Part shown: positions 1 through 64,000 of the stretch, piece by piece
How positions within the stretch are numbered: the stretch's first letter is position 1
How the letters are laid out: each line of letters opens with the position of its first letter
Source: an uncultured virus (IMG/VR IMGVR_UViG_3300006131_000009)
Taxonomy: Duplodnaviria > Heunggongvirae > Uroviricota > Caudoviricetes
Virus record (IMG/VR): IMGVR_UViG_3300006131_000009
Reading direction: 5' to 3' (one strand)
Length of the DNA: 64,000 nt
The notes under the pieces: model-generated
What the model was told of the DNA's origin: nothing
The model's input: the letters and a program-made list of their open reading frames with translations, nothing else
Databases searched by the model: none
Position numbers and translations under genes: made by a program

Positions 1-27
1 TGTGTGAAGCAATCATTTGTTTTTGTA

Positions 28-396
28 CTAAGATACCGGGGGGGATACTGTCAGCGTGTGAAGTAGTTCCCTGTCAATCAGCCCTGCTTCTGCTTTCTTA
101 TGACATACATCGCATAATGTGATAAGATTACTGTTCTCATCTTTCAAGTCAGGAGCCTCTTTTATTGGCTCAATATGATGCACTGACAGACTCTTATATG
201 TGATATTGCCGCTCATTAAACAATATCTGCAAAGATAATAATCGCGCTCATAAATCTCATTTCTTTTTTTCTGCCACGCATATGTATTGCGATATTGGTC
301 CTGCTCTGTTTTGCGCTTATATACTGGCCGTTTCCCACAATCATACTTCTTGTCATGTATATGTCCACAATATGGACATGATTTAAGTCGTCCCAT
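28..396 (-). CDS. HNH endonuclease (packaging-associated)
   Basis: LCRYC...SVHHIEPI...NLITLCDVCHKKAE motif; position typical of cos-phage packaging HNH. Confidence 0.9.
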   Translation of the reverse strand: MGRLKSCPYCGHIHDKKYDCGKRPVYKRKTEQDQYRNTYAWQKKRNEIYERDYYLCRYCLMSGNITYKSLSVHHIEPIKEAPDLKDENSNLITLCDVCHKKAEAGLIDRELLHTLTVSPPVS

Positions 397-465
397 AATT
401 AATTCCCCAGTCCCACCCTCCAGCTTATCCTATACTGGCACTCCAAAGGAAAAGAGCTGTTACTT

Positions 466-906
466 TTAACAGCTCCCAAGTAATTTATTTAATCTTTCTT
501 TATTGTTTTCACGCACATGCTCTAAAGTTTCACCATAAATACCTTTGAATATTTCTTTGCGCGTTTTTGATGGGCCATTATCATCACAATACGCGTATGC
601 ATTAAATAAAGCCCATATTTTTCCAGTCGGAATCATATCGTAATCGCGTTCATATATGTCCCGCATTTTGACTCCATCAAAGAAAACATAATTATCAAGC
701 ATTTCTTCGGCCGTTTCAAAGGTTTTCTCATTCAAAGGCTTTCTGCCATTTGCAACATATTCTTCCAATGTTCCATAATCCTGAATACAGTAGCCTAACC
801 CATTATGATAGAGGTCATAAGAATGGCCTTCGTAAAAAATATTTCCGCCACAAGCTGCAAAATATTCAAAATCGTTAAAGTCGTCGTATCCTAAATATTT
901 ACTCAT
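466..906 (-). CDS. hypothetical acidic protein (possible immunity partner of 909-1304)
   Basis: 146-aa ORF starting 2 nt after the upstream stop. Confidence 0.6.
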   Translation of the reverse strand: MSKYLGYDDFNDFEYFAACGGNIFYEGHSYDLYHNGLGYCIQDYGTLEEYVANGRKPLNEKTFETAEEMLDNYVFFDGVKMRDIYERDYDMIPTGKIWALFNAYAYCDDNGPSKTRKEIFKGIYGETLEHVRENNKERLNKLLGSC

Positions 907-908
907 AC

Positions 909-1304
909 TTACCCACCATAGCTTGCCATCATAGCCAGCCGCCGCTCTTTAGTAGACGGATTGCGTGCCATCGTGCTCCTTGTCCGACCATTATACTCAT
1001 GTACATGGATTTGTCCTATTTGCCACATTTTCGTAACACCATTGTTTTTATGCGGATGGCCCCAGTCAATATCCTTCAATTTCATTCTTCCATCTTTCCC
1101 ACCGCCATAAACAGAAATTTGTATGACTTTCTCATTTTTTCTTTCTGCATACATAGTATGAGGCGTATTGGAAAATAGTGGTAACCCATTGCTTTGATTT
1201 ATATTTGAATCTAAAATTTTAATGCCGTTACTTGTAGTTCCACTCTGCTTATAAGTCTGAGTTATAAAACCACCATCAGCGTTATATTGCTTACTTCCAC
1301 CCAT
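909..1304 (-). CDS. putative polymorphic-toxin-like nuclease domain protein
   Basis: MGG start; KDIDWGHPH...IHVHEY His-rich motif; follows DUF4417-like gene. Confidence 0.5.
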   Translation of the reverse strand: MGGSKQYNADGGFITQTYKQSGTTSNGIKILDSNINQSNGLPLFSNTPHTMYAERKNEKVIQISVYGGGKDGRMKLKDIDWGHPHKNNGVTKMWQIGQIHVHEYNGRTRSTMARNPSTKERRLAMMASYGG

Positions 1305-1305
1305 T

Positions 1306-1950
1306 TCAAGCCCGCTTTCTCAACTGCTGGCAATACGTTTCAAAAAAGACAGTCCGACTGCACAGCGATTCTACTGTCGTATCAGGTTTGCCATACACGC
1401 ATAGGGCATAAGGATTCAATGTATTGCAAACATACTCCAACCCTTTCAGCATATCTCGCCGTCGCTCAACACTACTATAGCTGCCATATGTCCCCACAGC
1501 AATACTGCTGCCTTTTGGTACCCAGGACAAGCACCATCCCAAGCTCTCTCTATCGCTCCACTCCACTGTAGGAATTACAACAATTCCTTCTCGCTGCAGC
1601 CAACTGCAAAGAACTGCATTTCTCCAGCAATTATATATCTGCTGCACTTTAGGCATATAACTAAACATGGAAAAATCCGGCCCTAGTATTCCCCGAAACC
1701 GTTTCAAAATCGGCAAATACTTTCCTGGTGCGTTCCATACCCGTTCAAACTGATAATCATCTAAGAAAAAGTGTATCCATTTCTTGTCAGGTATTTTCTC
1801 TGTCATCGCCATATTAAATGGCAAAAGTTCTTCAGGTATCTCTAAACATTTAGTCACCTTTGGGAACCCAAAAAAGCCAACCAGTTCTGCAGAATCTATC
1901 AGCCTCTGTTTGTGAACATCGTGATGAATCGATTTATCAAATAATCTCAT
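1306..1950 (-). CDS. DUF4417-like protein
   Basis: IHFFLDDYQFERVWN, PDFSMF and IPTVEW motifs. Confidence 0.85.
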   Translation of the reverse strand: MRLFDKSIHHDVHKQRLIDSAELVGFFGFPKVTKCLEIPEELLPFNMAMTEKIPDKKWIHFFLDDYQFERVWNAPGKYLPILKRFRGILGPDFSMFSYMPKVQQIYNCWRNAVLCSWLQREGIVVIPTVEWSDRESLGWCLSWVPKGSSIAVGTYGSYSSVERRRDMLKGLEYVCNTLNPYALCVYGKPDTTVESLCSRTVFFETYCQQLRKRA

Positions 1951-1992
1951 AATATCATCTTATCACATCTTTTGGGCTCTTGTATGCAAACT

Positions 1993-2403
1993 TTAATCCA
2001 ATAAGCCATAATTTTTAGCTACCAAACGGATAAAATCTCCATGCCACTGACACGCTACACGCCAGGAACAAGGGATTGCCATAGCTGCTCCGTCTATTGT
2101 ATGACTTCGTCTCCACAGCACCATATCAATAACCGCTAGACGCTCTTTGCCGTTGGCATAGCCTTTTGTCGTCTCGATGGCGCATCTTACTGCCTCAAAT
2201 TCCCTTTGTTTTGTACTAGGCAACTCTCGGATAGAAATTACCTCCGTTCCCCGATCTGCGCCTCCTGTACGAGGTAGGCAGCTATAACGTGCTGTCACAC
2301 TCTGACTATGTAGATCTTCATATTCCATTTTCAATAGCGGATAGCGACGAATCATCCCTTTTACATATGGCCACCAATCATATCTGGGCTTACTCAATTG
2401 CAT
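1993..2403 (-). CDS. RinA/ArpU-like late transcriptional regulator
   Basis: KPRYDWWPYVKGMIRRYP N-terminus, C-terminal HTH-like segment, end of early operon. Confidence 0.6.
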   Translation of the reverse strand: MQLSKPRYDWWPYVKGMIRRYPLLKMEYEDLHSQSVTARYSCLPRTGGADRGTEVISIRELPSTKQREFEAVRCAIETTKGYANGKERLAVIDMVLWRRSHTIDGAAMAIPCSWRVACQWHGDFIRLVAKNYGLLD

Positions 2404-2800
2404 CGCTCCTTTTGTACTCTTCCGGCGGCAGTTTCCCAGTCATATGGATATAGCTTTTTAATTTGCCATAAGTGGCATATGGCGGACGATATTGCTTAGC
2501 CAAAGCAGCAAGCTCTACTAGCGAATAACCAATCTTTCTTGATTCCTTTTGTTTTGCATAGGCTTCACGTTCTTTAGCAGTCAGTGTGCGGCAAAAAGCG
2601 CAATACTTGAAACTACCACTCCCAGGTATGACAGGCCCCCCGCAAACCATACACCTTGCTATACGCTTTGACGCCAGCCTCATATTTTCTATCTTGCGTT
2701 GTCGATTTTTTGCTTTAGAACAATCTTCACAGTACCTTTTATTGGACCTTTGATAAGTAATCTCTTTCCCACACATTTCACACTGTTTTACTTTTACCAT
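2390..2800 (-). CDS. zinc-finger hypothetical phage protein
   Basis: Multiple CxxC pairs; C-terminus nearly identical to 37688-38098. Confidence 0.7.
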   Translation of the reverse strand: MVKVKQCEMCGKEITYQRSNKRYCEDCSKAKNRQRKIENMRLASKRIARCMVCGGPVIPGSGSFKYCAFCRTLTAKEREAYAKQKESRKIGYSLVELAALAKQYRPPYATYGKLKSYIHMTGKLPPEEYKRSDAIE

Positions 2801-3159
2801 GTTTTATCACATCCTTTGTGGCTTTTTATCTGTACCTTGTAAATCGTCTGATAAAGTTCGTCAGCCGCCTCTCGTGACCTTGTCTTCGCATATCGAGATG
2901 CAGCAGCCTCTACCTCTCGGAAAAAATTAGCTTGTAGTTTAGCAAGGTTAGAATTAAACTTCTCTCGCCGGAGTTGCTTTTTGTATTGTGCAACAATTTT
3001 TTTCTTTTCAGCTGCCGCCTGTTCTCGGTCGATATAGTCATTATGTAATTGCATATAAAGCCCGCGTAGCAGAATAAAGAACACCTGTTCATGTAAGGTT
3101 AATAAATCTGGCATTTTTTCACCGAGATATGCCTTTTGTTCTATCTCTCTTATATCCAT
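2794..3159 (-). CDS. hypothetical phage protein
   Basis: 121-aa ORF within the early operon. Confidence 0.7.
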   Translation of the reverse strand: MDIREIEQKAYLGEKMPDLLTLHEQVFFILLRGLYMQLHNDYIDREQAAAEKKKIVAQYKKQLRREKFNSNLAKLQANFFREVEAAASRYAKTRSREAADELYQTIYKVQIKSHKGCDKTW

Positions 3160-3164
3160 TCCGT

Positions 3165-3353
3165 TCTATCTCCCAGAACCAAGAAACCAAAAGAACCAAT
3201 ATTTCTTATATATATAATATCCCCCTATTTATACTATCTTTCTCTATTATTCTAGTTCCTTGGTTGACAAAGTAGAGTAAAGGTAGTAATACCAATGGTT
3301 TTAGGATGGAACCAATTTGGAACTATTTTGTGAACTGACTTTTCTTGGTTACA
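3165..3353. other. putative phage replication origin
   Basis: Non-coding AT-rich gap with repeated AACCAA/TTGGTT units in both orientations, directly downstream of the VapE gene. Confidence 0.5.
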
Positions 3354-3355
3354 TT

Positions 3356-4831
3356 TTAGTCCGGCAGCAGTTGATACTTAATATCTTCGTTTCTGTCTGA
3401 CCTGATCCACACTCTTTGCTTCCCATATTCTTTAGTCCATTTTGAGACTGGGTTTTTCTTCCAGCCCGCAAAGCCTTGCATTATCAGGGAAATTTCATTA
3501 CTGTCTTTTTTAGACGGTTTGGAAAATGGGTTATCCAAAGCGTTTTTCCAAAGCTCTAAAATGCAAATTGAATCACCTGCTTTTTCCTCCAGATAAGCCT
3601 GGATCATTCCAATTCGATAATCATCTTCTACAGATTTTTCTTGAATTTCTCTGATTTTTTGCAAAACTTTTTTATCGGCAAAAGGAGACAATTCATGCTT
3701 GTCATAGTGTGCTTTGGCCTCCGCCCAGCACTGCCGAATATCGCCTTGTATCTCTTCTTTGTGGTCGAATAATTCATAGCCGCTCTGATAGACTTGGACA
3801 GGATAAAATCTGCGGTTTCCTGTACGATCAGTCAGAAATTGCTCCCTATTGGTCGTGCCAATAAAAATGCACTGGCGCGGATAGTCACTGGTCCTTTTGT
3901 CATATGGCCTGCGGTAGTGGTCCACCTGCCGCGTCAAAAAACTCTTAACGGCTTCAACTTCCTTGGCTTTTGTTAGGGCTAATAACTCGCCCAGTTCGCA
4001 AATCCAGGCTCCCTCGACCGCTTCCATACCTTTCTGGCCTTCAATCTCATTGACTTCTGCAAAAAACTCGTCTCGCATAGCGAGCCATCTGACAAGCGTG
4101 CTTTTCCCCTCGCCCTGCTTGGTGCCAATCAGGACTGGAACATCATCGAATTTGCAACCCGGCTCAAAAAGTCTGAAAATACCGCCGGCAAAAATGAGTC
4201 TGCTGACCTCCCTGGTGTAGGGCGTATCTTCGCACTTCATCCACTTTGTCAGAAAAGTTTCGATTCTTGGTGTTCCGTCCCATTCCGTGCAATCGATAAG
4301 GTCGACTACTGGGTTGTATTCTCTCTCTCGAAAAAAAATCCGCAGCGCATCGTCGCATTTCTGGGTACTGTGAAAATGGTATGTACGCTCGATATATTCC
4401 CGGACAGCTGCATCGTCTGCGTCAGTCCATCGGACAATTTTTCCTCTGAAAGTCTTCTCCGGTGAGCAGGAAAGTGTATTAAATCGGACAGTATCAAACT
4501 TGGGGTCATTTCTTAATACAGAAAGGAAATTAGCAATTGTAGCTTTAGGAAGCCCCTCTTTGTTAAGTTCAAAAATAATCTTCTCTTTTTTTCGGGCATT
4601 CGTCCTAGCGTTCTCTTTTTGGAGCTTTGTATACTCTTTTTTATATGCCTTTAATATCTGCTTAAACTGCGGTAAGCAACCTAGCTTCTCTGCTCTTAAT
4701 TCTGCGCTCACTAGGATCCTCGCTTTGCTGATCTCATCTTCCAAGTCAAAAACGTCATCTAACCAGTCACTTTGAAGCAGCTGTTCGCGCTCCATGATGT
4801 CAATATTTGTTGCGCTGTAAATCGTACTCAC
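3356..4831 (-). CDS. VapE (virulence-associated E) family primase-associated helicase
   Basis: GTKQGEGKST Walker A; FIGTTN and DRTGNRRF motifs. Confidence 0.9.
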   Translation of the reverse strand: MSTIYSATNIDIMEREQLLQSDWLDDVFDLEDEISKARILVSAELRAEKLGCLPQFKQILKAYKKEYTKLQKENARTNARKKEKIIFELNKEGLPKATIANFLSVLRNDPKFDTVRFNTLSCSPEKTFRGKIVRWTDADDAAVREYIERTYHFHSTQKCDDALRIFFREREYNPVVDLIDCTEWDGTPRIETFLTKWMKCEDTPYTREVSRLIFAGGIFRLFEPGCKFDDVPVLIGTKQGEGKSTLVRWLAMRDEFFAEVNEIEGQKGMEAVEGAWICELGELLALTKAKEVEAVKSFLTRQVDHYRRPYDKRTSDYPRQCIFIGTTNREQFLTDRTGNRRFYPVQVYQSGYELFDHKEEIQGDIRQCWAEAKAHYDKHELSPFADKKVLQKIREIQEKSVEDDYRIGMIQAYLEEKAGDSICILELWKNALDNPFSKPSKKDSNEISLIMQGFAGWKKNPVSKWTKEYGKQRVWIRSDRNEDIKYQLLPD

Positions 4832-5384
4832 CCCGGTCTTTGTATTTACTTAATAAGGCATTAATCCTTGCATCTGCATCAAAAGTGATGATAGCGTCTG
4901 ATAAAAGGAATCTATCAAGCAGACGGTCCAGATAATCCATATCAAATATTGTTTCTTTTGTCGGCTTTTGCTGTTTCAGCCACCGATAATATTGCGTCAA
5001 TTTGTTATATTGTTGGCGAGAGTAGTCACGCTGGGCTTCTCTCTGCTGCAGGACTCTTTTCCTCTTTACAGCTTCTTGGGTTGCTGCTCGACGTTCTTTG
5101 AAGCTGTAAGTCTTGAATAATCCAAGGTCAAATGCGCTGTCCAGCTTTCTGCAAGCGTCCGCTGTCCCGCAGTGTTCTATTCCCATTACAAAGTCAATTA
5201 CACTGCCATGTGCTCCACAGCCAAAACAGTAAAAAGCATTGGTATCATCATAGAGTTTAAGGCTTGCCGTTTTTTCCGTGTGGAACGGGCATTGAATGAA
5301 CCCTGCCCGTCCCACCGAAAAGCCATAAAACTCTACTACCTGGCGCATTGTGACTCTTGCCTTAATTGTGTCAGCCATTCCCAT
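4800..5384 (-). CDS. CHC2 zinc-finger primase-like protein
   Basis: CPFHTEKTAS...FYCFGCG. Confidence 0.9.
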   Translation of the reverse strand: MGMADTIKARVTMRQVVEFYGFSVGRAGFIQCPFHTEKTASLKLYDDTNAFYCFGCGAHGSVIDFVMGIEHCGTADACRKLDSAFDLGLFKTYSFKERRAATQEAVKRKRVLQQREAQRDYSRQQYNKLTQYYRWLKQQKPTKETIFDMDYLDRLLDRFLLSDAIITFDADARINALLSKYKDRGEYDLQRNKY

Positions 5385-5883
5385 CTGGCAGCGCCTCCAG
5401 TGCTGTCTTTAATTCACGGTAAAGAACGTCATTGATCAGTTTTCCACTGGTTGATTCTTTACAGAAAAGGGCCTGACAGTTATACCGCGTCAGCCACGCG
5501 AGAATACTGGCGATAAGAGCCTGTGGAGTCATACGACTGCGATATTGTCCTGCATAGGCTTTCTCCCAGGAGGCGTTCTCCACGAGAAGATAGAGTTTTG
5601 CCCCCGCCTCTCTCGCCCGTTCAAACTCCCTCGTAAAGCGTGGCCGCCCTACGCCATAACAAAAGGCCAATTCTGAAAAGTCCATTTTACGTTCGATTGC
5701 AACCCTGCCGGAAAGGTCCAGCCGGTCGCATTTCACCGAATAGTCTCCAAACTCCAGCTTGCGCCGCTCATAAGGACAGCCAAATGACGCCAACCTTCTT
5801 TTCGACCTATCTGTTGGCTGTTCTCTGGTGTCTACCAAAATAGTCATTGTTTTGAGAGCAGCGTCCACATCAAAGTGATTCAT
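5371..5883 (-). CDS. ERCC4-domain nuclease
   Basis: VDTRE, GDY and IERK motifs. Confidence 0.9.
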   Translation of the reverse strand: MNHFDVDAALKTMTILVDTREQPTDRSKRRLASFGCPYERRKLEFGDYSVKCDRLDLSGRVAIERKMDFSELAFCYGVGRPRFTREFERAREAGAKLYLLVENASWEKAYAGQYRSRMTPQALIASILAWLTRYNCQALFCKESTSGKLINDVLYRELKTALEALPDGNG

Positions 5884-5886
5884 TTA

Positions 5887-6468
5887 TTAAAAAGGGCAGT
5901 CGTCATCGTCGGGCAATGGAGGAAAATCACTTTGCTTTTTTTTGTCGGGCAAAGGCTTGTCCTTGGGAATACTAAACTTTCCGGTGCGGATAGAATTGAC
6001 ATCTTTTAATGCGCTGCACTCTGTCGTCCAGCCGCTATTTCCATTAAACTCCCACTCTCTATTGCGGAATAGAACACCAATCAGCTTGTCCTCTAATTCC
6101 TTCTCATCCCAATCAAAGTGAAAACCCGGATTGCTTTCTTCCAGAGACCAAATGATGTTTCCCAGGGTCTTTCTGCTCCATTCGTCCTGCTGACTACCGT
6201 CATCTTTGGGAAGGTATGCACGGTAACAACCTTTCCAGCGTCTGTCCTCCTGAGTCTGACCATCCCAATCATTTTGGAAAAAATCCTTGTGTGATCCTTC
6301 CGCTACATCAAAATAAATAAGTAACCTGTCGCCATAGTTGTTTTCTTCTACAACGGCAGACTTGATTCTCGCTACGTAGCCGCCTGCTGGGAGGATTTCA
6401 CGGCCTTGCTTTGTCGGTTCAATTTTGATTCCTTTGTACTGTTTCATGTTGTTTTCTCCTTCTGTCAT
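5887..6468 (-). CDS. SSB-like phage protein (DUF669-like)
   Basis: LPAGGYVARI N-terminus; acidic DDDDCPF tail; adjacent to Sak4-like gene. Confidence 0.7.
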   Translation of the reverse strand: MTEGENNMKQYKGIKIEPTKQGREILPAGGYVARIKSAVVEENNYGDRLLIYFDVAEGSHKDFFQNDWDGQTQEDRRWKGCYRAYLPKDDGSQQDEWSRKTLGNIIWSLEESNPGFHFDWDEKELEDKLIGVLFRNREWEFNGNSGWTTECSALKDVNSIRTGKFSIPKDKPLPDKKKQSDFPPLPDDDDCPF

Positions 6469-7094
6469 TCATTGATGGTGGTCAGAGGTGCCAGACCCCA
6501 GTATTCCCTGATTGCTGCGTCCACTGTTTTTAAGTCATTTTCTATCAATGACTCTTCAAAAAGACCCATAGGTGTCTTTACTGTGTCTTGACCGTTGGTC
6601 TTCGTAGAAAAGAGATACTTTCCATCCTGCACCACGGTTTTTAGAACAATCGTAAACATTCCTTCCAGCGTGACTTTTTCATCCAGCAGCTTTCCAATCG
6701 TTTTGAATTTTTCATTTCCATTCTGGTCCGAATCCACATGGCCCATGAAATACACGATTTTGCCTTCAGGTAAATCAGCCGCCGTCCTAATCAGTGTCCA
6801 AAAATTAAGCGCAAGGTCATTAAATTTCTGATAACCAACCGTTTTTACACCTCGCATAAACTCGTTTGTCATTAGATAGGTAGCATCGTCAATGATGATG
6901 GCGTTCGTCTTGGCCTTTTGAATTGCTGCCAAGATTTTGGTATAGTCATCACAGTTGTATGTCTTGTGTTTATTCCTAAATGGCAGCGGCTTACCACTGA
7001 CGTTGATAATAGATACCTCACCCGGCTTGAAATTACGCAGACTTGTACTTTTCCCGGACCCGCTCTGTCCGTAAATCATAACTGGGATTGCCAT
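6465..7094 (-). CDS. Sak4-like AAA ATPase recombinase
   Basis: YGQSGSGKST Walker A, IIIDD Walker B, KTPMGLF; start taken at MAIPV. Confidence 0.85.
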   Translation of the reverse strand: MAIPVMIYGQSGSGKSTSLRNFKPGEVSIINVSGKPLPFRNKHKTYNCDDYTKILAAIQKAKTNAIIIDDATYLMTNEFMRGVKTVGYQKFNDLALNFWTLIRTAADLPEGKIVYFMGHVDSDQNGNEKFKTIGKLLDEKVTLEGMFTIVLKTVVQDGKYLFSTKTNGQDTVKTPMGLFEESLIENDLKTVDAAIREYWGLAPLTTINE

Positions 7095-7096
7095 TC

Positions 7097-7288
7097 TCAA
7101 TCCTCCTTTGCTTTCAACGGACACCATAGCCCCACTCCACGTCGGTCAAATATGTATTCGCCTGTTCGTCTGCATTGGTCACGGGCATATGTCTCTAACA
7201 AAGGGCAAAGGGCACACTTCACTTCTCCATCTGGGAAAAAAATAGAGACCGACGTCTCTTGGTATTCTAAAATTTTATCTCTGGGCAC
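7097..7288 (-). CDS. small Cys-rich phage protein
   Basis: CALCPLLETYARDQCRRTGEYI; homologue at 40027-40260. Confidence 0.7.
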   Translation of the reverse strand: MPRDKILEYQETSVSIFFPDGEVKCALCPLLETYARDQCRRTGEYIFDRRGVGLWCPLKAKED

Positions 7289-7766
7289 AAGTTACACCCC
7301 GCTCCTGCAGCCATTGTGAAAAATCATAGGTAGCCGCCTCGTCAGACATGATATATCTCACACATTTCTTGATGGTCGACAATTCACGTTTCAGCTTTTC
7401 TACAGCCGCTTGTTGGAGCATACCGCCCCGCAAAATTTCTTCAAGGCTATCGCTCATTCGTTCGATTTTGCCGTCATAAAACTCACTGTAGAAGCTACAG
7501 GAGAGGTGTCTGTCATGAACATAATCTGCTGTTGTTTCCGGTAAGGCTAATTCTGTCAAACACTTTTTGCAAAGACCCGAATAAAGGTTATCTTCTAAAA
7601 AATCATGTCCACACTTTCTACAACGCCCAGCAACTGCATATGCGGAATTACAAATCGGACAGCCTGACATTTTCTCATAAAGGCTATCTTCTAATCCATG
7701 TTGTTCTTCCCAAATCGCCTCTTCTCCATCTTCAAAGTGGTGGCCGCACTCAAGACATATGTACAT
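7275..7766 (-). CDS. zinc-ribbon hypothetical phage protein
   Basis: Four CxxC pairs. Confidence 0.7.
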   Translation of the reverse strand: MYICLECGHHFEDGEEAIWEEQHGLEDSLYEKMSGCPICNSAYAVAGRCRKCGHDFLEDNLYSGLCKKCLTELALPETTADYVHDRHLSCSFYSEFYDGKIERMSDSLEEILRGGMLQQAAVEKLKRELSTIKKCVRYIMSDEAATYDFSQWLQERGVTCAQR

Positions 7767-7779
7767 ATAGGGCCTCCTT

Positions 7780-8451
7780 TCAACCGTAACAGTAATAGGT
7801 CATCGTTCCTAGCGTTGCATCATAGTAGGTAGCGTAAATTGGTCCTTGAGCGACAGTTGATTGATACAATACACCATTTGGCAGAACACTTCCGTTCTCT
7901 AATAGCCATTTGGCATTCTCTCTAGTTCTTTCATCCGGCACGACTGTTTCCAGCCATCCGGAGATAGCCGGCGCATATTGTCCTGGTTGATAGATGACCT
8001 CTTGCAGTGTGTTCGGGAACAAATCAGATGCCACCCGGTTCAAGACCACAGATCCCACATACAGTTGTTGCTCATCCGGGATCCAACTGCATCCCATTTC
8101 ACAAGAGATGATACGGGCTAACAGGTCTATATCACTATCACTGATTGCCTCATCTTCCTCCATTGGTTCACTTGCAATTTGCGGTTCCTCTTCTAACTCT
8201 TCAGGCTGTGCCATATCTTCTTTTGTCTTTTCAGTTTCGTTTACTTGCTCTTCTTCAAAACTCATTTGCAAGTAATTGAATCCTCGTCTTGGCCGCAACA
8301 TTGTAAACACAGAAAACTCAATCCGCGCATTTTTTGACTGGTATGTACTATCCATTTTTGCAGACACCATACAGGTCGTCAGGAAAATCACTACAGCCAG
8401 TATGAGATAGATATAATCTCGTTTTCCTATGTACCGTTTCAGGTTTGTCAC
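7780..8451 (-). CDS. cell wall hydrolase (SleB/Hydrolase_2-like) with N-terminal anchor
   Basis: LLARIISCE...VGSVVLNRV...FPNTLQEVIYQPGQY. Confidence 0.85.
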   Translation of the reverse strand: MTNLKRYIGKRDYIYLILAVVIFLTTCMVSAKMDSTYQSKNARIEFSVFTMLRPRRGFNYLQMSFEEEQVNETEKTKEDMAQPEELEEEPQIASEPMEEDEAISDSDIDLLARIISCEMGCSWIPDEQQLYVGSVVLNRVASDLFPNTLQEVIYQPGQYAPAISGWLETVVPDERTRENAKWLLENGSVLPNGVLYQSTVAQGPIYATYYDATLGTMTYYCYG

Positions 8452-8744
8452 CTCTTATCTTTTTGTCCTTGCTCGTAGGCTTCGTTGCACATATCAACTA
8501 GTGCTTTCAACAGATTGTGAATCTGATATCGATTCGAGCTATCCATCTTCCCACTGGTTCGCGCTATACGCATCCCCTGCTCTAGTTGTATCGGATAGCC
8601 TGTTGTAACACCATTTTTGCCATCATCGTATGCTTGATTAATTCGATTGAGATAATTCCATATCTCACCTTTGTACTCCTGAAATGGGCCTACTAACTTC
8701 GGTAGAAGAGCATTGAGCAACTCCAAATCAATCGGGTATTTCAT
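8448..8744 (-). CDS. hypothetical phage protein
   Basis: ORF coupled to its neighbours. Confidence 0.6.
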   Translation of the reverse strand: MKYPIDLELLNALLPKLVGPFQEYKGEIWNYLNRINQAYDDGKNGVTTGYPIQLEQGMRIARTSGKMDSSNRYQIHNLLKALVDMCNEAYEQGQKDKR

Positions 8745-8987
8745 TTATGTAGTTCTCCTTTTTTCAGCTATAGTTTGGCGTATATGTATTGATACGTCAT
8801 TCATAATTCCTTGGACTCTATCGTGGCCAACTTGGCGTTCTCGTTCCGTATCTTTCTCCCGAGGTGGAGGCACTAACCTGACCGTGGAAGTCCCTTGTTT
8901 TCCGTAGTTTAGGGTAATCAGTTGAACCCCATCCGGTAGTATTGTTACAGTTTTTATCGGTATGACTTGTTCGTATTGTCTTCCCAT
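8745..8987 (-). CDS. hypothetical phage protein
   Basis: GGAGG RBS; coupled ORF. Confidence 0.6.
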   Translation of the reverse strand: MGRQYEQVIPIKTVTILPDGVQLITLNYGKQGTSTVRLVPPPREKDTERERQVGHDRVQGIMNDVSIHIRQTIAEKRRTT

Positions 8988-9034
8988 GTCAGGTCACCTC
9001 CCTTCATTTTATGCGACATATAGATGTCACTTTT

Positions 9035-9253
9035 CTATTCTTTAATCAAATCCTCAATAGAACACTCTAATACTTTGGCGATCGCTACACCCAGGGGTAA
9101 AGATGGTGACTTGCTGCCGCGCTCGATCTGACTCAACATAGACGATGTGACACCAATTCTTTCTGCCAGCTCCAACTGCATCATTCCTTTTTCTTCCCGG
9201 ATTTTACGAATGTTTGCTCCGATGCTCATTTTTTCAACTCCTTCTTTTGACAT
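9035..9253 (-). CDS. XRE/Cro-like HTH regulator
   Basis: IRKIREEKGMMQLELAERIGVTSSMLSQIERG. Confidence 0.9.
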   Translation of the reverse strand: MSKEGVEKMSIGANIRKIREEKGMMQLELAERIGVTSSMLSQIERGSKSPSLPLGVAIAKVLECSIEDLIKE

Positions 9254-9306
9254 ATCAATACAAACATGATAATGTGTATATAACTCGCAATGAAATCCAG
9301 AGGTGA

Positions 9307-9963
9307 ATGGAAATGTTTGTTCCTCTAAATGACATCACACTAGATACTTTGGTTAGTATTGCGGGTGTTTTGGGATTCGTTCTTTCCGTTATTCTCGCGG
9401 CTTATCAGATTATCACGAATTGGATGCGAGTTTCGACTGACGGCATAGTGTTAGTGGATGATTGCAAAGAATCGCCAAAATCGGTATTCTTGCTTTTCGC
9501 ATTGGTTAATAAAACTAGACTCCCTTTCACTTTGACAAATTTACATATCCGGGACAGAGTTTTAAGAAAAGATGTAAAAATCGAAACCAGTATACAAACT
9601 TTTCGGCGTCTTTCTACTGAAGATAAATTAGAGGTAAAACCCGTTGTACTTTCGCAAGTGTTTCCGGTGAGATTTGATGCGTATGACGCGAAACTGTTTT
9701 TATTTGAAGTATCCCGTCAGAATATAGACACGACACTGTTTCATCTGGATGCATCAGCTCATAATCAAACGGGACACTTTGGCAAATTTTACTTTCTTTA
9801 TAGGCTATGTACTCATCGACCTCGGTTTCGGTTAGTGATGCACACCTCAAGAGGGCGTCGCGTAGTTGAGATGAATTTGAGATCGGTTGAGAAGTGGGAG
9901 TACTTGCAGAGCTATGCCATCCAGCGAGCAGCCGGCGAAGGAAAAATAATATTCTCCTCATAG
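9307..9963 (+). CDS. membrane-anchored moron protein
   Basis: N-terminal TM helix; opposite strand to operon; similar layout to 11818-12291. Confidence 0.65.
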   Translation: MEMFVPLNDITLDTLVSIAGVLGFVLSVILAAYQIITNWMRVSTDGIVLVDDCKESPKSVFLLFALVNKTRLPFTLTNLHIRDRVLRKDVKIETSIQTFRRLSTEDKLEVKPVVLSQVFPVRFDAYDAKLFLFEVSRQNIDTTLFHLDASAHNQTGHFGKFYFLYRLCTHRPRFRLVMHTSRGRRVVEMNLRSVEKWEYLQSYAIQRAAGEGKIIFSS

Positions 9964-10734
9964 GAATGCAACCTGGCAAGGTTCAAGAAAGTAATTCAGG
10001 AAATACACCTGCCCTTTTCCGGTCACACGGGCAGTACGAGCGATGTGAATGTTGCCTTCAGCATCAGAAACCGTGCTTTCTTGGATTTGGAATAGGCCCA
10101 TGTCCATCGCCCATTGTGTCGGCATATTTTGACGTGCGCCGTTTTTCATCAGGTATCCCTTGCTGCGCATCCATGCAAAGAGACGGTTTTGACCGATATC
10201 GTAGCCATTCTGTTTTATGAGCTTGGCCAGATCACCGACAGGAATTGATGTGCTGGACGCTGAAACGGAATCTGCGAATAGTACTTTGGACTTGTTTTTC
10301 TCGGCCTCTTTTTCAAGACGAATACGGGCTTGGCGTTCTTCCTTGAGTTGCGTTGCGAGCTTAATAATGGTGTCCGGACTCGTTAGGACTTCCTCGATAG
10401 TCTCCGGTGTCATATAGGCCCCATGTTTACGAATAGAGGGCAAAACTTCGCTTGTGACCCATTTACGGAAAGGTTTCGCCTCTGGCTTATCCGACCTTAA
10501 AATGACGTTGTACAAACCAGACTCATTAATGATTGTCGTTTCCTGCTGTCTGCCAATCGAATCGGTGACGTAAGTCTGGCTTACCTCATCTTGATCTAGT
10601 CTGTCCGCCACTATGCGATTATTCGATAGGCCCAAAATTGCACATACATCTTTGAGTACAAACCATGGCTCCCCATCCTTTTCTACGGTCCTTACTTGTT
10701 TGTCGTTATAGTTGTAGATTTGCAATTCGTTCAT
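9958..10734 (-). CDS. phage antirepressor (BRO-N + ANT/KilAC)
   Basis: EPWFVLKDVC, INESGLY, WVTSEVLPSIRKHG, VTGKGQVYF. Confidence 0.95.
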   Translation of the reverse strand: MNELQIYNYNDKQVRTVEKDGEPWFVLKDVCAILGLSNNRIVADRLDQDEVSQTYVTDSIGRQQETTIINESGLYNVILRSDKPEAKPFRKWVTSEVLPSIRKHGAYMTPETIEEVLTSPDTIIKLATQLKEERQARIRLEKEAEKNKSKVLFADSVSASSTSIPVGDLAKLIKQNGYDIGQNRLFAWMRSKGYLMKNGARQNMPTQWAMDMGLFQIQESTVSDAEGNIHIARTARVTGKGQVYFLNYFLEPCQVAFL

Positions 10735-10872
10735 TCTTGCTTTCTCCTCCGTTTGTATTATTGCAGCAGAAGTTTACCGTGATTAAACTATAATCCATAT
10801 TTTTATTGATTTCAATATATTTTCCATAAATTTATTGATTTTTATGTTTTGCACAAAACAGAGGTGAATAAT

Positions 10873-11100
10873 ATGTATGAACCGACTAAAGTTGCCGAAA
10901 AAATAAAATGTGTCGCTAAATCGAGAGGCATTCAATTAAAAGATTTATTTTCTGATCTTTCTCTAAACAAGAATACCCTTTCAAATATGTATAATGGCTC
11001 AATGCTCAAGGGAGATAGCCTTGCCCGCATCGCTGATACACTAGACTGTTCCGTGGATTTTTTACTAGGAAGGACAGATAACCCAGAAGTAAATAGGTAG
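10873..11100 (+). CDS. XRE HTH regulator (CSVDxLLGRTDNPEVN-tail family)
   Basis: GAGGTG RBS, HTH, conserved C-terminal tail. Confidence 0.85.
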   Translation: MYEPTKVAEKIKCVAKSRGIQLKDLFSDLSLNKNTLSNMYNGSMLKGDSLARIADTLDCSVDFLLGRTDNPEVNR

Positions 11101-11452
11101 CAATGTCTTTATCCGGTGTCATGAAGGCCCCATGTTTACGAATAGAGGGCAAAACTTCGCTTGTGACCCATCTCTTAAACGCTTTAGCTGTTGGCAGCTT
11201 GCTGGAGAGTATGAGGCTGTATAGGCCGCTTTCGTTGATACAAGTGGTTTTGCTTTTATAGTTTGAACCAGCTTGCTCTAAAAGCAATGTGGTTTTGTCC
11301 TCATCATCCACATTTTTACTTACTGCACTACTAGGGTCTGCGTAGCCCAATATCTCCGCCACATCTTTGCCTACGAAATAAGGCTCATCACCTATAAGCA
11401 CTGTGCGGATTTCCCCGAAATCGGAGTTTTTGAAAACCTGTAAATCACTCAT
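11101..11452 (-). pseudogene. truncated BRO-N antirepressor
   Basis: BRO-N similarity ends at GAFMTPD (~11112); the ORF then reads through antisense to the HTH gene. Confidence 0.75.
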
Positions 11453-11593
11453 TTCTTGCTTTCCTCCATGCTGAAATCATTTTTTACTGTGGTTGACTGC
11501 AAGTAAATGATACAACGATGTTTCGTCGTTTTCAAGTAAAATCAACTGTTTTTCGTTGATTTGTATGTTTGCACAAAAAGGAGCCAACCGTTT

Positions 11594-11821
11594 ATGTATA
11601 ATGCACAAGAAACGAAAAATCGTATAAAAGAGCTTTGCAAATCTCAAAAGATAACTATGGATACTTTACTTGCTAGGTGCGCTTTAGGTGTAAACGCTAT
11701 CCGGCAAATCAATGACAACAAAGGTATGGCTTCCTTTAGCCTCGCCCGCATCGCCGATGAGCTAGACTGTTCTGTTGACTATCTTTTAGGACGAACGGAT
11801 AACCCGGAGGTAAATAAATGA
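11594..11821 (+). CDS. XRE HTH regulator (CSVDYLLGRTDNPEVNK family)
   Basis: HTH; same tail as 10873 and 18673. Confidence 0.85.
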   Translation: MYNAQETKNRIKELCKSQKITMDTLLARCALGVNAIRQINDNKGMASFSLARIADELDCSVDYLLGRTDNPEVNK

Positions 11822-12291
11822 GTGTTTATGATTGGATTACTCTCGGAATAGCTGTGGCCGGTTTTCTGATGGCCGCTCTTACATGGATTCGCGATTTCTG
11901 GATACGCAGGAACTCGATAAAGCTAACTGTGCTTGACTATGCGCGACGCGGCGAAGATGTAATGCAATTCTTTCTATTATTCCAAAACATATCAACACTC
12001 CCAGCCTCTATATCCCAGTTGCTAGTTTCATGTGGAGGTAGTTGGTATCCTTGTGAGCTGGAACCCAAGATGATAAAACGTTTACCATCAGGTTATGAAG
12101 CTAAAACTCCCTGTTTTCCGCTAAACTTACCACCATCAGCATTTGTTGCTACATATCTTGAATTTCTAAAGACGAAAGATATTCAATTAGCTCCTGGTAT
12201 AACTGTGTCTTTTCAAATTCACACCAATCGCGGTATTTTAACGAAATCGTTAACTCTTGAAGATATGGGGCATTATTTGCATAATAGGTAG
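11818..12291 (+). CDS. membrane-anchored cargo protein
   Basis: N-terminal TM helix; ATGA overlap with the HTH stop. Confidence 0.7.
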   Translation: MSVYDWITLGIAVAGFLMAALTWIRDFWIRRNSIKLTVLDYARRGEDVMQFFLLFQNISTLPASISQLLVSCGGSWYPCELEPKMIKRLPSGYEAKTPCFPLNLPPSAFVATYLEFLKTKDIQLAPGITVSFQIHTNRGILTKSLTLEDMGHYLHNR

Positions 12292-12349
12292 TTACCTCAT
12301 ACACTTGTAATCTCTCTTTCTGTGAGTGTATTTCTTATGTCGCTGTTTT

Positions 12350-12484
12350 TCAGCATAATCGCAATAGCAGCAGAATTGCATTGGCTAGAACTCCCGCAAG
12401 CATTATTCCGATGGTGAGATTCCATGCCCTGTCTGTGATGTATCCATCTTTTGTGTAAAAAAAGTTGTGAATGCGTCTAAACAT
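12350..12484 (-). CDS. 44-aa hydrophobic peptide MFRRIHNFFYTKDGYITDRAWNLTIGIMLAGVLANAILLLLRLC
   Basis: Translated by hand; AGCGACAGAAAGGA leader. Confidence 0.55.
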   Translation of the reverse strand: MFRRIHNFFYTKDGYITDRAWNLTIGIMLAGVLANAILLLLRLC

Positions 12485-12527
12485 AATTTTTTCCTTTCTG
12501 TCGCTGCATTTATTAAATCTTTCTTCT

Positions 12528-12635
12528 TTACTTGAGGTAGCTCGCGATCATCGCTGCTGTTGCTAGTCCCAAAATCGCCCACTGTACAGCTTCATAGGCT
12601 TTAGGATGTTTCTCCTTAAAATTAAACCAAAACAT
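12528..12635 (-). CDS. 35-aa hydrophobic peptide MFWFNFKEKHPKAYEAVQWAILGLATAAMIASYLK
   Basis: Translated by hand; AGCGACAGAAAGGAG leader. Confidence 0.55.
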   Translation of the reverse strand: MFWFNFKEKHPKAYEAVQWAILGLATAAMIASYLK

Positions 12636-12865
12636 TATGTTTCTCCTTTCTGTCGCTACAGAGCAACTCTCTTTTATGCCGTCACATTGTGGCGGCTTTT
12701 TTGTTTTAGATTTGAAAGACCGCTTTAACGGACACCTTATATGCTATCTTTGAGTTAAGCAAATGTCACGCTTTAGAAGCCCGTTTTAGGGGGTCCAGGT
12801 CATTTTGTATTACCCCCTCGATTTCTGTGCCTGCAAAGCATTGAAATACAAGGGCTTTTAATTTT

Positions 12866-13243
12866 CTAAACCGTGACATATTTCCCCCTTTGTTTGCGCT
12901 TTCTTTCTGTTGCTTTATCTTTTTCCACTTTAGAAGAACATTGCCGACAGTATTTCGCCCTGTTGCTAATTGCCTGAAAAGGCTTCCCGCACATTTGACA
13001 AGTCTTAAGGTTTTCATCACCAATGATTTGCGCTTTGAGTGTCTGGCCCTCCCTATCCTCCAGAAGCACGTCCCGGAAATACTTGCACATTAGGGAATTA
13101 CTAGCACATTGTGGACAGGGAGTATGATCCCATCCACTTAAAACGAGGCAGTTGCCGCTATCATAATTGCAGCACAGTTTCTTAATCAGGGCCACCGCCT
13201 GCTGCTTTTGTTTATCTGACATTCTTTGTAGCTCCTTTGGCAT
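12866..13243 (-). CDS. cysteine-rich VLP-domain-like protein
   Basis: CCNYDSGNCLVL...CPQ...CKYFRDVLL plus C-terminal Zn ribbon. Confidence 0.8.
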   Translation of the reverse strand: MPKELQRMSDKQKQQAVALIKKLCCNYDSGNCLVLSGWDHTPCPQCASNSLMCKYFRDVLLEDREGQTLKAQIIGDENLKTCQMCGKPFQAISNRAKYCRQCSSKVEKDKATERKRKQRGKYVTV

Positions 13244-13256
13244 TCATCTTCTCCTT

Positions 13257-13460
13257 TTAGCTCTCTGCCATAATTCTTTCTGGATCAATATTCAATGCGC
13301 CCGCCAGTGCCTTAATAGTGTTGAGCTTTACAGATCCGCCATTGTTCAATCTTGATAACGTGTTGATTGAAATGCCACTTAACGCCGCCAGCTCTTTGAA
13401 AGACCCCACATTAGCAGCTAACATCGCCGTACCTAGACTTTTCCCGCTGATTTTGTACAT
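13257..13460 (-). CDS. Cro-like HTH protein
   Basis: GGAGG RBS before MYKISG; HTH; divergent from the repressor. Confidence 0.8.
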   Translation of the reverse strand: MYKISGKSLGTAMLAANVGSFKELAALSGISINTLSRLNNGGSVKLNTIKALAGALNIDPERIMAES

Positions 13461-13496
13461 TTTCCTTGCACCTCCCTTGCATTTGTGGTAAAGTGT

Positions 13497-13575
13497 GAGT
13501 ATCGACTTGTCAATAGTATAATCGATAAATCGTTTATTGTCAATCGACTTATCGATATTTGTATACTTGCACAAA
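13497..13575. promoter_or_regulatory. divergent CI/Cro switch with ATCGAT/ATCGAC operator-like repeats
   Basis: Repeated ATCGAY units, TTGACA on the minus strand, TATAAT. Confidence 0.6.
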
Positions 13576-13590
13576 TTGGAGGTGTCTATT

Positions 13591-13953
13591 TTGGGCTTTT
13601 ATGCTATCTTTGAACAACTCTGTAAGGAAAACAATCGCTCTCTTTCGCAAGTTAGAGCAGATTTGAAAATCAGCCAGTCTACGATGGCTTCTTGGAAATC
13701 AAGAGGTCTTACGCCAAAATACCCAACTCTGCAAAAGCTCGCAGAGTATTTCAACGTATCAGTGGAATATCTGTTAAATGGTGAGGAAAAAGCGCCCACC
13801 GACAACGATGAGCGCAAAGATGATTTTGGTTTTAATGACTTCACTTATGCTATGCATAATGAGACAAAAGACCTCCCGCAGGAAAAGAAAGATATGTTGC
13901 TTGAAATGGCAAGATTTCTGAAGCGGGATATGGAAAAGGACAAAAATAAGTAA
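13591..13953 (+). CDS. CI/ImmR-like repressor
   Basis: GGAGG + TTG start; XRE HTH; upstream of ImmA and integrase. Confidence 0.85.
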   Translation: MGFYAIFEQLCKENNRSLSQVRADLKISQSTMASWKSRGLTPKYPTLQKLAEYFNVSVEYLLNGEEKAPTDNDERKDDFGFNDFTYAMHNETKDLPQEKKDMLLEMARFLKRDMEKDKNK

Positions 13954-13993
13954 TTCTCTGAAGCCCCGCATATAAGCGAATATAAATTTGTGG

Positions 13994-14022
13994 TTGACAA
14001 TTCTGGGCCCAGGGCATATTAT
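13994..14022 (+). promoter_or_regulatory. sigma-A promoter for the NYN gene and leader
   Basis: TTGACA-17bp-TATTAT. Confidence 0.75.
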
Positions 14023-14027
14023 AAGAG

Positions 14028-14106
14028 TACAACATAGCGTTGTATAGCTAAAGTGACCCTTGGGCGAGGGCTCCCACCTTTCGGGATGTCCCAAACTCAA
14101 GGGTTT
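14028..14106 (+). ncRNA. putative structured leader RNA upstream of NYN
   Basis: TACAAC/GTTGTA hairpin, then long stem GACCCTTGGG/CTCAAGGGTT enclosing GGG/CCC and TCCC/GGGA helices. Confidence 0.5.
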
Positions 14107-14126
14107 TATTATTTGGAGGCATTTAT

Positions 14127-14804
14127 ATGAATCAAATGTCTGTGCGAAAGACTGCAATCCTAATAGATGGTGGATATTATCGAAAGCGCGCAATCGAGTT
14201 GTGGGGAAAAGAAAAAAGTGCTGCTGAACGGGCAGAAGAATTATTCTCCTATTGTTTGCTGCATTTATCAATTCCAAAAGAACCGAGAGACTTATATCGT
14301 ATTTTCTACTATGACTGTCCTCCAATGACAAGAGATATTCTACATCCGCTTACAAATGAAACAATTTCATTTGCTGAAATGGCTGGAACAAAATGGACAA
14401 ATAGTTTTTATGAAGAGTTGGCCAAAAAAAGAAAACTGGCTATACGACGTGGAGAGCTTGCTGAAACGCAAGCACATTACACGCTTAAACAAGATAAACT
14501 GCAGAAGATTCTATCTGGTGAACTTGCCATCGATAAACTTACAACACAAGATTTCAAATTAGAAGTCAAACAAAAGGGTGTTGATATGCGAATTGGGTTG
14601 GACACTGCTTCTCTGGCGTATGAAAAGCTCGTTGATCAAATCATTCTAATTGCAGGCGATAGCGATTTTATTCCAGTAGCAAAAATGGCACGTCGCAGCG
14701 GGATTGATTTTATCCTTGACCCAATGCGGCAGTACATTAAGCCTAAACTCTCGGAACACATAGATGGAATTGAAACATTCACTGATTATATGTACAGAGA
14801 TTAA
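14127..14804 (+). CDS. NYN (PIN-like) domain ribonuclease
   Basis: AILIDGGY, RIFYYDC, KQKGVDMRIGLD and LIAGDSDF motifs. Confidence 0.92.
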   Translation: MNQMSVRKTAILIDGGYYRKRAIELWGKEKSAAERAEELFSYCLLHLSIPKEPRDLYRIFYYDCPPMTRDILHPLTNETISFAEMAGTKWTNSFYEELAKKRKLAIRRGELAETQAHYTLKQDKLQKILSGELAIDKLTTQDFKLEVKQKGVDMRIGLDTASLAYEKLVDQIILIAGDSDFIPVAKMARRSGIDFILDPMRQYIKPKLSEHIDGIETFTDYMYRD

Positions 14805-14840
14805 AAAGCATCGTTTGCAGCAACAGGGAGAGATAGTATT

Positions 14841-15287
14841 ATGGTGAAAACCGGGGTAAATATATTATCACTATACAACAAACTAAATGATATGGGTGTT
14901 CGGTTTTATCACTGGTCCATTGGCGAGGAACAGGCCGCAACCATCGAAGTTGGTGAGTCATATGGAGTCTTTATGGATTTTGGAAGCATTCATTCTGCCG
15001 CAGAAGAACTCGTCCTAGTAGCCCATGAAGGCGGCCATATCTGTACTGGCGCAACACATACAGTTTATAGCCCTTATGACTTAATCGAGCGACACGAAAA
15101 CCGCGCTGATCGCTGGGCAATACAATACCTGATTCCAAAGGATATGCTAGAGGCTGCAGTTGCTTCTGGGTTCACTCAACTTTGGGAGCTGGCCGAGTAT
15201 TTTGGCGTCACGGAAGACTTTATAAGAAAAGCAGTCTGCTACTACGAGAACGGCAACCTAGCCGCAGATCTGTACCTTGCGAGGTAA
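14841..15287 (+). CDS. ImmA/IrrE family metallopeptidase
   Basis: AHEGGH zinc motif, ENRADRWA, WELAEYFGVT. Confidence 0.9.
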   Translation: MVKTGVNILSLYNKLNDMGVRFYHWSIGEEQAATIEVGESYGVFMDFGSIHSAAEELVLVAHEGGHICTGATHTVYSPYDLIERHENRADRWAIQYLIPKDMLEAAVASGFTQLWELAEYFGVTEDFIRKAVCYYENGNLAADLYLAR

Positions 15288-15291
15288 ACCG

Positions 15292-16767
15292 ATGAAACTT
15301 TACGCCCGCTATTTGCGAAAATCCCGCGCTGAAGAAGGACAAGACCTGCAGGAGGTATTGTCAAAGCACAAAAAGGCGCTGGATGATTTAGCTGAAAAAC
15401 AGAATATTGTCGTGTCTGATACATACGAGGAAATTGTCTCCGGTGAGAGCATCGCATTGCGGCCTCAAATGCTGCTGCTGCTTGATGCTGTGGAGCAAGG
15501 CAAATATGCCGGAGTTTTGTGCATGGACATTGACCGATTAGGCCGTGGTGGTATGCGTGACCAGGGCCTAATTTTAGATACTTTCCGTGCCAGCAATACT
15601 TTAATTATTACACCTGACAAAACGTATGACCTAAATGATGACTCCGACGAACAAATGACAGAGTTTAAGGCTTTCTTTGCCCGGCAGGAATATAAGATGA
15701 TTCGCAAGAGGATGCGCAGAGGCGTCGTTGCCACCTTGGAATCCGGCGGATATATCTCTAATCCCCCCTTCGGGTACCGCCAGTGCAGAGTCGGAAGACG
15801 GCCATCACTGGAAATTGTGGAGGAGGAAGCAAAATTTGTCCGCATGATTTTTGACGATTATGCTGCCGGCAGCGGCATGACTGCCATAGCCGACAAGCTA
15901 AATCGCTTGGGTGCCAAAACGCGACGCGGCGCTCCATGGTCAAGGTATACCGTTCGATACATCTTGACAAATCCAGTTTACCTTGGTAAAATTTATCATA
16001 ACAGGCGGAATTGTCGGGATAACGGTACATCCGACAGTTATCTGCGGGACCCCGCTCAATGGATTGTTGCCGATGGATTGCATCCGCCTATCATCACCAA
16101 AGCCCAGTGGGACGCTGTACAGCAGTGGCGCAAGAACCACTATCAGCCTACTCAATATGACGGCAAAGCTCATCATCCCCTGACCGGACTCTTGGTATGT
16201 GCCAAATGCGGCCGACGAATGCAGTTGGTCAGTGATAAGAATGATCCGTATCTCTACTGCTCTCGCTCCGGTTGTATGCCGGGGACAAAAGAGACCTTTG
16301 TAGAAACTGCTCTCTTGGAAGCCCTAGATGGCATTTTAACGGGCCTTAAGCAGGAGTCGTCTACTGACATTAAAAACCGAATTACGGCTGCACAAGAAGA
16401 CCTGAAGCGGGCCGAAGCGGCTATTGTCAAATGTAATGCCAAGCGTGACCGTCTTTACGGCTTTTTAGAAGACGGTACTTACGATAAAGCCACATTTACT
16501 GCCCGCATGAGCGTTATTGAAGGAGAGCTGTACAAGCTCCAAGCAGAGCGGCGCAGTGCTGAAGAACACCTAGAGTCCCTGTCTGAAGTCAATCGTGAAA
16601 TTCAAATAGAGAAACTGGAAAGCGCCTTGAGTCTATACGGTCAAGCCTCTCATGAAGACCGAAACCGCTTGCTCAAGTCCATTATATCCTATGTTGAATA
16701 TCGCAAGGAGAAAGGTACCGCTCCCCGCGATTTTCATATAAGCATCCACTTAAGGTCATTTATGTAA
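15292..16767 (+). CDS. large serine recombinase (integrase)
   Basis: YLRKS catalytic Ser, DIDRLGR, recombinase domain, CAKCG Zn ribbon, coiled coil. Confidence 0.95.
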   Translation: MKLYARYLRKSRAEEGQDLQEVLSKHKKALDDLAEKQNIVVSDTYEEIVSGESIALRPQMLLLLDAVEQGKYAGVLCMDIDRLGRGGMRDQGLILDTFRASNTLIITPDKTYDLNDDSDEQMTEFKAFFARQEYKMIRKRMRRGVVATLESGGYISNPPFGYRQCRVGRRPSLEIVEEEAKFVRMIFDDYAAGSGMTAIADKLNRLGAKTRRGAPWSRYTVRYILTNPVYLGKIYHNRRNCRDNGTSDSYLRDPAQWIVADGLHPPIITKAQWDAVQQWRKNHYQPTQYDGKAHHPLTGLLVCAKCGRRMQLVSDKNDPYLYCSRSGCMPGTKETFVETALLEALDGILTGLKQESSTDIKNRITAAQEDLKRAEAAIVKCNAKRDRLYGFLEDGTYDKATFTARMSVIEGELYKLQAERRSAEEHLESLSEVNREIQIEKLESALSLYGQASHEDRNRLLKSIISYVEYRKEKGTAPRDFHISIHLRSFM

Positions 16768-16798
16768 CTTCAATACTCGGTGCGTATATTGAGTTACA
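16763..16798. other. putative attP of the serine integrase
   Basis: Imperfect inverted repeat TGTAACTTCAATA/TATTGAGTTACA overlapping the integrase stop. Confidence 0.5.
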
Positions 16799-16826
16799 CT
16801 GCACAGTATTTAATGGAGGTGTTCTT

Positions 16827-17186
16827 ATGTACATCGCAAATGAATTGAAAGAAAACTTAAGGCAGAATGTTAAGGCTATCCGCAAGTACCACAAGAAATC
16901 TTTAGAAGAGTTTTCCGAAGAAATAGGCATCGCCCGCTCTACTCTGCAGGATGTTGAATCCGGTCACAGCAATCCGCGCCTGGACACGCTGGAGGTTATA
17001 GCAAGGAATTTGGACATTCCCTTGCAGCAACTCCTAGCCCCTGCAGCTGCCATGAAACGCCAGAGAATAGAATACGGCTTACTTGAACAGTTGGATCTAT
17101 TCCTGCAGTTTACGACAGAACAACGCAAAGAGTTTGCCGGTCTTTTTTTCAAGATGATAGATATGTTAGAAAGTTTAGATCGATAA
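16827..17186 (+). CDS. XRE HTH regulator
   Basis: SLEEFSEEIGIARSTLQDVESG. Confidence 0.85.
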   Translation: MYIANELKENLRQNVKAIRKYHKKSLEEFSEEIGIARSTLQDVESGHSNPRLDTLEVIARNLDIPLQQLLAPAAAMKRQRIEYGLLEQLDLFLQFTTEQRKEFAGLFFKMIDMLESLDR

Positions 17187-17218
17187 AAGAAAGAGCCAGG
17201 GGGAATCCCTGGCTTTTT
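17185..17218. terminator. bidirectional intrinsic terminator
   Basis: AGCCAGGG/CCCTGGCT stem with flanking A and T tracts. Confidence 0.8.
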
Positions 17219-17370
17219 CAGAATCTTGTCCAGTTGTCAGAATTTCCATGCTTGTACCCTAGCTCGGCCTCGACCATTTTTCTACTGGACTTGGCACGCA
17301 GTATGCGATGCTTCCCCATCCGGCAGGTCCTCCTGTCTGGTATTCAGTTGTAAGGCTTGCTATAGAGCTG

Positions 17371-17460
17371 CTATTCGCCTTTCTGGCGCTGTTTCAGCAG
17401 CAGGATAATAACGGTTAGGTTTAGTATAACACAAGCTACATCCAAAATAGTGTTTAGCAT
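17371..17460 (-). CDS. 29-aa hydrophobic peptide MLNTILDVACVILNLTVIILLLKQRQKGE
   Basis: Translated by hand; AAGGGG RBS; TM segment plus basic tail. Confidence 0.55.
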   Translation of the reverse strand: MLNTILDVACVILNLTVIILLLKQRQKGE

Positions 17461-17475
17461 ATCTATTCCCCCTTT

Positions 17476-17664
17476 TTAATCTTGAATTTCTAAATGCTGC
17501 ACACCAAATGGGACTAAAAGGTCCAGAAGGTCTGCACAGCTCATGCCAGAGGCAACACAGAGATTTCTAATGATTTTGTGTGTTTCCGCATTTACGTGGA
17601 CGATTCTGCGGACACCTGTTTCGGGCTTGCGATGAATGACGATTTTCTCATTTTTACTAGCCAT
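17476..17664 (-). CDS. small RHH-like DNA-binding protein
   Basis: MASKNEKIVIHRK...VHVNAETHKIIRNL. Confidence 0.6.
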   Translation of the reverse strand: MASKNEKIVIHRKPETGVRRIVHVNAETHKIIRNLCVASGMSCADLLDLLVPFGVQHLEIQD

Positions 17665-17672
17665 ATTTGTTC

Positions 17673-17701
17673 TTGACAATGGCACGGCATTTTAGTATCC
17701 T
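17673..17701 (+). promoter_or_regulatory. promoter antisense to peptide 17730-17849
   Basis: TTGACA-17bp-TATCCT. Confidence 0.7.
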
Positions 17702-17729
17702 TTTAGTAGGAGGGTTTCCCCTCCTACCC

Positions 17730-17849
17730 TTACCCTGAAAGATTCTTAATCAAATCGATTAAGGACTTTATCAGGTTTAGGATTGCGGTAAGAAAGACGA
17801 TGCTTGTCAGGCTGGAGTCTTTCTTGCCGTTTCTTTTTGCCTTCGCCAT
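17730..17849 (-). CDS. 39-aa type I toxin-like peptide MAKAKRNGKKDSSLTSIVFLTAILNLIKSLIDLIKNLSG
   Basis: AGGAGG RBS; basic N-terminus plus amphipathic helix; downstream GTAGGAGG/CCTCCTAC hairpin. Confidence 0.7.
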   Translation of the reverse strand: MAKAKRNGKKDSSLTSIVFLTAILNLIKSLIDLIKNLSG

Positions 17850-18011
17850 TGTGCTATCCTCCTTTTTGTGTTATTGTTAAGGGGAATCCTTAACTGTGGT
17901 TTAATTATACACAGATTTTTGTTCATTGTCTATTGATGTTATATACAAAAAACAGTAAAATATCTTGTGTAAATTATACATTGTTTTCTGTGTATTCATT
18001 GGGTATATTTA

Positions 18012-18233
18012 ATGGAGCGTGATTTAATGCCAATTACTTATAAAATTGATATTTTGGCTGCATTAAAAGAGCGTGGATTCAACACCTATAAATTGCGCAA
18101 AGAGGGACTATTGGCTGAAGGTGTTATACAGTCTTTAAGGGAGGGAAAAGCAATTTCCTTCCAAAACCTTTCTCGTATTTGTGAAATGTTAGACTGTCAG
18201 CCTGGTGACATTTTAGAGAACACGCCCAGTTAG
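18012..18233 (+). CDS. Cro/C1-type HTH (YozG-like)
   Basis: ICEMLDCQPGDILE. Confidence 0.85.
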   Translation: MERDLMPITYKIDILAALKERGFNTYKLRKEGLLAEGVIQSLREGKAISFQNLSRICEMLDCQPGDILENTPS

Positions 18234-18250
18234 CCGGAAACGGAGTAAAG

Positions 18251-18310
18251 ATGGAGCAGGTTTATGTGTTTGACTTTGGTGACAGGATTAAAGTAGGGTA
18301 TTCTACAAAT
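18251..18310 (+). pseudogene. 5' fragment of a GIY-YIG/T5orf172-like gene
   Basis: GGAG RBS; MEQVYVFDFGDRIKVGYSTN, then an abrupt join to the neighbouring module. Confidence 0.4.
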
Positions 18311-18345
18311 GATGATTTTCTCGTTTTTATTAGCCATAAATGTTC

Positions 18346-18374
18346 TTGACAAAGAGACAAGAAAAAGCTATCCT
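18346..18374 (+). promoter_or_regulatory. promoter antisense to peptide 18404-18523
   Basis: TTGACA-17bp-TATCCT. Confidence 0.7.
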
Positions 18375-18403
18375 TTAAGCAAGGGGAGTTTCCTCCCCCC
18401 GCT

Positions 18404-18523
18404 TTACTCAATCAGGCGGCTGATAATATCTATCAGTGCTTTGATGAGGTTTAGGGCTGCGGTTGCAAGAAGTAACTTTTCGAGGGTTGGCTTCTTGTGG
18501 CCGCTTTTCTTTTCCCTGCTCAT
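18404..18523 (-). CDS. 39-aa type I toxin-like peptide MSREKKSGHKKPTLEKLLLATAALNLIKALIDIISRLIE
   Basis: GGGAGG RBS; paralogue of 17730-17849; downstream GGGGAG/CTCCCC hairpin. Confidence 0.7.
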   Translation of the reverse strand: MSREKKSGHKKPTLEKLLLATAALNLIKALIDIISRLIE

Positions 18524-18672
18524 TGCTTTAACCTCCCTTTTGTGTTATAATGTGGTATCTTTTGACCACGGTAAAATTATAGCTCGAATATTCGAGATTG
18601 TCAACGGCTCCGGCTCACATTTTGCTCGTATTTTCGAGATTTGGAGAATTGCACAAAAGGAACTAGGACATT

Positions 18673-18891
18673 ATGGCTAATATTGACAATTTGTTTGCCC
18701 GAATAAGTGAATTGAATCTCACCGCAAAAAAAGTGTCCGATGCAACTGGAATTTCTACTGGGAATCTCAGTGACTGGAAAAGTGGGCGCTGCTTACCATC
18801 GGCTGATAAGCTCGAAAAACTGGCCAATTTCCTTAATTGTTCCGTGGACTACCTCTTGGGCCGGACTGATAATCCTGAAGTAAATAAATGA
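18673..18891 (+). CDS. XRE HTH regulator (CSVDYLLGRTDNPEVNK family)
   Basis: HTH; upstream GCTCGwATwTTCGAGAT repeats at 18582 and 18624. Confidence 0.85.
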   Translation: MANIDNLFARISELNLTAKKVSDATGISTGNLSDWKSGRCLPSADKLEKLANFLNCSVDYLLGRTDNPEVNK

Positions 18892-18900
18892 GGTGCTAAT

Positions 18901-19104
18901 ATGGCTGACCCTATAAAGATTCAGGAATCGAAAGACAGATACTTAAAAGAAAAAGTCGACCGCTTTCAAGTAACCGTCCCCAAAGGTCAAAAAGCCATTA
19001 TCCAAGCATACGCCAAAGCGCAGGGTAAGAGTCTTAACGCCTATGTTGTCGGACTGATTGCAGATGATATGGGCCTGATCAATAACTCCAAAACTAATAA
19101 ATGA
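18901..19104 (+). CDS. Arc/RHH-like protein
   Basis: DRFQVTVPKGQKAIIQAYAKAQGKSLNAYV. Confidence 0.75.
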   Translation: MADPIKIQESKDRYLKEKVDRFQVTVPKGQKAIIQAYAKAQGKSLNAYVVGLIADDMGLINNSKTNK

Positions 19105-19239
19105 TGTTTTGTGCCGCGGAACTTCTAACTTCTCGTATCACAATTCTTCAAATTTTCATAGCAAATCCGAAAATCTGATACTATTTTTTACAAAATCAGT
19201 ACTGACTTGTGCCGCATGAAATTAGAAAGGGGTATACAA

Positions 19240-20115
19240 ATGAGGAAACAAAATCCTCCTAAATCTCCGTTTGCAAAATACACTGGTACTCTCGAACTTG
19301 GTGGCCGAGATGTAGATTGCTATGTACTTGATGATGAGCGTCGAGTCATAAGTATGCGAGCTACCGTTAAAGCAATAGCAAATGTTGTTACTGGAGATTT
19401 ATCCAAATATGTAGGTGTTCGTTCTTTGCAAACATATATTGATGCAGAAAAACTAATGCAGCAAATAGTTGAATTTGAAATTCCGGGAAATCCTGTTATT
19501 GCCAAAGGGATTACTGCAGAAACATTTTTGGATATTTGTTCAGCTTACGTAACTGCTTTTACATCCGGGGCTGATTTAACAGAGAAGCAACAAGGTATTG
19601 CAATTAATTGTTCAATTTTGCTTTCTGCCTGTGCCAAGACTGGTCTAATTGCTTTGATTGATGAGGCAACGGGTTATCAAGACTATCGAGAAGCTGATGC
19701 TTTGCAGGTGAAAATCAGAGCATTCATATCCGATGAACTCCGTGCTTGGGAGAAAACATTTCCAGATGAGCTGTGGGAAGAATTTGGAAGGCTTACAGGT
19801 TGGAGCGGTTCTTTGCAGCACCGTCCTAAATACTGGGGAAAACTTGTGCTTGAGTTAATCTACGATGCCCTTGATCCTGATATTGCGCAATATCTGAAAG
19901 AGAATAAACCTGCACCACGCTTTGGCCGAAATTATCATCAATGGTTCACCGAGGAATATGGAGTTAATCGTCTTGTAACGCATATTAACCAGATAACTGG
20001 TATAGCAAAGACCTGTACAACAATCGATGAACTACGCCACAAGGTTGCTCTTTACTATAAAAAAGATGAGGTTCAACTAGCCATTGGTGATAACAATCCT
20101 CAATATCGATTTTAA
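19240..20115 (+). CDS. P63C-domain protein
   Basis: DCYVLDD, GLIALIDEATGYQ, WEKTFPDE and NYHQWFT motifs. Confidence 0.85.
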   Translation: MRKQNPPKSPFAKYTGTLELGGRDVDCYVLDDERRVISMRATVKAIANVVTGDLSKYVGVRSLQTYIDAEKLMQQIVEFEIPGNPVIAKGITAETFLDICSAYVTAFTSGADLTEKQQGIAINCSILLSACAKTGLIALIDEATGYQDYREADALQVKIRAFISDELRAWEKTFPDELWEEFGRLTGWSGSLQHRPKYWGKLVLELIYDALDPDIAQYLKENKPAPRFGRNYHQWFTEEYGVNRLVTHINQITGIAKTCTTIDELRHKVALYYKKDEVQLAIGDNNPQYRF

Positions 20116-20137
20116 CTCTGGCTGCGCTCGCTGCTTC

Positions 20138-20203
20138 AATCAATTAGGCTGTTCTGTTGACTACCTCCTGGGCCGGACTGATAATCCAGAAGTAAATAAG
20201 TAA
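20138..20203 (+). pseudogene. orphan 3' remnant of an HTH gene (NQLGCSVDYLLGRTDNPEVNK*)
   Basis: Near-identical DNA to the 3' end of 18673-18891, with no start codon. Confidence 0.75.
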
Positions 20204-20263
20204 TTTAACGCCTAACGCCAAATAAAACAGCCTTTGTAGAAAGAAAGAAAAGGAAGTGTAATT

Positions 20264-21112
20264 ATGCGGCAACTTTTATCCTCTTCTGCAAATACTCAAA
20301 GTTGGAGCATCGACACAAAATTAACATTTGCTATGTTAATCGTTACAGTTCTATCTGTTTTCTGCGCGTTTCTAGCTTATCGCCATCAACGCAAAAGGGC
20401 AAAAAAAGAAGCGGCCTGTAATTTGGCCAAGTTTTATTCTCAAAAGGTTATTGACAAGTATTCTTTTATTACACAGACGATGCGCGTCGCTGGTTTAGAG
20501 GCAAAAGTAAAACAATGGTTTCCAATGGAGAACTTATCCTCTTTTAACATTGCCGAACTAGAAAGGTTATTAAACAATAAAAATATTCTTTTGTCAGATG
20601 TTGACAAAACTTTGCGAAAAATCGACCCTTTTGCAATCTTAAATGCAAAGATGTCCGGGTGTACTTCTGTTTTAGAACGCGATTTACTGTGGTCGGCCCA
20701 TGTTACTCGTTCTAAAGACGATGAAGAGTATATTATTCAAAATGGTATTTACCTACAACAGGATTTCTTGAGTGAAATATCAAACTTGTTAAATGATTTA
20801 GAGTGGTTTGCAATGAACTGTCAATATCGTTTAGCTGATGAAAAAATTATTTATCAGTCTTTGCATCAATCCTTCCTTTCAGTTATTTGGCTATTATACT
20901 ACTATATTGCAAAATGCAACACACAATCTCCTGGTGATAAATACTACACTAACATCATTGGATTGTTTAACGCTTGGACAAAACGGTTAGTTAAAATTCG
21001 TAAAAAAAGTGAACAAAAGAAACAGCGTGCACAAAAGAAAATAATAAATGCCAAGAATAAACTAGATAAAGTAAAATCTGATGAGGCATCATATAATGGT
21101 AGTAAACTTTAG
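20264..21112 (+). CDS. membrane-anchored cargo protein (DUF4760-like)
   Basis: N-terminal TM helix; LLNDLEWFAM...ADEKIIYQSLH...YYTNIIGLF; low GC. Confidence 0.6.
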   Translation: MRQLLSSSANTQSWSIDTKLTFAMLIVTVLSVFCAFLAYRHQRKRAKKEAACNLAKFYSQKVIDKYSFITQTMRVAGLEAKVKQWFPMENLSSFNIAELERLLNNKNILLSDVDKTLRKIDPFAILNAKMSGCTSVLERDLLWSAHVTRSKDDEEYIIQNGIYLQQDFLSEISNLLNDLEWFAMNCQYRLADEKIIYQSLHQSFLSVIWLLYYYIAKCNTQSPGDKYYTNIIGLFNAWTKRLVKIRKKSEQKKQRAQKKIINAKNKLDKVKSDEASYNGSKL

Positions 21113-21210
21113 AATGTAAAAAGCATTGACTTTATTCAATATAGTTGGTATGATACTTTTAGAATAGATTAGAATAAACTGTAATGGCTTCTATTAAGGG
21201 AGGTATTTTT

Positions 21211-21294
21211 ATGTGGTCACAAACGCTTGAAGTCTTGAATCCTTATGACGCCATTGTGAATCGTCCAGATAGCAGCGGTAAAGAAGATAAATAA
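21211..21294 (+). CDS. 27-aa peptide MWSQTLEVLNPYDAIVNRPDSSGKEDK
   Basis: Own promoter TTGACT-17-TATGAT (21126-21154), GGGAGG RBS, downstream terminator. Confidence 0.5.
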   Translation: MWSQTLEVLNPYDAIVNRPDSSGKEDK

Positions 21295-21310
21295 GTGTCT
21301 TTGAAATAAT

Positions 21311-21348
21311 AAAAAGCCGGAGAGGAATAAACCTCTCCGGCAATTTTT
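21311..21348. terminator. bidirectional intrinsic terminator
   Basis: GCCGGAGAGG/CCTCTCCGGC stem. Confidence 0.85.
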
Positions 21349-22035
21349 CTATCTTTGAGATCGGTGCAGCATCGCTGCCATCTCTTCCCTTGTCACAAAA
21401 GACTTATAGCGTTTAGCTCCATTGGCATCGCCCTGGATAATCCCATTGGCCTCCGCCCAGTCTCGGTCCTCCTTGGACCATGCAAACGGTGCCAGCTTTG
21501 CCTTCTGTGCCAGCCATGTATCCATCATGGCATTAAACTTTTCTTGCGTCATATCGTCCTCTAACTCCTCCTTGAACGCTTTCCAGGCCCTTTCGTTCTC
21601 TACAAAGGGTGCTGGGCAGTTCTTCCCTGTCACATCATAATGGCGAACGATGTTCTCTACCGGGACTCTGTACTGCTCCATCAGCTTCTTTACAAGCCGG
21701 ACAGCATTTTCTACTGTTTCAGGCAGGAAATAATACTTGCCGTTGTCGTCTTTCCGGCTGCATAGCTCAATACCAAGGGAATTGCCGTTGCGGCAAGATG
21801 GATGCTTGTAGTTTGTAGCGCCGCAGTGCCAGGCTGTGTCTCCATCAGGTACCGACTGCTCCCAGCCTCTTTCATCTACAAAATAGTGGGCTGAAGCTGA
21901 CAGGTTTGCATTGTTATGAAAATAGCTGCAGTTGCCTTTGGCCGTATCCCCATTGTTGGCTGTGTAATGAATCACAATATAGGAAATCGCTGCAGATCTG
22001 CCTTTCTGATAATTGCTCTTATGGCATAGAATCAT
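21349..22035 (-). CDS. N-acetylmuramoyl-L-alanine amidase (endolysin), copy 1
   Basis: IVIHYTA, SAHYFVD, AWHCG, SLGIELC and HYDVTGKNCP motifs. Confidence 0.95.
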   Translation of the reverse strand: MILCHKSNYQKGRSAAISYIVIHYTANNGDTAKGNCSYFHNNANLSASAHYFVDERGWEQSVPDGDTAWHCGATNYKHPSCRNGNSLGIELCSRKDDNGKYYFLPETVENAVRLVKKLMEQYRVPVENIVRHYDVTGKNCPAPFVENERAWKAFKEELEDDMTQEKFNAMMDTWLAQKAKLAPFAWSKEDRDWAEANGIIQGDANGAKRYKSFVTREEMAAMLHRSQR

Positions 22036-22286
22036 TATTTTCTCTCGCCCTCTCTGCTGGCCTGTGTACCAAAATAAAAGGAAATGATGACGGTAAATAC
22101 GGTCAGAAATTCCTGGCCGGAAACTCCCTCTGTAAGCGTCAGAACGGCAAATACAACCGTTAGGACCAATGTCACAAGGCTTTTCACCGTCAATAACTTT
22201 GATAGTCTCTCTTTCATTTGTATGTACTCCTTATTGTCCTTGCAAGTCCGCTTCATTTCCGCCTCCGCGATATGTTTAGCCAGCAA
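22035..22286 (-). CDS. holin-like protein, copy 1
   Basis: Two TM helices; FYFGTQ motif. Confidence 0.8.
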   Translation of the reverse strand: MLAKHIAEAEMKRTCKDNKEYIQMKERLSKLLTVKSLVTLVLTVVFAVLTLTEGVSGQEFLTVFTVIISFYFGTQASREGERK

Positions 22287-22488
22287 AATATGCCTCGTAG
22301 TTTTCGCCGCCCAGGTCTGCTAAAAAGGTCTTAAACTCCATGGCCTCTTTGCCCCAGTCTTCAAAGCCCTGATCCTGGGCCAAGATGGAGACGGCCGTGT
22401 CAATGTCTACATTTCTTTCCTTGCTAATCTTCGCCAGCTCTTTTCTCATAGTATGGAATCGGTTGTTCTTTAGTTCTTTCATGTTCAT
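22276..22488 (-). CDS. hypothetical protein in lysis cassette, copy 1
   Basis: Identical protein at 57730-57942. Confidence 0.7.
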   Translation of the reverse strand: MNMKELKNNRFHTMRKELAKISKERNVDIDTAVSILAQDQGFEDWGKEAMEFKTFLADLGGENYEAYFAG

Positions 22489-22724
22489 TCTCCTTTTTCT
22501 AAATCATCTAACCTGTGGTTGGCCACCTTGATCTTTTCCTCCAAAAGAGCCTCCCGTTCTTCCAGCTTGTATGTCCTCTCTACCACCTTGTTGTGCTTGT
22601 CCACCCGCTTTTCCAGCTCCTCCAGCCGATAGGCAATGATCGCCGCACTCTTCCGGTTGGCCAGGTACGCTCCCAAGAGCGTACCCGCCAAGCTCAACAC
22701 TGCCACAATGATGCTCTCTGTCAT
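22485..22724 (-). CDS. holin-like membrane protein (phage B)
   Basis: TM helix plus YRLEELEKRVDKHN coiled coil. Confidence 0.75.
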   Translation of the reverse strand: MTESIIVAVLSLAGTLLGAYLANRKSAAIIAYRLEELEKRVDKHNKVVERTYKLEEREALLEEKIKVANHRLDDLEKGE

Positions 22725-22936
22725 GGTGCCGCCAGCTCCGTTTCAGCCGTCTCTGCCGCAGCTGCCATAGCCGCCTCGTATTCCTCCACGGCCGCCTCCC
22801 GCCAGTTTTCCTGACTGTCGCCGACACCCAGATATACTACCGTCCCCCAACTTTCGCCGTTTGTCAGCATCTTTCCCTTTTCTGCCTCCAGCTTTGTAAG
22901 TGTTATCTCTTTTGTCGTCATAGCGTCAATGTCCAC
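22721..22936 (-). CDS. small tail-associated protein
   Basis: LEAEKGKMLTNGE...VYLGVGDS..NWRE. Confidence 0.65.
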   Translation of the reverse strand: MDIDAMTTKEITLTKLEAEKGKMLTNGESWGTVVYLGVGDSQENWREAAVEEYEAAMAAAAETAETELAAP

Positions 22937-24771
22937 CCCTTTCCTGTTGCAATCGCCTTCTCCGCATCTGTCAGCTCTGAAACTCCCGGATTTCCCGTCA
23001 GTGTAATAGCCTTGCTGCTCGTGATAGTCGGCAGACTGTTAAAAAACTCCACCAACGCCGTATGCCCCAGGGAGCAATCTTTGAGTGAAATCGCGCATCC
23101 AGTCCATCCTGTCACCGTAGGGTCTAATTTCAAAGAAATAAGGCTGTTGGAATATTGGAGTATGTTGCTCATAGTTGTTACCTTGCTTGTATTCAGCTGC
23201 GGTATCTTCATAAGAGAATCACAACCGTAGAACATCCTGGTCATGTTCGTTACTTTGCTTGTGTCTATCGGCGGTATTTCCTCAATTAGTTGACAACCGC
23301 TAAACGCGTAGCCCATATTCGTTACTTTACTTGTGTCCAACTGCGGTATCTTCTTAAGTAAATAGCAATCACTGAATGTATAGTTCATAGTCGTTACATT
23401 GCCTGTATCTATGTCTGGTATATCCGTGAGAGAAACGCAATAGTAGAACATTTCGCTCATATTGGTTGTATTACTCGTGTCCAACAGTGGTATCTCCTTG
23501 AGAGAATAACAGCCGTAGAACATTCTGCTCATATTCGTTACTTTGCTTGTATCCATTTGCGGTATCTCTGTGAGAGAATTGCAATTATAGAACATTTCCT
23601 GCATATTTGTCACACTGCTCGTGTTCATCTGTGGTATCTTCATAAGGGAAGAACAGTTGTAAAACATCCTATACATGTTCGTTGCCTTGCTTGTATCCAT
23701 TTGCGGGATCGCCGTAAGAGAATTGCAATTATAGAACATTTCCTCCATATATTTTGCGCTGCTTGTATCTAACTCCGGAATCTTTTTGAGAGAATAGCAG
23801 TTTTTGAACATATCCGACATGTTTGTTGCCTTGCTTGTGTCCATCTGTGGTACTTTCGTGAGAGAATAACAGTTTATAAAGATTCCCCTTATATCCAACA
23901 CACTACTCGTGTCCAGTTGTGGCATCACAGCAAGGCTGATGCAATTTGCAAACATATACATCATATCTTTTATTCCTGTAGTCTTTAGCTGTGGTATCGC
24001 AACAATACTTTTACAATAATTAAACATATTTGCCGCATACAGCACATTGCCAATTTCCAGCACCGGTATGGTAATAAGGTTTTCGCAGTATGAAAACATT
24101 TCGCTTGCTTCCCCGCTTATCTTTGCTGCATATACTGAACAAAATTTTAATTTTGACAAGGAATAACCCGCGCCGCCACCATGCATCATCTTGAAAGTAC
24201 CGTTTGGCAGATTGTAGGACACTTCTACAATATTCCATGAAACAAAATTAAAAGGACTTGTTTTTTTACTATGTGTTGCCTGTTTGAAATTTGTAATAGT
24301 ACTGCCACTCACCTTGATCATGCACTGGGCCATGCCATTGCTTGTCACATGTCCCCAGTCTGACGCTGCCAGTTCTGCCTCGTAGGTAGTCCCGCTGGTC
24401 ACGCTGGTTTCACTGATCGGTGAAAACGCGCCATTTGCCATCGTCCCCAGCTCCACCTTGTAGTTTCCTGTACACGTCGCTGTAAATGCAATCAGGCTAG
24501 TCACGCCTACCACTGGGATGTGAAACAGCAGATATACCTCGTCCGCCTCCGGCACCGGCATGGGCAGCCAGTCCTTGGGCCTCCGCTCTGCATACACCTG
24601 CTTCGGGTCCAATGGCTCCGCTACTGTCCCGCCACCGCTGCCACCCATCTCAATGGCCTCAATAGCCGCCGCCATCTGTCCCGGTTTGTAGGTATCTGTC
24701 CCGCCGGTCTTTTTTCGGATCGCGTTGGCAATGGCCTGCAAGCTGCTATTTTCTACAAATACATCGGCCAT
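22918..24771 (-). CDS. BspA/DUF285-like repeat protein (putative receptor-binding or tail protein)
   Basis: Many ~24-aa IPQMDTSKVTNMxxMFYxCxSL repeats; start taken at MADVFVEN. Confidence 0.85.
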   Translation of the reverse strand: MADVFVENSSLQAIANAIRKKTGGTDTYKPGQMAAAIEAIEMGGSGGGTVAEPLDPKQVYAERRPKDWLPMPVPEADEVYLLFHIPVVGVTSLIAFTATCTGNYKVELGTMANGAFSPISETSVTSGTTYEAELAASDWGHVTSNGMAQCMIKVSGSTITNFKQATHSKKTSPFNFVSWNIVEVSYNLPNGTFKMMHGGGAGYSLSKLKFCSVYAAKISGEASEMFSYCENLITIPVLEIGNVLYAANMFNYCKSIVAIPQLKTTGIKDMMYMFANCISLAVMPQLDTSSVLDIRGIFINCYSLTKVPQMDTSKATNMSDMFKNCYSLKKIPELDTSSAKYMEEMFYNCNSLTAIPQMDTSKATNMYRMFYNCSSLMKIPQMNTSSVTNMQEMFYNCNSLTEIPQMDTSKVTNMSRMFYGCYSLKEIPLLDTSNTTNMSEMFYYCVSLTDIPDIDTGNVTTMNYTFSDCYLLKKIPQLDTSKVTNMGYAFSGCQLIEEIPPIDTSKVTNMTRMFYGCDSLMKIPQLNTSKVTTMSNILQYSNSLISLKLDPTVTGWTGCAISLKDCSLGHTALVEFFNSLPTITSSKAITLTGNPGVSELTDAEKAIATGKGWTLTL

Positions 24772-27700
24772 CAGTAGCTCACCTCGTTTCCGTCTGTTAC
24801 GCTCACCCATTGGACGTCATAGTCTGCGGCGGTTGCCTTTTGTAAAAACTGCCCTGCCGTACCGCCCGCCGGTAGTCTGCCTGTATCCACATACTGCTTC
24901 GTCGTCAGGTCGTTGTCATTCTCTACTGCCGCCGGCGCCTCTGCCGTGCCAACACTGACCTTGCCGGCGTACCACGCATTGCCGCTCCAATCTAAAGTGT
25001 GGGCATTGGACCGGCTTGTGTCGCTGTCTCCGTTTCCAACGATAAACAGGTGGCCTTCTCCCCAGTCTGCCGCTGGCTCTTCAATATTCTCTGCACCACA
25101 TACAAACTGATAATCATGGGCTATCGTTCCGGCTCCGAAAGCCAAAGCACCATAGCCGATTGCTGCAGATGTTTCTCCAATCGCGATTGCCGCATCGCCA
25201 TTGGCCACTGCACCCGCTCCGAGAGCGATGGCCCCATAGCCGGCGGCGCTGTTGGTATCCCCCATAGCGATTGCTCCGGTCCCATTGGCCGTGTTTTGGG
25301 TTCCAATCGCAACCGAATAGTTTCCCGCTGCAGCGTTAAACCTGCCGGCTGCTAGCGTTGCATTTCCTGTCGCCGTGTTGCGATCGCCAAGACACAAATT
25401 GCCGTTGGTGTCGCCTTTCATCGCGTAGGCATATGCCGGTTTACTCCCAACATCTGATACTTTGATGATCTTTTTATTGTCGGGGTCTATTTCCGTCACC
25501 AATGCGGCGGTCAGTTTGTCGGTAGTGGTAACATTATGCTCCAAAATGATCTCGTCGCCCACATTGACCCGCAGCGTCGCCTTTTCCAGCGTCAGGGTAT
25601 TGGTCTGTTTATCAAATGACAACACCTTCACTTTGGTGCTATATCCCGCCAGATTGTTGTTCCCCATCGCCAAGCTGGAATGGCCCACAAAATTATTATC
25701 TCTGCCAATATCTACGCCGTTTGTGAAGTTAGGCTGTGTCACAGCCGCCGCGCTACCATCTTCGCCAATCATCACCGTCTGGCCCGCCTCACCGGTCAGC
25801 TTTTTCTGTAAAATGCCTGCGTGCGCATCTTGGCTTTCGTTATGAGCTGCCACTGCCGATGACGCCAAATTGTCCACATACTGCTTCGTCGTCAGGTCGT
25901 TGTCATTCTCTACTGCAGCTGGACTTTCCGTCGTGCCAGCACTGACCTTTCCTGCATACCATGCGTTGCCGTTCCAATCTAAAGTGTGGGCATCGGACCT
26001 TGACTGTAGTGTTCCATTCCCAACGATATGTGCATAAGTCCCGGACTTGTCAGATACATTAAACATTCCCTGCACATGTTGACATAATCCGTAGGCAGTA
26101 GTGCCTTGTCCCTCTGCGTGGGAAGCTCCGCCGCTTGCTTCACTCCATTCACCCTCTGCATGGGAACTGTTCCCGCTGGCTGTCGTTTGATAGCCTTCTG
26201 CATGGGAATAATCGCCGCTTGCAGTTGTTCTTTGTCCTTCGGCATGAGATTGATCTCCATTTGCCATAGTATCAAAGCCTTCAGCATGGGATTCACTTCC
26301 GTCAGCCATTGTGCCTAACCCCTCGGCATGGGAATTTCCACCACTTGCTGTTGTGCTTTGACCCTCTGCGTGAGAGTATTCTCCACTGGCTACATTCCCT
26401 GCCACCGCTTCTATGTTGTTTTCATAAAACTCTCTCTGCCGATAATCGTTAAAAATCTCTGCACCCTCGCCCGCTGTAACTATTGTACCGAGCGTGGGTT
26501 CTACGCTCTGTCCCGCTATCGACTGGCCGACGCGGGAAACTTCCAGCTCCGCAATAGACGCCTCCAAACTCTGGTCTTTCTCTGTTAATGCATCTATCTC
26601 TACTTTCGTGGCCAATGTTCCCGCCAAGTTATCCACATATTGTTTCGTTGTCAAATCGTTGGTATTTTCAACCAATGCCGGCGCCTCTGCCGTACCGGCG
26701 CTAACCTTCCCGGCATACCATGCGTTACCGTCCCAGTCCAGCGTGTGAGCGTTAGATCGCTCTGTGTCACTATTACCGTTTCCGACAATGTGGGCATAGT
26801 TTCCACGCACATGTCCAGACAAACTTGCGTCCTGCGGTTCATAGCCATCTGCAATATTGTATTCGCCTTGTACATGCTGCGCCCGCCAAAAAGCCTGTGT
26901 GCCAACCCCTTCAGCGTGGGAGAAATCTCCACCTGCCCGCAAGTAAATGTCTGGCTGTATTTCGCCCATACAACCGCCTTCTGCGTGAGCAGCAAACCCG
27001 TCAGCTATTACACAACACCCTTCTGCATGGGAGTAATTTCCATTCGCTGTAGTAAAATACCCTTCTGCATGTCCAGCATCTCCACTTGCCCATGTCTGCT
27101 GTCCCTCTGCATGGGAGTAGTTCCCACTTGCTATTGTATTCAGCCCTTCTGCATGGGCAGCATATGAATTGACACTTGTATGGCTTCCTTCTGCATGAGA
27201 GGCCTCACCCCAGGCACTCGTTCCAACGCCTTCTGCATGAGCGCCATCACATGAATAAGAATAGGACCCAGCTACTGTTTCTTTCCCCTCTGCATGAGAA
27301 CCGTCTGACAATGCGCGTGTTTCAATTCCTTCTGCATGGCCGCCCTCTTTTCGAGCTGCGGTGCCACTTCCTTCTGTATGGGAATAATTCCCGATGGCCG
27401 TCGTCCTAGACCCTTCTGCATGGGAGTGTACTCCACTTGCAACATTTCCACTATGCGCTGCGCCCGTGTTAAGATACGTCCGTTCCGTATAGTCGTTAAA
27501 AATTTCTGCGCCTTCTCCAGCAGTAATCATCGTACCGGATGTAGGCTCTACGCTCTTTCCCGCCATGGACCGACCAACGCCAATAGTTTTTGTCTCTTCT
27601 AAAACTGCCTCTGCCCCAGCTTGGGCCTTTTGCGCAGCAGACTTCGCTATTTCTGCCCCTACCTGTGCCGCCTGGGCTAGTTCCGCGCTTTCCGCCGCCT

Positions 27701-28490
27701 CCTGGGCCGACTGCTGCGCCTGTTGTGCTGCCGCTTCCGATGCTGCCTGGGCTTTCTCGGCTTCTGACTGGGCATACTCCGCTTTGCTTCTGGCCGTCTG
27801 GGCGCCAACTTGTGCTAACTCTGCCCCTGTCTTGGCACTTTCCGCCGCTGCTTGAGCCGCCTCTGCCTCCCGCGCGCTTCTGGCCGCCGCAGCTTTGCTC
27901 ACCTGGGTCTCCATAGCATTGACAAATGCCATATTTCTGTCTTCCGCAGCTTCCTTTGCACTGGCTGCCGCCGCCCTTTCACTCTCCGCCGCCGCCTGCT
28001 GGCTCTCCTGCGCCGCTTGGGCGCTTTGGGCCGCCTGCTGGATCGTACCCTTAATGGTGTCGATCTGCACCTGCAGCTGCTCGGCCTGGGTAGGCGTCGG
28101 GTCAGTCGGCTCCCCCGCCTCCAGGCAAATGGGCGCCGCATCGACCCATAGGGTCGTCTCCAAGGACCGCTGGCGTCTGCCCTCCTGGTAGCCATCAACA
28201 ATAAAGGTGAGTTCTCCTGCCTGCTCCAGCGGCTCGCCGGGAATGGGAAGGCAGTAGATGCGGGTACTCTCGGCGGCATTTTCTAACAGGTCGGCCGTCA
28301 ATACACGCTTCACTGGGTCTTCCATCAGCGCATTCCAAAATGTCACCGTTTTGGCGTAGCTGTCCCAACTGGGGTCAAACTCGATGCGCAAAGTCTTGGC
28401 ATTGGCCTCGTGCTGCACGCCTGCGTGCTTGTTGTCCTTTGTCAAATAGCTGCCGTTTATCTTAATTTCGATTGTTCCTGCCATCGTCAT
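24771..28490 (-). CDS. tail fibre with SHAEG and YadA-head-like repeats
   Basis: Ala-rich coiled coil, 14-aa SHAEG repeats, three RSNAHTLDWxGNAWYAGKV modules. Confidence 0.85.
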   Translation of the reverse strand: MTMAGTIEIKINGSYLTKDNKHAGVQHEANAKTLRIEFDPSWDSYAKTVTFWNALMEDPVKRVLTADLLENAAESTRIYCLPIPGEPLEQAGELTFIVDGYQEGRRQRSLETTLWVDAAPICLEAGEPTDPTPTQAEQLQVQIDTIKGTIQQAAQSAQAAQESQQAAAESERAAAASAKEAAEDRNMAFVNAMETQVSKAAAARSAREAEAAQAAAESAKTGAELAQVGAQTARSKAEYAQSEAEKAQAASEAAAQQAQQSAQEAAESAELAQAAQVGAEIAKSAAQKAQAGAEAVLEETKTIGVGRSMAGKSVEPTSGTMITAGEGAEIFNDYTERTYLNTGAAHSGNVASGVHSHAEGSRTTAIGNYSHTEGSGTAARKEGGHAEGIETRALSDGSHAEGKETVAGSYSYSCDGAHAEGVGTSAWGEASHAEGSHTSVNSYAAHAEGLNTIASGNYSHAEGQQTWASGDAGHAEGYFTTANGNYSHAEGCCVIADGFAAHAEGGCMGEIQPDIYLRAGGDFSHAEGVGTQAFWRAQHVQGEYNIADGYEPQDASLSGHVRGNYAHIVGNGNSDTERSNAHTLDWDGNAWYAGKVSAGTAEAPALVENTNDLTTKQYVDNLAGTLATKVEIDALTEKDQSLEASIAELEVSRVGQSIAGQSVEPTLGTIVTAGEGAEIFNDYRQREFYENNIEAVAGNVASGEYSHAEGQSTTASGGNSHAEGLGTMADGSESHAEGFDTMANGDQSHAEGQRTTASGDYSHAEGYQTTASGNSSHAEGEWSEASGGASHAEGQGTTAYGLCQHVQGMFNVSDKSGTYAHIVGNGTLQSRSDAHTLDWNGNAWYAGKVSAGTTESPAAVENDNDLTTKQYVDNLASSAVAAHNESQDAHAGILQKKLTGEAGQTVMIGEDGSAAAVTQPNFTNGVDIGRDNNFVGHSSLAMGNNNLAGYSTKVKVLSFDKQTNTLTLEKATLRVNVGDEIILEHNVTTTDKLTAALVTEIDPDNKKIIKVSDVGSKPAYAYAMKGDTNGNLCLGDRNTATGNATLAAGRFNAAAGNYSVAIGTQNTANGTGAIAMGDTNSAAGYGAIALGAGAVANGDAAIAIGETSAAIGYGALAFGAGTIAHDYQFVCGAENIEEPAADWGEGHLFIVGNGDSDTSRSNAHTLDWSGNAWYAGKVSVGTAEAPAAVENDNDLTTKQYVDTGRLPAGGTAGQFLQKATAADYDVQWVSVTDGNEVSY

Positions 28491-28621
28491 ACCTCGCTGT
28501 CAAAAAGGAGGCAGCGGCAAAAGGCCGCATGCCCCCAGGTCGGTGTCTTCTTCCCCTCCAACGCTTCTCCGCCTTCGGGCCTGTCCTCCTTGAAACTGCC
28601 AGTTCGCAGAGGGCTATAAAA

Positions 28622-29026
28622 TTAAAGGTCTGCAATATGCGTCGCCTTCATAGATTTCTCGATCAGTTTTGTTGTCTCATAGTCCTGCATCTCGCTCTGG
28701 TCTAAAAGCTCGGCAAACTTTCTTTTGATTTTGACGCGCTCGCCGCGCTTTATGTAGCAGTTTTCATCACCCACCGCCACATACACGTCGTCGGCATACT
28801 TGCCGCTGCCCTTAAAGAGCTTCACCTCAACGTATTCGTTCCAGTAGTCTTCACGCTGCTTGCGCAGCTCTTTTTCCTCCTGGCTCATCTCCCCTTTGGC
28901 AGCTGCCTGGGCCTGCTCCACAATGAGTTTGGCCTGCTCCTGGGCCTTTTGGAGCATCCCCTCGATCTGTTTCTGCACAGCTTCAAGGTCCATAGGTTCC
29001 ATTTTGGTCTCCTTTTTCTCAGCCAT
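28622..29026 (-). CDS. virion-associated hypothetical protein downstream of MCP
   Basis: VKLFKGSGKYADDVYVAV...IKRGERV. Confidence 0.7.
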   Translation of the reverse strand: MAEKKETKMEPMDLEAVQKQIEGMLQKAQEQAKLIVEQAQAAAKGEMSQEEKELRKQREDYWNEYVEVKLFKGSGKYADDVYVAVGDENCYIKRGERVKIKRKFAELLDQSEMQDYETTKLIEKSMKATHIADL

Positions 29027-29044
29027 ATCGTCACTCTCCCTCTC

Positions 29045-29275
29045 ACTTTTTTCCGCTTCCGCCTACGGCGAAAGCTCCGACCGTTCGCGGGTCGTTCCAT
29101 CTCCGGCCTAAGAACCGCCGCGTTGCGGCGGTTGGCCTCCGAATCGCCCGCCTGCGGACGGGTGTCCTCTCCCCACAAGGCTGTCGCCTTGCGGGGGCCC
29201 CATTTCGTGCTGCAGTTCGGTGTCTCCCCGTCAAGGGTCAAGCCCTTGCGGGGGCCCCATTACGGGGCCCCTTTT
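29045..29275. repeat. GC-rich composite palindromic element
   Basis: ~100 bp nearly identical to 36490-36590 and 56584-56687. Confidence 0.85.
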
Positions 29276-29289
29276 GTTGCGGAAGCCCG

Positions 29290-30336
29290 TTAGTTATTCG
29301 CTGTCGGATTGCTGGTGGAAGTGGACTCGATGCGGACCATAAACTGCTCCACCAGCCGCTCGGCCACCTTGGTACCCTTCCAGCCCACGGTTGCTCGCTG
29401 ATTCAAGGCGTCGGAAGTGCCGGCGGAGCCCAGCTGCTTGACAATGTGCTCCAGGCCGCCGCCCTCGATCTCTGTGACGCCGTAGGCGTTGTCGCCTAAA
29501 ACAAGGGTAGCGTAGACCGCCCGCTGGGAAGCAGTAGCCGTGCCGGAGGACTTGTCCTTGGCCGCCTTGGCCCAAACCTTGGCCTCTGTGGTCTCCACAA
29601 AGCGCACGCCGGCGATCTTGCCGATCTCGCCCTCGTACCAGTCGGCAGGATCACAGTAGGTCCGCACGTCTTTCCATTCCGGGTCGTTCATCAGGTCATA
29701 GGAAACGTCCGGGTGGATGATGGCCACAAAGCTGTCACCAATCTTCTCTGCGTTCTGATTCTTCAGCATCCGGACCGCCTTTTTGATGTCGTCTACACTC
29801 AAATAGCAGTTGTCTGCCGCCGTGGCGCTACCGCCCACTAAGTCCTCTCTTGCCGACACGCCGCCGGAGTAGAGCACATTGGTGCCACCGCACAGCACTT
29901 CTCTTGTAATGGTGTCCAGGGACTGGCCGGCCTGATTGCCCAGGAGCTTGGTGGCCTGGACCATGGTGTTGTCGATGGCCGTCATCTGGAGCATATCCGA
30001 AATCGTCACATAGCCGCCGTACTGGGCCACCGTCGCCTCTACTGTAGTAACAGTCAGGCTCTGTCCGTCGGGAGTCACGCCTTCTGTCAGGGCTGTGGTC
30101 AGCTTCGGCAAGGGGCTAAATTTGCGGAACTCAATGGTCTTGCCGCCGTTTTTCGGAATGGGATGCTTCTGGCCAAACTGGTCGTGGACCAGCTTGGGAG
30201 CAGCGTTGTCGATGAGATAGTCGCTGTAGTAGGTCTTCATCTCCGAAGACAGGCTGGACGCGCCAGTCGTCTGGGTGTTGGGTGCGGTTGTCGTTGCGTC
30301 AGCAAAAAGCTGAAGATCGTATGTATCGTTGTGCAT
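29290..30336 (-). CDS. major capsid protein, N4-gp56 family
   Basis: LQLFA N-terminus; MKTYY, GKTIEFRK, LTEGVTP, GEIGKIAGVRFVET. Confidence 0.95.
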   Translation of the reverse strand: MHNDTYDLQLFADATTTAPNTQTTGASSLSSEMKTYYSDYLIDNAAPKLVHDQFGQKHPIPKNGGKTIEFRKFSPLPKLTTALTEGVTPDGQSLTVTTVEATVAQYGGYVTISDMLQMTAIDNTMVQATKLLGNQAGQSLDTITREVLCGGTNVLYSGGVSAREDLVGGSATAADNCYLSVDDIKKAVRMLKNQNAEKIGDSFVAIIHPDVSYDLMNDPEWKDVRTYCDPADWYEGEIGKIAGVRFVETTEAKVWAKAAKDKSSGTATASQRAVYATLVLGDNAYGVTEIEGGGLEHIVKQLGSAGTSDALNQRATVGWKGTKVAERLVEQFMVRIESTSTSNPTANN

Positions 30337-30366
30337 CGTCTTTTCCCCTTTCTAAATTGGTAAAAA

Positions 30367-31554
30367 TTAAAATCGAATTTTTTCTCCCCGTCTTGCCCGC
30401 CTTGCGATCTCCGCCCGGTCTGCACGGGTCAGATGGGAAACGTCGCTTTTAATCACAGCGGCGCTTTGGAAGGATGTCCCATTTTCACTGGGACGGGCCG
30501 CCTTGGCCTTGATCCTGGCCTCTACCTGCTGGCCGGCCGTCTGGGCAGCCGACCGGGCCGCTTGCTCCTTGATCTCGTCCATGTGCATCAGCTCATATGC
30601 CTTCTGCACTGGGATGCCTGCCCGCAGCAGCCCTAAGAAGTCCCGGTCAGCGGACTCGCGTCTGAAGTCGAAGGACGGATATAGCGCTTTCACATCCTCC
30701 GCCTGGCGATACCACTGCTCCAGCTGCTGATTCATCCGCTGCTGGCCTTCTTCCCGCTGACGGATACGCCGCAGCTCCTCGTTCTCCCGCTGGAGCTTCT
30801 GCATGGCCTTGTACTGCTCCACCGTCATGCCCGCCTCTTCGGCTGCACTTTCCCAGTATTGGCTGTCATCCTCGATGGCCGCCTGGAGCTTGCCCAGATC
30901 GCCGTCTGCGATTTTGTATCGCTGCAGCAGCATATCCATAATGGGCTTTTGTGCATTGAGGCTGTTTTCTGTCTCCTTGGCCTGCTTGAAGCGGCGGTTA
31001 AAGTAGGCGTTGAATTTTTCTGTGTATTGGTCTTTGTACTCGCCTTCAATTAGCTCTTCAAAGGCTTTGCGCTTTGCTTCCTTGTCAGAAGGAACTTCGC
31101 TTTGTGAGGTCCCCTCTGGCTTGGTCATCACGCCTGAGGACTCGGCGCTACCTTGGCCTTTGCTCCCGGCATCGGAGCTTGTGGCGTCGGGCGCTGGAGC
31201 GTCCTCCTGCTTGCCGTACACCACATTGGATAATTCGCCCGATTTTTGCCGCCGGCCAGACCCTGTCGTCCTCGCAAAGTCCGCTTCTCTTTCCCCGGCG
31301 CAAGCGCCAGGCATCGCTCCACTTCCTTGCTCGTCCGCTCCCCACGAAACTACCGTTTCGCGGGGACCCCTTTTTTTCGCTCGCGGGCGGGTATCGCCTT
31401 CCCCATGAAACTGCCGTTTCGCAGAGTCCTCTTTGTCTCCAGCCACCGGTAAGTCGCTCTGTGTCGCCTGCATGGCGCCTTCGCCACCTTCCCCGGCGGC
31501 CGCGCCGTCTGCAAATAGCTGCAGGTCGATTTTGAGCAGGTTTTCGTTTTGCAT
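30367..31554 (-). CDS. capsid scaffolding protein with in-frame repeat insertion
   Basis: IDLQLFAD N-terminus, coiled coil, RPSENG...RGEKIRF; upstream of MCP. Confidence 0.85.
   Translation of the reverse strand: MQNENLLKIDLQLFADGAAAGEGGEGAMQATQSDLPVAGDKEDSAKRQFHGEGDTRPRAKKRGPRETVVSWGADEQGSGAMPGACAGEREADFARTTGSGRRQKSGELSNVVYGKQEDAPAPDATSSDAGSKGQGSAESSGVMTKPEGTSQSEVPSDKEAKRKAFEELIEGEYKDQYTEKFNAYFNRRFKQAKETENSLNAQKPIMDMLLQRYKIADGDLGKLQAAIEDDSQYWESAAEEAGMTVEQYKAMQKLQRENEELRRIRQREEGQQRMNQQLEQWYRQAEDVKALYPSFDFRRESADRDFLGLLRAGIPVQKAYELMHMDEIKEQAARSAAQTAGQQVEARIKAKAARPSENGTSFQSAAVIKSDVSHLTRADRAEIARRARRGEKIRF
31265..31435. repeat. palindromic element in frame inside the scaffold gene
   Basis: Same hairpin modules as 31595-31770 and 36590-36648. 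Confidence 0.8.
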
Positions 31555-31594
31555 TTGTCAATGCTCCTTTCTTCAGGGCCTTTCCCCCAGGTCA

Positions 31595-31880
31595 GCGTCG
31601 TCGCAAAGTCCATTTCGCTTTCCCCGGCGCAAGCGCCAGGTATCGCTCCATTTCCTTGCTCCATCTCTGCGCCAAGAGCCGTCGCTTCGCGCCGCTTGCG
31701 CTCCGAAACACCTCGCTGCGGCTCGGCGTCCTTTTCCCCACGAAACTGCCGTTTCATGGGGACCCCATTTTTACCGATGGGTTTCGGTCTGATTTTTTCG
31801 AGGTCTTTCCCCCAGGTCACGTCAGAGCAAGCTCCACATTCCTCACCCCGCCGCAAGCGGCAGGTCTCGTCCGTTTCGCT
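31595..31880. repeat. palindromic element(s) between Prp and scaffold genes
   Basis: Core CCAAGAGCCGTCGCTTCGCG; CCCCACGAAACTGCCGTTTC hairpin; direct repeat CTTTCCCCCAGGTCA at 31580 and 31805. Confidence 0.8.
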
Positions 31881-31905
31881 GCTCTTCCTTCCCGAATTGC
31901 ACCCG

Positions 31906-32238
31906 CTATCGCTGGGCTGCAATTCGGTCTATTGTCAGGTCTGCACAGTCCGGATACTGGGCCGCGATCTGCCTAAAGCCTGTCACAGCCATGCCAAACA
32001 CCGCAGACACCAACTGCGTTTTTTTGCAGCACACACAGACATATCCTTTGGCAACCGTCGGCTTTTCTCTGTAGATAGTCTGCGGCCTCTCCAGCTGCTC
32101 CAGATACCCCAACAGCGCTTGAATAATAGCCGATACGCCGGCGCATACGATGTCTCTTCCCTCTGGCCCATAGCCGGCGTGACCCTGTATGCGAAGCTCA
32201 CACCAGCTATCGCCTTCTCTGTAGTAAATGTCAATCAT
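31906..32238 (-). CDS. prp: ribosomal-processing cysteine protease Prp (phage-encoded)
   Basis: IQGHAGY...DIVCAGVSA...QYPD motifs. Confidence 0.9.
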   Translation of the reverse strand: MIDIYYREGDSWCELRIQGHAGYGPEGRDIVCAGVSAIIQALLGYLEQLERPQTIYREKPTVAKGYVCVCCKKTQLVSAVFGMAVTGFRQIAAQYPDCADLTIDRIAAQR

Positions 32239-34669
32239 TCATGCTGGGCATCGCGTTTTTCGCCAGCCTTTCGCCATAGGCAGTCATAGTGCTGGTCTGG
32301 GCCCGTTTTTGCGCTTGCCCCATACTCTTTCCCGCGACGCTTGGCCGTCCTTGGCCGCCATGGCCCATATTCTGACGCCCGCCTTCCGGCAGACGCGGTG
32401 CATCCCGGAGCTTTGCCTGCCTATCCGCTTCCTCTCCTCCACGGCCAGCCCCATTCTGGCCGCCCATCGCGTCTTGCCCCGCAACAGTTTGAATGAGAGC
32501 CGCCATCTTGGCCATCTGCTGCTGCATTTGGGCCATCTGGTTTTGCAGCGTCTGGCCCTGCTGGACGGTGTCTTTGACCTTCTGCAATCCGTCAAAGTCC
32601 ATCAGCTCCAGGGCCGCCATGGTCTGCTGGGCCAGCTGGGGATTGAAAAATCCCATCTGGTACAGCTCTTTGGCCAGCTCATTCTGGGCCATCTTGGAGT
32701 AGGGCGAACGCTTCTGGGGCCTTACCACAATGTCAAATACAGGTTTGCGGCTGGCCTCCATATACCCAGGCTCCAGCTCCTGGCCGGCGTAGGCCGGCGG
32801 CAGCGGCTGGGGACGGATGGAATCGTTTGAAAATTGGATGTACTGGTTTTCCCCTGTAGGACCTGTGATCCGGAACATCCTGTGTTCGTCATAAAACTGG
32901 CGGATCAGCTCAATGGCCAGGTAGCACTCCTGGGTGTACGACCGATAGGAGGCGGCGATCATGTCGCGGCTTGTCTTGTTGCCCGCCTCTTGCAGCGCCG
33001 CAATGGCCGCAGCCGCCGTGACGCCGCCGGAGGAAGACCCCTGGCTCACGTCCCGGTTGGAGGATGTCTCCTTCAGCTCGTCGATCTTCATCTGCAAGAC
33101 ATTCAGCACATTGCCGCCCACCTGCTGGACCTGCAGAGGCTGAATGTTTGCGATGTCGCCCTCGTATTCCACCAGAGGGTCCGACCAGTCGAGAAACTGC
33201 TCTTTGTTGATGCCAGCGCTTTTTTTCACCATGTATCGCACCTTGGCGCTCATCATGGAGTTTTCCAGGATCACCTGGCTCATCTTGTCGATGTAAAGCT
33301 GGGGCGATTTCATAATGGCGATGTATCCAAAGCCTACCGGCGTCCCCTCTTCCGGGAACAGCACATCAAATAGGACCGGGTATCGGCCGTGGTCGTAAAA
33401 ACCGCGGTCTCGGTACTCGTCTTCATTCTCGCTGGCGTAGAGAATCTCTCCTGCTGCAAACTTGCAGTAGTGGAGTAGGATTTTCCCTTCCGGCGTCCGC
33501 TTTTTGTAGTACCAATCGACTACAACTGTCTTGTCTGTAACGTCTACTGTGTCGTCGTAGACGTACTGCTTGACGTCGATGATCTGCCCGCCAGTCTTGC
33601 CCCGCAGCTGGGGATACTGCTGCTGCAAAAGGTCGCTATCCTGCAAGTCCACTACAAAGAGATTGCGGCTGGCCTGCAAGTCTGTAATGCCCGGCTCCCA
33701 GAAGATGTTCAGCATATCGATGAAGCGGACGTCTACATCCCCCATGCCGTCTTCTAAGTCTTTGTTCCAGAACACGCCCTTTGCCACCACGCCGTGTTTC
33801 AGCTTGTACCAGGCGCTTTGGGAGTATGTCTTTTCATATTCGTTTCTGTCAAAGACCACCGGTAAAATAGCGGATAAGGTGTCGGCGCCCTTTTCGTCCT
33901 GCTGCTCTCTTGGCAGCACGTTGGGCTCCGGGTAGTTGTCCATGATGTCGGCGTGCTTGTTGGCGATGGAGTTGAAGAGCCAGGCCGAGGTAGGCTCCGG
34001 TCTTTTCTCCTCGCCCTGCATCTGGTAACTTCCCTTGCCTCGTATTACGTCCCAGTGGCGAAGGCGCCACCAGCGCTCTTCCTCGACAATCCGGCTTTCC
34101 AGATTGCGCTTGCCCTCTTTGTACTTTTTCAGTGTGGCAATGGCCCTGGCGATGTCTTTTTTACTCAGAACCTGCGCCGGCCCCTGGCCCGTGGCCTGGA
34201 CCATTGCGCCTACCTGGGCGCTATCTTCCCATGGAGCCCCGCCTGCCGTCCCCATCGGACCCACCTGCGCAGCCTTATCCGCCTGGGCCATTGCGTCAGT
34301 CAAGACCGACCTGCCCGCCTGCACCCTATCTGCCAGCGCGTCCCTGCTCACCGCTCCGCTTCTACCAGCTTGTGCCATCGCATCAGCTTCAGCCGGCAGC
34401 CCATCTGCCGCCCTAGCTGCTATGTCCGCCTGTGGCCGGTCCCTGGCCGGCGCTGCCAGAGCCATATCCTCCCGGCTCTCTGACGGCTGCCCGCCTCCAG
34501 CATCCTCTCGCCCAAGTCTCTCGTAAGGCCGGCCTGCCCCCTGCGCTTGAGCTTGGCCACCTCTTGCGCCAAGGCCCAGCTTCTGAGCCGCCAGGGCCAA
34601 ATAGTCTCTTGGCGTTTTCCCCGCCCGGTTGGGCGTCAATCCCGGCCGCCCGGAATAGCTTTCGTCCAT
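32231..34669 (-). CDS. portal protein (podovirus-type) with low-complexity N-terminal extension
   Basis: SAWLFNSIANKHAD, NYPEPNVLPRE, GVTAAAAIAALQEAG; follows terminase. Confidence 0.9.
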   Translation of the reverse strand: MDESYSGRPGLTPNRAGKTPRDYLALAAQKLGLGARGGQAQAQGAGRPYERLGREDAGGGQPSESREDMALAAPARDRPQADIAARAADGLPAEADAMAQAGRSGAVSRDALADRVQAGRSVLTDAMAQADKAAQVGPMGTAGGAPWEDSAQVGAMVQATGQGPAQVLSKKDIARAIATLKKYKEGKRNLESRIVEEERWWRLRHWDVIRGKGSYQMQGEEKRPEPTSAWLFNSIANKHADIMDNYPEPNVLPREQQDEKGADTLSAILPVVFDRNEYEKTYSQSAWYKLKHGVVAKGVFWNKDLEDGMGDVDVRFIDMLNIFWEPGITDLQASRNLFVVDLQDSDLLQQQYPQLRGKTGGQIIDVKQYVYDDTVDVTDKTVVVDWYYKKRTPEGKILLHYCKFAAGEILYASENEDEYRDRGFYDHGRYPVLFDVLFPEEGTPVGFGYIAIMKSPQLYIDKMSQVILENSMMSAKVRYMVKKSAGINKEQFLDWSDPLVEYEGDIANIQPLQVQQVGGNVLNVLQMKIDELKETSSNRDVSQGSSSGGVTAAAAIAALQEAGNKTSRDMIAASYRSYTQECYLAIELIRQFYDEHRMFRITGPTGENQYIQFSNDSIRPQPLPPAYAGQELEPGYMEASRKPVFDIVVRPQKRSPYSKMAQNELAKELYQMGFFNPQLAQQTMAALELMDFDGLQKVKDTVQQGQTLQNQMAQMQQQMAKMAALIQTVAGQDAMGGQNGAGRGGEEADRQAKLRDAPRLPEGGRQNMGHGGQGRPSVAGKSMGQAQKRAQTSTMTAYGERLAKNAMPSMND

Positions 34670-34699
34670 CTGTTTTCCTCCTCACAATGGCCCAGGCCA

Positions 34700-34898
34700 C
34701 CTTCTCTTGCCCCTCCGGGGCAATTCACCTTGCGTCCGCTTCCTTTCCATCCGCCTGGTGGCGAATATCCGCTCCGTTTCCTTGTTCGATCTCCGGCCTA
34801 AGAGCCGCCCTGTGGGCGGTTGGCCTCCGAAACACCTCGCTGCGGCTCGGCGTCGTCTTCCCCACAAAACCCACTTTGTTGGGCTTCTGCGGGGTCCC
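34700..34898. repeat. palindromic element between terL and portal
   Basis: ATCTCCGGCCTAAGAGCCGCC..GGCGGTTGGCCTCCGAA core; abuts the terL stop. Confidence 0.8.
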
Positions 34899-36329
34899 CT
34901 AATATTTCCTGTAAAATGCGTACCGGTCCGGCTTTCCATCGTCATCCGCCCGTAACGGATCGTAGACTTCTGGCCTCCGCTCCAGCGCCTTGACCGGCTT
35001 CATGGGGTTGGCCATGCATAGGTAGCGCACCTCGTCCGCTACATGGTCTTCCTGTTTGGTGTCGATGTCCTCCGGCCTATTTTCATCGTATAAAAGCAGC
35101 GGAATTGTCCTGATAAACGCCTTGCAGCACGAAAAAACATACATCATGGGTACGCCGTCGGGGTCAAACTGCATTCTGTAGTGGACCTGCATCCAGCCCG
35201 GCAGCCGCTTGTGGTCCCCCTTTTCAAAGTAGACGCCGTGGCGCTCCGCCGTCTCGGCGATGGACACGCCGTGGCTGGCCTCCCAGATGGCCGGGTCCGC
35301 TACCCCTTGGATGCGCTTGCCCGCCAACCACGGGTGCTCGCACTCCAGCCGGTGGATTTCGGTAAATATCTCGTCCGGCGACCACTTGAGTCCCACATCC
35401 GCTTCCTGGGCCACACATCCGTATAGCTCCAGTATCCTGTAGAGCCTGCCGTCGTAGTCCACCGCCCACCAGCCGCAGGAGAAGGGCTTGGAGTAGCCAA
35501 AGTCGAAGCTGCGCCAGATAGGCCACTGGCTGGGCGGATCAAAGGGTGCGATGACGTGGGTCCACAGTCTGTCGTCATAGTGGTCAGAGTCGTTGCGAAA
35601 CTCCTCGAATACCTGCCCTTCGTATACGTCCCAGCAGCCGTCCAGATGGGCCTTTCTCTTGTGCTCCGGCAGGGCCTTCAGCATATCCACATACTCTGGG
35701 TTTGCCTCCATGAGGACCTTGTTGTCGTAGATGCCCGCCTGGATAAACACATAGTCGTCTGGGTTTTCTGTCTCCTTAAAATTGCGGTCAATAAAGATTC
35801 TCTTGATGTACCCGTGGCCCACGCCGCCTGGGTTCATGGTGTAATAGACTCTGGGCTTAAAGTCTGTGCGGGTGGTGCGCAGGGACGTGCAGATGAAGGT
35901 GATCCACTCCTCCGGAAACTGGGTCGCCTCCTCAAAGATGATGAAGTCGAACTCCTGGCCCTGGTACTGTAGCAGGTCTCCATCGTTATCGCAGTAGCCA
36001 AGACTGAGCCTGCTGTCGTTGGGAAAGAGGAAGGCCCTTTCGTCCTGGTTGTATTTGGCATAGCCGTATAGCTCTTTGCGCAGCGGGATGATGTGGTTGT
36101 TGCGCAGCTCCGGCATGGTCCGGCGCAGAAGAAGGCCCCGCAGACCGTCGTAGCGCATACACAGCATGACTGCCTTGCGCCGGCCGGCCCAGCTTTTGCC
36201 GCCGCCTCGCGCTCCACCGTAGCCGATGTGCTTGGCCCTGGCCTGAAAGAAGGCCACCTGCTTTGGATTCGGCACTTCTTCCCGTAGGTGCCGGAAAATT
36301 AAAGGCTCCGTCGTCCTCACAACCTCCAT
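34899..36329 (-). CDS. terL: terminase large subunit
   Basis: GGARGGGKS Walker A, FIIFEE Walker B, SFDFGY nuclease, DHVADE. Confidence 0.95.
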   Translation of the reverse strand: MEVVRTTEPLIFRHLREEVPNPKQVAFFQARAKHIGYGGARGGGKSWAGRRKAVMLCMRYDGLRGLLLRRTMPELRNNHIIPLRKELYGYAKYNQDERAFLFPNDSRLSLGYCDNDGDLLQYQGQEFDFIIFEEATQFPEEWITFICTSLRTTRTDFKPRVYYTMNPGGVGHGYIKRIFIDRNFKETENPDDYVFIQAGIYDNKVLMEANPEYVDMLKALPEHKRKAHLDGCWDVYEGQVFEEFRNDSDHYDDRLWTHVIAPFDPPSQWPIWRSFDFGYSKPFSCGWWAVDYDGRLYRILELYGCVAQEADVGLKWSPDEIFTEIHRLECEHPWLAGKRIQGVADPAIWEASHGVSIAETAERHGVYFEKGDHKRLPGWMQVHYRMQFDPDGVPMMYVFSCCKAFIRTIPLLLYDENRPEDIDTKQEDHVADEVRYLCMANPMKPVKALERRPEVYDPLRADDDGKPDRYAFYRKY

Positions 36330-36648
36330 ATCCCTCGACCTGCCACAAGCGGCAGGTCTCGTCCATTGCGGTGTTCGTCCATCTCCGGCCCAAGCGCTAC
36401 CGCTTCGCGGCAGTTGGCCTCCGTCGTCGAAAGAAACTCCATATTCGTTCCCTCCGCCTTGCGGCGAAGCTCGCTACATTTCGTTCTTTCATCTTCGGCC
36501 CAAGAGCCGCCGCTTCGCGGCGGTTGGCCTCCGAATCGCCCGCCTGCGGACGGGTGTCCTCTCCCCACAAGGCTGTCGCCTTGTGGGGTCCCCTTTTGCA
36601 CCTGCGGGCGGGTGTCTCCCCACGAAACTGCCGTTTCGCGGGGTCCCC
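36310..36648. repeat. tandem palindromic element between terS and terL
   Basis: Two core copies (~36389 and ~36499) plus hairpin modules; overlaps the terL start. Confidence 0.85.
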
Positions 36649-36649
36649 C

Positions 36650-36976
36650 TTATTTCGCCCACTCATCGAGTACCCCTTCAAATTTCACCACCTGGGTCCC
36701 CGTGGTCTCCACACTTCCGTCAATATCCAATGCCTGGGGGCTTTTTCCGTACCACATCTCGGCAAACCACCGCTCTATGTCCGCTTTCACCTTGACTGGC
36801 GTTTTCGGATCGTCGCACAGCCCCCGCAGCCTAGCAGGGGCCTGTTTTGCATAGTCCTTAAACTCGGCAGGTAGGGGAGCCCGGCCCCGCGGGTTGGCGT
36901 TGTTGCCCTTTCCAAATCTCCCCTTTGCATCTCGATTTGCTCCGGTTTCTTTCCGTTTAGCCGGCTGCTCTTCCAT
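36650..36976 (-). CDS. terS: terminase small subunit
   Basis: RDAKGRFGKGNNANPRGR; upstream of terL. Confidence 0.75.
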   Translation of the reverse strand: MEEQPAKRKETGANRDAKGRFGKGNNANPRGRAPLPAEFKDYAKQAPARLRGLCDDPKTPVKVKADIERWFAEMWYGKSPQALDIDGSVETTGTQVVKFEGVLDEWAK

Positions 36977-37056
36977 CGTAAGTCCCCCTTCCTATAGCTC
37001 TATCTCCATGATAAGATAAAAAATAGAGACCACAGCGACAACTGTCGCCGTAGCCT

Positions 37057-37326
37057 CTATCTTTTTTTGTCTGTTCTTCCCAGTATGTAATCTACGCTGA
37101 CTTCGTAATAGTCGGCGATCATGCGCAGCGTGTCTGCCCGCGGCAGCCGCTCACCGCGTTCAAACTTTGCCAGAGTGCTTTTCTCTAAACCGATCAGCTC
37201 CGATGTGATGGCCATGGACTTAATCGGTCTTGTGTGGGTCTCTCTCAACTGCCGGAGCCTGCTGGCCAAACTATCCATGTTGCTTTTCTCTAGCTCGCAG
37301 TGCATCAGTGCCCCCTTCCCGGTCAT
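37057..37326 (-). CDS. XRE HTH regulator
   Basis: FERGERLP...IADYYEVSVDYILGRT. Confidence 0.85.
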   Translation of the reverse strand: MTGKGALMHCELEKSNMDSLASRLRQLRETHTRPIKSMAITSELIGLEKSTLAKFERGERLPRADTLRMIADYYEVSVDYILGRTDKKR

Positions 37327-37415
37327 TGGCCGCGGCCAGCAAACGCTCGATCTCCCTTGCCACTATGACTGGATAAAAACCTTTGGCAAGCAGGCTTTCT
37401 CGCAGCTTATCTGCG

Positions 37416-37691
37416 TCAATCAGTCTTTGGCCCATCTGCATTTGCCTCAAATCTCTCCACACAGATTCTGCCAACTACAGGCTTTAGCGGCATCTTTGCG
37501 CCCGTTACCTTTGCCACGGCCTGCAGTGCCTTCCCACCCAGCTCAAAGCTGTCGCAGACACATCTTCCGATGGTCTCGGCGCTCTTGGTCTGCACGACGA
37601 CCTCTTCTCCTTCTTTTAGACTGATCCCCGCCGGCGCTTCAAATAAAAAGGCTTGCGCCCCATTGGTATGCTTGACAAATACAACCGTCAT
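37416..37691 (-). CDS. hypothetical phage protein
   Basis: Coupled ORF. Confidence 0.65.
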   Translation of the reverse strand: MTVVFVKHTNGAQAFLFEAPAGISLKEGEEVVVQTKSAETIGRCVCDSFELGGKALQAVAKVTGAKMPLKPVVGRICVERFEANADGPKTD

Positions 37692-38098
37692 TTCCTATAC
37701 TCCTCCGGCGGCAGCTTTCCCGTCATGTAGATGTAGCTTTTCAGCTTTCCATAGGTACCGTAAGGCGGCCGGTACTGCTTCGTCAGCGCCACGATCTCCT
37801 CTAGCCCCAGCCCTGCCGGCCCGTCCTTTCTCCCCAGCTTCCTCTTTTTGAGCTGCTGCCTCTGCTGCCCATCTAAACTGCTGCAGTGGTCGCAATACCG
37901 CCGCCTCTTCCCCGCAATAGGCCCGCCGCAGATGGGACACCGGCGCATTGGCATCTCTTCTTGTATTCTCTTTCGCCTGATTTTGGCCAGCTCCGCCTGC
38001 CGCCGACGGCTGCATTCGCCGCACAGGGTCTTTCTCTCCCTCTCATATGTAAAGATGGTGCCACATTGGACGCAGGCCTTTTGCTTTAGTTTCTCCAT
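37688..38098 (-). CDS. zinc-finger hypothetical protein (homologue of 2390-2800)
   Basis: CxxC pairs; KQYRPPYGTYGKLKSYI. Confidence 0.7.
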   Translation of the reverse strand: MEKLKQKACVQCGTIFTYERERKTLCGECSRRRQAELAKIRRKRIQEEMPMRRCPICGGPIAGKRRRYCDHCSSLDGQQRQQLKKRKLGRKDGPAGLGLEEIVALTKQYRPPYGTYGKLKSYIYMTGKLPPEEYRK

Positions 38099-38100
38099 TT

Positions 38101-38253
38101 TTATTGCTCGCCTCCGTCCAGGAAAGACTGCCAGCAGCTCCCATCGTCTTCTTTATGCGGGCAGTCGTCATTCTCGCTAAAATCGAGAATCGGCCCGCCT
38201 TTGGCGCAGTCGCAGCACATTCCATGGACCGCTATCGCTTCACACTGGGTCAT
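38101..38253 (-). CDS. 50-aa Cys-rich protein MTQCEAIAVHGMCCDCAKGGPILDFSENDDCPHKEDDGSCWQSFLDGGEQ
   Basis: Translated by hand; GGAGG RBS; fills the gap between its neighbours. Confidence 0.6.
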   Translation of the reverse strand: MTQCEAIAVHGMCCDCAKGGPILDFSENDDCPHKEDDGSCWQSFLDGGEQ

Positions 38254-38256
38254 ATG

Positions 38257-39072
38257 TTACCCTCCAAAGCAGTAGTAGGTGGTCGTTCCCAGCGTCTCAT
38301 CATAATAACTGGCGTAGACCTCTCCCTGCACAACCGTTGATTGGTACAAAACATTCTCCGGCAGAACACTTCCGTTTTCTAATAGCCATCTGGCATTTTC
38401 TCTCGTTCTTTCATCCGGCTGGACTGTCTCCAGCCATCCGGAGATGGCCGGCGCGTACTGGCCTGGCTGATAGATGACCTCTTGCAGTGTGTCCGGGAAT
38501 AAATCCGACGCCACCCGATTCAGGACCACAGAGCCAACGTATAGTTGCTGCTCGTCCGGTATCCAGTTGCAGCCCATTTCGCAGGCGATAATCCGCGCCA
38601 ATAAGTCCTCTTCACAGGTCCAATTTTGGCCGGCAGTCCCGGCGCTGTCTTGCACTGTGTGGACTTGCTCCTGCTTACTTTCTGCTGCTTCCTGCAAACC
38701 TGCCATCTCCCCCGATAGCAAGCCTGCCGTCTCTTCCGATGTCCCTGCTGCCTGCAAGCCTGGCGTCTGCTCTGATGCCTTTGCTGCCCGCAAACCTGCC
38801 GCCTCTTCTGGCACCGCTTCCACTGGCAAGCCCGCCGTCTGCTCCGATGCCCCTGTCTCATCCGTTACCTGCAAGCGCACCTCTGCATCTCCCACGTCAG
38901 CAAAAGCAGCCTGTCCGCCATCGTCCGGAGCATTTATTGTGTCCAGTGAAAAAGGTAGCTCCGATTCCTCTTTCTGCCGGAACTCCGCCACCGCGGCTTG
39001 CCGTCCTACCTGCGCCGGTATCAGCGTCCAGAAGCTGCTAAAAAGGAGCAGCACCGCCAACACAAGCCTCAT
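38257..39072 (-). CDS. cell wall hydrolase (SleB/Hydrolase_2-like)
   Basis: Signal peptide; catalytic domain nearly identical to 7780-8451. Confidence 0.85.
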   Translation of the reverse strand: MRLVLAVLLLFSSFWTLIPAQVGRQAAVAEFRQKEESELPFSLDTINAPDDGGQAAFADVGDAEVRLQVTDETGASEQTAGLPVEAVPEEAAGLRAAKASEQTPGLQAAGTSEETAGLLSGEMAGLQEAAESKQEQVHTVQDSAGTAGQNWTCEEDLLARIIACEMGCNWIPDEQQLYVGSVVLNRVASDLFPDTLQEVIYQPGQYAPAISGWLETVQPDERTRENARWLLENGSVLPENVLYQSTVVQGEVYASYYDETLGTTTYYCFGG

Positions 39073-39401
39073 AGTTTCTCCCCTCTATATAGCCGAAACC
39101 AGTCCTCCGCCCGCATCAGCACCATCCAAGGATAGTCGTTTTTCTTCCACGCCACGATCGGTAGCTCCCCTCGTCCGGCCTCGTGGGCATCGTGGGCCGC
39201 CTGCACCATGTAGTCCCACGGCCGCAGGGCCTCGGTCCTCTTGACCTCCATGTGGATGCCCGGTAGCCCCTCTACATCGCCGGCTGCGCCGGTGTTGCCC
39301 CTGCATTGGGCCGTCCGGGAGCAGGCATACCCCTGCTCCCGGCAAAATTTCGCCCACTCCCGTTCTCCCCGCTTGCCCTTTTCCCTGCTCGCTTTTCCCA
39401 T
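39069..39401 (-). CDS. Holliday junction resolvase-like PD-(D/E)xK nuclease
   Basis: SREKGKRGERE...GDV...HMEVKR. Confidence 0.8.
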   Translation of the reverse strand: MGKASREKGKRGEREWAKFCREQGYACSRTAQCRGNTGAAGDVEGLPGIHMEVKRTEALRPWDYMVQAAHDAHEAGRGELPIVAWKKNDYPWMVLMRAEDWFRLYRGEKL

Positions 39402-39413
39402 CTAGTTTGCCTC

Positions 39414-40049
39414 CTAGAACGGTATCTCTGGATCGTCTTCCAGCATGGCGGGAAATTCATCCTCCCCCGGCTCCGGGTAGCCAGGCAGATGGCCGCTGCC
39501 GGCAATGCGCTCTTTGTAGGTTTGACTGGCCTTGATCTTGTCCCGGACCCACTGGGGCAGCTTCTCTATGTCCTCCAGGGGGCTGTCGTCCAAGTCGAAG
39601 ATGACAGTCTCCATGGTCTGTACCAAGGCTGGCATCCCCTTTGGCATTTTCATAACGCCTCCCACATTGGCGTAGGTGGAACCACCTGACTCTCTGTGGA
39701 TGATGCTCAAAAGGCACGGCACGCCCACCACACTGCGCAGGTCAAACTCCGCCAGCTCATCGTCTGTAAAGTCCCGCCCTCTCCAGGAGGCCAAGTCTTT
39801 GCGCAGTACGGCCTTTTCATTCAGTGAGCAAGTGTAGGTCTGGCTGATGACTCTGCTTTTTTGCTCGCCATCAATTTCAATCTTCTCATTGGGAAGCTCC
39901 CACATGAGTAGTACCTTCTGGGAGCTGTTCTTGTATTTTTCGCTGTACTGCATTCCCAGGTCTACAAGGCCGTAGCAGATGGCCGGATGGGTTCCCGCTT
40001 CGATGGGGGCAATGGCGCTGCCGCCCTTACTGGATGCTTTCAGTGACAT
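39414..40049 (-). CDS. phage SSB-like replication protein
   Basis: GTHPAICYGLVDLG...SWRGRDFT; acidic EIPF tail. Confidence 0.75.
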   Translation of the reverse strand: MSLKASSKGGSAIAPIEAGTHPAICYGLVDLGMQYSEKYKNSSQKVLLMWELPNEKIEIDGEQKSRVISQTYTCSLNEKAVLRKDLASWRGRDFTDDELAEFDLRSVVGVPCLLSIIHRESGGSTYANVGGVMKMPKGMPALVQTMETVIFDLDDSPLEDIEKLPQWVRDKIKASQTYKERIAGSGHLPGYPEPGEDEFPAMLEDDPEIPF

Positions 40050-40260
40050 TTGTTTTTTCCTCCTCCAAAATTTCCAGCGGGCACCACAGGCCCACCAGTC
40101 TGTCGTCTACGATGTATTCGCCGGTCCGGCGGCACTGCTTTCTGGCGTACGTCTCCAGCATAGGGCACAGACCGCAGCATACGTTGCGGTCTGGAAATGC
40201 GAGCTTTACCGTGGCCACCGCGTAGGACTGTACGCCTCGTTCAAAGGTCTTCATAGGCAA
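40027..40260 (-). CDS. small Cys-rich phage protein
   Basis: Homologue of 7097-7288. Confidence 0.7.
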   Translation of the reverse strand: MPMKTFERGVQSYAVATVKLAFPDRNVCCGLCPMLETYARKQCRRTGEYIVDDRLVGLWCPLEILEEEKTNVTESIQ

Positions 40261-40618
40261 ATGCCTCCCCGACGCCTACTGCGTCTAATAACTCCTCTAC
40301 CGACCAGTTTGTGTGCATCCAGTCTTCCAGACAGCTTTTGTCGCAGTGGAGCAGATGTTCTCCATCTTTGCGGATGACATCCCCCTCATAGATAGGCTCG
40401 CCGCAGGCCCCGCAGACGCCGATTTGCCTCTGGGGCGTCCTCGCAAAATCCACTTCATTCCACCCGCCAGACCGGCGGGTATTCATTTTGTTTCCTTGCT
40501 CTATCTTCTGCCTAAGAGCCGCCGCTTCACGGCGGTTTGCCTCTGCATCACCCACCTGCAGGTATGTGTCTGTCCACAAAACTCGCTCTCGCCGGGCTTT
40601 TACGGGGCAATATGTCAT
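40241..40618 (-). CDS. zinc-ribbon protein with in-frame repeat insertion
   Basis: GGAG RBS, MTYCP, repeat-derived segment, then PQRQIGVCGACGEPIYEGD. Confidence 0.55.
   Translation of the reverse strand: MTYCPVKARRERVLWTDTYLQVGDAEANRREAAALRQKIEQGNKMNTRRSGGWNEVDFARTPQRQIGVCGACGEPIYEGDVIRKDGEHLLHCDKSCLEDWMHTNWSVEELLDAVGVGEAFAYEDL
40435..40607. repeat. degenerate palindromic element, in frame
   Basis: CCTAAGAGCCGCCGCTTCACGGCGGTTTGCCTC core; GTCCTCGCAAAATCCA end. Confidence 0.75.
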
Positions 40619-40769
40619 CTTGACATCTCCCCTTTGCCGGGCTATACTAGGCCCGTAATCTCTATCTTTGCTGCCTGTCGGCGTCCCATGCCGGCAGGCC
40701 TCTTTTTCTTTCCCGCCCCTGTTTGCAACTGCCCGTAAGAAGATTGTCATCTCCATCGCCTTCTTTCTC

Positions 40770-41516
40770 TCAAACTACAGTGCCATCTTCTCTTTCCCCC
40801 TGCTGTCTGCGCAGCAGCCTCTGCACGGCGTCTTTTTCAAACTGGGTCAGCTCGTCTTCGTGGTGCTGCACTTTCTGGATGGGCTTTGTCCCGCCGGCCG
40901 CCTGCACATCTTTTTTTGCCCAGGCCCGTATGGTGGCCAGATGGTTTTTGTAGCTTTTCCCTGTACTGGCTATGTACTCTGACAGCCGCTCCAGCCTTGC
41001 CTGCCAGTCCGGAAACTCACTTTTGAGCTTGTCCAATTCCTCGTCAGACAGAAGCACGTTGCCATACTGGCCGTATCGGTGGCGGATGGGCTTCGAGGGC
41101 TTGTCTTCCCGTGGGACACCCCCTACCCAAGTGGCGCCACTTTGCGCCGGGCGGTCTCCCAGCCGCTCATCCGCATCATCCACCTTGCCCATCTTTTCTT
41201 TTTCGATTTCTTTTAAGCTATTGCTCTTAATCTTATTCTTGTTCTCTATCTTGCTTTCGTTTTGCTCCCTGTTTGCTCCCCGTTTACTTCCGCCTAACTT
41301 CCCGTTGCTAGCTTTCTGTCTGCTGGCGTCCAAGTTGGGCTTTGCTCCTTCAAACACGATCGCAGCAATGGGCGACATGGCATCTAGGTCTGGCATTATT
41401 CCATATAAGGCGTAGGCCACAATGGCATCGTAGGCGTCGGCCTTGTCAGCTTTTTTCTTGATTCGCAGGATTGCCTTTGCGAAGGACTCATAAAATGTAA
41501 ATTGTGTCCTATCCAT
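40770..41516 (-). CDS. replication initiator / replisome organiser
   Basis: RTQFTFYESF N-terminus; YGQYGNVLLS...KSYKNHLATIRAW C-terminus. Confidence 0.8.
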   Translation of the reverse strand: MDRTQFTFYESFAKAILRIKKKADKADAYDAIVAYALYGIMPDLDAMSPIAAIVFEGAKPNLDASRQKASNGKLGGSKRGANREQNESKIENKNKIKSNSLKEIEKEKMGKVDDADERLGDRPAQSGATWVGGVPREDKPSKPIRHRYGQYGNVLLSDEELDKLKSEFPDWQARLERLSEYIASTGKSYKNHLATIRAWAKKDVQAAGGTKPIQKVQHHEDELTQFEKDAVQRLLRRQQGEREDGTVV

Positions 41517-41563
41517 GTGTACTCCCTTTATTTCTCACTCCAATCATAATTTCTCGCGCTCCT

Positions 41564-41818
41564 TCAGCCGCTGGCGGTAGATTGCCGATTCCCGCGCTTT
41601 GCAATATTGTCCTGAAAAACTGTTTGTGCGCGGTCTGCACAATAAATCTTCCGCTTGTTCGCATTCCGTTCGCCTGTGTGTCCGCGTTTCAGTTCCGCAT
41701 AAACAGCCGCAACACTGCGCCCGATCTGTGCAGCGATTTCCGCCACTGGGACGTCTGCATTGTATAATTTTTCAATCTCGTAGCGCTGATTGAACGTCAA
41801 ATATGTATACTTGTCCAT
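41564..41818 (-). CDS. stand-alone IS30-type HTH protein (possible directionality factor)
   Basis: YLTFNQRYEIE...IAAQIGRSVAAVYAELKRG resembles the N-terminal HTH of the adjacent transposase. Confidence 0.8.
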   Translation of the reverse strand: MDKYTYLTFNQRYEIEKLYNADVPVAEIAAQIGRSVAAVYAELKRGHTGERNANKRKIYCADRAQTVFQDNIAKRGNRQSTASG

Positions 41819-41874
41819 CTTTTACCCCCATTCTGCCATCCTCATAGATAAAAAAGCAGTAGAAAACATTTTTG

Positions 41875-41936
41875 TTTTTTCTGCTTTTAATGTTACACTT
41901 TTTATTCTGAAAAGTCAATACTAAATGCAGAAAAAA
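41875..41936 (-). other. head-to-head IS30-like inverted repeats (putative attP) forming a junction promoter
   Basis: Imperfect IR centred at ~41905; minus-strand TTGACT(41913-18)-17bp-TAACAT(41890-95). Confidence 0.65.
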
Positions 41937-41958
41937 ACACAAAATTTATGAAGTCACT

Positions 41959-42996
41959 TCAAGCCACATCCGCAAGGTATCTCTCAAACAGTACACTCGA
42001 TGTCTCGAACCCCAAAACCTCACGTGGATAATTATTAATCCACGCTTCAACTTGTGCGACATACGCAGTAGAAATTTTCCGAAAGTCTGTTCCCTTTGGA
42101 AGGAAGCGTCGGATCATTTTGTTTGTGTTCTCGTTCGTGCCGCGCTCGTATGCCCTGTACGGATGGCAATAGTAAATGATGGAACGCTTTCTCTCCCCCC
42201 TACCGAAGACCGATTTTTCCATTCCGGCACAATCGGCAAATTCTGATCCGTTGTCCACCGTAATGCTTTTGAATATCTGGGGAAAGCGCCGCCCATACCT
42301 CCTCTCCAGCTTGTCCAGCGCTTTTACAACACTCGCGGCAGTCTTGTCCGGCATTTTGATGATAATTTCCTGCCGCGTCAGCCGCTCTGAAAGAACGAGC
42401 AAGGTTTCCTTCGTTCTTTTCTTGCCCTCGACACAGTCCATTTCCCAATTTCCAAATGTTTCCCGTGCATTGATTTCCTCCGGGCGGTTCTCTATACTTT
42501 CGCCCCTTGGAGCGCGGGCCGGCTTGGAGCTCACTTTAACATATTTGCGCTTGTGCTTGCCCTTCTGGGGCAGGTGCGCCCGCTCCAGCCGAAGGAAAAC
42601 ACCCTTATCTATATAATTGTATATCGTTTTTTCGCTGATGACAGTCTGGAAGTTCAGCCCCAGACGTTTGATCTCACCCACAACAGCGGCGGGGGAATAT
42701 CTTTCATCGGCAATCTTTCTTTCAATAAATTCAGCCAATTCATGATCGTTGCCGATTTTTAAGCCGCGGCCCTTAGCCTTTAATTGTTCGTCGTACTTCT
42801 GCTGGGCGATTTCCGGCGAGTATCGCTTTTCCGTGGTCAAGTCATCGTTCAAGTGTATGTATTCGCCCCTTTTCAGTTCTCTGTAAATGGTCGAATTGTT
42901 TACGTGCAGCCGGTCTGCGATCTTCAGCGGCTTCATGCCCTCTTTCTGCGCCCGCTCGATTTTGAGACGGTCAGTCCACGTTAAATGCTTGTGCAT
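41959..42996 (-). CDS. IS30-family DDE transposase (probable phage integrase)
   Basis: STIYRELKRG, WEMDCV, ITVDNGSEF, ERGTNEN.N..IRRFLPKG. Confidence 0.95.
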   Translation of the reverse strand: MHKHLTWTDRLKIERAQKEGMKPLKIADRLHVNNSTIYRELKRGEYIHLNDDLTTEKRYSPEIAQQKYDEQLKAKGRGLKIGNDHELAEFIERKIADERYSPAAVVGEIKRLGLNFQTVISEKTIYNYIDKGVFLRLERAHLPQKGKHKRKYVKVSSKPARAPRGESIENRPEEINARETFGNWEMDCVEGKKRTKETLLVLSERLTRQEIIIKMPDKTAASVVKALDKLERRYGRRFPQIFKSITVDNGSEFADCAGMEKSVFGRGERKRSIIYYCHPYRAYERGTNENTNKMIRRFLPKGTDFRKISTAYVAQVEAWINNYPREVLGFETSSVLFERYLADVA

Positions 42997-43115
42997 CGTC
43001 GCTCCTCCTATACCAAGCATCCAATTTAGGCGGTCCGTGTAAGTACAAAAAACCCCTATAAGTCCCTATTTACAACACGTTTCGCCCCACGTCAACGCCG
43101 TCATACCGTACAAAA

Positions 43116-43140
43116 ATGCCGTAGGAAGCTCCTACGGCAT
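43116..43140 (-). terminator. hairpin at end of HTH gene
   Basis: ATGCCGTAGGA/TCCTACGGCAT followed by a T tract on the minus strand. Confidence 0.65.
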
Positions 43141-43395
43141 CTCTTCTTTTCCCAATAACCAGTCCGTCGTAACGCCCAGCGCCTGGGCGATGATAGGCAG
43201 TTCAAAGTCCGGCACCAACCGTTTTCCGGTCTCGATTCTGCTGACCGCCATCTGGCCCATCTGTAGACCGGCCAGCTGCAGCTTTATGGCCAGCTGCTCC
43301 TGGGACAGCCTGGCCCTGATGCGGGCCTGCTGGATGCGCTCGCCAGACAAATTGCACTTTCCGTCCAGGGTATACAGTCTCACCGGCCCACTCAC
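43132..43395 (-). CDS. XRE HTH regulator
   Basis: LSQEQLAIKLQ...VSRIETGKR.VPDFEL. Confidence 0.85.
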   Translation of the reverse strand: MSGPVRLYTLDGKCNLSGERIQQARIRARLSQEQLAIKLQLAGLQMGQMAVSRIETGKRLVPDFELPIIAQALGVTTDWLLGKEEMP

Positions 43396-43533
43396 CTCTG
43401 CCTAATCATCTTTTTTATATTACCTGTTGACGATACCACAGGCAGGGTGCTAAACTTATAAAAATGATGATTAAAGTCGAAATATGTCGACCCGATTTGC
43501 TTCCAAGACGTTAGAAATATTGGAGGTCACGAA

Positions 43534-44214
43534 ATGAAAAAACAAAAAGAGTACACCAGCTGGGAAGAGACTCCATTACTATTCCACTACTATTTAGTTT
43601 CCATCTCCACTCCTTTATCCCTAGTAGTCCTGATCTGCCAGTATTCTCTTGTCCGCGAAGTCATCACTCCTTGGCTGCTGGTGTATTATATCGTCAATTT
43701 CGTCCTCTTGTTCAGCGCCTTTTATTGCCTGCTGAAAAAGCGGTGGACAGGCCCCGTCCTGATGACGGCGCAGCGCCTCTTTAATGCCGTGGCCGCCGTG
43801 CTGACGATCATCAGTGTCGCATCTGACTATCGATCTGATTTCGGCTCTCTTGTGCTGGACGCTCTGGTGTTCCCGGTCCGGGCGTGCATCATTTATACCT
43901 ACTACGAAAAGCGTCGCCTCCTGTTTTCCCCACTGCCCACATGGTATACGCCGCCCCAGAAAACCAGCGGCCCCTGGAAACCGCCGTCGGATTGGGCCGC
44001 CGCATCTACCTGGACGCCACCAGCCGATTGGGCCGTTGCAGACGTCTGGACCCCCCCGTCTCAACGCCCCGCCCCGTCTCCCACCAGCCAGCAGCCGCCA
44101 GCCGAGCCGGCCAGCCCTCCCGCCACCGACCACCAACGGCAAAAAGTGCGCGTCCATGTCACCGCCGCTTCCAAACGAGCATCTGCCCGCCGTGAAGACC
44201 ATTCATCAAAATAA
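43534..44214 (+). CDS. multi-TM membrane protein with Pro-rich tail
   Basis: GGAGG RBS; about four TM helices; WTPP repeats. Confidence 0.75.
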   Translation: MKKQKEYTSWEETPLLFHYYLVSISTPLSLVVLICQYSLVREVITPWLLVYYIVNFVLLFSAFYCLLKKRWTGPVLMTAQRLFNAVAAVLTIISVASDYRSDFGSLVLDALVFPVRACIIYTYYEKRRLLFSPLPTWYTPPQKTSGPWKPPSDWAAASTWTPPADWAVADVWTPPSQRPAPSPTSQQPPAEPASPPATDHQRQKVRVHVTAASKRASARREDHSSK

Positions 44215-44226
44215 AAGGAGCACATT

Positions 44227-45180
44227 ATGAAAATTGTAATTTGGCTCGGATGTATTCTCGTATTCAGTCTGGCACAGCTCATTTTAGCCACACAAGGCAT
44301 CATGCTGGGCGGCATCCCTACCGCCCTATTGGCCGCGGTTCTCGTCTTCATCCCCGCCCCGGCCCTCTGCAAAAAGTGGCAAGAGCGCCATGGGCAAACA
44401 GGGGAAACCAAAAGCGCCGAGACGCCGCCAGTTCCACCGGACGCGCCTCCTGCCGCCTCCAACCCAGGCCGCCGGCAGAAAGTACACGCCTATGTCCGTA
44501 CGGCCGCCCCGCCTTCTCCAACGGCAGACGCTCCGCGCGCTCCAGAGGACTCGACCCCTTCCCCCAGCGCCGAGACGCCACAGCACACGGAAAAACCCCG
44601 CCAAGGCGGCAAAATCCCCATTGCAGCAGCAAAGCTGCCTGTCCTGCTGGCGTGTGGCTGTTTGATTCTCGCCGCCGCAACCACCGTATTCGGTATTTTG
44701 TATTTTAGTGCGTCTGCGCAAATCGACTCACAAAAGTCGCTCCTGGAAGAGCAAGCCGCGCAGATTGCTGAACAGAAGTCGTCCCTGGAGGAACAAGCCG
44801 CGCAAATCACCTCGCAGGAATCGTCCCTGGAGGAGAAAGAAGATGAGATCAGTTGGCTCAATACAAAGTGTTCCATGAAAGAAAAAAAGCTGGATGAGCT
44901 GACAAAGAGCAACACCGACTTGCAAAGTGAAGTGTGCCGTCTTTCACCGTATGAATCTGTCGTGCAGAACCAGCTAGGAATCATTGTTGATAACAGCAAT
45001 ACTTACCACAACTATGACTGTTCAAAGGTACAAAAGGCTGAATCTTACGTAGTGATAATGGACGTTGTCGAATGTGCAAAGCGCGGTCTTAAATATTGTC
45101 CGAATTGCTGGACAGGTGGCGGCCCGTTTTATCTTTCGCGCTATAAATACATACAGAAGAAAACGCTGCCATCGCAGTAG
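44227..45180 (+). CDS. membrane protein with coiled coil and C-terminal Zn-binding module
   Basis: TM helices; SSLEEQAAQI repeats; YHNYDC...CPNC. Confidence 0.75.
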   Translation: MKIVIWLGCILVFSLAQLILATQGIMLGGIPTALLAAVLVFIPAPALCKKWQERHGQTGETKSAETPPVPPDAPPAASNPGRRQKVHAYVRTAAPPSPTADAPRAPEDSTPSPSAETPQHTEKPRQGGKIPIAAAKLPVLLACGCLILAAATTVFGILYFSASAQIDSQKSLLEEQAAQIAEQKSSLEEQAAQITSQESSLEEKEDEISWLNTKCSMKEKKLDELTKSNTDLQSEVCRLSPYESVVQNQLGIIVDNSNTYHNYDCSKVQKAESYVVIMDVVECAKRGLKYCPNCWTGGGPFYLSRYKYIQKKTLPSQ

Positions 45181-45204
45181 TAGAAAGATAAGGAGCGCAT
45201 CGTA

Positions 45205-46320
45205 ATGGATAACCGCCCGTCCGACACCACCTGCCGCAAAGCCTCGGCGGGAGGGGCCATACATTCTCCAAATAACAGCCCTGCACGTCCAGAAAGGAAG
45301 TATAGCCGAGAGCTGGAAAGTGTGGATCGGCTGCGGGAAAAGACCCGGCAGCTGGAGCGGCAGGCCCGCCAGGAGGGCTGGAGCGAAGAAAGACTCCGCC
45401 AGGAAAAAAGGAACGCCGTGGGCCAGGTATACGAGGGCCTTTTGGCGCGGCTTGACGCCATAGACGCAGGCCAGCGCCGCTGCCCGCCGCCACCTGCACC
45501 GGCCAGCCCTTCTGCCGCCTCCAAGACCGGCCAACGGCAGAAAGTGCGCGTCCATATCCGCCCGTCCTCCAAGGCCGCCCACAAGGCAGATGCCTGCCCC
45601 GCTGCAGCAGACTCGGCCCCTTCCCCCATCGCCGAGACGCCACAGCACACGGAGCGCCAAGACACAGTCCCCCAAAATCCCACTTTCAGAAAGAATCTGC
45701 CGATTCTGCTGGGGTGTGCCTGTCTGCTGCTGGCTGCCGCAGTGATCGTATTCGGCGCTTTGTACTTCCAGGCGTCGAACCGATCAGAAACTGCCGAGCC
45801 GGCCCTTTCTTCTTCAGAACCTCCTTCTTCCGAGCTTGATGACACCCCGATTGCACAGCCGCCATCTGAATCGTCTGATTCGCAGCCTGCAAAGGAAACA
45901 GAGGATACTCCCACTGTCTTGACTCCCCGATACATTTACAATGGAGAAATTATGCAGTTTCCAGTGGGAACACGTGTGGCGCCGTTAAAGGTCAATACAA
46001 CGGCCCAGGCAAATGGATATTACATTGTGATGGTCGCCGAAAACAAAGATACACTTTCTTTCTATGTAAAAGGCGGCAAAAGTGCAGAAATCGACGTGCC
46101 TACCGGAACGTTTGAAATCTGGTATGCCACCGGCACCACCTGGTACGGAAAAGAGGCAAAATTCGGCAGTGAGACGCAATATTATAAATGTGACGGCACT
46201 TTTCGCTTTTATCTCGATTCCGATTCCCGTACCTATATGGGCTGGGAATTGAGCCTTTATCCCACCTTCGGCGGCAATCTGTCCATAGAGACTGTAAGCC
46301 CTGAAGACTTCCCCGCATAG
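45205..46320 (+). CDS. membrane-anchored protein with extracellular beta domain
   Basis: Central TM helix; FYVKGG...VPTGTFEIWYATGTTWYG. Confidence 0.7.
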   Translation: MDNRPSDTTCRKASAGGAIHSPNNSPARPERKYSRELESVDRLREKTRQLERQARQEGWSEERLRQEKRNAVGQVYEGLLARLDAIDAGQRRCPPPPAPASPSAASKTGQRQKVRVHIRPSSKAAHKADACPAAADSAPSPIAETPQHTERQDTVPQNPTFRKNLPILLGCACLLLAAAVIVFGALYFQASNRSETAEPALSSSEPPSSELDDTPIAQPPSESSDSQPAKETEDTPTVLTPRYIYNGEIMQFPVGTRVAPLKVNTTAQANGYYIVMVAENKDTLSFYVKGGKSAEIDVPTGTFEIWYATGTTWYGKEAKFGSETQYYKCDGTFRFYLDSDSRTYMGWELSLYPTFGGNLSIETVSPEDFPA

Positions 46321-46352
46321 ATGGCCGCCCTGCAATTTTAATAGGCTGTAAT

Positions 46353-46382
46353 AAAAAGGACCGGGTATCCCCCGGTCCTTTT
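46353..46382. terminator. bidirectional terminator
   Basis: AAAAGGACCGGG/CCCGGTCCTTTT between convergent genes. Confidence 0.85.
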
Positions 46383-46472
46383 CCATGTTATCCTACCTGC
46401 TTCATCTTCTGCAGGGCCTTCTGTACAGCAGCCTTGTTGTAGACTATGCCGCCTCCCAACTGTACGAGGGGT

Positions 46473-46697
46473 CTACTGCTCCGGGTCCGGCCCGTTTTTC
46501 ATCCGAATCTCCGCTGCCTTCTCGAAGCACTCCTGCGCCGTCGGCTCCTTCTCCAGACTCCTGCACCATTGGAAAAACTCCTGTACGTTCTCCTCTGTCT
46601 CCAATGTGAGGCCCACGGCTATCACGTCCTCATCTTTTGCTTTGATACTCCCCATCAATCTCCCCAGAAAGTGAGCTGAATCGTTCGTCATTTCCAT
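46473..46697 (-). CDS. 74-aa helical protein overlapping the 3' end of the polyvalent gene
   Basis: AGAGGGG RBS; resembles nested ORF 46986-47237. Confidence 0.6.
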   Translation of the reverse strand: MEMTNDSAHFLGRLMGSIKAKDEDVIAVGLTLETEENVQEFFQWCRSLEKEPTAQECFEKAAEIRMKNGPDPEQ

Positions 46698-49600
46698 ACT
46701 GTGCCCCTCTTAAAATCTTATTGATGATATTCCGATTTGTCGCTGGATCAAGTCTTACCGTAACTTCAAATGCTCCCAGGTCATAGTTGCGAATTATGTA
46801 AAACTTATCATGCGCAAATACATAACCAGTCTCCGGAATGTTTTCTGCATCCATTCCGGCGTATTTTTGCATCTGTGCGTTCTGGACCTGTCGCCACTCC
46901 TGCTTTGACAGTTTAGGCCGTTTCAGCTCCCGGCTGTATTTGCTTCCCGCCATACCACCAGCATCCGCACCAGCTTCAGAGGTCTCTATTGCGTTTCCTC
47001 TTCCTCCATCATTTCGTCGTCCTCCGTTTTCTCTATTCTGGAAGATATTGCGGAGGACGCTTTCATAAGCTGCTCTTGGCTTGCGTCCGGATTTCTTTTG
47101 CAGAACTCCAGCATCTCCAGAACCGCTTCCTCGGACCATAGTTCCGTTACCATTATCAGTACCGCCAGCCTCTCGCACCCAACTGCTGCTAGATATCTGG
47201 TCAGCAATTTCTGATTTTCCGATAATATATTCCCCATAGTCCATTTCCTCCAATATATTTTTGAGATAGTCTCTCTCAAATTTAGCCTGCTCGCCCTTCA
47301 CCTCGTACAAAATGGTGGGATTGCTTTCGTTTTCTGTGCTGTAGATTGCAAATACAGGCACTCCATCAAAGGTGCGGAATGTCCAGTTTGCATTGTCGCA
47401 AATAGTATTTTTGCTGCTTTTTAGGTCATACTTCACCCACTGGACCAGCTTCTCCATTTGCGCTTTCGTCAGGTCAGAATGCCAGTATTCCCGGCTCATT
47501 TCGCCACTAGCGGCCAAAGGCGGTCCTCTGGTGCCGCCGCCCTTGCCTGCGGCATCTTGCGCCGCCACTTTCGCCTCTTTCAGCAGCTTCTGCGCCAATT
47601 CCTCGCTCACTGTCTCGGCAAATATATTCATGTCACCAAGGCTGTCGCAAATGATCTCCTCCCAGATTTCATCCGCCGTCATGCCTGTGCCGTCGTAGGC
47701 GTCCGTGTAGAGCTGCGCCGCCTCTTTCGGGTCATAGTGCTCGGCAATCCGTCCACGCACTGCGTCCAAATTCACCTGGCCCTTTGCGATCATGTCGTGG
47801 CCGGCCTCGTGGCGTATAATCTGGTCGGCCGTGTACTGGGGATGGTCCACCCGCACAAAAACACGGTCCCCGGAGATATAGCCCCGCGCACTGGCCCAGC
47901 TTCCGTCCTTTTGCCGTATCTGCAGGTTGTCTCCAGCAAAAAGTGTCAGCCGTAAGCCCCGCTTTTTTGCCAGTTTCTTTGCCGCCTTGGTGGCCTTTGT
48001 CTCGCCGCCTGTCACCAGGCGGATGCTGGCCTTTGTAGAGCCGCCTCCAATGCCCAGGCTGGAGGCGCTTACCTTCTCTCCATAAGTGAGGAAAGCTGCT
48101 CTAGCATCTGCTGGTCTTTCTTGGACTGCCCGGCCCGGATTTTCTCCTGCTCCTTTTTCCACTGGAGATACTTGCTTGCCGGAATCCGTACTTCCAGCCC
48201 GTTGGCTGCCGTCGCGTAAATGAACTTTTTCACTGCCATATTTATCTGTCCCCTCCTGATTCTTGGTTGTAGTATAGTTGTTTTTTCCCGCTTTTGCAAT
48301 GGCCGCGTCCTGCTGGCCGGCCGCATAAGCCGACAGGCGTAGGCCCTCTGTCAGCTTGGCTGCATACTCGCCTTTCACGTCTGAAAAGTTCTTTCCCGTC
48401 AGCCCCGCCTGGTATGCCTGTACAAAGCCGCCGAAAAACGTCGCGTCGTCATACTGCCGCCCGAACTCTGTGTCCCGGACAGCCTGGTACGTTTCCTGGC
48501 CGTTTTCTCCCAATGTTCTTATGGCGTCGCTGATGGAGTTTTGCGGCCCGTTTTGATTTTGCCGTATGTCTTCCTGCCCAGATGTGTAAACGTCCGTCTG
48601 CAGGCCTTCTAGGCCCCTCTGGGGGCTTTGTACATTTTGGTCCGCCTGCTGCATGGCAGTTTGACCTGCTGTTGGCGCCAAACTGGCCTCTGTGTTGACA
48701 CCGGTCTGCCCCTGTGGTATGCTGGATTCAGCAGGAGTTACGGCATTTGCGTTTTCGGACGTGTGCATCGAGGCGGTTTCCGCACCGGTGGGATGCTGGA
48801 CTCCTGTTTCTTTTGCCATATAAGCTGATACAATGTAGGCCGTTTTGGCTTTCGTATCCGGAACTGCCTCGACCACATAATACGTCCCGTTTACTTTTTT
48901 TTCATAGACAATTGATTTTGCAAGTCCAGGTTTTCCATTGCTCTTTACAGTCGTATAGGACTGAACTGTACCTCCTTCCCGAAGCGTGTCGTAATTGTCC
49001 AAAACATACTGGATGCGTCCAACATCATTTAGGTCTGCCATGGAATGGTCTGTCATACCATTCGGCCCGTGATCTTTGTAGATATGCTCGGCCATTCTCT
49101 GTTCCATGATGACCTTAAAACCAGATGTGTCGACTCCCGTTTTTTGCTTTATATCTGCTGCCGCTCGGTCAGACATGGTTTTGAAAAAGAATTTCCCACT
49201 GTTAGCCCCTTTATTGGAAATGGAGTCTTCCACAAACCTTACCAATTCAGGGTCCACCGCGGCCTGATATGCATCAACGACCGCTTGCTCTTTTGCCGTG
49301 TGCTCTGCCGGGTCCGTGTTAATAGCTGTACTATCCGCCGTCTCTGCCCTAGAGGCGGCGTTTTGCGGCCCGTTTTGATTTTGCCGTATGTTTTCTTGTC
49401 CAGGGGCATAAAATGGCGTCTGCGGGCCTTCTAGGCCTCTCTGGGGACTTTGTATGTTTTGGTCCGCCTGCTGCATGGCAGTTTGGCCCACTACTGGTAT
49501 TGGACCAGCTTTCTGGTTGACACCATCGTGTTCTCGTGTTACATTGATTTCAGAAGAATCTTGCGTCGGTGCGTCTTGGGCGTAAAGTGTAGGGCCGGAG

Positions 49601-52461
49601 TTTACTCCGGTATTATGCTCCGATTGCGGATTCTTCTGTTTTTGCACATCCGCTGTTGATGCCATATTGGCCTCTGTGTTGACACCGGTCTGCCTCTGTG
49701 GTATGCTGGTATTGCCAAGGGCAGAGGTGGACAGCGGTATTGGAGCGGCTTCGGCCGTGCGCGATGCGTAGTAGGCGGCCTCTGCCCTTGGTTTGTAATT
49801 TTGCTCATACCACTGTGTGGAAACTTGATAAGCTGTAACCGGGTGTAGACTCTTACGGCCTTTGGAAACGGTCTCGATGATAATCGTGTGACCGTTTATT
49901 TTTTTGCCTAGCATTACCCGAACAGTACCATTTTTTCTCCTATTTACTTCAATTATGTCATCATAGTTCTGAATATACTCTGGCAGTGATAGCGCCTGCT
50001 CTTCTGTCAGGGGGATGTTGCGGCTGTCTACATCTTCTCCCACGTGCTTTGCAAGGTGTCCGATTTCATTGGCGCTCAATTCCATGTAATACCCAGAAAT
50101 GTCTATTTGGCCGTCCGTCGCCGCCAGCACATCGCTTGCCAGCCGTTCCGTCGCCCGGCCATACGCCTTGACTGTTTCGCGCACTTGGCCGTGCAGTGCC
50201 TTTTTGATAAAATCCTTCACCTGCTGAACAGTTGTCAAAATGGGGGACTGCCCCTGCTGGAGCTGTGCGCTCTTGGTGTCACGAACGTGCTTTCTCGTTC
50301 CGGCCGCCAGATAGTCGTCCAGGTCTGCTTCTGTCAGCATATTCTGAATGCCGCCCGCCGCCATCGTCCCAGAGGCGGCGTTTTTGTCTGCTCCAGCTCC
50401 CAGCCTACCGGCTTCAAAGACGTCCGATAGTTTGGCATTTTCCTGCATGATCTCCAGGCTGGTCTCCCGCGCAACGTGGCTACCGTCTAAAATGCCTGCG
50501 GTCAGTGCGCCGAGGAGAAAAGAATATGCTGCATCTTCGCTTACCAGTTTGATTTCATTGTCCTCGTCCAATAGCAAATTCCGAAAGGCCGGTTCCAAAA
50601 TTTCCTGGATGTATTCCTCGCTGCCCTCTCCGAACATACTCAATCCCACATTGGCAGCGATGCGCAGCATAGCATTGTCGATATTGCGGATAGAGGCTTT
50701 GGCCGCGGCGTTCAAGCCGTTTTTTCCCAAGGAGCTGATGCCGCCAAGAACATACTCTAGTCCCGCTTCCGAGGCGCCTATCAAAAGGGAGTAAGACTTA
50801 GCCTTGTCCGGCGCATATCCCTGTGCCAGCGCCTGCTGATAGGCGTTGCCGCTGGCCGACAAGCCTAGACTGATAGAGCCGATCGCCTTGGCTGCGGCAA
50901 GCGGCGCGCCAAATGCCGAAGCAACGGTAGACAGCAAAATAGACGGCGCCATATTTGCCGAAGTCGTCACTAGATCATATGCAACTTGTCCCAGACTGGA
51001 GCCTAGTATTTTAGGTCCCGTTTCTGCTAAATCATCCCGCACATACTGGGAGCCGTATTGGATCGCAGTCGTAGGTCGGTAACCATCGGAGAAAAAGGAC
51101 TTGACGCCGCTGGTAAATTGGTCCAATCCGCTGACAACGCCATACCCGGCTGTAGAAAGCGTGCGTAAAACATCGTTGTCAATATCTCGCGCTTGTTTGC
51201 CAAACTGAAGTCCTCTTCTGGCATTTAAGGTCTCTGCCAGGGCATCCAGGTATCCTTGCGCGTCGTCCTTTCCTTTTTTTGCAAGTATGTAGTTGTAAAG
51301 ATTCAGCTCCTCCTTGGTCATAAACTCGTATGCTTCTTCACCGCCAAATTTTACGTTCTCCAGATAGAACTTGACGGGATTTGCCGTTTCCTCGGCAAAA
51401 GGCTGCCATCCAAAAATAGACATGCCACCGCCGCCCTCGCCCTGGTACCAGCCGGGGTTTTCCAAATCCCAGCCCATCTTTGCATATTTCTGAAATTCCG
51501 GGTCTTGGCGGTAGACTTCATAGGCTCGTGCTCCTTGAACACGCTTGGCCTGCCGCAGCGTCTCTTCCTCCTCGTCGGCCCGTTTCTTTACCGCCTGATA
51601 CGCAATATACTTCTGCCGTTGCTGCTCCACATCGTCATATGGTTTCGATAGATTCTGCAGCATCTGTGTCTGCTGCAGCCGCAGCTCCTGTACCTTCTTT
51701 TCTTGGGAAAGAACGTCTACTTGGTCGTACCGGTAGTCGGTTTGAATCTGTTTAGCAGTTTTCAGCTTTTGGTCTAAATTTTCCACTTGTTGTTCAATTT
51801 TTTGAACCTTTTGCCAATCTTCTTCCCACTGTTCAGCTGTATCGTGGGGCAAATCGAGCTGCTGTTCCAGCTTATCCAGTTCCCGCTGTAAGCTGTCTCT
51901 TGCCCACTGTCCCATTTCCAGGTCCATGTCCAAAAGGTCCTGCCGCTGCTTCTGCTCTCTTCTGATCTTCTCATTGACAGTATTTTGAAAAATCTCATTC
52001 ATCTGCGGCGACATAGCCTTCTGCGTGATGTTTAGCACCGTTTCAGGTATGCTGCTGATTTCCCGCGCCATTTTGGCCCTTCTGGGGTCTTTGCCAGAGG
52101 CATAATCCTGCAATGGCTGTGTGGCCGCCTGCACGCCGGCAGCGCCAAGCTGCAGCGCATCGTAGGCGGAAACGCCCTTTGCCGCCTTGGCCCTGGCAAT
52201 GGAATCCTCTGGGGAAATGGTGGGGACTTCCCTGCGGTATAATTCCAGTGCCTGGCTCCGCTGACTTCGGTTGCGAGATAGCGACGGACCGAAGCCATTT
52301 TTCAAAAAGTGCTCTCTAGCCGACGTCAGGCTGTTAGCAGAGCGAGTAGAATGCAGACTGCCCTGTCTGTTTGTCTGCGCCGTTTGCGCCTGCCCTGTCT
52401 TTGCGCCGCCTTGCCCTTGCTGCAAAAACCTGTTGCGGGCCTTTTCCAAACCTGTATCCAT
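46630..52461 (-). CDS. large polyvalent (probably ejected internal virion) protein with two PBECR-like nuclease domains and a HExxH metallopeptidase-like domain
   Basis: 1943 aa; GEGSEEYIQE helical region; KKINGHTIIIETV/KKVNGTYYVVEAV domains; IRHEAGH..EEIICD. Confidence 0.85.
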   Translation of the reverse strand: MDTGLEKARNRFLQQGQGGAKTGQAQTAQTNRQGSLHSTRSANSLTSAREHFLKNGFGPSLSRNRSQRSQALELYRREVPTISPEDSIARAKAAKGVSAYDALQLGAAGVQAATQPLQDYASGKDPRRAKMAREISSIPETVLNITQKAMSPQMNEIFQNTVNEKIRREQKQRQDLLDMDLEMGQWARDSLQRELDKLEQQLDLPHDTAEQWEEDWQKVQKIEQQVENLDQKLKTAKQIQTDYRYDQVDVLSQEKKVQELRLQQTQMLQNLSKPYDDVEQQRQKYIAYQAVKKRADEEEETLRQAKRVQGARAYEVYRQDPEFQKYAKMGWDLENPGWYQGEGGGGMSIFGWQPFAEETANPVKFYLENVKFGGEEAYEFMTKEELNLYNYILAKKGKDDAQGYLDALAETLNARRGLQFGKQARDIDNDVLRTLSTAGYGVVSGLDQFTSGVKSFFSDGYRPTTAIQYGSQYVRDDLAETGPKILGSSLGQVAYDLVTTSANMAPSILLSTVASAFGAPLAAAKAIGSISLGLSASGNAYQQALAQGYAPDKAKSYSLLIGASEAGLEYVLGGISSLGKNGLNAAAKASIRNIDNAMLRIAANVGLSMFGEGSEEYIQEILEPAFRNLLLDEDNEIKLVSEDAAYSFLLGALTAGILDGSHVARETSLEIMQENAKLSDVFEAGRLGAGADKNAASGTMAAGGIQNMLTEADLDDYLAAGTRKHVRDTKSAQLQQGQSPILTTVQQVKDFIKKALHGQVRETVKAYGRATERLASDVLAATDGQIDISGYYMELSANEIGHLAKHVGEDVDSRNIPLTEEQALSLPEYIQNYDDIIEVNRRKNGTVRVMLGKKINGHTIIIETVSKGRKSLHPVTAYQVSTQWYEQNYKPRAEAAYYASRTAEAAPIPLSTSALGNTSIPQRQTGVNTEANMASTADVQKQKNPQSEHNTGVNSGPTLYAQDAPTQDSSEINVTREHDGVNQKAGPIPVVGQTAMQQADQNIQSPQRGLEGPQTPFYAPGQENIRQNQNGPQNAASRAETADSTAINTDPAEHTAKEQAVVDAYQAAVDPELVRFVEDSISNKGANSGKFFFKTMSDRAAADIKQKTGVDTSGFKVIMEQRMAEHIYKDHGPNGMTDHSMADLNDVGRIQYVLDNYDTLREGGTVQSYTTVKSNGKPGLAKSIVYEKKVNGTYYVVEAVPDTKAKTAYIVSAYMAKETGVQHPTGAETASMHTSENANAVTPAESSIPQGQTGVNTEASLAPTAGQTAMQQADQNVQSPQRGLEGLQTDVYTSGQEDIRQNQNGPQNSISDAIRTLGENGQETYQAVRDTEFGRQYDDATFFGGFVQAYQAGLTGKNFSDVKGEYAAKLTEGLRLSAYAAGQQDAAIAKAGKNNYTTTKNQEGTDKYGSEKVHLRDGSQRAGSTDSGKQVSPVEKGAGENPGRAVQERPADARAAFLTYGEKVSASSLGIGGGSTKASIRLVTGGETKATKAAKKLAKKRGLRLTLFAGDNLQIRQKDGSWASARGYISGDRVFVRVDHPQYTADQIIRHEAGHDMIAKGQVNLDAVRGRIAEHYDPKEAAQLYTDAYDGTGMTADEIWEEIICDSLGDMNIFAETVSEELAQKLLKEAKVAAQDAAGKGGGTRGPPLAASGEMSREYWHSDLTKAQMEKLVQWVKYDLKSSKNTICDNANWTFRTFDGVPVFAIYSTENESNPTILYEVKGEQAKFERDYLKNILEEMDYGEYIIGKSEIADQISSSSWVREAGGTDNGNGTMVRGSGSGDAGVLQKKSGRKPRAAYESVLRNIFQNRENGGRRNDGGRGNAIETSEAGADAGGMAGSKYSRELKRPKLSKQEWRQVQNAQMQKYAGMDAENIPETGYVFAHDKFYIIRNYDLGAFEVTVRLDPATNRNIINKILRGAQYGNDERFSSLSGEIDGEYQSKR
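46986..47237 (-). CDS. 83-aa ORF nested out of frame in the polyvalent gene
   Basis: GGAGG RBS + ATG; MGNILSENQKLLTRYLAAVG...; similar to 46473-46697. Confidence 0.55.
   Translation of the reverse strand: MGNILSENQKLLTRYLAAVGCERLAVLIMVTELWSEEAVLEMLEFCKRNPDASQEQLMKASSAISSRIEKTEDDEMMEEEETQ
48069..48239 (-). CDS. 56-aa ORF nested out of frame in the polyvalent gene
   Basis: Own promoter TTGCAA-17-TATACT (48271-48299) and AGGAGGGG RBS. Confidence 0.55.
   Translation of the reverse strand: MAVKKFIYATAANGLEVRIPASKYLQWKKEQEKIRAGQSKKDQQMLEQLSSLMERR
48695..48814 (+). ncRNA. antisense promoter plus closed-stem RNA unit C
   Basis: TTGACA-17-TATGCT; stem CAGGAGT(48732-38)/ACTCCTG(48800-06); T-rich tail. 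Confidence 0.55.
49517..49643 (+). ncRNA. antisense promoter plus closed-stem RNA unit B
   Basis: TTGACA-17-TACATT; stem CAGAAGAATC(49551-60)/GATTCTTCTG(49629-38); TTTTT. Confidence 0.55.
49679..49802 (+). ncRNA. antisense promoter plus closed-stem RNA unit A
   Basis: TTGACA-17-TATGCT; perfect 13-bp stem CCAAGGGCAGAGG(49715-27)/CCTCTGCCCTTGG(49779-91). Confidence 0.55.
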
Positions 52462-52472
52462 CTGATGCCCCT

Positions 52473-53729
52473 TTACATTGTCAGTGCGCGGTACAGCGCG
52501 TTTGCCTCTCTCTGGGTAATTTTCTTTTCCTTGAGCGCCGTCTGAATGGACTTGTCTATAACGTCAGTATTCAGGCCCCCTTGATGGGCGTGGAGCAGCA
52601 GCTCTCTGGAGTAATCGCTCCATGGAGGATCAAGCATAAACTGCTTAAAATTACCGTAGCTGTTCATAATGAACTCGAAATCGTCCCGGTCGAATCCAAA
52701 CTCCTTGTAGTGCTGGCGCATATATGCCTCTGGGTCGTCACTGTCGTACATACTGTTTAGAAGCTCTTCCATCTCGCCAGGGCCATCATCTGACCCAGCC
52801 GGTCCGCCGAGCGTGTACCCACTGCCACTGCTTGTCCCCTGCTGCATTCCATATGCCGTTTCATACTGGTCCAGCTCCGCTTGCGACAGGCCCGACTTCT
52901 CCACCAAATCCGGCGACAGCTCGGACGCCTTGCCGCCTGCCTGCAAAAAAGATAGGGCCCGGTCGCGAGCGTCAGCCTGCTGCTGGTCTTCTCTGTTCTG
53001 CTGGTCCTGCTCCTGGTTGTAGTCAAACTGTTTACCAGTCCAGTACTGGTTCGCATTGAAGGCTTTGTCTGTGTTGTATTGGGCAAGATCATCCTGGTAT
53101 ACGCCGTATTTGTCACTACGCAGGCCCCGCAGCAAGTCCACATTCTGGAGCATCTGGTTGCCCTCGTCCATGTACATCTGGTAGGCCAGCTGCTTTAGCT
53201 CCGGAATTTTGTCTGCCAAAGCCGCCATGTAGCCGTCGTATGTCTGTTGGCTGGCCGTACTGGCGTAGGAGCTGGCAAGCCCGCCTGTTCTGGCGCTGAC
53301 CTGGGCCAAGGTGTCCTCCATGGCCTGCTTTCCCTGGCGGGTGTAGCTGTCTTTGTACTGCTGGTAGGTCGGGTCCTGTTCCGGGTCATAGGAAAAAGCC
53401 TCCCGGTTTAGATACTTCTGGGTCCAGCTCTGGATGTCGTCGTCATATGTGTCTTCCCACTGGGGCGCCTTTTGGTACTGAAAGCCGCCGCCTTGTCCTG
53501 TAGCCAGATATTGGCTGCCGTCCTTGCCGCCGGTGTAGCCGTACTTTTCGCGCATTCCGTTCACATAGTTGTTGGCGCTGGCCCAGTCTGTTTCTCCCCT
53601 CTCGGCTGCAGTGCGAACCTCTGCCGCCTCCCGCAGCTCATCATCAGAAAAATACTTCTGGTCGTAGACGGAGCCGCCGTAGCTGGCCCGGTCTTTTTTT
53701 ACCTCGTCGTCATAGTTTTGTAATGCCAT
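52473..53729 (-). CDS. internal virion / ejection protein
   Basis: FSYDPEQDPTYQQYKDSY..GKQAMEDT..TGGLASSYA; start taken at MALQN. Confidence 0.75.
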   Translation of the reverse strand: MALQNYDDEVKKDRASYGGSVYDQKYFSDDELREAAEVRTAAERGETDWASANNYVNGMREKYGYTGGKDGSQYLATGQGGGFQYQKAPQWEDTYDDDIQSWTQKYLNREAFSYDPEQDPTYQQYKDSYTRQGKQAMEDTLAQVSARTGGLASSYASTASQQTYDGYMAALADKIPELKQLAYQMYMDEGNQMLQNVDLLRGLRSDKYGVYQDDLAQYNTDKAFNANQYWTGKQFDYNQEQDQQNREDQQQADARDRALSFLQAGGKASELSPDLVEKSGLSQAELDQYETAYGMQQGTSSGSGYTLGGPAGSDDGPGEMEELLNSMYDSDDPEAYMRQHYKEFGFDRDDFEFIMNSYGNFKQFMLDPPWSDYSRELLLHAHQGGLNTDVIDKSIQTALKEKKITQREANALYRALTM

Positions 53730-53895
53730 CGTCTTCTCTAGCGCTCCTTTCTTGTGCCAGCTGCCGCCTGTAGAGCTGCGACAGGATGAAATTTGTCTGC
53801 TCTTTGCAGTATGCCAAGTAGTTGAGAATACTCTGTATGTCCGCCTGCACATTCCCCGTGGCAGCCGGCGGTGCCTTTTCCAGATAGCTCGCCAT
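53710..53895 (-). CDS. small virion protein
   Basis: MASYLEKAPP...YLAYCKEQTNFIL; GAGG RBS. Confidence 0.6.
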   Translation of the reverse strand: MASYLEKAPPAATGNVQADIQSILNYLAYCKEQTNFILSQLYRRQLAQERSAREDDGITKL

Positions 53896-53897
53896 AT

Positions 53898-56186
53898 CTA
53901 TACCTCGCTTCCTGCCGAAAACTCCTGGGCCATTGTCCGAAGGGTCACTGGTCCAAAGCCGCTGATGCGCAGATAGAACCGGTCTGCTCTTCCCAGCCGC
54001 AGGGGAATGGTCAAGGTCTTTTTCTGGGTTGCGCGCTGGGTCCAAACCTGCCTCCAAAGCCCGCCGTCCTGTTTCACTTCAATTTGGAAGTGACTTCCCG
54101 CTTCCATATCCAGCCGCAGAAGCAGCTTTGTGTAGCCCTGCTTTACAAAATCTGTCTGCACGAAGGGCACAAACTCGGCCATCCAGCCAATGTGCTCTTG
54201 GGAATCCTCTCCCAGCTTGTAAATGGTGGGGCTGCTGAGCATATAAAGGCTTCCATCGCTACTTGCAAAGGCCTGTACCGGGATTTCATCCTCTTTCATC
54301 CACAGACCCGTCTGTAGATCGTAGACCAAAAGCAGATGCTTTCCCCTTTCGTCTTCCGCCGCCAAGTAGTACTGCCTGCCGTCACTGCCGCCGACGGCCC
54401 GGTATAGTTGCCTCGTCCCAAGGTTCTGGGAAATGTATGTCGGCGTGTTGCCGCTATAGGCGTAAACCCCCGTCACGCCCTTGTAGTACAGGGTGTCGTG
54501 AATATTGACGAGGCTTCTGCTGCTTGCTTTTTGCACCCCCGGCACTTGTTGGGAGACCATGTAGTATTCGCTGGGATAGCTGCCCATGATTTTGTGCAGG
54601 CTGTTTTCCTTCCAGCAGATGACGCCGCCGTAGCTGCAAATGCCGGTAAAATCGCCCTCGCTTGCCACAGCGACCTGGTAGCTGTCCGTGTCGCGGCCGG
54701 AAAAATTGTAAAAGTTGGTAGGGTCCCCCAGGCTGCTTGCGTAGATGCACCGAGAGGTGTAGGTCTTGTACTGCCCCGCCTGCGGGTCATATATCTCATT
54801 GTTCTGGCGGTTGCTCACGCCCCACAGCCGGTTATTGCTTTCACACACATAGTCTAGGTCCGGAAAATCCCTAGAAATGGTAACGGTCTGCTCCATCTGG
54901 GCATAGCTCTTTAGATGCAGCTTCCGAAAAGACGGCTGATACGTTTCCGTTTTGGAAATCTTGTGGCTGGCCACCGTCTTTTTTGTCTCCGGGTCCCAGA
55001 CGTAAACCTGGTCCCTTGGCCCAGGGTTCAGGTAGACCACCTGCCCTTTTTGCAGTGGCTGTTTCAGTGTGAAAAGGTAATAGGTGTCGTATCCTGAAAT
55101 GTCCATCTGATAAGGATATTCACTTGCCGCCGGCACCGTATAGTCTACCAGGCAGACATACTCCGGCGCCAAAAAGGTCCCTTCTACAAAAGACAAGGTG
55201 TTTGTTTCGTCGTCAAGAGCCGTCACGATCCGGCGCTCCACATCGCAAAAGCCGTAGGCACTGCCGGAAATACTCAAGGCATCCCCCGCTTTGAACGCTT
55301 CTGACAGGGCCGGCCCCTCTGTGCCAGCCTTGTAGACGTCCAGGTAAAAATGCACATGGTATCTGTTGTTGTCATCAATATTGTTGAAAATGCTCGATAG
55401 CACACAGTAATACCCCTGCTGGTTGTATTTACTTTTATCGGGTAGCCCCCTATCCGTAAAGTTAGCCACAACACCAAAGCTGTTGCCGCTGACCTCTGGG
55501 ATAATGATGTAATCTTGATACTTTGTAAGTAAATTCACCTCTCCGACTGTTCCAAACACACCGCCGATGCTCTCCAACTTTTCCAGAGCCGCCATATCCC
55601 AGGCTCCATTTTTGTAGCAAGCACTGACCGCGTCCTTTTCTTTGCCGTAGACGTAGACGTAGAAATCGTAATCTACACCATCTCCAGCCCAGCCGCCTGA
55701 TTGACGTGTATTCTCCATGAGCTTGGGATTTAAGGCTACCGTCATAGAGCTGTCTGTAAAAACAGCGCTTCCCGCCACATTCTGGGTCGTCATCTTGGCG
55801 TCCAGGGCGCCAAAGTGGCCGTTGGTCAAGTCTAAATACCGCTTGTCAGGAAAGACGCACAGCTTGGAGCCTACCACGCAAAACTGCTTTTCCCCCGATG
55901 ATACGTTGTCCACCGGCTGGCCGTCGTAGTATAAAATGCCGTCGTCCACCACCACCAGTTTTCCATCCCAGCTGAATAGGTCCTCCGGCTGCGAGTAGCC
56001 CGTAATCGGTTGCCGCCCCTGCCGCTGGATCAGATTGGGATACTGTCGGGAAGATAATCCCAAGCTGTCGCGCAGCTCTCCCGGCCTGGTATTTTCGCCC
56101 ATGTTCAGCCCCAGAAACGGGGAATTTTGCTGTCGCACCTTTTTTCTTGTATAGGGAAGTTTCGGTAGCATCAAGGAAGCCTCCAA
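53898..56186 (-). CDS. tail tubular/nozzle-like protein
   Basis: FLGLN N-terminus; NNRLWG, IYASSLGDPTNF, GDFTG, LYYKG..GVYAYSG. Confidence 0.8.
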   Translation of the reverse strand: MEASLMLPKLPYTRKKVRQQNSPFLGLNMGENTRPGELRDSLGLSSRQYPNLIQRQGRQPITGYSQPEDLFSWDGKLVVVDDGILYYDGQPVDNVSSGEKQFCVVGSKLCVFPDKRYLDLTNGHFGALDAKMTTQNVAGSAVFTDSSMTVALNPKLMENTRQSGGWAGDGVDYDFYVYVYGKEKDAVSACYKNGAWDMAALEKLESIGGVFGTVGEVNLLTKYQDYIIIPEVSGNSFGVVANFTDRGLPDKSKYNQQGYYCVLSSIFNNIDDNNRYHVHFYLDVYKAGTEGPALSEAFKAGDALSISGSAYGFCDVERRIVTALDDETNTLSFVEGTFLAPEYVCLVDYTVPAASEYPYQMDISGYDTYYLFTLKQPLQKGQVVYLNPGPRDQVYVWDPETKKTVASHKISKTETYQPSFRKLHLKSYAQMEQTVTISRDFPDLDYVCESNNRLWGVSNRQNNEIYDPQAGQYKTYTSRCIYASSLGDPTNFYNFSGRDTDSYQVAVASEGDFTGICSYGGVICWKENSLHKIMGSYPSEYYMVSQQVPGVQKASSRSLVNIHDTLYYKGVTGVYAYSGNTPTYISQNLGTRQLYRAVGGSDGRQYYLAAEDERGKHLLLVYDLQTGLWMKEDEIPVQAFASSDGSLYMLSSPTIYKLGEDSQEHIGWMAEFVPFVQTDFVKQGYTKLLLRLDMEAGSHFQIEVKQDGGLWRQVWTQRATQKKTLTIPLRLGRADRFYLRISGFGPVTLRTMAQEFSAGSEV

Positions 56187-56515
56187 TCGCCGTGTCTTTC
56201 CGGCCGATTTTGGCGGATATAGTAAGACCTCGCCCGTTCAATGGCGCTGTTGGCCATCGCCATGTCGTTTGCATACAGGGTCGTCTCCTGGTTGGCATTG
56301 TCGATCATAGCCGCCAAATACAGCTCATATGCGTCGTCGTAGGGGTACGGCAGCAGCAGCTCTTTATCCTCTGGAAAGCAGTTTTCCGGTGCCGTAGTGC
56401 CCATCATTTCAGCAAACTCTCCTTCCAGGGTAAAGAGCCATTGCGCCTTTTGTCCCTGGGGTATGTCGTTAGGCCGCAGCTCGTCGGCCTGCCCAATCGC
56501 CTGTAGTAGCTTCAT
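56171..56515 (-). CDS. head-tail adaptor-like protein
   Basis: ADELRPN...ELLLPYPYDDAYELYLAAMID. Confidence 0.75.
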   Translation of the reverse strand: MKLLQAIGQADELRPNDIPQGQKAQWLFTLEGEFAEMMGTTAPENCFPEDKELLLPYPYDDAYELYLAAMIDNANQETTLYANDMAMANSAIERARSYYIRQNRPERHGDWRLP

Positions 56516-56746
56516 AGTCCTCACAAACTCCATTCCCCTTCGCCCACCTGTCAGTGAGCATCCGGTCCATTCCGTGCTTGTCCATCTCCGCGCCAAGAGC
56601 CGCCGCTTCGCGTCGGTTGGCCTCCGAATCGCCCGCCTGCGGACAGGTGTCCTCTCCCCACAAGGCTACCCTCCTTGCGGGGTCCCCTTTTGCGCCTGCG
56701 GGTGGGTGTTTCCCCAACGAGCCATTCGGCTCGCCGGGGTCCTTTT
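56516..56746. repeat. palindromic element between amidase and adaptor genes
   Basis: Core and hairpin modules matching 29100-29200 and 36490-36648. Confidence 0.85.
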
Positions 56747-56796
56747 TATATCTCTCACTCTTCTGCTCTTTCGACGGCGAAAGCCCCGGCCTGCCT

Positions 56797-57489
56797 TTAG
56801 ACCTGGTCCATCGCCCTGTGGAGCACGGCCGCCATTTCTTCCCTCGTCACAAAAGATTTATAGCGTTTGTTCCCGTTGGCATCGCCCTGGATAATCCCAT
56901 TGGCCTCCGCCCAGTCTCGGTCCTCTTTCGACCATGCAGACGGTGCCAGCTTTGCCTTCTGTGCCAGCCATGTATCCATCATGGCATTAAACTTTTCTTG
57001 CGTCATATCGTCCTCTAACTCCTCCTTGAACGCTTTCCAGGCCCTTTCGTTCTCTACAAAGGGTGCTGGGCAGTTCTTCCCTGTCACATCATAATGGCGA
57101 ACGATGTTCTCTACCGGGACTCTGTACTGCTCCATCAGCTTCTTTACAAGCCGGACAGCATTTTCTACTGTTTCAGGCAGGAAATAATACTTGCCGTTGT
57201 CGTCTTTCCGGCTGCATAGCTCAATACCAAGGGAATTGCCGTTGCGGCAAGATGGATGCTTGTAGTTTGTAGCGCCGCAGTGCCAGGCTGTGTCTCCATC
57301 AGGTACCGACTGCTCCCAGCCTCTTTCATCTACAAAATAGTGGGCTGAAGCTGACAGGTTTGCATTGTTATGAAAATAGCTGCAGTTGCCTTTGGCCGTA
57401 TCCCCATTGTTGGCTGTGTAATGAATCACAATATAGGAAATCGCTGCAGATCTGCCTTTCTGATAATTGCTCTTATGGCATAGAATCAT
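56797..57489 (-). CDS. N-acetylmuramoyl-L-alanine amidase (endolysin), copy 2
   Basis: Nearly identical to 21349-22035 except the C-terminus. Confidence 0.95.
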   Translation of the reverse strand: MILCHKSNYQKGRSAAISYIVIHYTANNGDTAKGNCSYFHNNANLSASAHYFVDERGWEQSVPDGDTAWHCGATNYKHPSCRNGNSLGIELCSRKDDNGKYYFLPETVENAVRLVKKLMEQYRVPVENIVRHYDVTGKNCPAPFVENERAWKAFKEELEDDMTQEKFNAMMDTWLAQKAKLAPSAWSKEDRDWAEANGIIQGDANGNKRYKSFVTREEMAAVLHRAMDQV

Positions 57490-57740
57490 TATTTTCTCTC
57501 GCCCTCTCTGCTGGCCTGTGTACCAAAATAAAAGGAAATGATGACGGTAAATACGGTCAGAAATTCCTGGCCGGAAACTCCCTCTGTAAGCGTCAGAACG
57601 GCAAATACAACCGTTAGGACCAATGTCACAAGGCTTTTCACCGTCAATAACTTTGATAGTCTCTCTTTCATTTGTATGTACTCCTTATTGTCCTTGCAAG
57701 TCCGCTTCATTTCCGCCTCCGCGATATGTTTAGCCAGCAA
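57489..57740 (-). CDS. holin-like protein, copy 2
   Basis: Identical to 22035-22286. Confidence 0.8.
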   Translation of the reverse strand: MLAKHIAEAEMKRTCKDNKEYIQMKERLSKLLTVKSLVTLVLTVVFAVLTLTEGVSGQEFLTVFTVIISFYFGTQASREGERK

Positions 57741-57942
57741 AATATGCCTCGTAGTTTTCGCCGCCCAGGTCTGCTAAAAAGGTCTTAAACTCCATGGCCT
57801 CTTTGCCCCAGTCTTCAAAGCCCTGATCCTGGGCCAAGATGGAGACGGCCGTGTCAATGTCTACATTTCTTTCCTTGCTAATCTTCGCCAGCTCTTTTCT
57901 CATAGTATGGAATCGGTTATTCTTTAGTTCTTTCATGTTCAT
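57730..57942 (-). CDS. hypothetical protein, copy 2
   Basis: Identical to 22276-22488. Confidence 0.7.
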   Translation of the reverse strand: MNMKELKNNRFHTMRKELAKISKERNVDIDTAVSILAQDQGFEDWGKEAMEFKTFLADLGGENYEAYFAG

Positions 57943-57952
57943 TCTCCTTTTT

Positions 57953-58279
57953 TCATCTGATTGGTAATTTATTGACGTCTTCCATTAACGTATCCAGATC
58001 GCCGTTACCGCCCAGGCCATGATAGCACTCATGCATGATATGTAGGCGTCGCCGGTCATCTACGTCGATGGATTGGTCCTCTATGTAACTTTTGCACAGA
58101 TACTGGATACGATCTAGCATCATCGCCATCATGCCGGCTTCCAGCTTGTCCATGCGGGTAATGCCTTGGTCGTCCAGTGCTGCCTTGCGCTGCCGTTTCC
58201 AGAGTAGGGCATTTCCCACCTGGTTTACAAAGGCTGCTAAAGCACTTCCACTAAGGATTGCGATCATAATTTCCAACAT
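57953..58279 (-). CDS. holin-like protein (phage A)
   Basis: TM helix; LDRIQYL...YHGLGGNG. Confidence 0.75.
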   Translation of the reverse strand: MLEIMIAILSGSALAAFVNQVGNALLWKRQRKAALDDQGITRMDKLEAGMMAMMLDRIQYLCKSYIEDQSIDVDDRRRLHIMHECYHGLGGNGDLDTLMEDVNKLPIR

Positions 58280-58291
58280 ATTATTTTCACC

Positions 58292-58876
58292 TTATTTTCC
58301 AATTGCCATAACATAATAAGTAATACCAGAAGTATTAAATTGGTAATCAGATTTACTTGTATTATACCAATACAAAGTATTTCCAACTCTTTTCATATAA
58401 CAAGATTGTACACTGCCATTACTGTTACTACTTGCATCAAACTCATAATTTTTAGAATAAGTTTCGGTTAAAAGTGTAAATAATGTTCGCGTATTTCTGT
58501 AACCATTAGGTCCATTAGGGAACATTTTACAACTAGTATTATCTGTATTATGATATGCTATAAGAGATACTAGGTATGGAGTGAAACTAAATGTAAGACT
58601 ATTAGGATTAGATGAACCATATTGCCCATTTCCCAAATACGATAATATTTCCATTTTTACAGATGCTTGTTGTATCGTAGAAAATGCATCACTGACTGTC
58701 GCATTGCTACTTAGGCCTAGCAAAGCTGCTGTATCATCTGAAAGAAGCGTCGCTTTGTTCAGCGGCGTTCCCTCTTCAATCGGCTCATCTGCTCGAATTA
58801 GATCGTATGTATTTTCTTGTCCTTCTACCGGTGTCAATGTTACTCTTTTGGGATATCTCGATATTCTATCTTTTAT
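58292..58876 (-). CDS. tail fibre-like protein (RBS-aligned start is ATA)
   Basis: KDRISRYPKRVTLTPV...EEGTPLNKATLL; AT-rich C-terminus. Confidence 0.65.
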   Translation of the reverse strand: MKDRISRYPKRVTLTPVEGQENTYDLIRADEPIEEGTPLNKATLLSDDTAALLGLSSNATVSDAFSTIQQASVKMEILSYLGNGQYGSSNPNSLTFSFTPYLVSLIAYHNTDNTSCKMFPNGPNGYRNTRTLFTLLTETYSKNYEFDASSNSNGSVQSCYMKRVGNTLYWYNTSKSDYQFNTSGITYYVMAIGK

Positions 58877-58879
58877 GTC

Positions 58880-59419
58880 TTAAACCTCCCCACTGAAAAG
58901 CTCCCCACTGTAATAATAGCCTCGCTGCATAAGTTGAAAATTCTTATACGCTTCCAGTAAATACTGCTCAATTTTATTCGCTGTCTCAAACCCAAGTCTG
59001 ATAAGTGCACCAGGATGAAAACTACCTGTTGTTCCAGACATTGCCCTATTTATAGACATAGAATCAGACCGTATTTGTATCAGTTGCGGCAGATAAGGGA
59101 AATCTTCCATCTTCCAATCTGTTTTTGGTGTGACATTAACCGTGTACCCTGCCTCATGCAGCAGCTCGGCCAAATATTGCTCTGCTTGTCCAACTCTGTT
59201 CATATCGCTGGCATTATAAGCACCTTTGACTACGCCATTCCATTCTTTCTTCTGCTCTGGCGTCAAATCGTCGTACCGCTTTTTATTCAGCGTTGAAATC
59301 ATCCTGACATCTTCTTCTGTTCTATCAACAATAACAGGGAAATCATTCGCCATCATATCACTGTGGGTGATAGTACCTAACCAATCATTTGGATATATCT
59401 CAATGTCTTTGAAGCGCAT
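58880..59419 (-). CDS. tail-associated protein
   Basis: KGAYNASDMNRV...ANKIEQYL..YYSGELFSGE. Confidence 0.7.
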   Translation of the reverse strand: MRFKDIEIYPNDWLGTITHSDMMANDFPVIVDRTEEDVRMISTLNKKRYDDLTPEQKKEWNGVVKGAYNASDMNRVGQAEQYLAELLHEAGYTVNVTPKTDWKMEDFPYLPQLIQIRSDSMSINRAMSGTTGSFHPGALIRLGFETANKIEQYLLEAYKNFQLMQRGYYYSGELFSGEV

Positions 59420-59478
59420 TGGTAATCGCCTCCAAGTGTTGTGCAATCAGTAGAAAATTTTGATTGCATATTGCAACA

Positions 59479-60750
59479 CTAAATTTCTCCATCGTTTGTA
59501 GTTTCAGCATTGGTATACTCCTCCCCAGAAAGTATGTAATACAATGTTGCAAAATCAAAAGTTGGATAGGAAAAATTGGGCTTCCCAAGTTCTTGCCAAC
59601 GAGAATATGATGCATTTCTCACAGCATTACTTGATGTAGAAGGCGGGATTCCAAGTTGTCGAATTATTATAGCAGTAAATGCAGAAGTCCAAGAATTTGT
59701 AGAATCAAATCTACAAAAATCGTTGTAAATTGATGCCGCTGTACCATATTGAGAAAATGTCCCATTATCATAGACGTTTACCAATGCTGTAGTTTGAGCG
59801 GTCGCGCTATTCCTGATTTGCTTGCTTGTAAAAGTTGCAGAAAATGGGCCACAAAACCCTCTGCTACTTGATGATTGATAAGATGGATAAGCAGAAAAAG
59901 GTGACTGAAAACTATCACGAAGATAGATTTGAACTCTATGCACCCCAGCAGCAACGGTTGATACGTTCTCTTCTGGCGTTTTCCCCGTGGCTGGTACAGC
60001 TGGATAGCAAGAGACTGTAACCTTAATTTGTTCTACGTCAGAACCACGTAGTTTTATCAAATCAGTATTCATAATGGTATTCGCGTACTTATCACCAGTG
60101 GCGTTAATTCCATATGCAAAAAACTCTTCTGCAACCATAACTCCCATTACCATTCGGGGGACATTCTCCCTCCGAATAGTCGCATAGACTGTAAAATATG
60201 AACTTGAAGAATACGTTCGTTCAAATCGGTCAACTGTTATGGAATACTCGCGTTCTGAAAGCGTTGGCCCCAAAACAATATTATCATTTGTGGTATATGC
60301 TGCTCGAACGACACAGCTCTCTGTCATACTGCCAAAATCTGCAATATCATCCGCATTTATCGTCAACTCCCTGATATCATTGACTAAATCCGCATATTTC
60401 CCATACGACGTCGGTATGCTATTATCATCTTTCACCCATGCCAAAAAGTCATAGCCGGCATGACTGGTCAGCTTTGCCTGAATGGGTTCACTGCCAACAA
60501 ACGCATCGATTGCCTTTTGCGCATTAGCTGCTTGAGTCTCTGGATCAGATGCCTTTACAAATGCAAAATTGCCCAATAATTCCCCATCCCAGTCATAGGC
60601 TGTGATGGAAATGATGCCATCTTGTGTTGAGTCCCAAACTGTATTCTGCATCAACTCTGCGTGGTTGACTGCATCTTCAACTGCCTTGAAGTTCCGGTTA
60701 AAAACCTCTATATCATATCGGTCTTCTGGATTCAAATACTCGATTGCCAT
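59479..60750 (-). CDS. hypothetical tail or receptor-binding protein
   Basis: 423-aa ORF in the tail module; FNRNFKAVE N-terminus. Confidence 0.6.
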   Translation of the reverse strand: MAIEYLNPEDRYDIEVFNRNFKAVEDAVNHAELMQNTVWDSTQDGIISITAYDWDGELLGNFAFVKASDPETQAANAQKAIDAFVGSEPIQAKLTSHAGYDFLAWVKDDNSIPTSYGKYADLVNDIRELTINADDIADFGSMTESCVVRAAYTTNDNIVLGPTLSEREYSITVDRFERTYSSSSYFTVYATIRRENVPRMVMGVMVAEEFFAYGINATGDKYANTIMNTDLIKLRGSDVEQIKVTVSCYPAVPATGKTPEENVSTVAAGVHRVQIYLRDSFQSPFSAYPSYQSSSSRGFCGPFSATFTSKQIRNSATAQTTALVNVYDNGTFSQYGTAASIYNDFCRFDSTNSWTSAFTAIIIRQLGIPPSTSSNAVRNASYSRWQELGKPNFSYPTFDFATLYYILSGEEYTNAETTNDGEI

Positions 60751-60760
60751 ATAAATCCCC

Positions 60761-62260
60761 CTAAAGCGTTGCTCCGATGGCCTTTGTAGTCTCTGTCAAG
60801 CCACCGTTAAACTCCATCGTATATTCATATACTACGGCATTACCCGGCTCGTCATAGGCATTGTAAATCGTAATCGTATCACCGATCTCGACTGCAGGAT
60901 TTCCACGATTAATACAATCGTACTGCAATCGATATTGTTTTACCGCCAAAAGCCAGTCTGCAACAGCTTGTCCATTGTATGCGCATGGATTTTGTATTGA
61001 AAATGTATTTTTCCCGGTACCGGATATAAATGTTTGGTCGCTCTTGGAAAATTCATTCCTCACTGTCAGCTCCACACGGTCGATTTTTTCTGACGTGCCG
61101 ATTCCATCCATAGCTTCCATATTGTCTTCTGTCAGCGTATCAACAGGAATATCTGTCATGGAAAGCTCTCGAAAAGTAAATTTCCCATTTCTATCAAACC
61201 AGCAAGAGCAGCAGGCTGCCTGTGCTAAAAGTCGCAATGCCTCACGTTTTGAAGTTTCGACCGGAATGCAGCGATTGACAATTTTAGAGGCAAGTGATGC
61301 CGGTAGATCTATCTCATATTGTGAATCTAAAACAGCAGCAAGTGCTTCTTGAAGCGTCCACTGCCCTGTAGTGCCACCGTCATAAGTTTCGTTATCAAGC
61401 CAATAAACCGGGTCATGGGCAGTGATTTCCGCCGTCAATGCGCCGTCTCTGGCTTCCGCCTTTGTGAAATAGTGTGTCCCCATGTCGACTTCTTCGCCGC
61501 CGATCAACACTTTGGGACGAATCTCCTGGCCATCTTGCAGATATTTATAAATCCCTTTCGGATTTACAAAGTTATACTTTTTATCCTGGTTTTCAATTAC
61601 AAAGACAAGCTCCCGCGCCGGTAGACTTTCTCCATCTATCGCACACCCAGCTTTGAATGTCGCCGTCACCAGATTGTCGGCACTATACTGCTGCACGATA
61701 CCAAACAGAAGCTCGTAGAGTTTGATCCTTCTGTAAGGCTTGTCTGTTTTCAGAAACTCAAAGACGACCTTGTCATAATTTTCAACCGGCATATCTGCCG
61801 CTAAAAAATCACCAGAGTTTGAAAATATCTTTTCTGCCAGCAGCGTCTCTCCTTGATAGGCCGTTATCTTGATCAGTGTCGGCCAGCATTCTGCCAAATC
61901 ATCAAATTGCAGAGAAAATCCAATGCTGGAAGCAGGCGCTGAAAGAGTCGCGGTCAGTTTCGGTGGTTCGGAAAACATACAGTCAGGTCCCGATAAAGCC
62001 GAACTCCAATATCCGATATTTCCGTTTGTACAGCTCCAGCTCCCATCCAGGATCCACAGGTTCTTTTCAAGTGTCTGTTTTTTGACAGAAGCGTGATGCT
62101 CTTCCTGTAAAATCGTCTCCACATTGCTGATAGATTCTACCCCATTGTGTGTGAGCGAAGCATTGTCGCTTGCATCTTTATCGAGCAGCCGGAACGATAT
62201 TCTGACGTCGACTCTCCGGCTATCAGGGTATGCCTGATAAGAACTACTGGTCTGCTTCAC
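60761..62260 (-). CDS. tail hub / baseplate protein
   Basis: TLEKNLWILDGS, REALRLLAQA, RGNPAVEIGD. Confidence 0.75.
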   Translation of the reverse strand: MKQTSSSYQAYPDSRRVDVRISFRLLDKDASDNASLTHNGVESISNVETILQEEHHASVKKQTLEKNLWILDGSWSCTNGNIGYWSSALSGPDCMFSEPPKLTATLSAPASSIGFSLQFDDLAECWPTLIKITAYQGETLLAEKIFSNSGDFLAADMPVENYDKVVFEFLKTDKPYRRIKLYELLFGIVQQYSADNLVTATFKAGCAIDGESLPARELVFVIENQDKKYNFVNPKGIYKYLQDGQEIRPKVLIGGEEVDMGTHYFTKAEARDGALTAEITAHDPVYWLDNETYDGGTTGQWTLQEALAAVLDSQYEIDLPASLASKIVNRCIPVETSKREALRLLAQAACCSCWFDRNGKFTFRELSMTDIPVDTLTEDNMEAMDGIGTSEKIDRVELTVRNEFSKSDQTFISGTGKNTFSIQNPCAYNGQAVADWLLAVKQYRLQYDCINRGNPAVEIGDTITIYNAYDEPGNAVVYEYTMEFNGGLTETTKAIGATL

Positions 62261-62628
62261 TCCGCCACCTGCCCTTCCATGGAAAGTGTGACATTATGCC
62301 AAACCGGGACACCACCAATGAAAGAAAATAGGCCCAAAGTGGGATATGTAACGGAAAATATGCCGTTTTCATCTCCGGTCGGTGCCGGATAAAGCACCGT
62401 AAAAAAGCTGCCGCTGCGAAGCAGTGTCAGTAAATTGGTGATCGTATCGGCAGGGACAAAGTCCCAACTGGCTAAAATGGTTGGCCGGTAGCCCGTGACA
62501 TCTTTGACGATTTTTCCGGATGCCATTTGCTTGGAAATTGCCACTTCTACAGCGCCGACTTCGACCGCTTTCACTTTTGGCATTTCTACAGTTATAGTGC
62601 CGTTTGTTATAGCAATCGTTTGCCTCAT
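62257..62628 (-). CDS. distal tail-like protein
   Basis: MASGKIVKDVTGYR; follows tape measure gene. Confidence 0.65.
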   Translation of the reverse strand: MRQTIAITNGTITVEMPKVKAVEVGAVEVAISKQMASGKIVKDVTGYRPTILASWDFVPADTITNLLTLLRSGSFFTVLYPAPTGDENGIFSVTYPTLGLFSFIGGVPVWHNVTLSMEGQVAE

Positions 62629-64000
62629 TTAATCACCTCTCTGTTTTTTCAAATCTTTTATCGGATCATAAACCACTGATGCAAGTTCTTTCCCATTTTC
62701 TAATACAAGTTTGATTTGTATCGGCGCTTTGGAAGGCTGTCCAGTCTGTGACATAACGCCTGCAATACCGTTGACCATAGCACTCACAGCTTCCTGCCCC
62801 TGGTTTCTGCCGGAGGCAACAGAAAAATCCGACGGAATGGATCGCGTAAGATATGCTTTTGCCTCTTCTGCCGTCAAAACTCGTTCTCCCTGGTGCAGCT
62901 CTGCCATATAGCCATCATACGGAACAAACGGAAGGCCGCCGGCATGGGAACCGTCGACCGTAGGTTCTTCCGGATATGCAGCTGACAATAATCTGGAGAT
63001 TTCATCAGCAATAGATCTCGCTTTGGCATAAATCTCTTGTTCTTTGGAAGATAATCCATCCAACAGCCCTTGCCCTGTCTTTTCACCACTGGTAAAGGCC
63101 GTATCTTTCATTGTATCAAGCGAATTGCCTAATTTTTCATTGTACTCTTCTTCCAGAGTCTTAAGTTCATTGGCATAAAACCTAGCCGAGATTTCCTGTG
63201 CAGTTTTTTGCTTTTCTTCCCAAAGGCCATTGTACTTTTCAAAGTCTTCATCAGACATCTCCAAGAGCTTTTTGCCAAATGCCGTAGCCTCATCAACGTC
63301 CATTGAAAGAATTTCCTGGAGTATTCCGTCACTGACGCCCTTCTCTTTCAGCATATCCAGGACATCGCTGTATTCCTCGATAGCGTCTGTCTGCTCCTGC
63401 AGATCTCCTAATGTGACGCTACCGTCGTCTTCAATTTTGAACAGGTCGCCATAGTCTGACATTTTATCAGCCATGTCCTCCTGTTTATCCTTAACGGCAT
63501 TCAGTCTGTCCTCCAGTGTATCAATCAGCTCATCAGTCTGCTTCTCCCAGAGCTCATTTTCTTCATCTGACAGCTGTTTATCGTATTTGAATATTTCCTC
63601 TGTGATCTTCCGGTATTCGTCCAGATTTGAGTCATCTGTCAGATATTTATCGCGGTACTCTTGCAGCTTTTCATAATATTCTTTATCACTCAGCAGGTCC
63701 ATATTGCGCTGATGGTCCAAGTCCTTTTGGAGCTTCTTAAAGGTTTCGGCGTCCTTTTGAGCCTGGGTCGTCATTGCTTTGGAGGCACCAGCGGCGGCAG
63801 ACACTACCGGCGGATAATTGCCCAGCTGGTTTATCGTTTGCTCCAACACCGCTTTTTGCGCTCGCATTGCTGCAATCTCTTCTGTACTGGCACCTGCAAA
63901 TACCGCTTTAGCTTCTGCTGCACCTATATATGAATTAGCTGCCATAGCAGCCTCATATGCTTCTTCCCGCAAGGTCAGCTGTGCCTCTTCGCTTGCTATC
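62629..64000 (-). CDS. tape measure protein, C-terminal part (truncated by window edge)
   Basis: Helical; GSHAGGL.FVPYDGYMAELHQGERVLT motif. Confidence 0.85.
   Translation of the reverse strand, partial: IASEEAQLTLREEAYEAAMAANSYIGAAEAKAVFAGASTEEIAAMRAQKAVLEQTINQLGNYPPVVSAAAGASKAMTTQAQKDAETFKKLQKDLDHQRNMDLLSDKEYYEKLQEYRDKYLTDDSNLDEYRKITEEIFKYDKQLSDEENELWEKQTDELIDTLEDRLNAVKDKQEDMADKMSDYGDLFKIEDDGSVTLGDLQEQTDAIEEYSDVLDMLKEKGVSDGILQEILSMDVDEATAFGKKLLEMSDEDFEKYNGLWEEKQKTAQEISARFYANELKTLEEEYNEKLGNSLDTMKDTAFTSGEKTGQGLLDGLSSKEQEIYAKARSIADEISRLLSAAYPEEPTVDGSHAGGLPFVPYDGYMAELHQGERVLTAEEAKAYLTRSIPSDFSVASGRNQGQEAVSAMVNGIAGVMSQTGQPSKAPIQIKLVLENGKELASVVYDPIKDLKKQRGD

Follow-up and report, generated by a model that had tools for sequence, protein, structure and literature searches.

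Can the gene of a giant phage protein carry further complete genes in another of its reading frames, and what would their products do? The question is raised by a locus in the window, i.e. the stretch of 64,000 nucleotides from an uncultured virus of the Caudoviricetes (IMG/VR record IMGVR_UViG_3300006131_000009) analysed here. A first-pass annotation had reported three small ORFs with Shine-Dalgarno (SD) sequences, on the same strand as a polyvalent protein gene and out of frame with it. These ORFs are indeed present on the minus strand, all of them in the +1 frame. The explanation that we prefer, with a probability of roughly 60%, is that they are genes with starts of their own, linked as cassettes to particular domains of the giant protein, whose frame reads through them as linker. 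This reading does not include an inhibitory action of the small proteins on their neighbours, which is discussed separately below.

The polyvalent gene and its small ORFs

The polyvalent virion-protein gene (46630..52461, minus strand; 1943 codons) is the longest ORF and defines the host or main frame. It is located among prophage genes for terminase, a P22-like portal, capsid and amidase. Pfam family PF18812 (PBECR3) matches the protein in two stretches (E 8e-20): a domain at 48808..49164 (-), residues 1100-1218, and a weaker copy at about 49762-50139 (-), with 24% identity between the two. A conserved 170-aa domain at 47551..48060 (-), which has no Pfam match, carries an HEAGHD motif in its translation and thus resembles zinc peptidases of the HExxH type. 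It is called "MPTase-like" after this motif and after the domain name in Iyer et al. 2017, and is a candidate member of that zincin-like group. Closer to the C-terminus are X1 (47227..47499 (-)), delimited by alignments and predicted to have an alpha-beta4-alpha fold, and X2 (46633..46974 (-)), the C-terminal globular segment of the translation.

With several effector-type domains including PBECR, and with its place in a virion and packaging gene block, the protein belongs to the polyvalent type. It is like the proteins treated in the main text of Iyer et al. 2017 (PMC5512222) in its giant size, its two PBECR3 copies, its HExxH domain and its position among virion genes; nested inter-domain genes are not described in that main text. 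By analogy, the giant protein is presumably packaged and injected. In a wider literature search, we came across no report of genes nested within polyvalent proteins.

ORF-C (48069..48239 (-), start at 48239) encodes a basic protein of 56 aa and lies directly upstream of the peptidase-like domain. Its SD sequence, AGGAGGGG (48250..48257 (-)), is located 10 nt 5' of the ATG. ORF-B (46986..47237 (-), start at 47237) directly follows X1 and encodes an acidic protein of 83 aa, predicted to consist of four helices. Its SD sequence GGAGGA (47246..47251 (-)) is located 8 nt 5' of the ATG and at the same time encodes the Leu-Glu-Glu codons that close X1. Both ORFs are fully nested. ORF-A (46473..46697 (-); an acidic protein of 74 aa; SD AGAGGGG at 46710-04 (-)), which X2 precedes, had also been placed inside the polyvalent gene, but it overlaps only the last 68 nt. 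It is the last gene of the operon, which is closed by a strong intrinsic terminator at 46345..46383 (-), where a 13-bp stem runs into UUUUUAUU (-28.9 kcal/mol, z -5.4). Contigs from four DNA runs showed no indels over 46400-48567; the assembly was confirmed in this respect by contigs of two runs, which may be the source sample. Phage and plasmid records contained no DNA or protein match for the region, for ORF-B or for the block from ORF-C to X1.

Selection on the nested frames

The length and the ribosome binding sites of the nested ORFs are not beyond chance; the comparison with relatives is decisive. The density of stops in the +1 frame is 0.043 per codon, and 45 of 847 open +1 runs in 12 related giant ORFs extend over at least 72 codons. 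The window's polyvalent gene itself has +1 runs of 103, 97, 93 and 89 codons. GC-rich relatives contain other alternative-frame ORFs of up to 264 codons, which look like compositional junk. Such lengths would fit the view that the small ORFs are chance open frames, which only seem conserved since the main frame is under selection. This view fails, however, once relatives are compared. Among the 25 same-strand alternative-frame pieces of at least 45 aa in the polyvalent gene, only ORF-A, ORF-B and ORF-C had stop-free matches beyond the closest, near-identical relative (L013, which was excluded from this control); the 22 others failed the conservation test.

The pattern of nucleotide changes points in the same direction. 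Diversity at codon positions 1, 2 and 3 was 0.416/0.291/0.600 over X1 in the main frame, 0.362/0.283/0.473 over ORF-B in its nested frame and 0.340/0.299/0.477 over ORF-C in its nested frame (17 sequences). The variability thus changes register, following the main-frame phase over X1 and the nested-frame phase over ORF-B and ORF-C; in none of 5000 bootstrap replicates was the third position as conserved as the second or more so. Changes that alter the host-frame protein and leave the nested one unaltered outnumbered the reverse class 1424 to 794 in ORF-B and 2483 to 1417 in ORF-C, these counts being taken from sequence pairs, which are not independent. The ratio of nested-silent to host-silent changes among all possible single changes is 137:165 for ORF-B and 93:113 for ORF-C. 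Across the 17 ORF-C sequences the nested and main frames were both free of stops, whereas the third frame had 33.

The start signals are also conserved. ORF-B has 12 homologues of 65-101 aa in the databases, entries which are predictions of gene callers and not observed products. In the 13 full-length copies, which are 43-65% identical, the ATG is intact throughout and is always preceded by a core of the GGAGG or GAGG type. The nested frame is unbroken in every one of them, and 11 lie wholly within a longer main-frame ORF, always in the +1 frame. For ORF-C, four database homologues were found, all of 56 aa and likewise gene-caller predictions. Five further loci fetched through ORF-C all had it nested with ATG and SD. 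A profile of the peptidase-like domain, built from six loci, found 80 copies in viral contigs, besides nine in the loci collected before. In all of these 80 loci, which were fetched through the peptidase-like domain and not through ORF-C, ORF-C is intact, always in the +1 frame, and the host frame is open across it; ATG and an SD-like core were kept in 79 of the 80 in a motif check. Most of these loci come from one sample, they comprise 22 distinct C proteins, and pairs of their sequences are not independent. Nested frames broken by stops in close homologues, which would have spoken against real genes, were thus not encountered among the full-length ORF-B copies or the ORF-C loci.

Together with the codon-phase and substitution-class tests, the conserved starts and SD sequences, the confidently predicted fold of ORF-B (a four-helix bundle; pLDDT 88.9, pTM 0.74) and a locus whose copies are intact although the main frame is interrupted (L020, see below) make chance open frames extremely improbable. 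In all probability ORF-B and ORF-C are real protein-coding genes, and very likely the same DNA encodes two proteins at once. The main frame over the small ORFs had been described as a low-complexity linker, and the alignments bear this out: they show a linker in which no amino-acid constraint is detectable and only freedom from stops is kept. What would be a disordered spacer in one frame would then be a well-folded, selected protein in another.

Rz1 of phage lambda, which lies in the +1 frame of Rz, offers a precedent. It is embedded within Rz on the same strand, as outlined in PMC5295617. ORF-B and ORF-C share with it the containment, the conserved start signals and purifying selection on the nested frame; ORF-A is not contained. 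As in Rz/Rz1, a larger phage gene contains, in another frame, an entire small gene that has a start of its own, and both frames are open. Unlike in Rz/Rz1, the host is a multi-domain polyvalent protein, two unrelated families occur at several sites per gene, and the host frame is unconstrained linker instead of a functional domain. Since gene callers forbid long same-strand overlaps, annotations of phages would systematically lack such nested genes. In phages of gut Clostridia, the "linkers" of giant virion genes would in this way conceal two protein families or more, one with about 80 representative clusters.

How are the small genes expressed? Expression from an internal promoter had been proposed. 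The promoter-like TTGCAA-17-TATACT in front of ORF-C (48271..48299 (-)) is present, with 9 of 12 matches, but its function is doubtful: it is approximate in L013 and absent in L012 and L014-L016. The -35 and -10 elements are thus not conserved, whereas SD and ATG are kept, which indicates internal translation initiation on the operon mRNA. ORF-A, ORF-B and ORF-C would each be translated from their own SD and ATG on a long operon mRNA. Alternatively, programmed +1 frameshifting could give truncated polyvalent isoforms that end in a B or C domain. Every nested copy is in the same +1 phase, and internal SD sequences could, as is generally known, act as frameshift stimulators. Yet the ATG coincides with the first residue of the family in all 13 B copies and in 79 of the 80 C copies. 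The 68 short B representatives nearly all match the family profile starting within their own first few residues, and upstream alignments show no conserved slippery or stop-codon shift site. The constant phase may have a simpler cause, in that stops in the -1 frame would be removable by synonymous third-position changes alone. We therefore regard frameshifting as highly unlikely, and independent starts as the mode of expression to be preferred.

Linkage of the small genes to neighbouring domains

ORF-B belongs to a larger superfamily. Its profile collected 80 representative clusters (68 of at most 115 aa; median 77 aa). The superfamily is strongly acidic: its mean net charge is -6.4, and 61 of the 68 short representatives are negative. 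Further nested members were found in L003, L008, L009 and L015. The broad superfamily alignment and a seven-sequence alignment of the peptidase-like domain were too divergent to serve as queries for locus scans; single distant members used as queries returned one marginal locus and none.

The resemblance between ORF-A and ORF-B, noted at first sight, is real but weak (BLASTP E 0.001 with 25% identity; hhalign E 6.8e-5, probability 63%), and the A profile matches members of the B superfamily. Judged by these alignments, ORF-A is a distant paralogue of ORF-B within one superfamily, and an ordinary gene downstream of the giant one. Five database proteins represent it, including the window's own called 72-aa protein (again gene-caller predictions), and no Pfam, NCBIfam or PADLOC family was found for it at the thresholds used. 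In locus L020 five intact A-like genes stand in tandem, with the -1 frame broken into pieces of 107-117 codons. This array is chromosomal, lies beside host genes and is not accompanied by any giant gene.

The small genes keep constant company. All 12 X1 domains are followed by a B-superfamily ORF, which begins at -7 to +8 nt relative to the domain end; as most X1 loci were fetched through ORF-B, this linkage is partly due to ascertainment. The claim that the small ORF starts right after a compact globular segment thus holds, and the AlphaFold2 model of X1 is in line with such a segment (pLDDT 86.4, pTM 0.77). A scan of viral contigs led by X1 returned only the contig of L012. A C ORF precedes eight of the nine peptidase-like domains in the earlier loci, the ninth being at a contig edge; overall a C gene accompanies 88 of 89 such domains, with this edge as the single exception, i.e. 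88 of the 88 that can be assessed. The complete order [C]-peptidase-X1-[B] occurs in the window and in L012, with 48% identity over residues 1409-1846. L004 has peptidase-X1-[B] and its upstream part is off the contig.

X2-like segments precede the A-like nested genes of L008 and L020; these two segments match each other with 36 bits, and X2 matches the L020 segment with 23 bits. The subtypes thus co-vary: X1 goes with B-type and X2-like segments go with A-type genes. A similarity between X1 and X2 themselves, suspected on visual impression, gave no BLASTP alignment. The divergence of a domain and that of its small gene are correlated (Spearman 0.83), as is expected for any adjacent DNA.

The comparison of loci shows that the small genes belong to cassettes of two pieces, in which each travels together with a single adjacent domain, and each small gene is probably the cassette partner of the domain next to it. 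Genes of the B or A type start at the end of an X domain, give or take a few bases, and those of the C type end just before the peptidase-like domain. The giant gene reads through the small genes, producing a low-complexity linker that is kept free of stops. Most likely the small genes are the older coding layer, because the nested frame is under purifying selection and the families also occur outside giant genes; the linkers of the giant gene would have been overprinted on them when cassettes were fused. This suggests that polyvalent proteins may grow by read-through fusion of neighbouring cassettes.

Could the nested genes instead be the cargo of selfish insertions that invade the giant gene and are tolerated since they add no more than linker to the host frame? 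A parallel is the ShiLan insertion in methylase genes of mycobacteriophages, which conceals an HNH endonuclease out of frame, as outlined in PMC11855218, and the host ORF here passes the out-of-frame gene without stops, as it does there. Unlike that insertion as outlined there, the small genes have no endonuclease, show no presence/absence polymorphism and have fixed domain partners. Both X1 and the peptidase-like domain were accompanied throughout, the contig edge excepted, no nuclease or mobility domain was found in A, B or C, and the nested genes have only 56-83 codons. Selfish cargo is thus very improbable, and domain-linked cassettes remain our preferred explanation of the linkage.

Possible roles of the small proteins

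ORF-B, ORF-C and X1 had no family match in Pfam, PHROG, NCBIfam, PADLOC or the PDB, and therefore no function can be transferred by homology. Foldseek returned nothing at E<=0.001 for ORF-B against the PDB, nor for X1 with BFVD included, and the ESM Atlas had no usable match for ORF-B (best score 0.80) or ORF-C. Profile comparison with hhalign found no relation of X1 to PBECR3. The best VIA-align match of ORF-B, to DdrC, had a Z of 8.6, which is below the noise level of the tool for helical bundles. The N-terminus of ORF-C suggested a MazE/AbrB-type motif; no such family was found with nine C-family sequences in Pfam (E<=0.5) or in a profile search of the PDB.

The first-pass annotation had proposed immunity or antitoxin proteins that neutralise adjacent effector domains. 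In this case each small protein would act in trans, binding the domain next to it so that this domain stays inactive in producer cells and lysogens, and B and C could possibly act jointly, since natural fusions of the two exist (representatives P0034 and P0064). We consider such an inhibitory role plausible and the most likely function, yet less probable than not. The evidence is circumstantial and consists of the position after a domain, the fold comparison of X1, locus L006 and the array of L020. Among the best 50 rows of the VIA-align comparison of X1, 22 were toxin entries of the RelE/ParE/HigB/YoeB/YafQ type or CDI toxins, with Z of 3.2-5.2. The best match was 7ycs, a toxin-antitoxin complex (Z 5.2, rmsd 2.8 A over 66 residues), and Z values below 8 are common for unrelated folds. 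As in RelE/ParE type II pairs, an alpha/beta domain with a weak toxin fold match is followed by the gene of a small helical acidic protein. Unlike in these pairs, the fold similarity is low and no sequence similarity exists, the "toxin" is one domain among others in a giant protein, and a DNA-binding antitoxin domain was not recognised. L006 ends with a Gln_amidase toxin domain (E 1.7e-14); behind it come a small ORF and what is left of a displaced ORF-B.

The closest known arrangement is that of phage-capsid polymorphic toxins of the MuF type, which have downstream immunity genes (Zhang et al. 2012, PMC3482391; PMC12226406). As far as these systems are outlined there, the likenesses are a variable domain on a virion protein with a small cognate gene directly after it, as in X1 and ORF-B, the Gln_amidase (Tox-PL1) of L006 with its small ORF, and the tandem A-like array, which recalls arrays of orphan immunity genes. 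The differences from the same outline are that no MuF domain was found, that X1 and X2 are not known toxin families, and that the small genes are contained within the toxin-bearing ORF itself, out of frame with it, and occur internally, not only at the C-terminus. None of A, B and C matched a known immunity family in Pfam, NCBIfam or PADLOC. ORF-C sits upstream of its partner, which is peptidase-like and not a classical toxin; this speaks against immunity in its case. If the small proteins were cognate inhibitors, they would provide a handle on which polyvalent domains are toxic effectors and on how phages avoid self-intoxication. In a more far-reaching version, giant polyvalent proteins arose by fusion of cassettes of an effector domain and its cognate small gene, and the +1 products act as immunity in trans, silencing each injected effector domain in the producer or lysogen. 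Bacteria or resident prophages with arrays like that of L020 would then be protected against the injected effectors of superinfecting phages, as by an orphan immunity aimed at ejection proteins. This version appears rather doubtful to us.

The acidity of the B superfamily also fits another view, in which the small proteins are aimed at the host, as anti-defence or regulatory factors such as acidic mimics of proteins or DNA, and leave the domains of the phage itself alone. Their overlap with the giant gene would then merely save space and ensure joint expression. Two of the 80 B representatives, P0042 and P0050, are fused to a DMP19-like domain (PF14300, E 2.4e-14 and 2.8e-6), and DMP19 is a DNA-mimic protein according to the outline in PMC3384305. 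However, strict coupling to one domain type and co-variation of the subtypes would be unnecessary for such factors, and no PADLOC or anti-defence family was matched. We regard this view as unlikely.

The small proteins, if real, need not be inhibitors. They could be factors of assembly, packaging or processing, for example chaperones by which a domain of an ejection protein stays competent for packaging, or B and C as a pair could time the self-cleavage of the polyvalent protein by its peptidase-like domain. They have no similarity to known chaperones or peptidase inhibitors, and tandem A-like arrays beside host genes, in the absence of a giant gene, are hard to explain in this way, so that we see here a possible though not a favoured alternative. 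Yet ORF-C is obligately linked to a peptidase-like domain in the 80 loci, the block in the window and L012 joins this domain with X1 and both small genes, and the acidic B and basic C proteins are found fused. A motif of the form acidic-(V/I)(R/K)-Y-S or K-Y-S-R-E recurs in the translations at junctions between linkers and domains and could be a cleavage site.

The polyvalent gene and its small ORFs

A block of about 35 kb (about 24000-58000 of the window) contains genes for a terminase, a P22-like portal, a capsid protein, a cell-wall hydrolase and an amidase, and thus represents a prophage. With a G+C content of 51-60% versus 40-46% in the flanks it is compositionally foreign to its surroundings. 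The host is a Clostridia bacterium from the mouse gut. The product of its largest gene (52461-46630, minus strand, 1943 codons) contains two PBECR3 stretches (Pfam, E 8e-20), a peptidase-like domain with an HExxH motif and extended spacers of low complexity, which fits the "polyvalent protein" class described by Iyer et al. (2017, PMC5512222). A duplicated linker follows each PBECR3 domain (48540-48725 and about 49360-49390; some 45 residues of the host protein are nearly identical between the copies), and public contigs break or cross-join there.

The three small ORFs reported by the first-pass annotation exist where it had placed them, each with a strong Shine-Dalgarno (SD) sequence. ORF-C (48239-48069, minus strand) encodes 56 aa, its SD AGGAGGGG lying 10 nt from the ATG; ORF-B (47237-46986, minus strand) encodes 83 aa (SD GGAGGA, spacer 8 nt) and ORF-A (46697-46473, minus strand) 74 aa (SD AGAGGGG, spacer 6 nt). 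Relative to the polyvalent gene, each of them is read in the +1 frame. For ORF-B and ORF-C, the T of the nested ATG coincides with the third base of a main-frame TAT (Tyr) codon, so that a start altered to ACG would leave the giant protein unchanged. Nesting, which had been claimed for all of them, applies to ORF-B and ORF-C but not to ORF-A, which overlaps only the final 68 nt of the large gene. ORF-A is the last gene ahead of a strong terminator (13-bp stem, z -5.4), and the protein collection already holds it as a called 72-aa product of the window. The proposed promoter sequence TTGCAA-17-TATACT is present (9 of 12 matches), but the nearest relative retains it only approximately and four others lack it; since this promoter-like match is not conserved, the idea of an internal promoter driving the small genes finds no support.

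The length of the small ORFs alone is unremarkable. Across 12 related giant ORFs, stops in the +1 frame occur at 0.043 per codon and 45 of 847 open runs in this frame span at least 72 codons; in the polyvalent gene of the window itself, four +1 runs extend over 89-103 codons.

Conservation of and selection on the nested frame

Judged from comparison with related loci, ORF-B and ORF-C are very probably real genes, for which we estimate a probability of about 0.9. ORF-B has 12 database relatives (65-101 aa, 53-78% identity), and the family aligns in the manner of a protein, the blocks LLT-YLAAVGC and EMLEFC being invariant. In the loci fetched via ORF-B from genome bins, viral contigs and metagenomes, all 13 full-length copies have an ATG and an upstream GGAGG/GAGG-type core. 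Eleven of them lie wholly within a longer ORF, whose frame always lags by one base; eight are in giant ORFs and three in genes of 236-259 codons, where ORF-B lies under the 3' third. The remaining two, a duplicated copy (locus L002) and a contig-edge copy (locus L005), have one host-frame stop each.

ORF-C has four relatives of 56 aa each. A search led by ORF-C gave five further viral loci, and in each of these it is nested and has an ATG and an SD. To remove the ascertainment by ORF-C, 80 viral loci were fetched by the peptidase-like domain alone. In all 80, which comprise 22 distinct C proteins and come in many cases from one sample, a C-family ORF in the +1 frame lay immediately upstream of this domain and the host frame was open across it; 79 had an ATG and an SD-like core. 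Across 17 ORF-C sequences, neither the nested nor the host frame has a stop, and the third frame has 33. A control set consisted of the 25 alternative-frame open pieces of at least 45 aa in the polyvalent gene. Among these, only the pieces of ORF-A, ORF-B and ORF-C had stop-free matches beyond the closest relative (L013).

X1, the globular main-frame domain preceding ORF-B, exhibits in the main frame the normal pattern of nucleotide diversity at codon positions 1, 2 and 3 (0.416, 0.291 and 0.600). Read in the nested register, the corresponding values are 0.362, 0.283 and 0.473 for ORF-B (nine loci) and 0.340, 0.299 and 0.477 for ORF-C (17 sequences), and in 5000 bootstrap rounds over codons position 3 never came down to position 2. 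Changes silent in the nested frame only were counted 1424 times versus 794 for the host frame only in ORF-B (possible single changes 137:165), and 2483 versus 1417 times in ORF-C (93:113); these counts, like the diversities, are descriptive contrasts and not P-values, as the sequence pairs are phylogenetically non-independent. In the ORF-B counts host-silent changes were no commoner than changes altering both proteins. The host frame thus gives no sign of amino-acid constraint there and is only kept clear of stops. The main frame across the nested genes is a low-complexity linker, as had been suggested.

Small-gene families, cassettes and a proposed origin of the overlap

A profile of ORF-B relatives retrieved 80 representative clusters among 1.84 billion proteins (68 of the 80 with at most 115 aa; median 77 aa). 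In nearly all of the 68 short clusters the match begins within the first few residues. With a mean net charge of -6.4, and a negative charge in 61 of 68, the short proteins are acidic; the ORF-C relatives are basic (+3 to +5). The resemblance between ORF-A and ORF-B was confirmed, though as a weak one (BLASTP E 0.001; hhalign E 6.8e-5). The ORF-A profile matches members of the ORF-B superfamily and the superfamily profile detects ORF-A at 1.9e-19; by all these comparisons ORF-A belongs to this superfamily. ORF-B is predicted to form a four-helix bundle (pLDDT 88.9, pTM 0.74), for which fold searches returned no convincing structural neighbour. Neither the three small proteins nor X1 matched Pfam, PHROGs, NCBIfam, PADLOC or PDB sequences. 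The superfamily domain also occurs in other architectures (P0042, P0050, P0099, P0076), namely fused to a DMP19-like domain (PF14300; two representatives), as a tandem duplication and as the C-terminal part of a 344-aa protein without known family.

The small genes keep fixed neighbours. For each of the 12 X1 domains found, an ORF of the ORF-B superfamily lies in the +1 frame -7 to +8 nt from the domain end; this linkage carries an ascertainment bias, most of the loci with X1 having been fetched via ORF-B. Eight of nine peptidase-like domains in the first locus set are preceded by an ORF-C relative, the ninth being located at a contig edge. The superfamily profile revealed more nested +1 members in L003, L008, L009 and L015, and a C-like ORF is present in L009. 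The domains ahead of A-like genes resemble X2, the globular domain preceding ORF-A, and not X1; a given domain subtype hence goes with a given small-gene subtype, although neighbouring stretches of DNA would in any case diverge together. The order [C]-peptidase-X1-[B] is shared by the window and L012 (48% identity, residues 1409-1846).

B and C also stand side by side as free genes in L005 and L021 and are fused in one protein in P0034 and P0064. In locus L020 (1959-3787), next to host genes, five intact A-like genes of 81-89 aa follow one another in tandem at intervals of about 330 nt, while the -1 frame is broken up into pieces of 107-117 codons. Small genes are thus maintained without an intact giant gene. 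Beside the array, this islet contains a gene for a B-C fusion and a free-standing C-like gene; L021, with a prolyl-tRNA synthetase upstream, may be compared.

Any gene can lose the stops of its -1 frame through synonymous substitutions at third codon positions. As, in addition, the nested frame bears the selection and the families exist outside giant genes, we infer that the linkers of the giant gene were overprinted on older small genes, rather than the small genes having arisen de novo within it. Pre-existing small genes would have been overprinted by the linkers when cassettes were fused, and this would account for the constant +1 phase. Embedded phage genes are known, for example Rz1 in Rz. 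Read-through of hidden out-of-frame genes is known from ShiLan (PMC11855218). The literature searched, together with the main text of Iyer et al. (PMC5512222), did not describe conserved small-gene families nested in polyvalent-protein linkers.

Possible function and neighbouring features

The compact globular segment noted just before ORF-B was recovered as X1, which models confidently as helix, four strands, helix (pLDDT 86.4). Foldseek returned nothing significant for X1. In a search independent of Foldseek, 22 of the best 50 rows were toxin-antitoxin entries of the RelE/ParE/HigB/YoeB/YafQ type, CDI toxin-immunity entries or the RelE-like Cami1, with Z scores of 3.2-5.2, i. e. within the tool's stated range for common arrangements. 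The modelled likeness of X1 to RelE/ParE/CDI toxins therefore is a weak, albeit coherent, lead. Locus L006 (4292-7248) encodes an 819-aa relative of the N-terminal part that ends in Gln_amidase (papain-fold toxin 1, E 1.7e-14), followed by an 88-aa ORF and then by a truncated ORF-B remnant together with the tail that overlaps it in the host frame. The arrangement has the look of a displaced cassette, resembling those of polymorphic toxin loci (Zhang et al. 2012, PMC3482391).

The first-pass annotation had proposed that the small proteins are immunity proteins or antitoxins. Given the fold lead for X1, the cassette in L006 and the location of the B and A genes directly after a compact domain, candidate immunity-like partners would be the best single guess, yet a tentative one that we consider more apt to fail than to hold, because the position of ORF-C and its partner fall outside this pattern.

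Three opposite-strand ORFs (226, 317 and 371 aa; 43534-46320, plus strand, and 41959-43020, minus strand) separate the polyvalent operon from an IS30-like transposase (HTH_38 + rve). None of the three has a Pfam family, and PADLOC gave only weak matches (coiled-coil LmuB-like, E 1.4e-4; PD-T4-6, E 1.4e-4); the group may be a moron or defence islet within the prophage. By eye, a host-frame motif, acidic-(V/I)(R/K)-Y-S or K-Y-S-R-E, recurs at junctions between a linker and the following globular domain (about 46930-46950 and 47490-47510 in the window; also in L001, L009, L012 and L020) and also ends the repeat units of L020. It could be a candidate processing site for the peptidase-like domain.

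Follow-up and report, generated by a model that had tools for sequence, protein, structure and literature searches.

Within the codons of the disordered linkers that follow its PBECR3-type nuclease domains, a gene for a phage polyvalent protein appears to hold self-contained small-RNA genes on the opposite strand, each with its own promoter, fold and U tail. We give this reading, to which statistics of the sequence, covariation and codon usage all contribute, a probability of about 0.93. More than a hundred related phage genes contain the same hidden module. Polyvalent proteins are large multi-enzyme proteins thought to be injected with DNA by phages and conjugative elements, and we know of no explanation so far for the harmlessness of their nuclease domains in the producing cell. 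The module represents a widespread, apparently uncatalogued family of structured RNA with its own predicted promoter and stop signal, and an unusually clean case of dual coding, in which the amino acids of the linker are dictated by the promoter and the RNA fold on the other strand. Because the RNA lies wholly inside coding sequence, screens of intergenic regions are expected to miss it; according to a genome-language-model survey of 2026, the way in which coding regions are represented prevents the modelling of structured RNAs embedded there.

The polyvalent-protein gene and its antisense units

The window analysed is a stretch of 64,000 nucleotides from an uncultured virus (IMG/VR record IMGVR_UViG_3300006131_000009), with terminase, P22-type portal and capsid genes at 29-36 kb. 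The gene of the polyvalent protein, P0001, is located directly downstream of an internal-virion-protein gene (53898-56186, a match to phrog_511); P0001 itself was assigned to no family of PHROGs. The features are as follows, with coordinates in the window.

46630-52461, minus strand: gene of P0001, a polyvalent protein of 1943 aa in a prophage (open-reading-frame list and translation)
49810-50364, minus strand: nuclease domain 1, a distant PBECR3 relative, P0001 residues ~700-884 (blastp of residues 700-935 against homologues)
48810-49209, minus strand: nuclease domain 2, PBECR3, P0001 residues ~1085-1218 (best Pfam stretch, AlphaFold, fold matches)
48535-48675, no strand assigned: linker repeat copy 1, 141 nt, encoding GQTAMQQADQN..GPQN, upstream of promoter A on the plus strand (84% identity to copy 2)
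49357-49497, no strand assigned: linker repeat copy 2, 141 nt, upstream of promoter B on the plus strand (repeat search)
48695-48723, plus strand: promoter A, TTGACA-17-TATGCT with TG extension, antisense of the codons for SIPQGQTGVN (consensus scan)
49517-49545, plus strand: promoter B, TTGACA-17-TACATT with TG extension, antisense of the codons for INVTREHDGVN (consensus scan)
49679-49707, plus strand: promoter C, TTGACA-17-TATGCT with TG extension, a repeat copy of promoter A, antisense of the codons for SIPQRQTGVN (consensus scan)
48729-48817, plus strand: RNA unit A, a three-way junction (P1/P1b closing stem, P2 hairpin with GGACGU, P3 hairpin) with U tail (fold, covariance model)
49551-49646, plus strand: RNA unit B, a diverged member of unit A's family, without a nuclease domain of its own (fold, covariance model)
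49713-49802, plus strand: RNA unit C, an extended hairpin closed by a stem of 15 bp and topped by an apical GCGG-CUUCGG-CCGU hairpin, with U-rich tail (fold)

P0001 scored as PBECR3 (Pfam PF18812) over two stretches, with 71.3 bits against a curated cut-off of 30 (E 8e-20). The best stretch covers residues 1100-1218, and domain 1, about 25% identical to domain 2, is probably the other one, coordinates being reported for the best stretch alone. In the AlphaFold model of domain 2, pLDDT is about 90 over residues 1-135, and the top fold matches are RNase toxins of the BECR fold (CdiA-CT, Z 7.8; BrnT, Z 7.4; colicin D tRNase, Z 6.0). With their middling Z-scores, these matches are supportive of a BECR fold for this predicted nuclease; a Foldseek search of the domain model against the PDB gave nothing at E ≤ 0.001. 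The tail after the domain is predicted to be disordered, with a pLDDT of 34-41 compared with about 90 for the domain itself.

Between P0001 and its closest relative, P0002, the second nuclease domain has been swapped exactly between the copies of the repeated linker, whose peptide is confined to these two among 121 proteins. Near and distant searches of the phage collection found no DNA relatives, and single-protein scans of genome contigs and viral contigs found no close relative. A degenerate DNA pattern for IPQ-x3-GVN-[TA]-E hit six stretches of viral contigs, none of which proved to be a relative (four in stop-containing frames, two in unrelated open frames).

The initial sequence-only reading had placed three near-consensus promoters with 17-bp spacing and a TG extension on the plus strand, at 48695, 49517 and 49679, and a consensus scan with shuffled controls bears this out. 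Judged by the usual pattern of sigma-70/sigma-A-type promoters (-35 TTGACA; -10 TATAAT, with A2 and T6; a spacer of 17±1 bp; TG optional), all three qualify as predicted promoters, each agreeing at 10/12 positions, a figure that describes the match to consensus alone. Under a strict rule (at least 10/12, 17-bp spacer, TG), the 64-kb window holds five sites on the plus strand and none on the minus strand, and promoters A, B and C account for three of the five; 1000 dinucleotide shuffles of the gene's plus strand gave a mean count of 0.003 and a maximum of 1. The sites at 48695 and 49679 lie in copies of a 58-nt direct repeat (91% identity), so that promoters A and C are not independent of each other. 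These two are also, as had been pointed out, the antisense of SIPQ(G/R)QTGVN, and the recurring SIPQ..GVN peptide is, in sequence terms, the protein-side image of the promoter.

Behind each promoter, a structured RNA of ~80-90 nt with a terminal stem and a T-rich tail had been described, and the fold calculations agree. Unit A (48729-48815) folds at -38.8 kcal/mol (z -4.5), unit B (49551-49645) at -44.0 kcal/mol (z -5.5) and unit C (49713-49802) at -48.8 kcal/mol (z -5.2), and none of 200 shuffles was as stable as any of them. The closing stems are 10, 11 and 15 bp long, respectively, followed by the T-rich tails. When the whole gene was scanned in sliding 90-nt windows (383 in total), the three lowest plus-strand z values fell at 49555, 49705 and 48730, each just 3' of promoter A, B or C. 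The fourth-best window, 46965-47075, was rejected as a fourth unit, being a strand-symmetric 10-bp inverted repeat without a promoter. A terminator scan of the units flagged small internal hairpins alone (48785-48799 in A, 49774-49786 in C), not the closing helices.

Units B and C had been described as having a GCGTyTTsGrCGT-like sequence and a small inner hairpin in common. The covariance models R1 and R2, built as described below, place the homology between A (76.2 bits with R1, 71.7 with R2) and B (25.2 and 52.1 bits); what survives of the B/C likeness is the GCGG-CUUCGG-CCGU hairpin of unit C. Unit C, which gave no significant match to R2 (13.8 bits, E 0.86), is a different, extended-hairpin form, and its core hairpin is common with the A/B family. 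The same architecture follows domain-1 relatives in three further loci (L055, L058 and L060); when the four C-type units were aligned, the apical hairpin alone was predicted, the set being too small for covariation. The placement of A and C right after the two PBECR-like domains holds as first reported, since unit C is antisense to the tail after domain 1 and unit A to the disordered tail after domain 2. Unit B lies within a ~58-aa insertion that alignment to P0002 shows to be absent there, and its core motif is read in a shifted frame, as LYAQDA.

Conservation of the module across phages

No RNAalifold structure emerged when 18 units were aligned with MAFFT, and R1 was therefore seeded from five units of similar length. 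Across the window plus 48 viral loci it gave 45 matches, all antisense and just past the domain end, and the family is present at 48/48 viral-contig loci encoding a PBECR3 relative, one match being weak (E 0.067). R2 was tested on independent loci from bacterial genomes and gave 71 matches, 69 of them antisense, in 57 of the 61 loci that encode a PBECR3 relative. The architecture of the family is a ~86-nt three-way junction with a U tail, antisense and just 3' of PBECR3 domains. There is one RNA unit per PBECR3-like domain, also in tandem domain-RNA arrays such as L122, with three matches about 400 nt apart, and L013 and L015 are among the loci that have RNA units in tandem. In L061, a domain-1 relative is followed by an A-type RNA, so the type of RNA is not strictly tied to the type of domain. 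In each of five whole genomes, with 150 first-look candidates scored per genome, R2 had a single match, at the polyvalent-protein locus. The module is also found at L077 and L102, from cultured gut bacteria whose records are named Hominiventricola filiformis and Ruthenibacterium lactatiformans. No Rfam 15 family matched the units (cmscan of 46000-53000, E ≤ 5), the two matches elsewhere in the gene being eukaryotic and at chance level. In the literature searched, supplements aside, genes for PBECR or polyvalent proteins are nowhere described as holding a structured or antisense RNA.

The signals flanking the RNA are conserved as well. A site of at least 9/12 ends 2-11 nt upstream in 55 of the 69 units of the independent set, compared with 2.4% of 13,800 random positions, and among these 55 the spacer is 17 bp in 51 and TG is present in 39. 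Intrinsic terminators combine a stable G+C-rich helix with a U tract right behind it. Here, a U tail (at least five U in 9 nt) comes after the closing helix in 28/30 and 62/67 units, but this helix encloses a multi-branched fold of ~70 nt instead of forming a compact hairpin. A stop in the PBECR3 frame is apparent inside or before the RNA in 11 of 96 units; five of the six cases inspected are open in another frame and thus reflect a shifted frame of the match, not the end of a gene. Units in non-coding DNA were considered from L097, which has no open frame at all, and the C-type L060, which has in-frame stops, and set aside, two cases being too few.

The sequence 3' of PBECR domains had been proposed as the place to look for covariation, and there it is strong: in two alignments, 86.2% and 85.9% of cells are paired, compared with 36-50% when the partners are slid, and the covariation scores are 0.654 and 0.643, compared with 0.07-0.14, although the alignments were fitted to the model, a bias that the slid and shuffled controls answer without removing. 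In 500 shuffles, neither the percentage paired nor the covariation score ever came up to the observed value; the number of pairs changed on both sides was reached in 0/500 shuffles on alignment A5 and 41/500 on A7. Across 104 distinct units there is no or almost no variation in the core motif GGNCGU and its partner CG, both of which recur in the C-type RNA, and the N of the motif covaries with its partner (U-A, G-C, C-G). YUNR patterns are linked to antisense recognition loops, and a YUNR-like pattern occurs in 96 of 104 P2 loops; as a low-information pattern, it was given no weight.

Two readings would dispense with an RNA altogether. The units might act at the DNA level, as palindromic inserts or recombination joints for swaps of nuclease cassettes, the promoter likeness being incidental. 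Such a role would suit the exact exchange of the second nuclease domain between P0001 and P0002, the discrete insertion of ~170 nt that constitutes unit B, and inverted repeats, which are symmetric in DNA. The conserved features are, however, those of one strand. G-U and U-G pairs (109 and 192) exceed A-C and C-A mismatches (23 and 39) about five to one, which identifies the antisense strand as the folded one; this strand folds better in 67/70 units, and it alone has the U tail. The full grammar of the promoter is conserved, including the 17-bp spacer and TG, and a module with one copy in each of the five whole genomes, among 150 first-look candidates scored per genome and always at the polyvalent-protein locus, does not look like a dispersed palindromic repeat of the RPE or MITE kind. 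We consider a DNA-level element very unlikely. The other reading starts from the protein, in which the tail with [S/T/N]-[I/V]-P-Q-x4-V-[N/K] would be a site of protease processing or docking, and promoter and fold its by-products. The pattern does recur across the family, P0001 contains an HExxH motif (HEAGH), and Iyer et al. propose autoproteolytic release of domains (PMC5512222). Nevertheless, it is the bases that are kept. The synonymous-site constraint foreseen by the sequence-only reading appears as codons locked by the promoter: at the -10 element, the codon is xTA in 37/37 open-frame units, with Ile always ATA (21/21, background 31%) and Val always GTA (10/10, background 23%), and at the -35 element, Val is always GTC (32/32, background 16%), TTGC being retained even where the residue is Ser or Gly. 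Chemically unlike residues replace one another while the bases stay (V/S/G keep TTGnC, N/K keep AA, S/P/A keep nCC), and GGNCGU is conserved whatever reading frame it occupies; in 14/83 units, ACGNCC is in another frame, encoding YVQ, NAR and others instead of T-S/P/A, with the nucleotides kept. Together with the predicted disorder of the tail, these facts contradict the peptide motif as the sole explanation, the least probable of all those considered; the peptide may still have a role beside that of the RNA.

Possible roles of the RNA

A host promoter of sigma-A/sigma-70 type would start transcription about 5-8 nt before the closing helix, the RNA would fold compactly into a three-way junction (A, B) or an extended hairpin (C), and transcription would stop at the closing helix and U tract, where the nuclease domain borders on the unit. 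The resulting RNA probably restrains the neighboring toxic domains. We favor, tentatively and at somewhat less than even odds, an antidote or safety catch for the adjoining nuclease cassette that acts by direct binding of the invariant P2 hairpin. The nuclease domain would recognize this hairpin (CG-N-UYG-G-N'-CGU), which would serve as a pseudo-substrate or inhibitor, much as in type III antitoxins, and up to packaging and injection of the protein, the RNase would stay silent both in the lysogen and in the producing cell. The presence of one unit for each PBECR3-like domain and the sole R2 match in each of the five whole genomes, at the polyvalent-protein locus, link the RNA to the nuclease and thus speak for an antidote; by analogy, so do the fold matches of the domain, which are RNase toxins all restrained by a partner. 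The hairpin moreover recurs in both architectures, A/B and C, although the BECR domains next to them belong to two diverged families, and direct recognition is favored on that account. Unit B, which lacks its own domain, and the A-type RNA after the domain-1 relative of L061 point away from a specific pairing of RNA and domain.

A close second to direct binding is cis-antisense silencing in the manner of type I toxin-antitoxin systems or EcoRI Rna0, which explains most of the data about equally well and which we hold possible, if doubtful. The RNA would pair with the polyvalent-protein mRNA over the linker codons, leading to cleavage by a double-strand RNase or a block of the ribosome, so that leaky or mistimed toxic protein is suppressed, and the conserved fold would make the RNA stable and allow rapid loop-loop recognition. 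By its geometry, the RNA is perfectly complementary to the mRNA, the promoter looks strong and constitutive, and the size and stem-loop build are typical of antisense RNAs. The loose tie between RNA and domain type (L061) is readily accommodated, and unit B would work without a domain of its own. A precedent is EcoRI Rna0, an RNA of 88 nt whose reverse promoter sits at the 3' end of the nuclease gene and which relieves killing in trans (PMC3141266). Pairing, however, does not require the sequence to be conserved, and still GGNCGU and the CG opposite it are near-invariant in any frame and in both RNA forms; a cis-antisense target would co-vary automatically, and the invariance of the hairpin therefore argues for direct recognition rather than pairing alone. 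One RNA per gene would also suffice, whereas there is one per nuclease domain. A third possibility, that the RNA acts in trans on another target, disarming the injected nuclease or the messages of superinfecting relatives or acting on a host factor or RNA, appears unlikely. With a promoter of the host housekeeping type, lysogens would produce the RNA at a time when the late gene is silent, and the single invariant hairpin suggests a conserved trans partner. Orphan immunity genes are retained, and so is unit B without its own domain. Against this stands that the RNA was never found away from a polyvalent-protein gene, which holds the sole copy in the five whole genomes.

Direct binding can be extended to a bolder proposal, which we regard as rather doubtful, namely RNA immunity domain by domain. 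Each RNase cassette would bring its own inhibitor RNA, antisense in its linker codons, and the hairpin, acting as a pseudo-substrate, would occupy the active site of the nuclease. With the inhibitor encoded within the linker of the cassette, recombination that shuffles cassettes could not, we propose, part toxin from antidote. If this is true, lysogens that produce these RNAs would in addition be immune to nucleases injected by related phages.

Comparison with known systems

The OOP RNA of lambda, a terminated antisense RNA of ~77 nt, is made from a constitutive promoter and overlaps the 3' end of a phage gene. Unlike the units described here, it starts outside the cII coding region, is a simple hairpin, does not occur per domain and has no codon-locked promoter inside an open reading frame. 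The type I systems txpA/RatA and bsrG/SR4 of Bacillota prophages have a constitutive, structured antisense RNA that overlaps with the 3' part of the toxin mRNA. Both the structured antisense RNA on a toxin message and the prophage setting are common to the present case; encoded opposite the gene, the RNA is fully complementary to the mRNA, as in type I. The toxins differ. Those of txpA/RatA and bsrG/SR4 are small membrane peptides with short mRNAs of their own, type I toxins in general being small and usually hydrophobic, whereas here the target is a 1943-aa multidomain protein with RNase domains and the RNA is antisense to an internal linker of a 5.8-kb open reading frame.

In type III systems (ToxIN, CptIN, TenpIN), direct repeats arrayed upstream of the toxin gene, in its own orientation, make up the antitoxin, an RNA that is processed by the toxin. 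By analogy, the module likewise joins a structured RNA to an endoribonuclease in phage-host conflict, the RNA may act as a pseudo-substrate, and some loci (L013, L015) are tandem. Type III toxins, however, have a different fold, and their defining layout, an upstream same-strand array with a terminator in between, is replaced here by units that are antisense, inside the open reading frame, 3' of the domain and mostly single, which speaks against a type III-like antidote. The sequence-only reading had inferred, with type III in mind, that each domain carries its own noncoding RNA; genuine conserved antisense units at the 3' edge of PBECR-type domains are what remains of that proposal, the type III layout having failed.

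A similar arrangement is that of the antisense RNA of EcoRI, Rna0 (ecoRIA), for which the abstract of Mruk et al. (2011, PMC3141266) reports a reverse promoter in the 3' part of the nuclease gene and an RNA of ~88 nt that lowers nuclease expression and, supplied in trans, relieves killing. A reverse promoter in the 3' part of a toxic nuclease gene and a short antisense RNA are thus common to both. Rna0 is described in a single system, and the abstract mentions no conserved multi-helix fold or family-wide covariation; here, the RNA belongs to a conserved structured family with a putative U-tract terminator and one unit for each nuclease domain, and it resides in the gene of a phage virion protein. 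In the founding survey of polyvalent proteins (Iyer et al. 2017, PMC5512222), the words 'antisense' and 'noncoding' are absent from the text available, and 'immunity' occurs seven times, with no passage among those seen concerning an immunity gene for polyvalent proteins.

The BECR RNases themselves offer a further parallel. In colicin D/ImmD, CdiA-CT/CdiI, RelE/RelB and BrnT/BrnA, complexes of which are among the fold matches, a cognate antidote is genetically linked to the toxin cassette and moves along with it (see also 10.64898/2026.08.28.747851). ImmD, CdiI, RelB and BrnA are proteins from an adjoining gene, whereas the candidate antidote here is an RNA. If its proposed role is true, the module would represent a new class of toxin-antidote coupling, in which an RNA antidote is nested antisense in the reading frame of its own toxin.

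The polyvalent-protein gene and its surroundings

A step in G+C, from about 40-46% in the flanks to 51-60% at ~24-58 kb of the window, marks the extent (~24000-58000) of a prophage that the window contains. The P0001 gene within it encodes a polyvalent phage protein like those surveyed by Iyer et al. 2017 (PMC5512222), because it has two PBECR3 stretches (Pfam, E 8e-20) and an internal-virion-protein neighbour.

Features of the prophage and the P0001 gene
within the ~24-58 kb block: terminase, P22-type portal, capsid and amidase genes
46630-52461, minus strand: ORF encoding P0001, 1943 aa (ORF list and translation)
directly upstream of the P0001 gene: internal virion protein gene (phrog_511)
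49810-50364, minus strand: domain 1
48810-49209, minus strand: domain 2, PBECR3
48535-48675 and 49357-49497: 141-nt linker repeat, bracketing the second nuclease domain
48729-48817, 49551-49646 and 49713-49802, plus strand: antisense RNA units A, B and C

Between the terminase and the polyvalent-protein region, an ORF at 41959-43020 (-) matches HTH_38 and the rve integrase core and resembles a transposase of the IS type. Three ORFs at 43534-46320 (+; 226, 317 and 371 aa), one with a weak, coiled-coil-like UPF0242 match under the family cut-off, are opposed to the flanking minus-strand genes. Just downstream of the polyvalent-protein gene, a 133-aa ORF at 45985-46386 (-), without a Pfam or PHROG family match, could be a candidate protein immunity factor, which would bear on the idea of an RNA antidote.

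Residues 690-1330 of P0001, used as a query, have 237 relatives, 120 of them listed; the closest among those listed, P0002, has the same repeated linker, and the linker peptide is present only in these two among the 121 proteins. The second nuclease domain of P0002 differs from that of P0001, the swap falling exactly between linker copies, which looks like cassette exchange via recombination in the linkers; P0002 is also without the ~58 aa containing unit B. Conserved across the family is a tail of ~35 aa after the PBECR3 domain, ending in [S/T/N/M]-[I/V]-[P/A/S]-Q-x4-V-[N/K]; its spacing is fixed and its middle varies. AlphaFold gives the domain a pLDDT of about 90 and the tail one of 34-41. 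As N/K, V/S/G and S/P/A are chemically unlike, these alternations fit a protein-level constraint poorly, and they make good sense as the reflection of conserved bases on the opposite strand.

Promoters on the opposite strand

The three plus-strand promoters described in the sequence-only reading were found by a consensus scan, as TTGACA-17 bp-TAnnnT sites with TG at 48695, 49517 and 49679, each matching 10 of 12 positions. Under a strict rule (at least 10/12, 17-bp spacer, TG), five sites occur on the plus strand of the whole window and none on the minus, and the dinucleotide-shuffled gene has a mean of 0.003 (1000 shuffles) against the three observed, which amount to two independent events because two of them are copies of a 58-nt repeat. 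The sole other strict-rule sites, 15964 and 21126 (+), both lie outside the high-GC prophage block.

Alignment A2 (domain plus tail, 22 sequences) was used to recover loci of relatives, 48 from viral contigs and 61 from bacterial genomes, the latter by record title all Bacillota and nearly all Clostridia, including Oscillospiraceae, Christensenella, Lachnospiraceae, Acutalibacteraceae and Ruminococcaceae, many of them gut or rumen MAGs. Of the 43 viral loci in which the domain end could be placed, 36 have an antisense promoter-like site (at least 9/12), nearly always with a 17-bp spacer, 87-216 nt past that end. Among 31 non-redundant units, 21 form a closed fold with a T tail behind it; L043, one of these 21, has a weak promoter. 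In an independent set, a site of at least 9/12 ends 2-11 nt before the start of the RNA model in 55 of 69 units, compared with 2.4% of 13,800 random positions of those loci; of these 55 units, 51 have a 17-bp spacer and 39 carry TG.

Codons were analysed in 37 units, 14 of the 51 with a 17-bp spacer having failed the strict open-frame test. All 37 promoters lie in one and the same frame phase, the codon holding the -10 'TA' is always xTA, the codon before it always begins with A, and the last codon is always AAn. The synonymous-site constraint on which the sequence-only reading had made its proposal depend is present: at -10, Ile is ATA in 21/21 (background 31%), Val is GTA in 10/10 (23%) and Leu is CTA or TTA in 6/6, while all 32 Val codons at -35 are GTC (background 16%) and the other five units have AGC or GGC there, with TTGC retained. 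The viral set has the same codon pattern (GTC 17/17), and the promoter is under selection at the nucleotide level.

A structured RNA behind the promoters

The proposed structured RNA after each promoter, with its terminal stem and T-rich tail, was likewise borne out. The ~90 nt downstream of promoters A, B and C fold with z of -4.5, -5.5 and -5.2 against shuffles, the units are the three best plus-strand folding windows among 383 when a sliding window is moved along the gene, and closing helices of 10, 11 and 15 bp precede the T-rich tails. The gene's fourth-best folding window, 46965-47075, is a 10-bp inverted repeat (GTCCTCCG.../...CGGAGGAC) that is equally stable whichever strand is folded (z -3.2 and -3.05), without a promoter.

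MAFFT alone yielded no consensus structure; alignment A4, of five similar-length units, yielded one (RNAalifold, -33.9 kcal/mol). Covariance model R1 (86 positions, 29 pairs) gave 45 matches in the window and the 48 viral loci, all antisense and immediately next to the domain end; units A and B are among them, unit C is not. Its successor R2, built from R1 matches, gave 71 matches at E <= 0.1 on loci outside its building set, 69 of them antisense and covering 57/61 genome loci, and it matched every viral locus missed by R1 (L045 weakly, E 0.067). Five whole genomes, with 150 first-look candidates scored in each, have one R2 match apiece, at the polyvalent-protein locus, so the element is no dispersed repeat. 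Where a gene encodes several PBECR3-like domains, a unit follows every one of them, L122 and L118 having three R2 matches each. Two tandem units behind one promoter occur in L012, L013, L015 and others (L010, L016, L040); the promoter directly precedes the distal unit alone, a hint of dimeric transcripts.

Covariation analysis 3' of PBECR domains across phages, a check proposed with the original reading, gave a strong signal in alignments A5 and A7.

Pairing and covariation in two alignments fitted to the model, a step that inflates pairing (measure: A5; A7)
Distinct rows: 34; 70
Standard-paired cells: 86.2%; 85.9%
The same with slid partners: 37-50%; 36-48%
Covariation score: 0.654; 0.643
Covariation score, slid: 0.07-0.14; 0.09-0.125
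Pairs altered on both sides: 26/29; 26/29
Shuffles equalling % paired or covariation score: 0/500; 0/500
Shuffles equalling count of both-side-changed pairs: 0/500; 41/500
G-U plus U-G pairs: 109; 192
A-C plus C-A mismatches: 23; 39

The gap between observed and slid-control pairing is too large to be accounted for by model fitting. Given the excess of G-U pairs, and the greater stability of the antisense-strand RNA in 67/70 units, the folded molecule is the RNA that the predicted promoter would produce.

Conservation is highest in the P2 hairpin, CG-N-UYG-G-N'-CGU, in which N covaries with N' (U-A, G-C, C-G). Its core, ACG-nCC on the coding strand, reads Thr-Ser/Pro/Ala in 69/83 open-frame units and, in a shifted frame, unrelated residues (YVQ, NAR) in 14/83, the shifted-frame core of window unit B reading LYAQDA; the RNA core is thus conserved whatever the reading frame. 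A peptide motif as sole cause is ruled out by the codon lock on the promoter together with this frame-independent core.

Domain 1 (residues ~700-884) is a member of a sister family with about 25% identity to PBECR3, and the promoter-encoding motif closes the tails of this sister family too. DNA was recovered for few of its relatives: L055, L058 and L060 each have a promoter of 10-11/12 whose spacer is 17 bp, together with a long closed hairpin and a U-rich tail, and L061 is followed by an A-type RNA. A GGNCGU-type apical hairpin is found in L058, L060 and window unit C, unlike the apex of L055; the C-type alignment, of four sequences, is too small for covariation. At L060:1443-1537 the RNA and promoter (10/12) are intact and the sense frame has stop codons, and at L097:1932-2012 both unit and promoter (10/12) are intact with no frame open; here the RNA may have persisted after the protein-coding frame was lost, or these may be assembly errors.

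Nuclease partner and mode of action

Fold matches of the PBECR3 domain, with middling Z-scores, point to BECR RNase toxins: CdiA-CT (7.8), BrnT (7.4), a RelE-type toxin (7.1), CdiA-CT NC101 (6.8) and colicin D tRNase (6.0); Foldseek with the domain model gave nothing significant. The top fold matches listed are entries of toxins whose partners are immunity or antitoxin proteins, some of them solved in complex. The RNA matches no Rfam family, the words 'antisense' and 'noncoding' have 0 occurrences in the available text of the founding polyvalent-protein paper (PMC5512222), the accessible portion of a 2026 BECR preprint (10.64898/2026.08.28.747851) contains no RNA antitoxin, and a full-text literature search gave nothing relevant on antisense or structured RNA in PBECR or polyvalent-protein genes.

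The sequences show a promoter and an antisense-strand fold that are both conserved, a U tail, and RNA units matched one to one with PBECR3-type domains, and the RNA would restrain the neighbouring RNase domain. Whether it would do so on the protein or on the gene is where the explanations part. Direct RNA-nuclease binding, type III antitoxin-like, is slightly favoured because the core hairpin is sequence-invariant, frame-independent and common to two RNA architectures, which accompany two diverged nuclease families; an RNA acting purely by cis pairing would not need such a hairpin. Antisense silencing of the nuclease gene is a close second, favoured by the loose tie of RNA type to domain type and by unit B, which is without a domain of its own. 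Silencing also has the better precedent among known systems, EcoRI Rna0 (PMC3141266).
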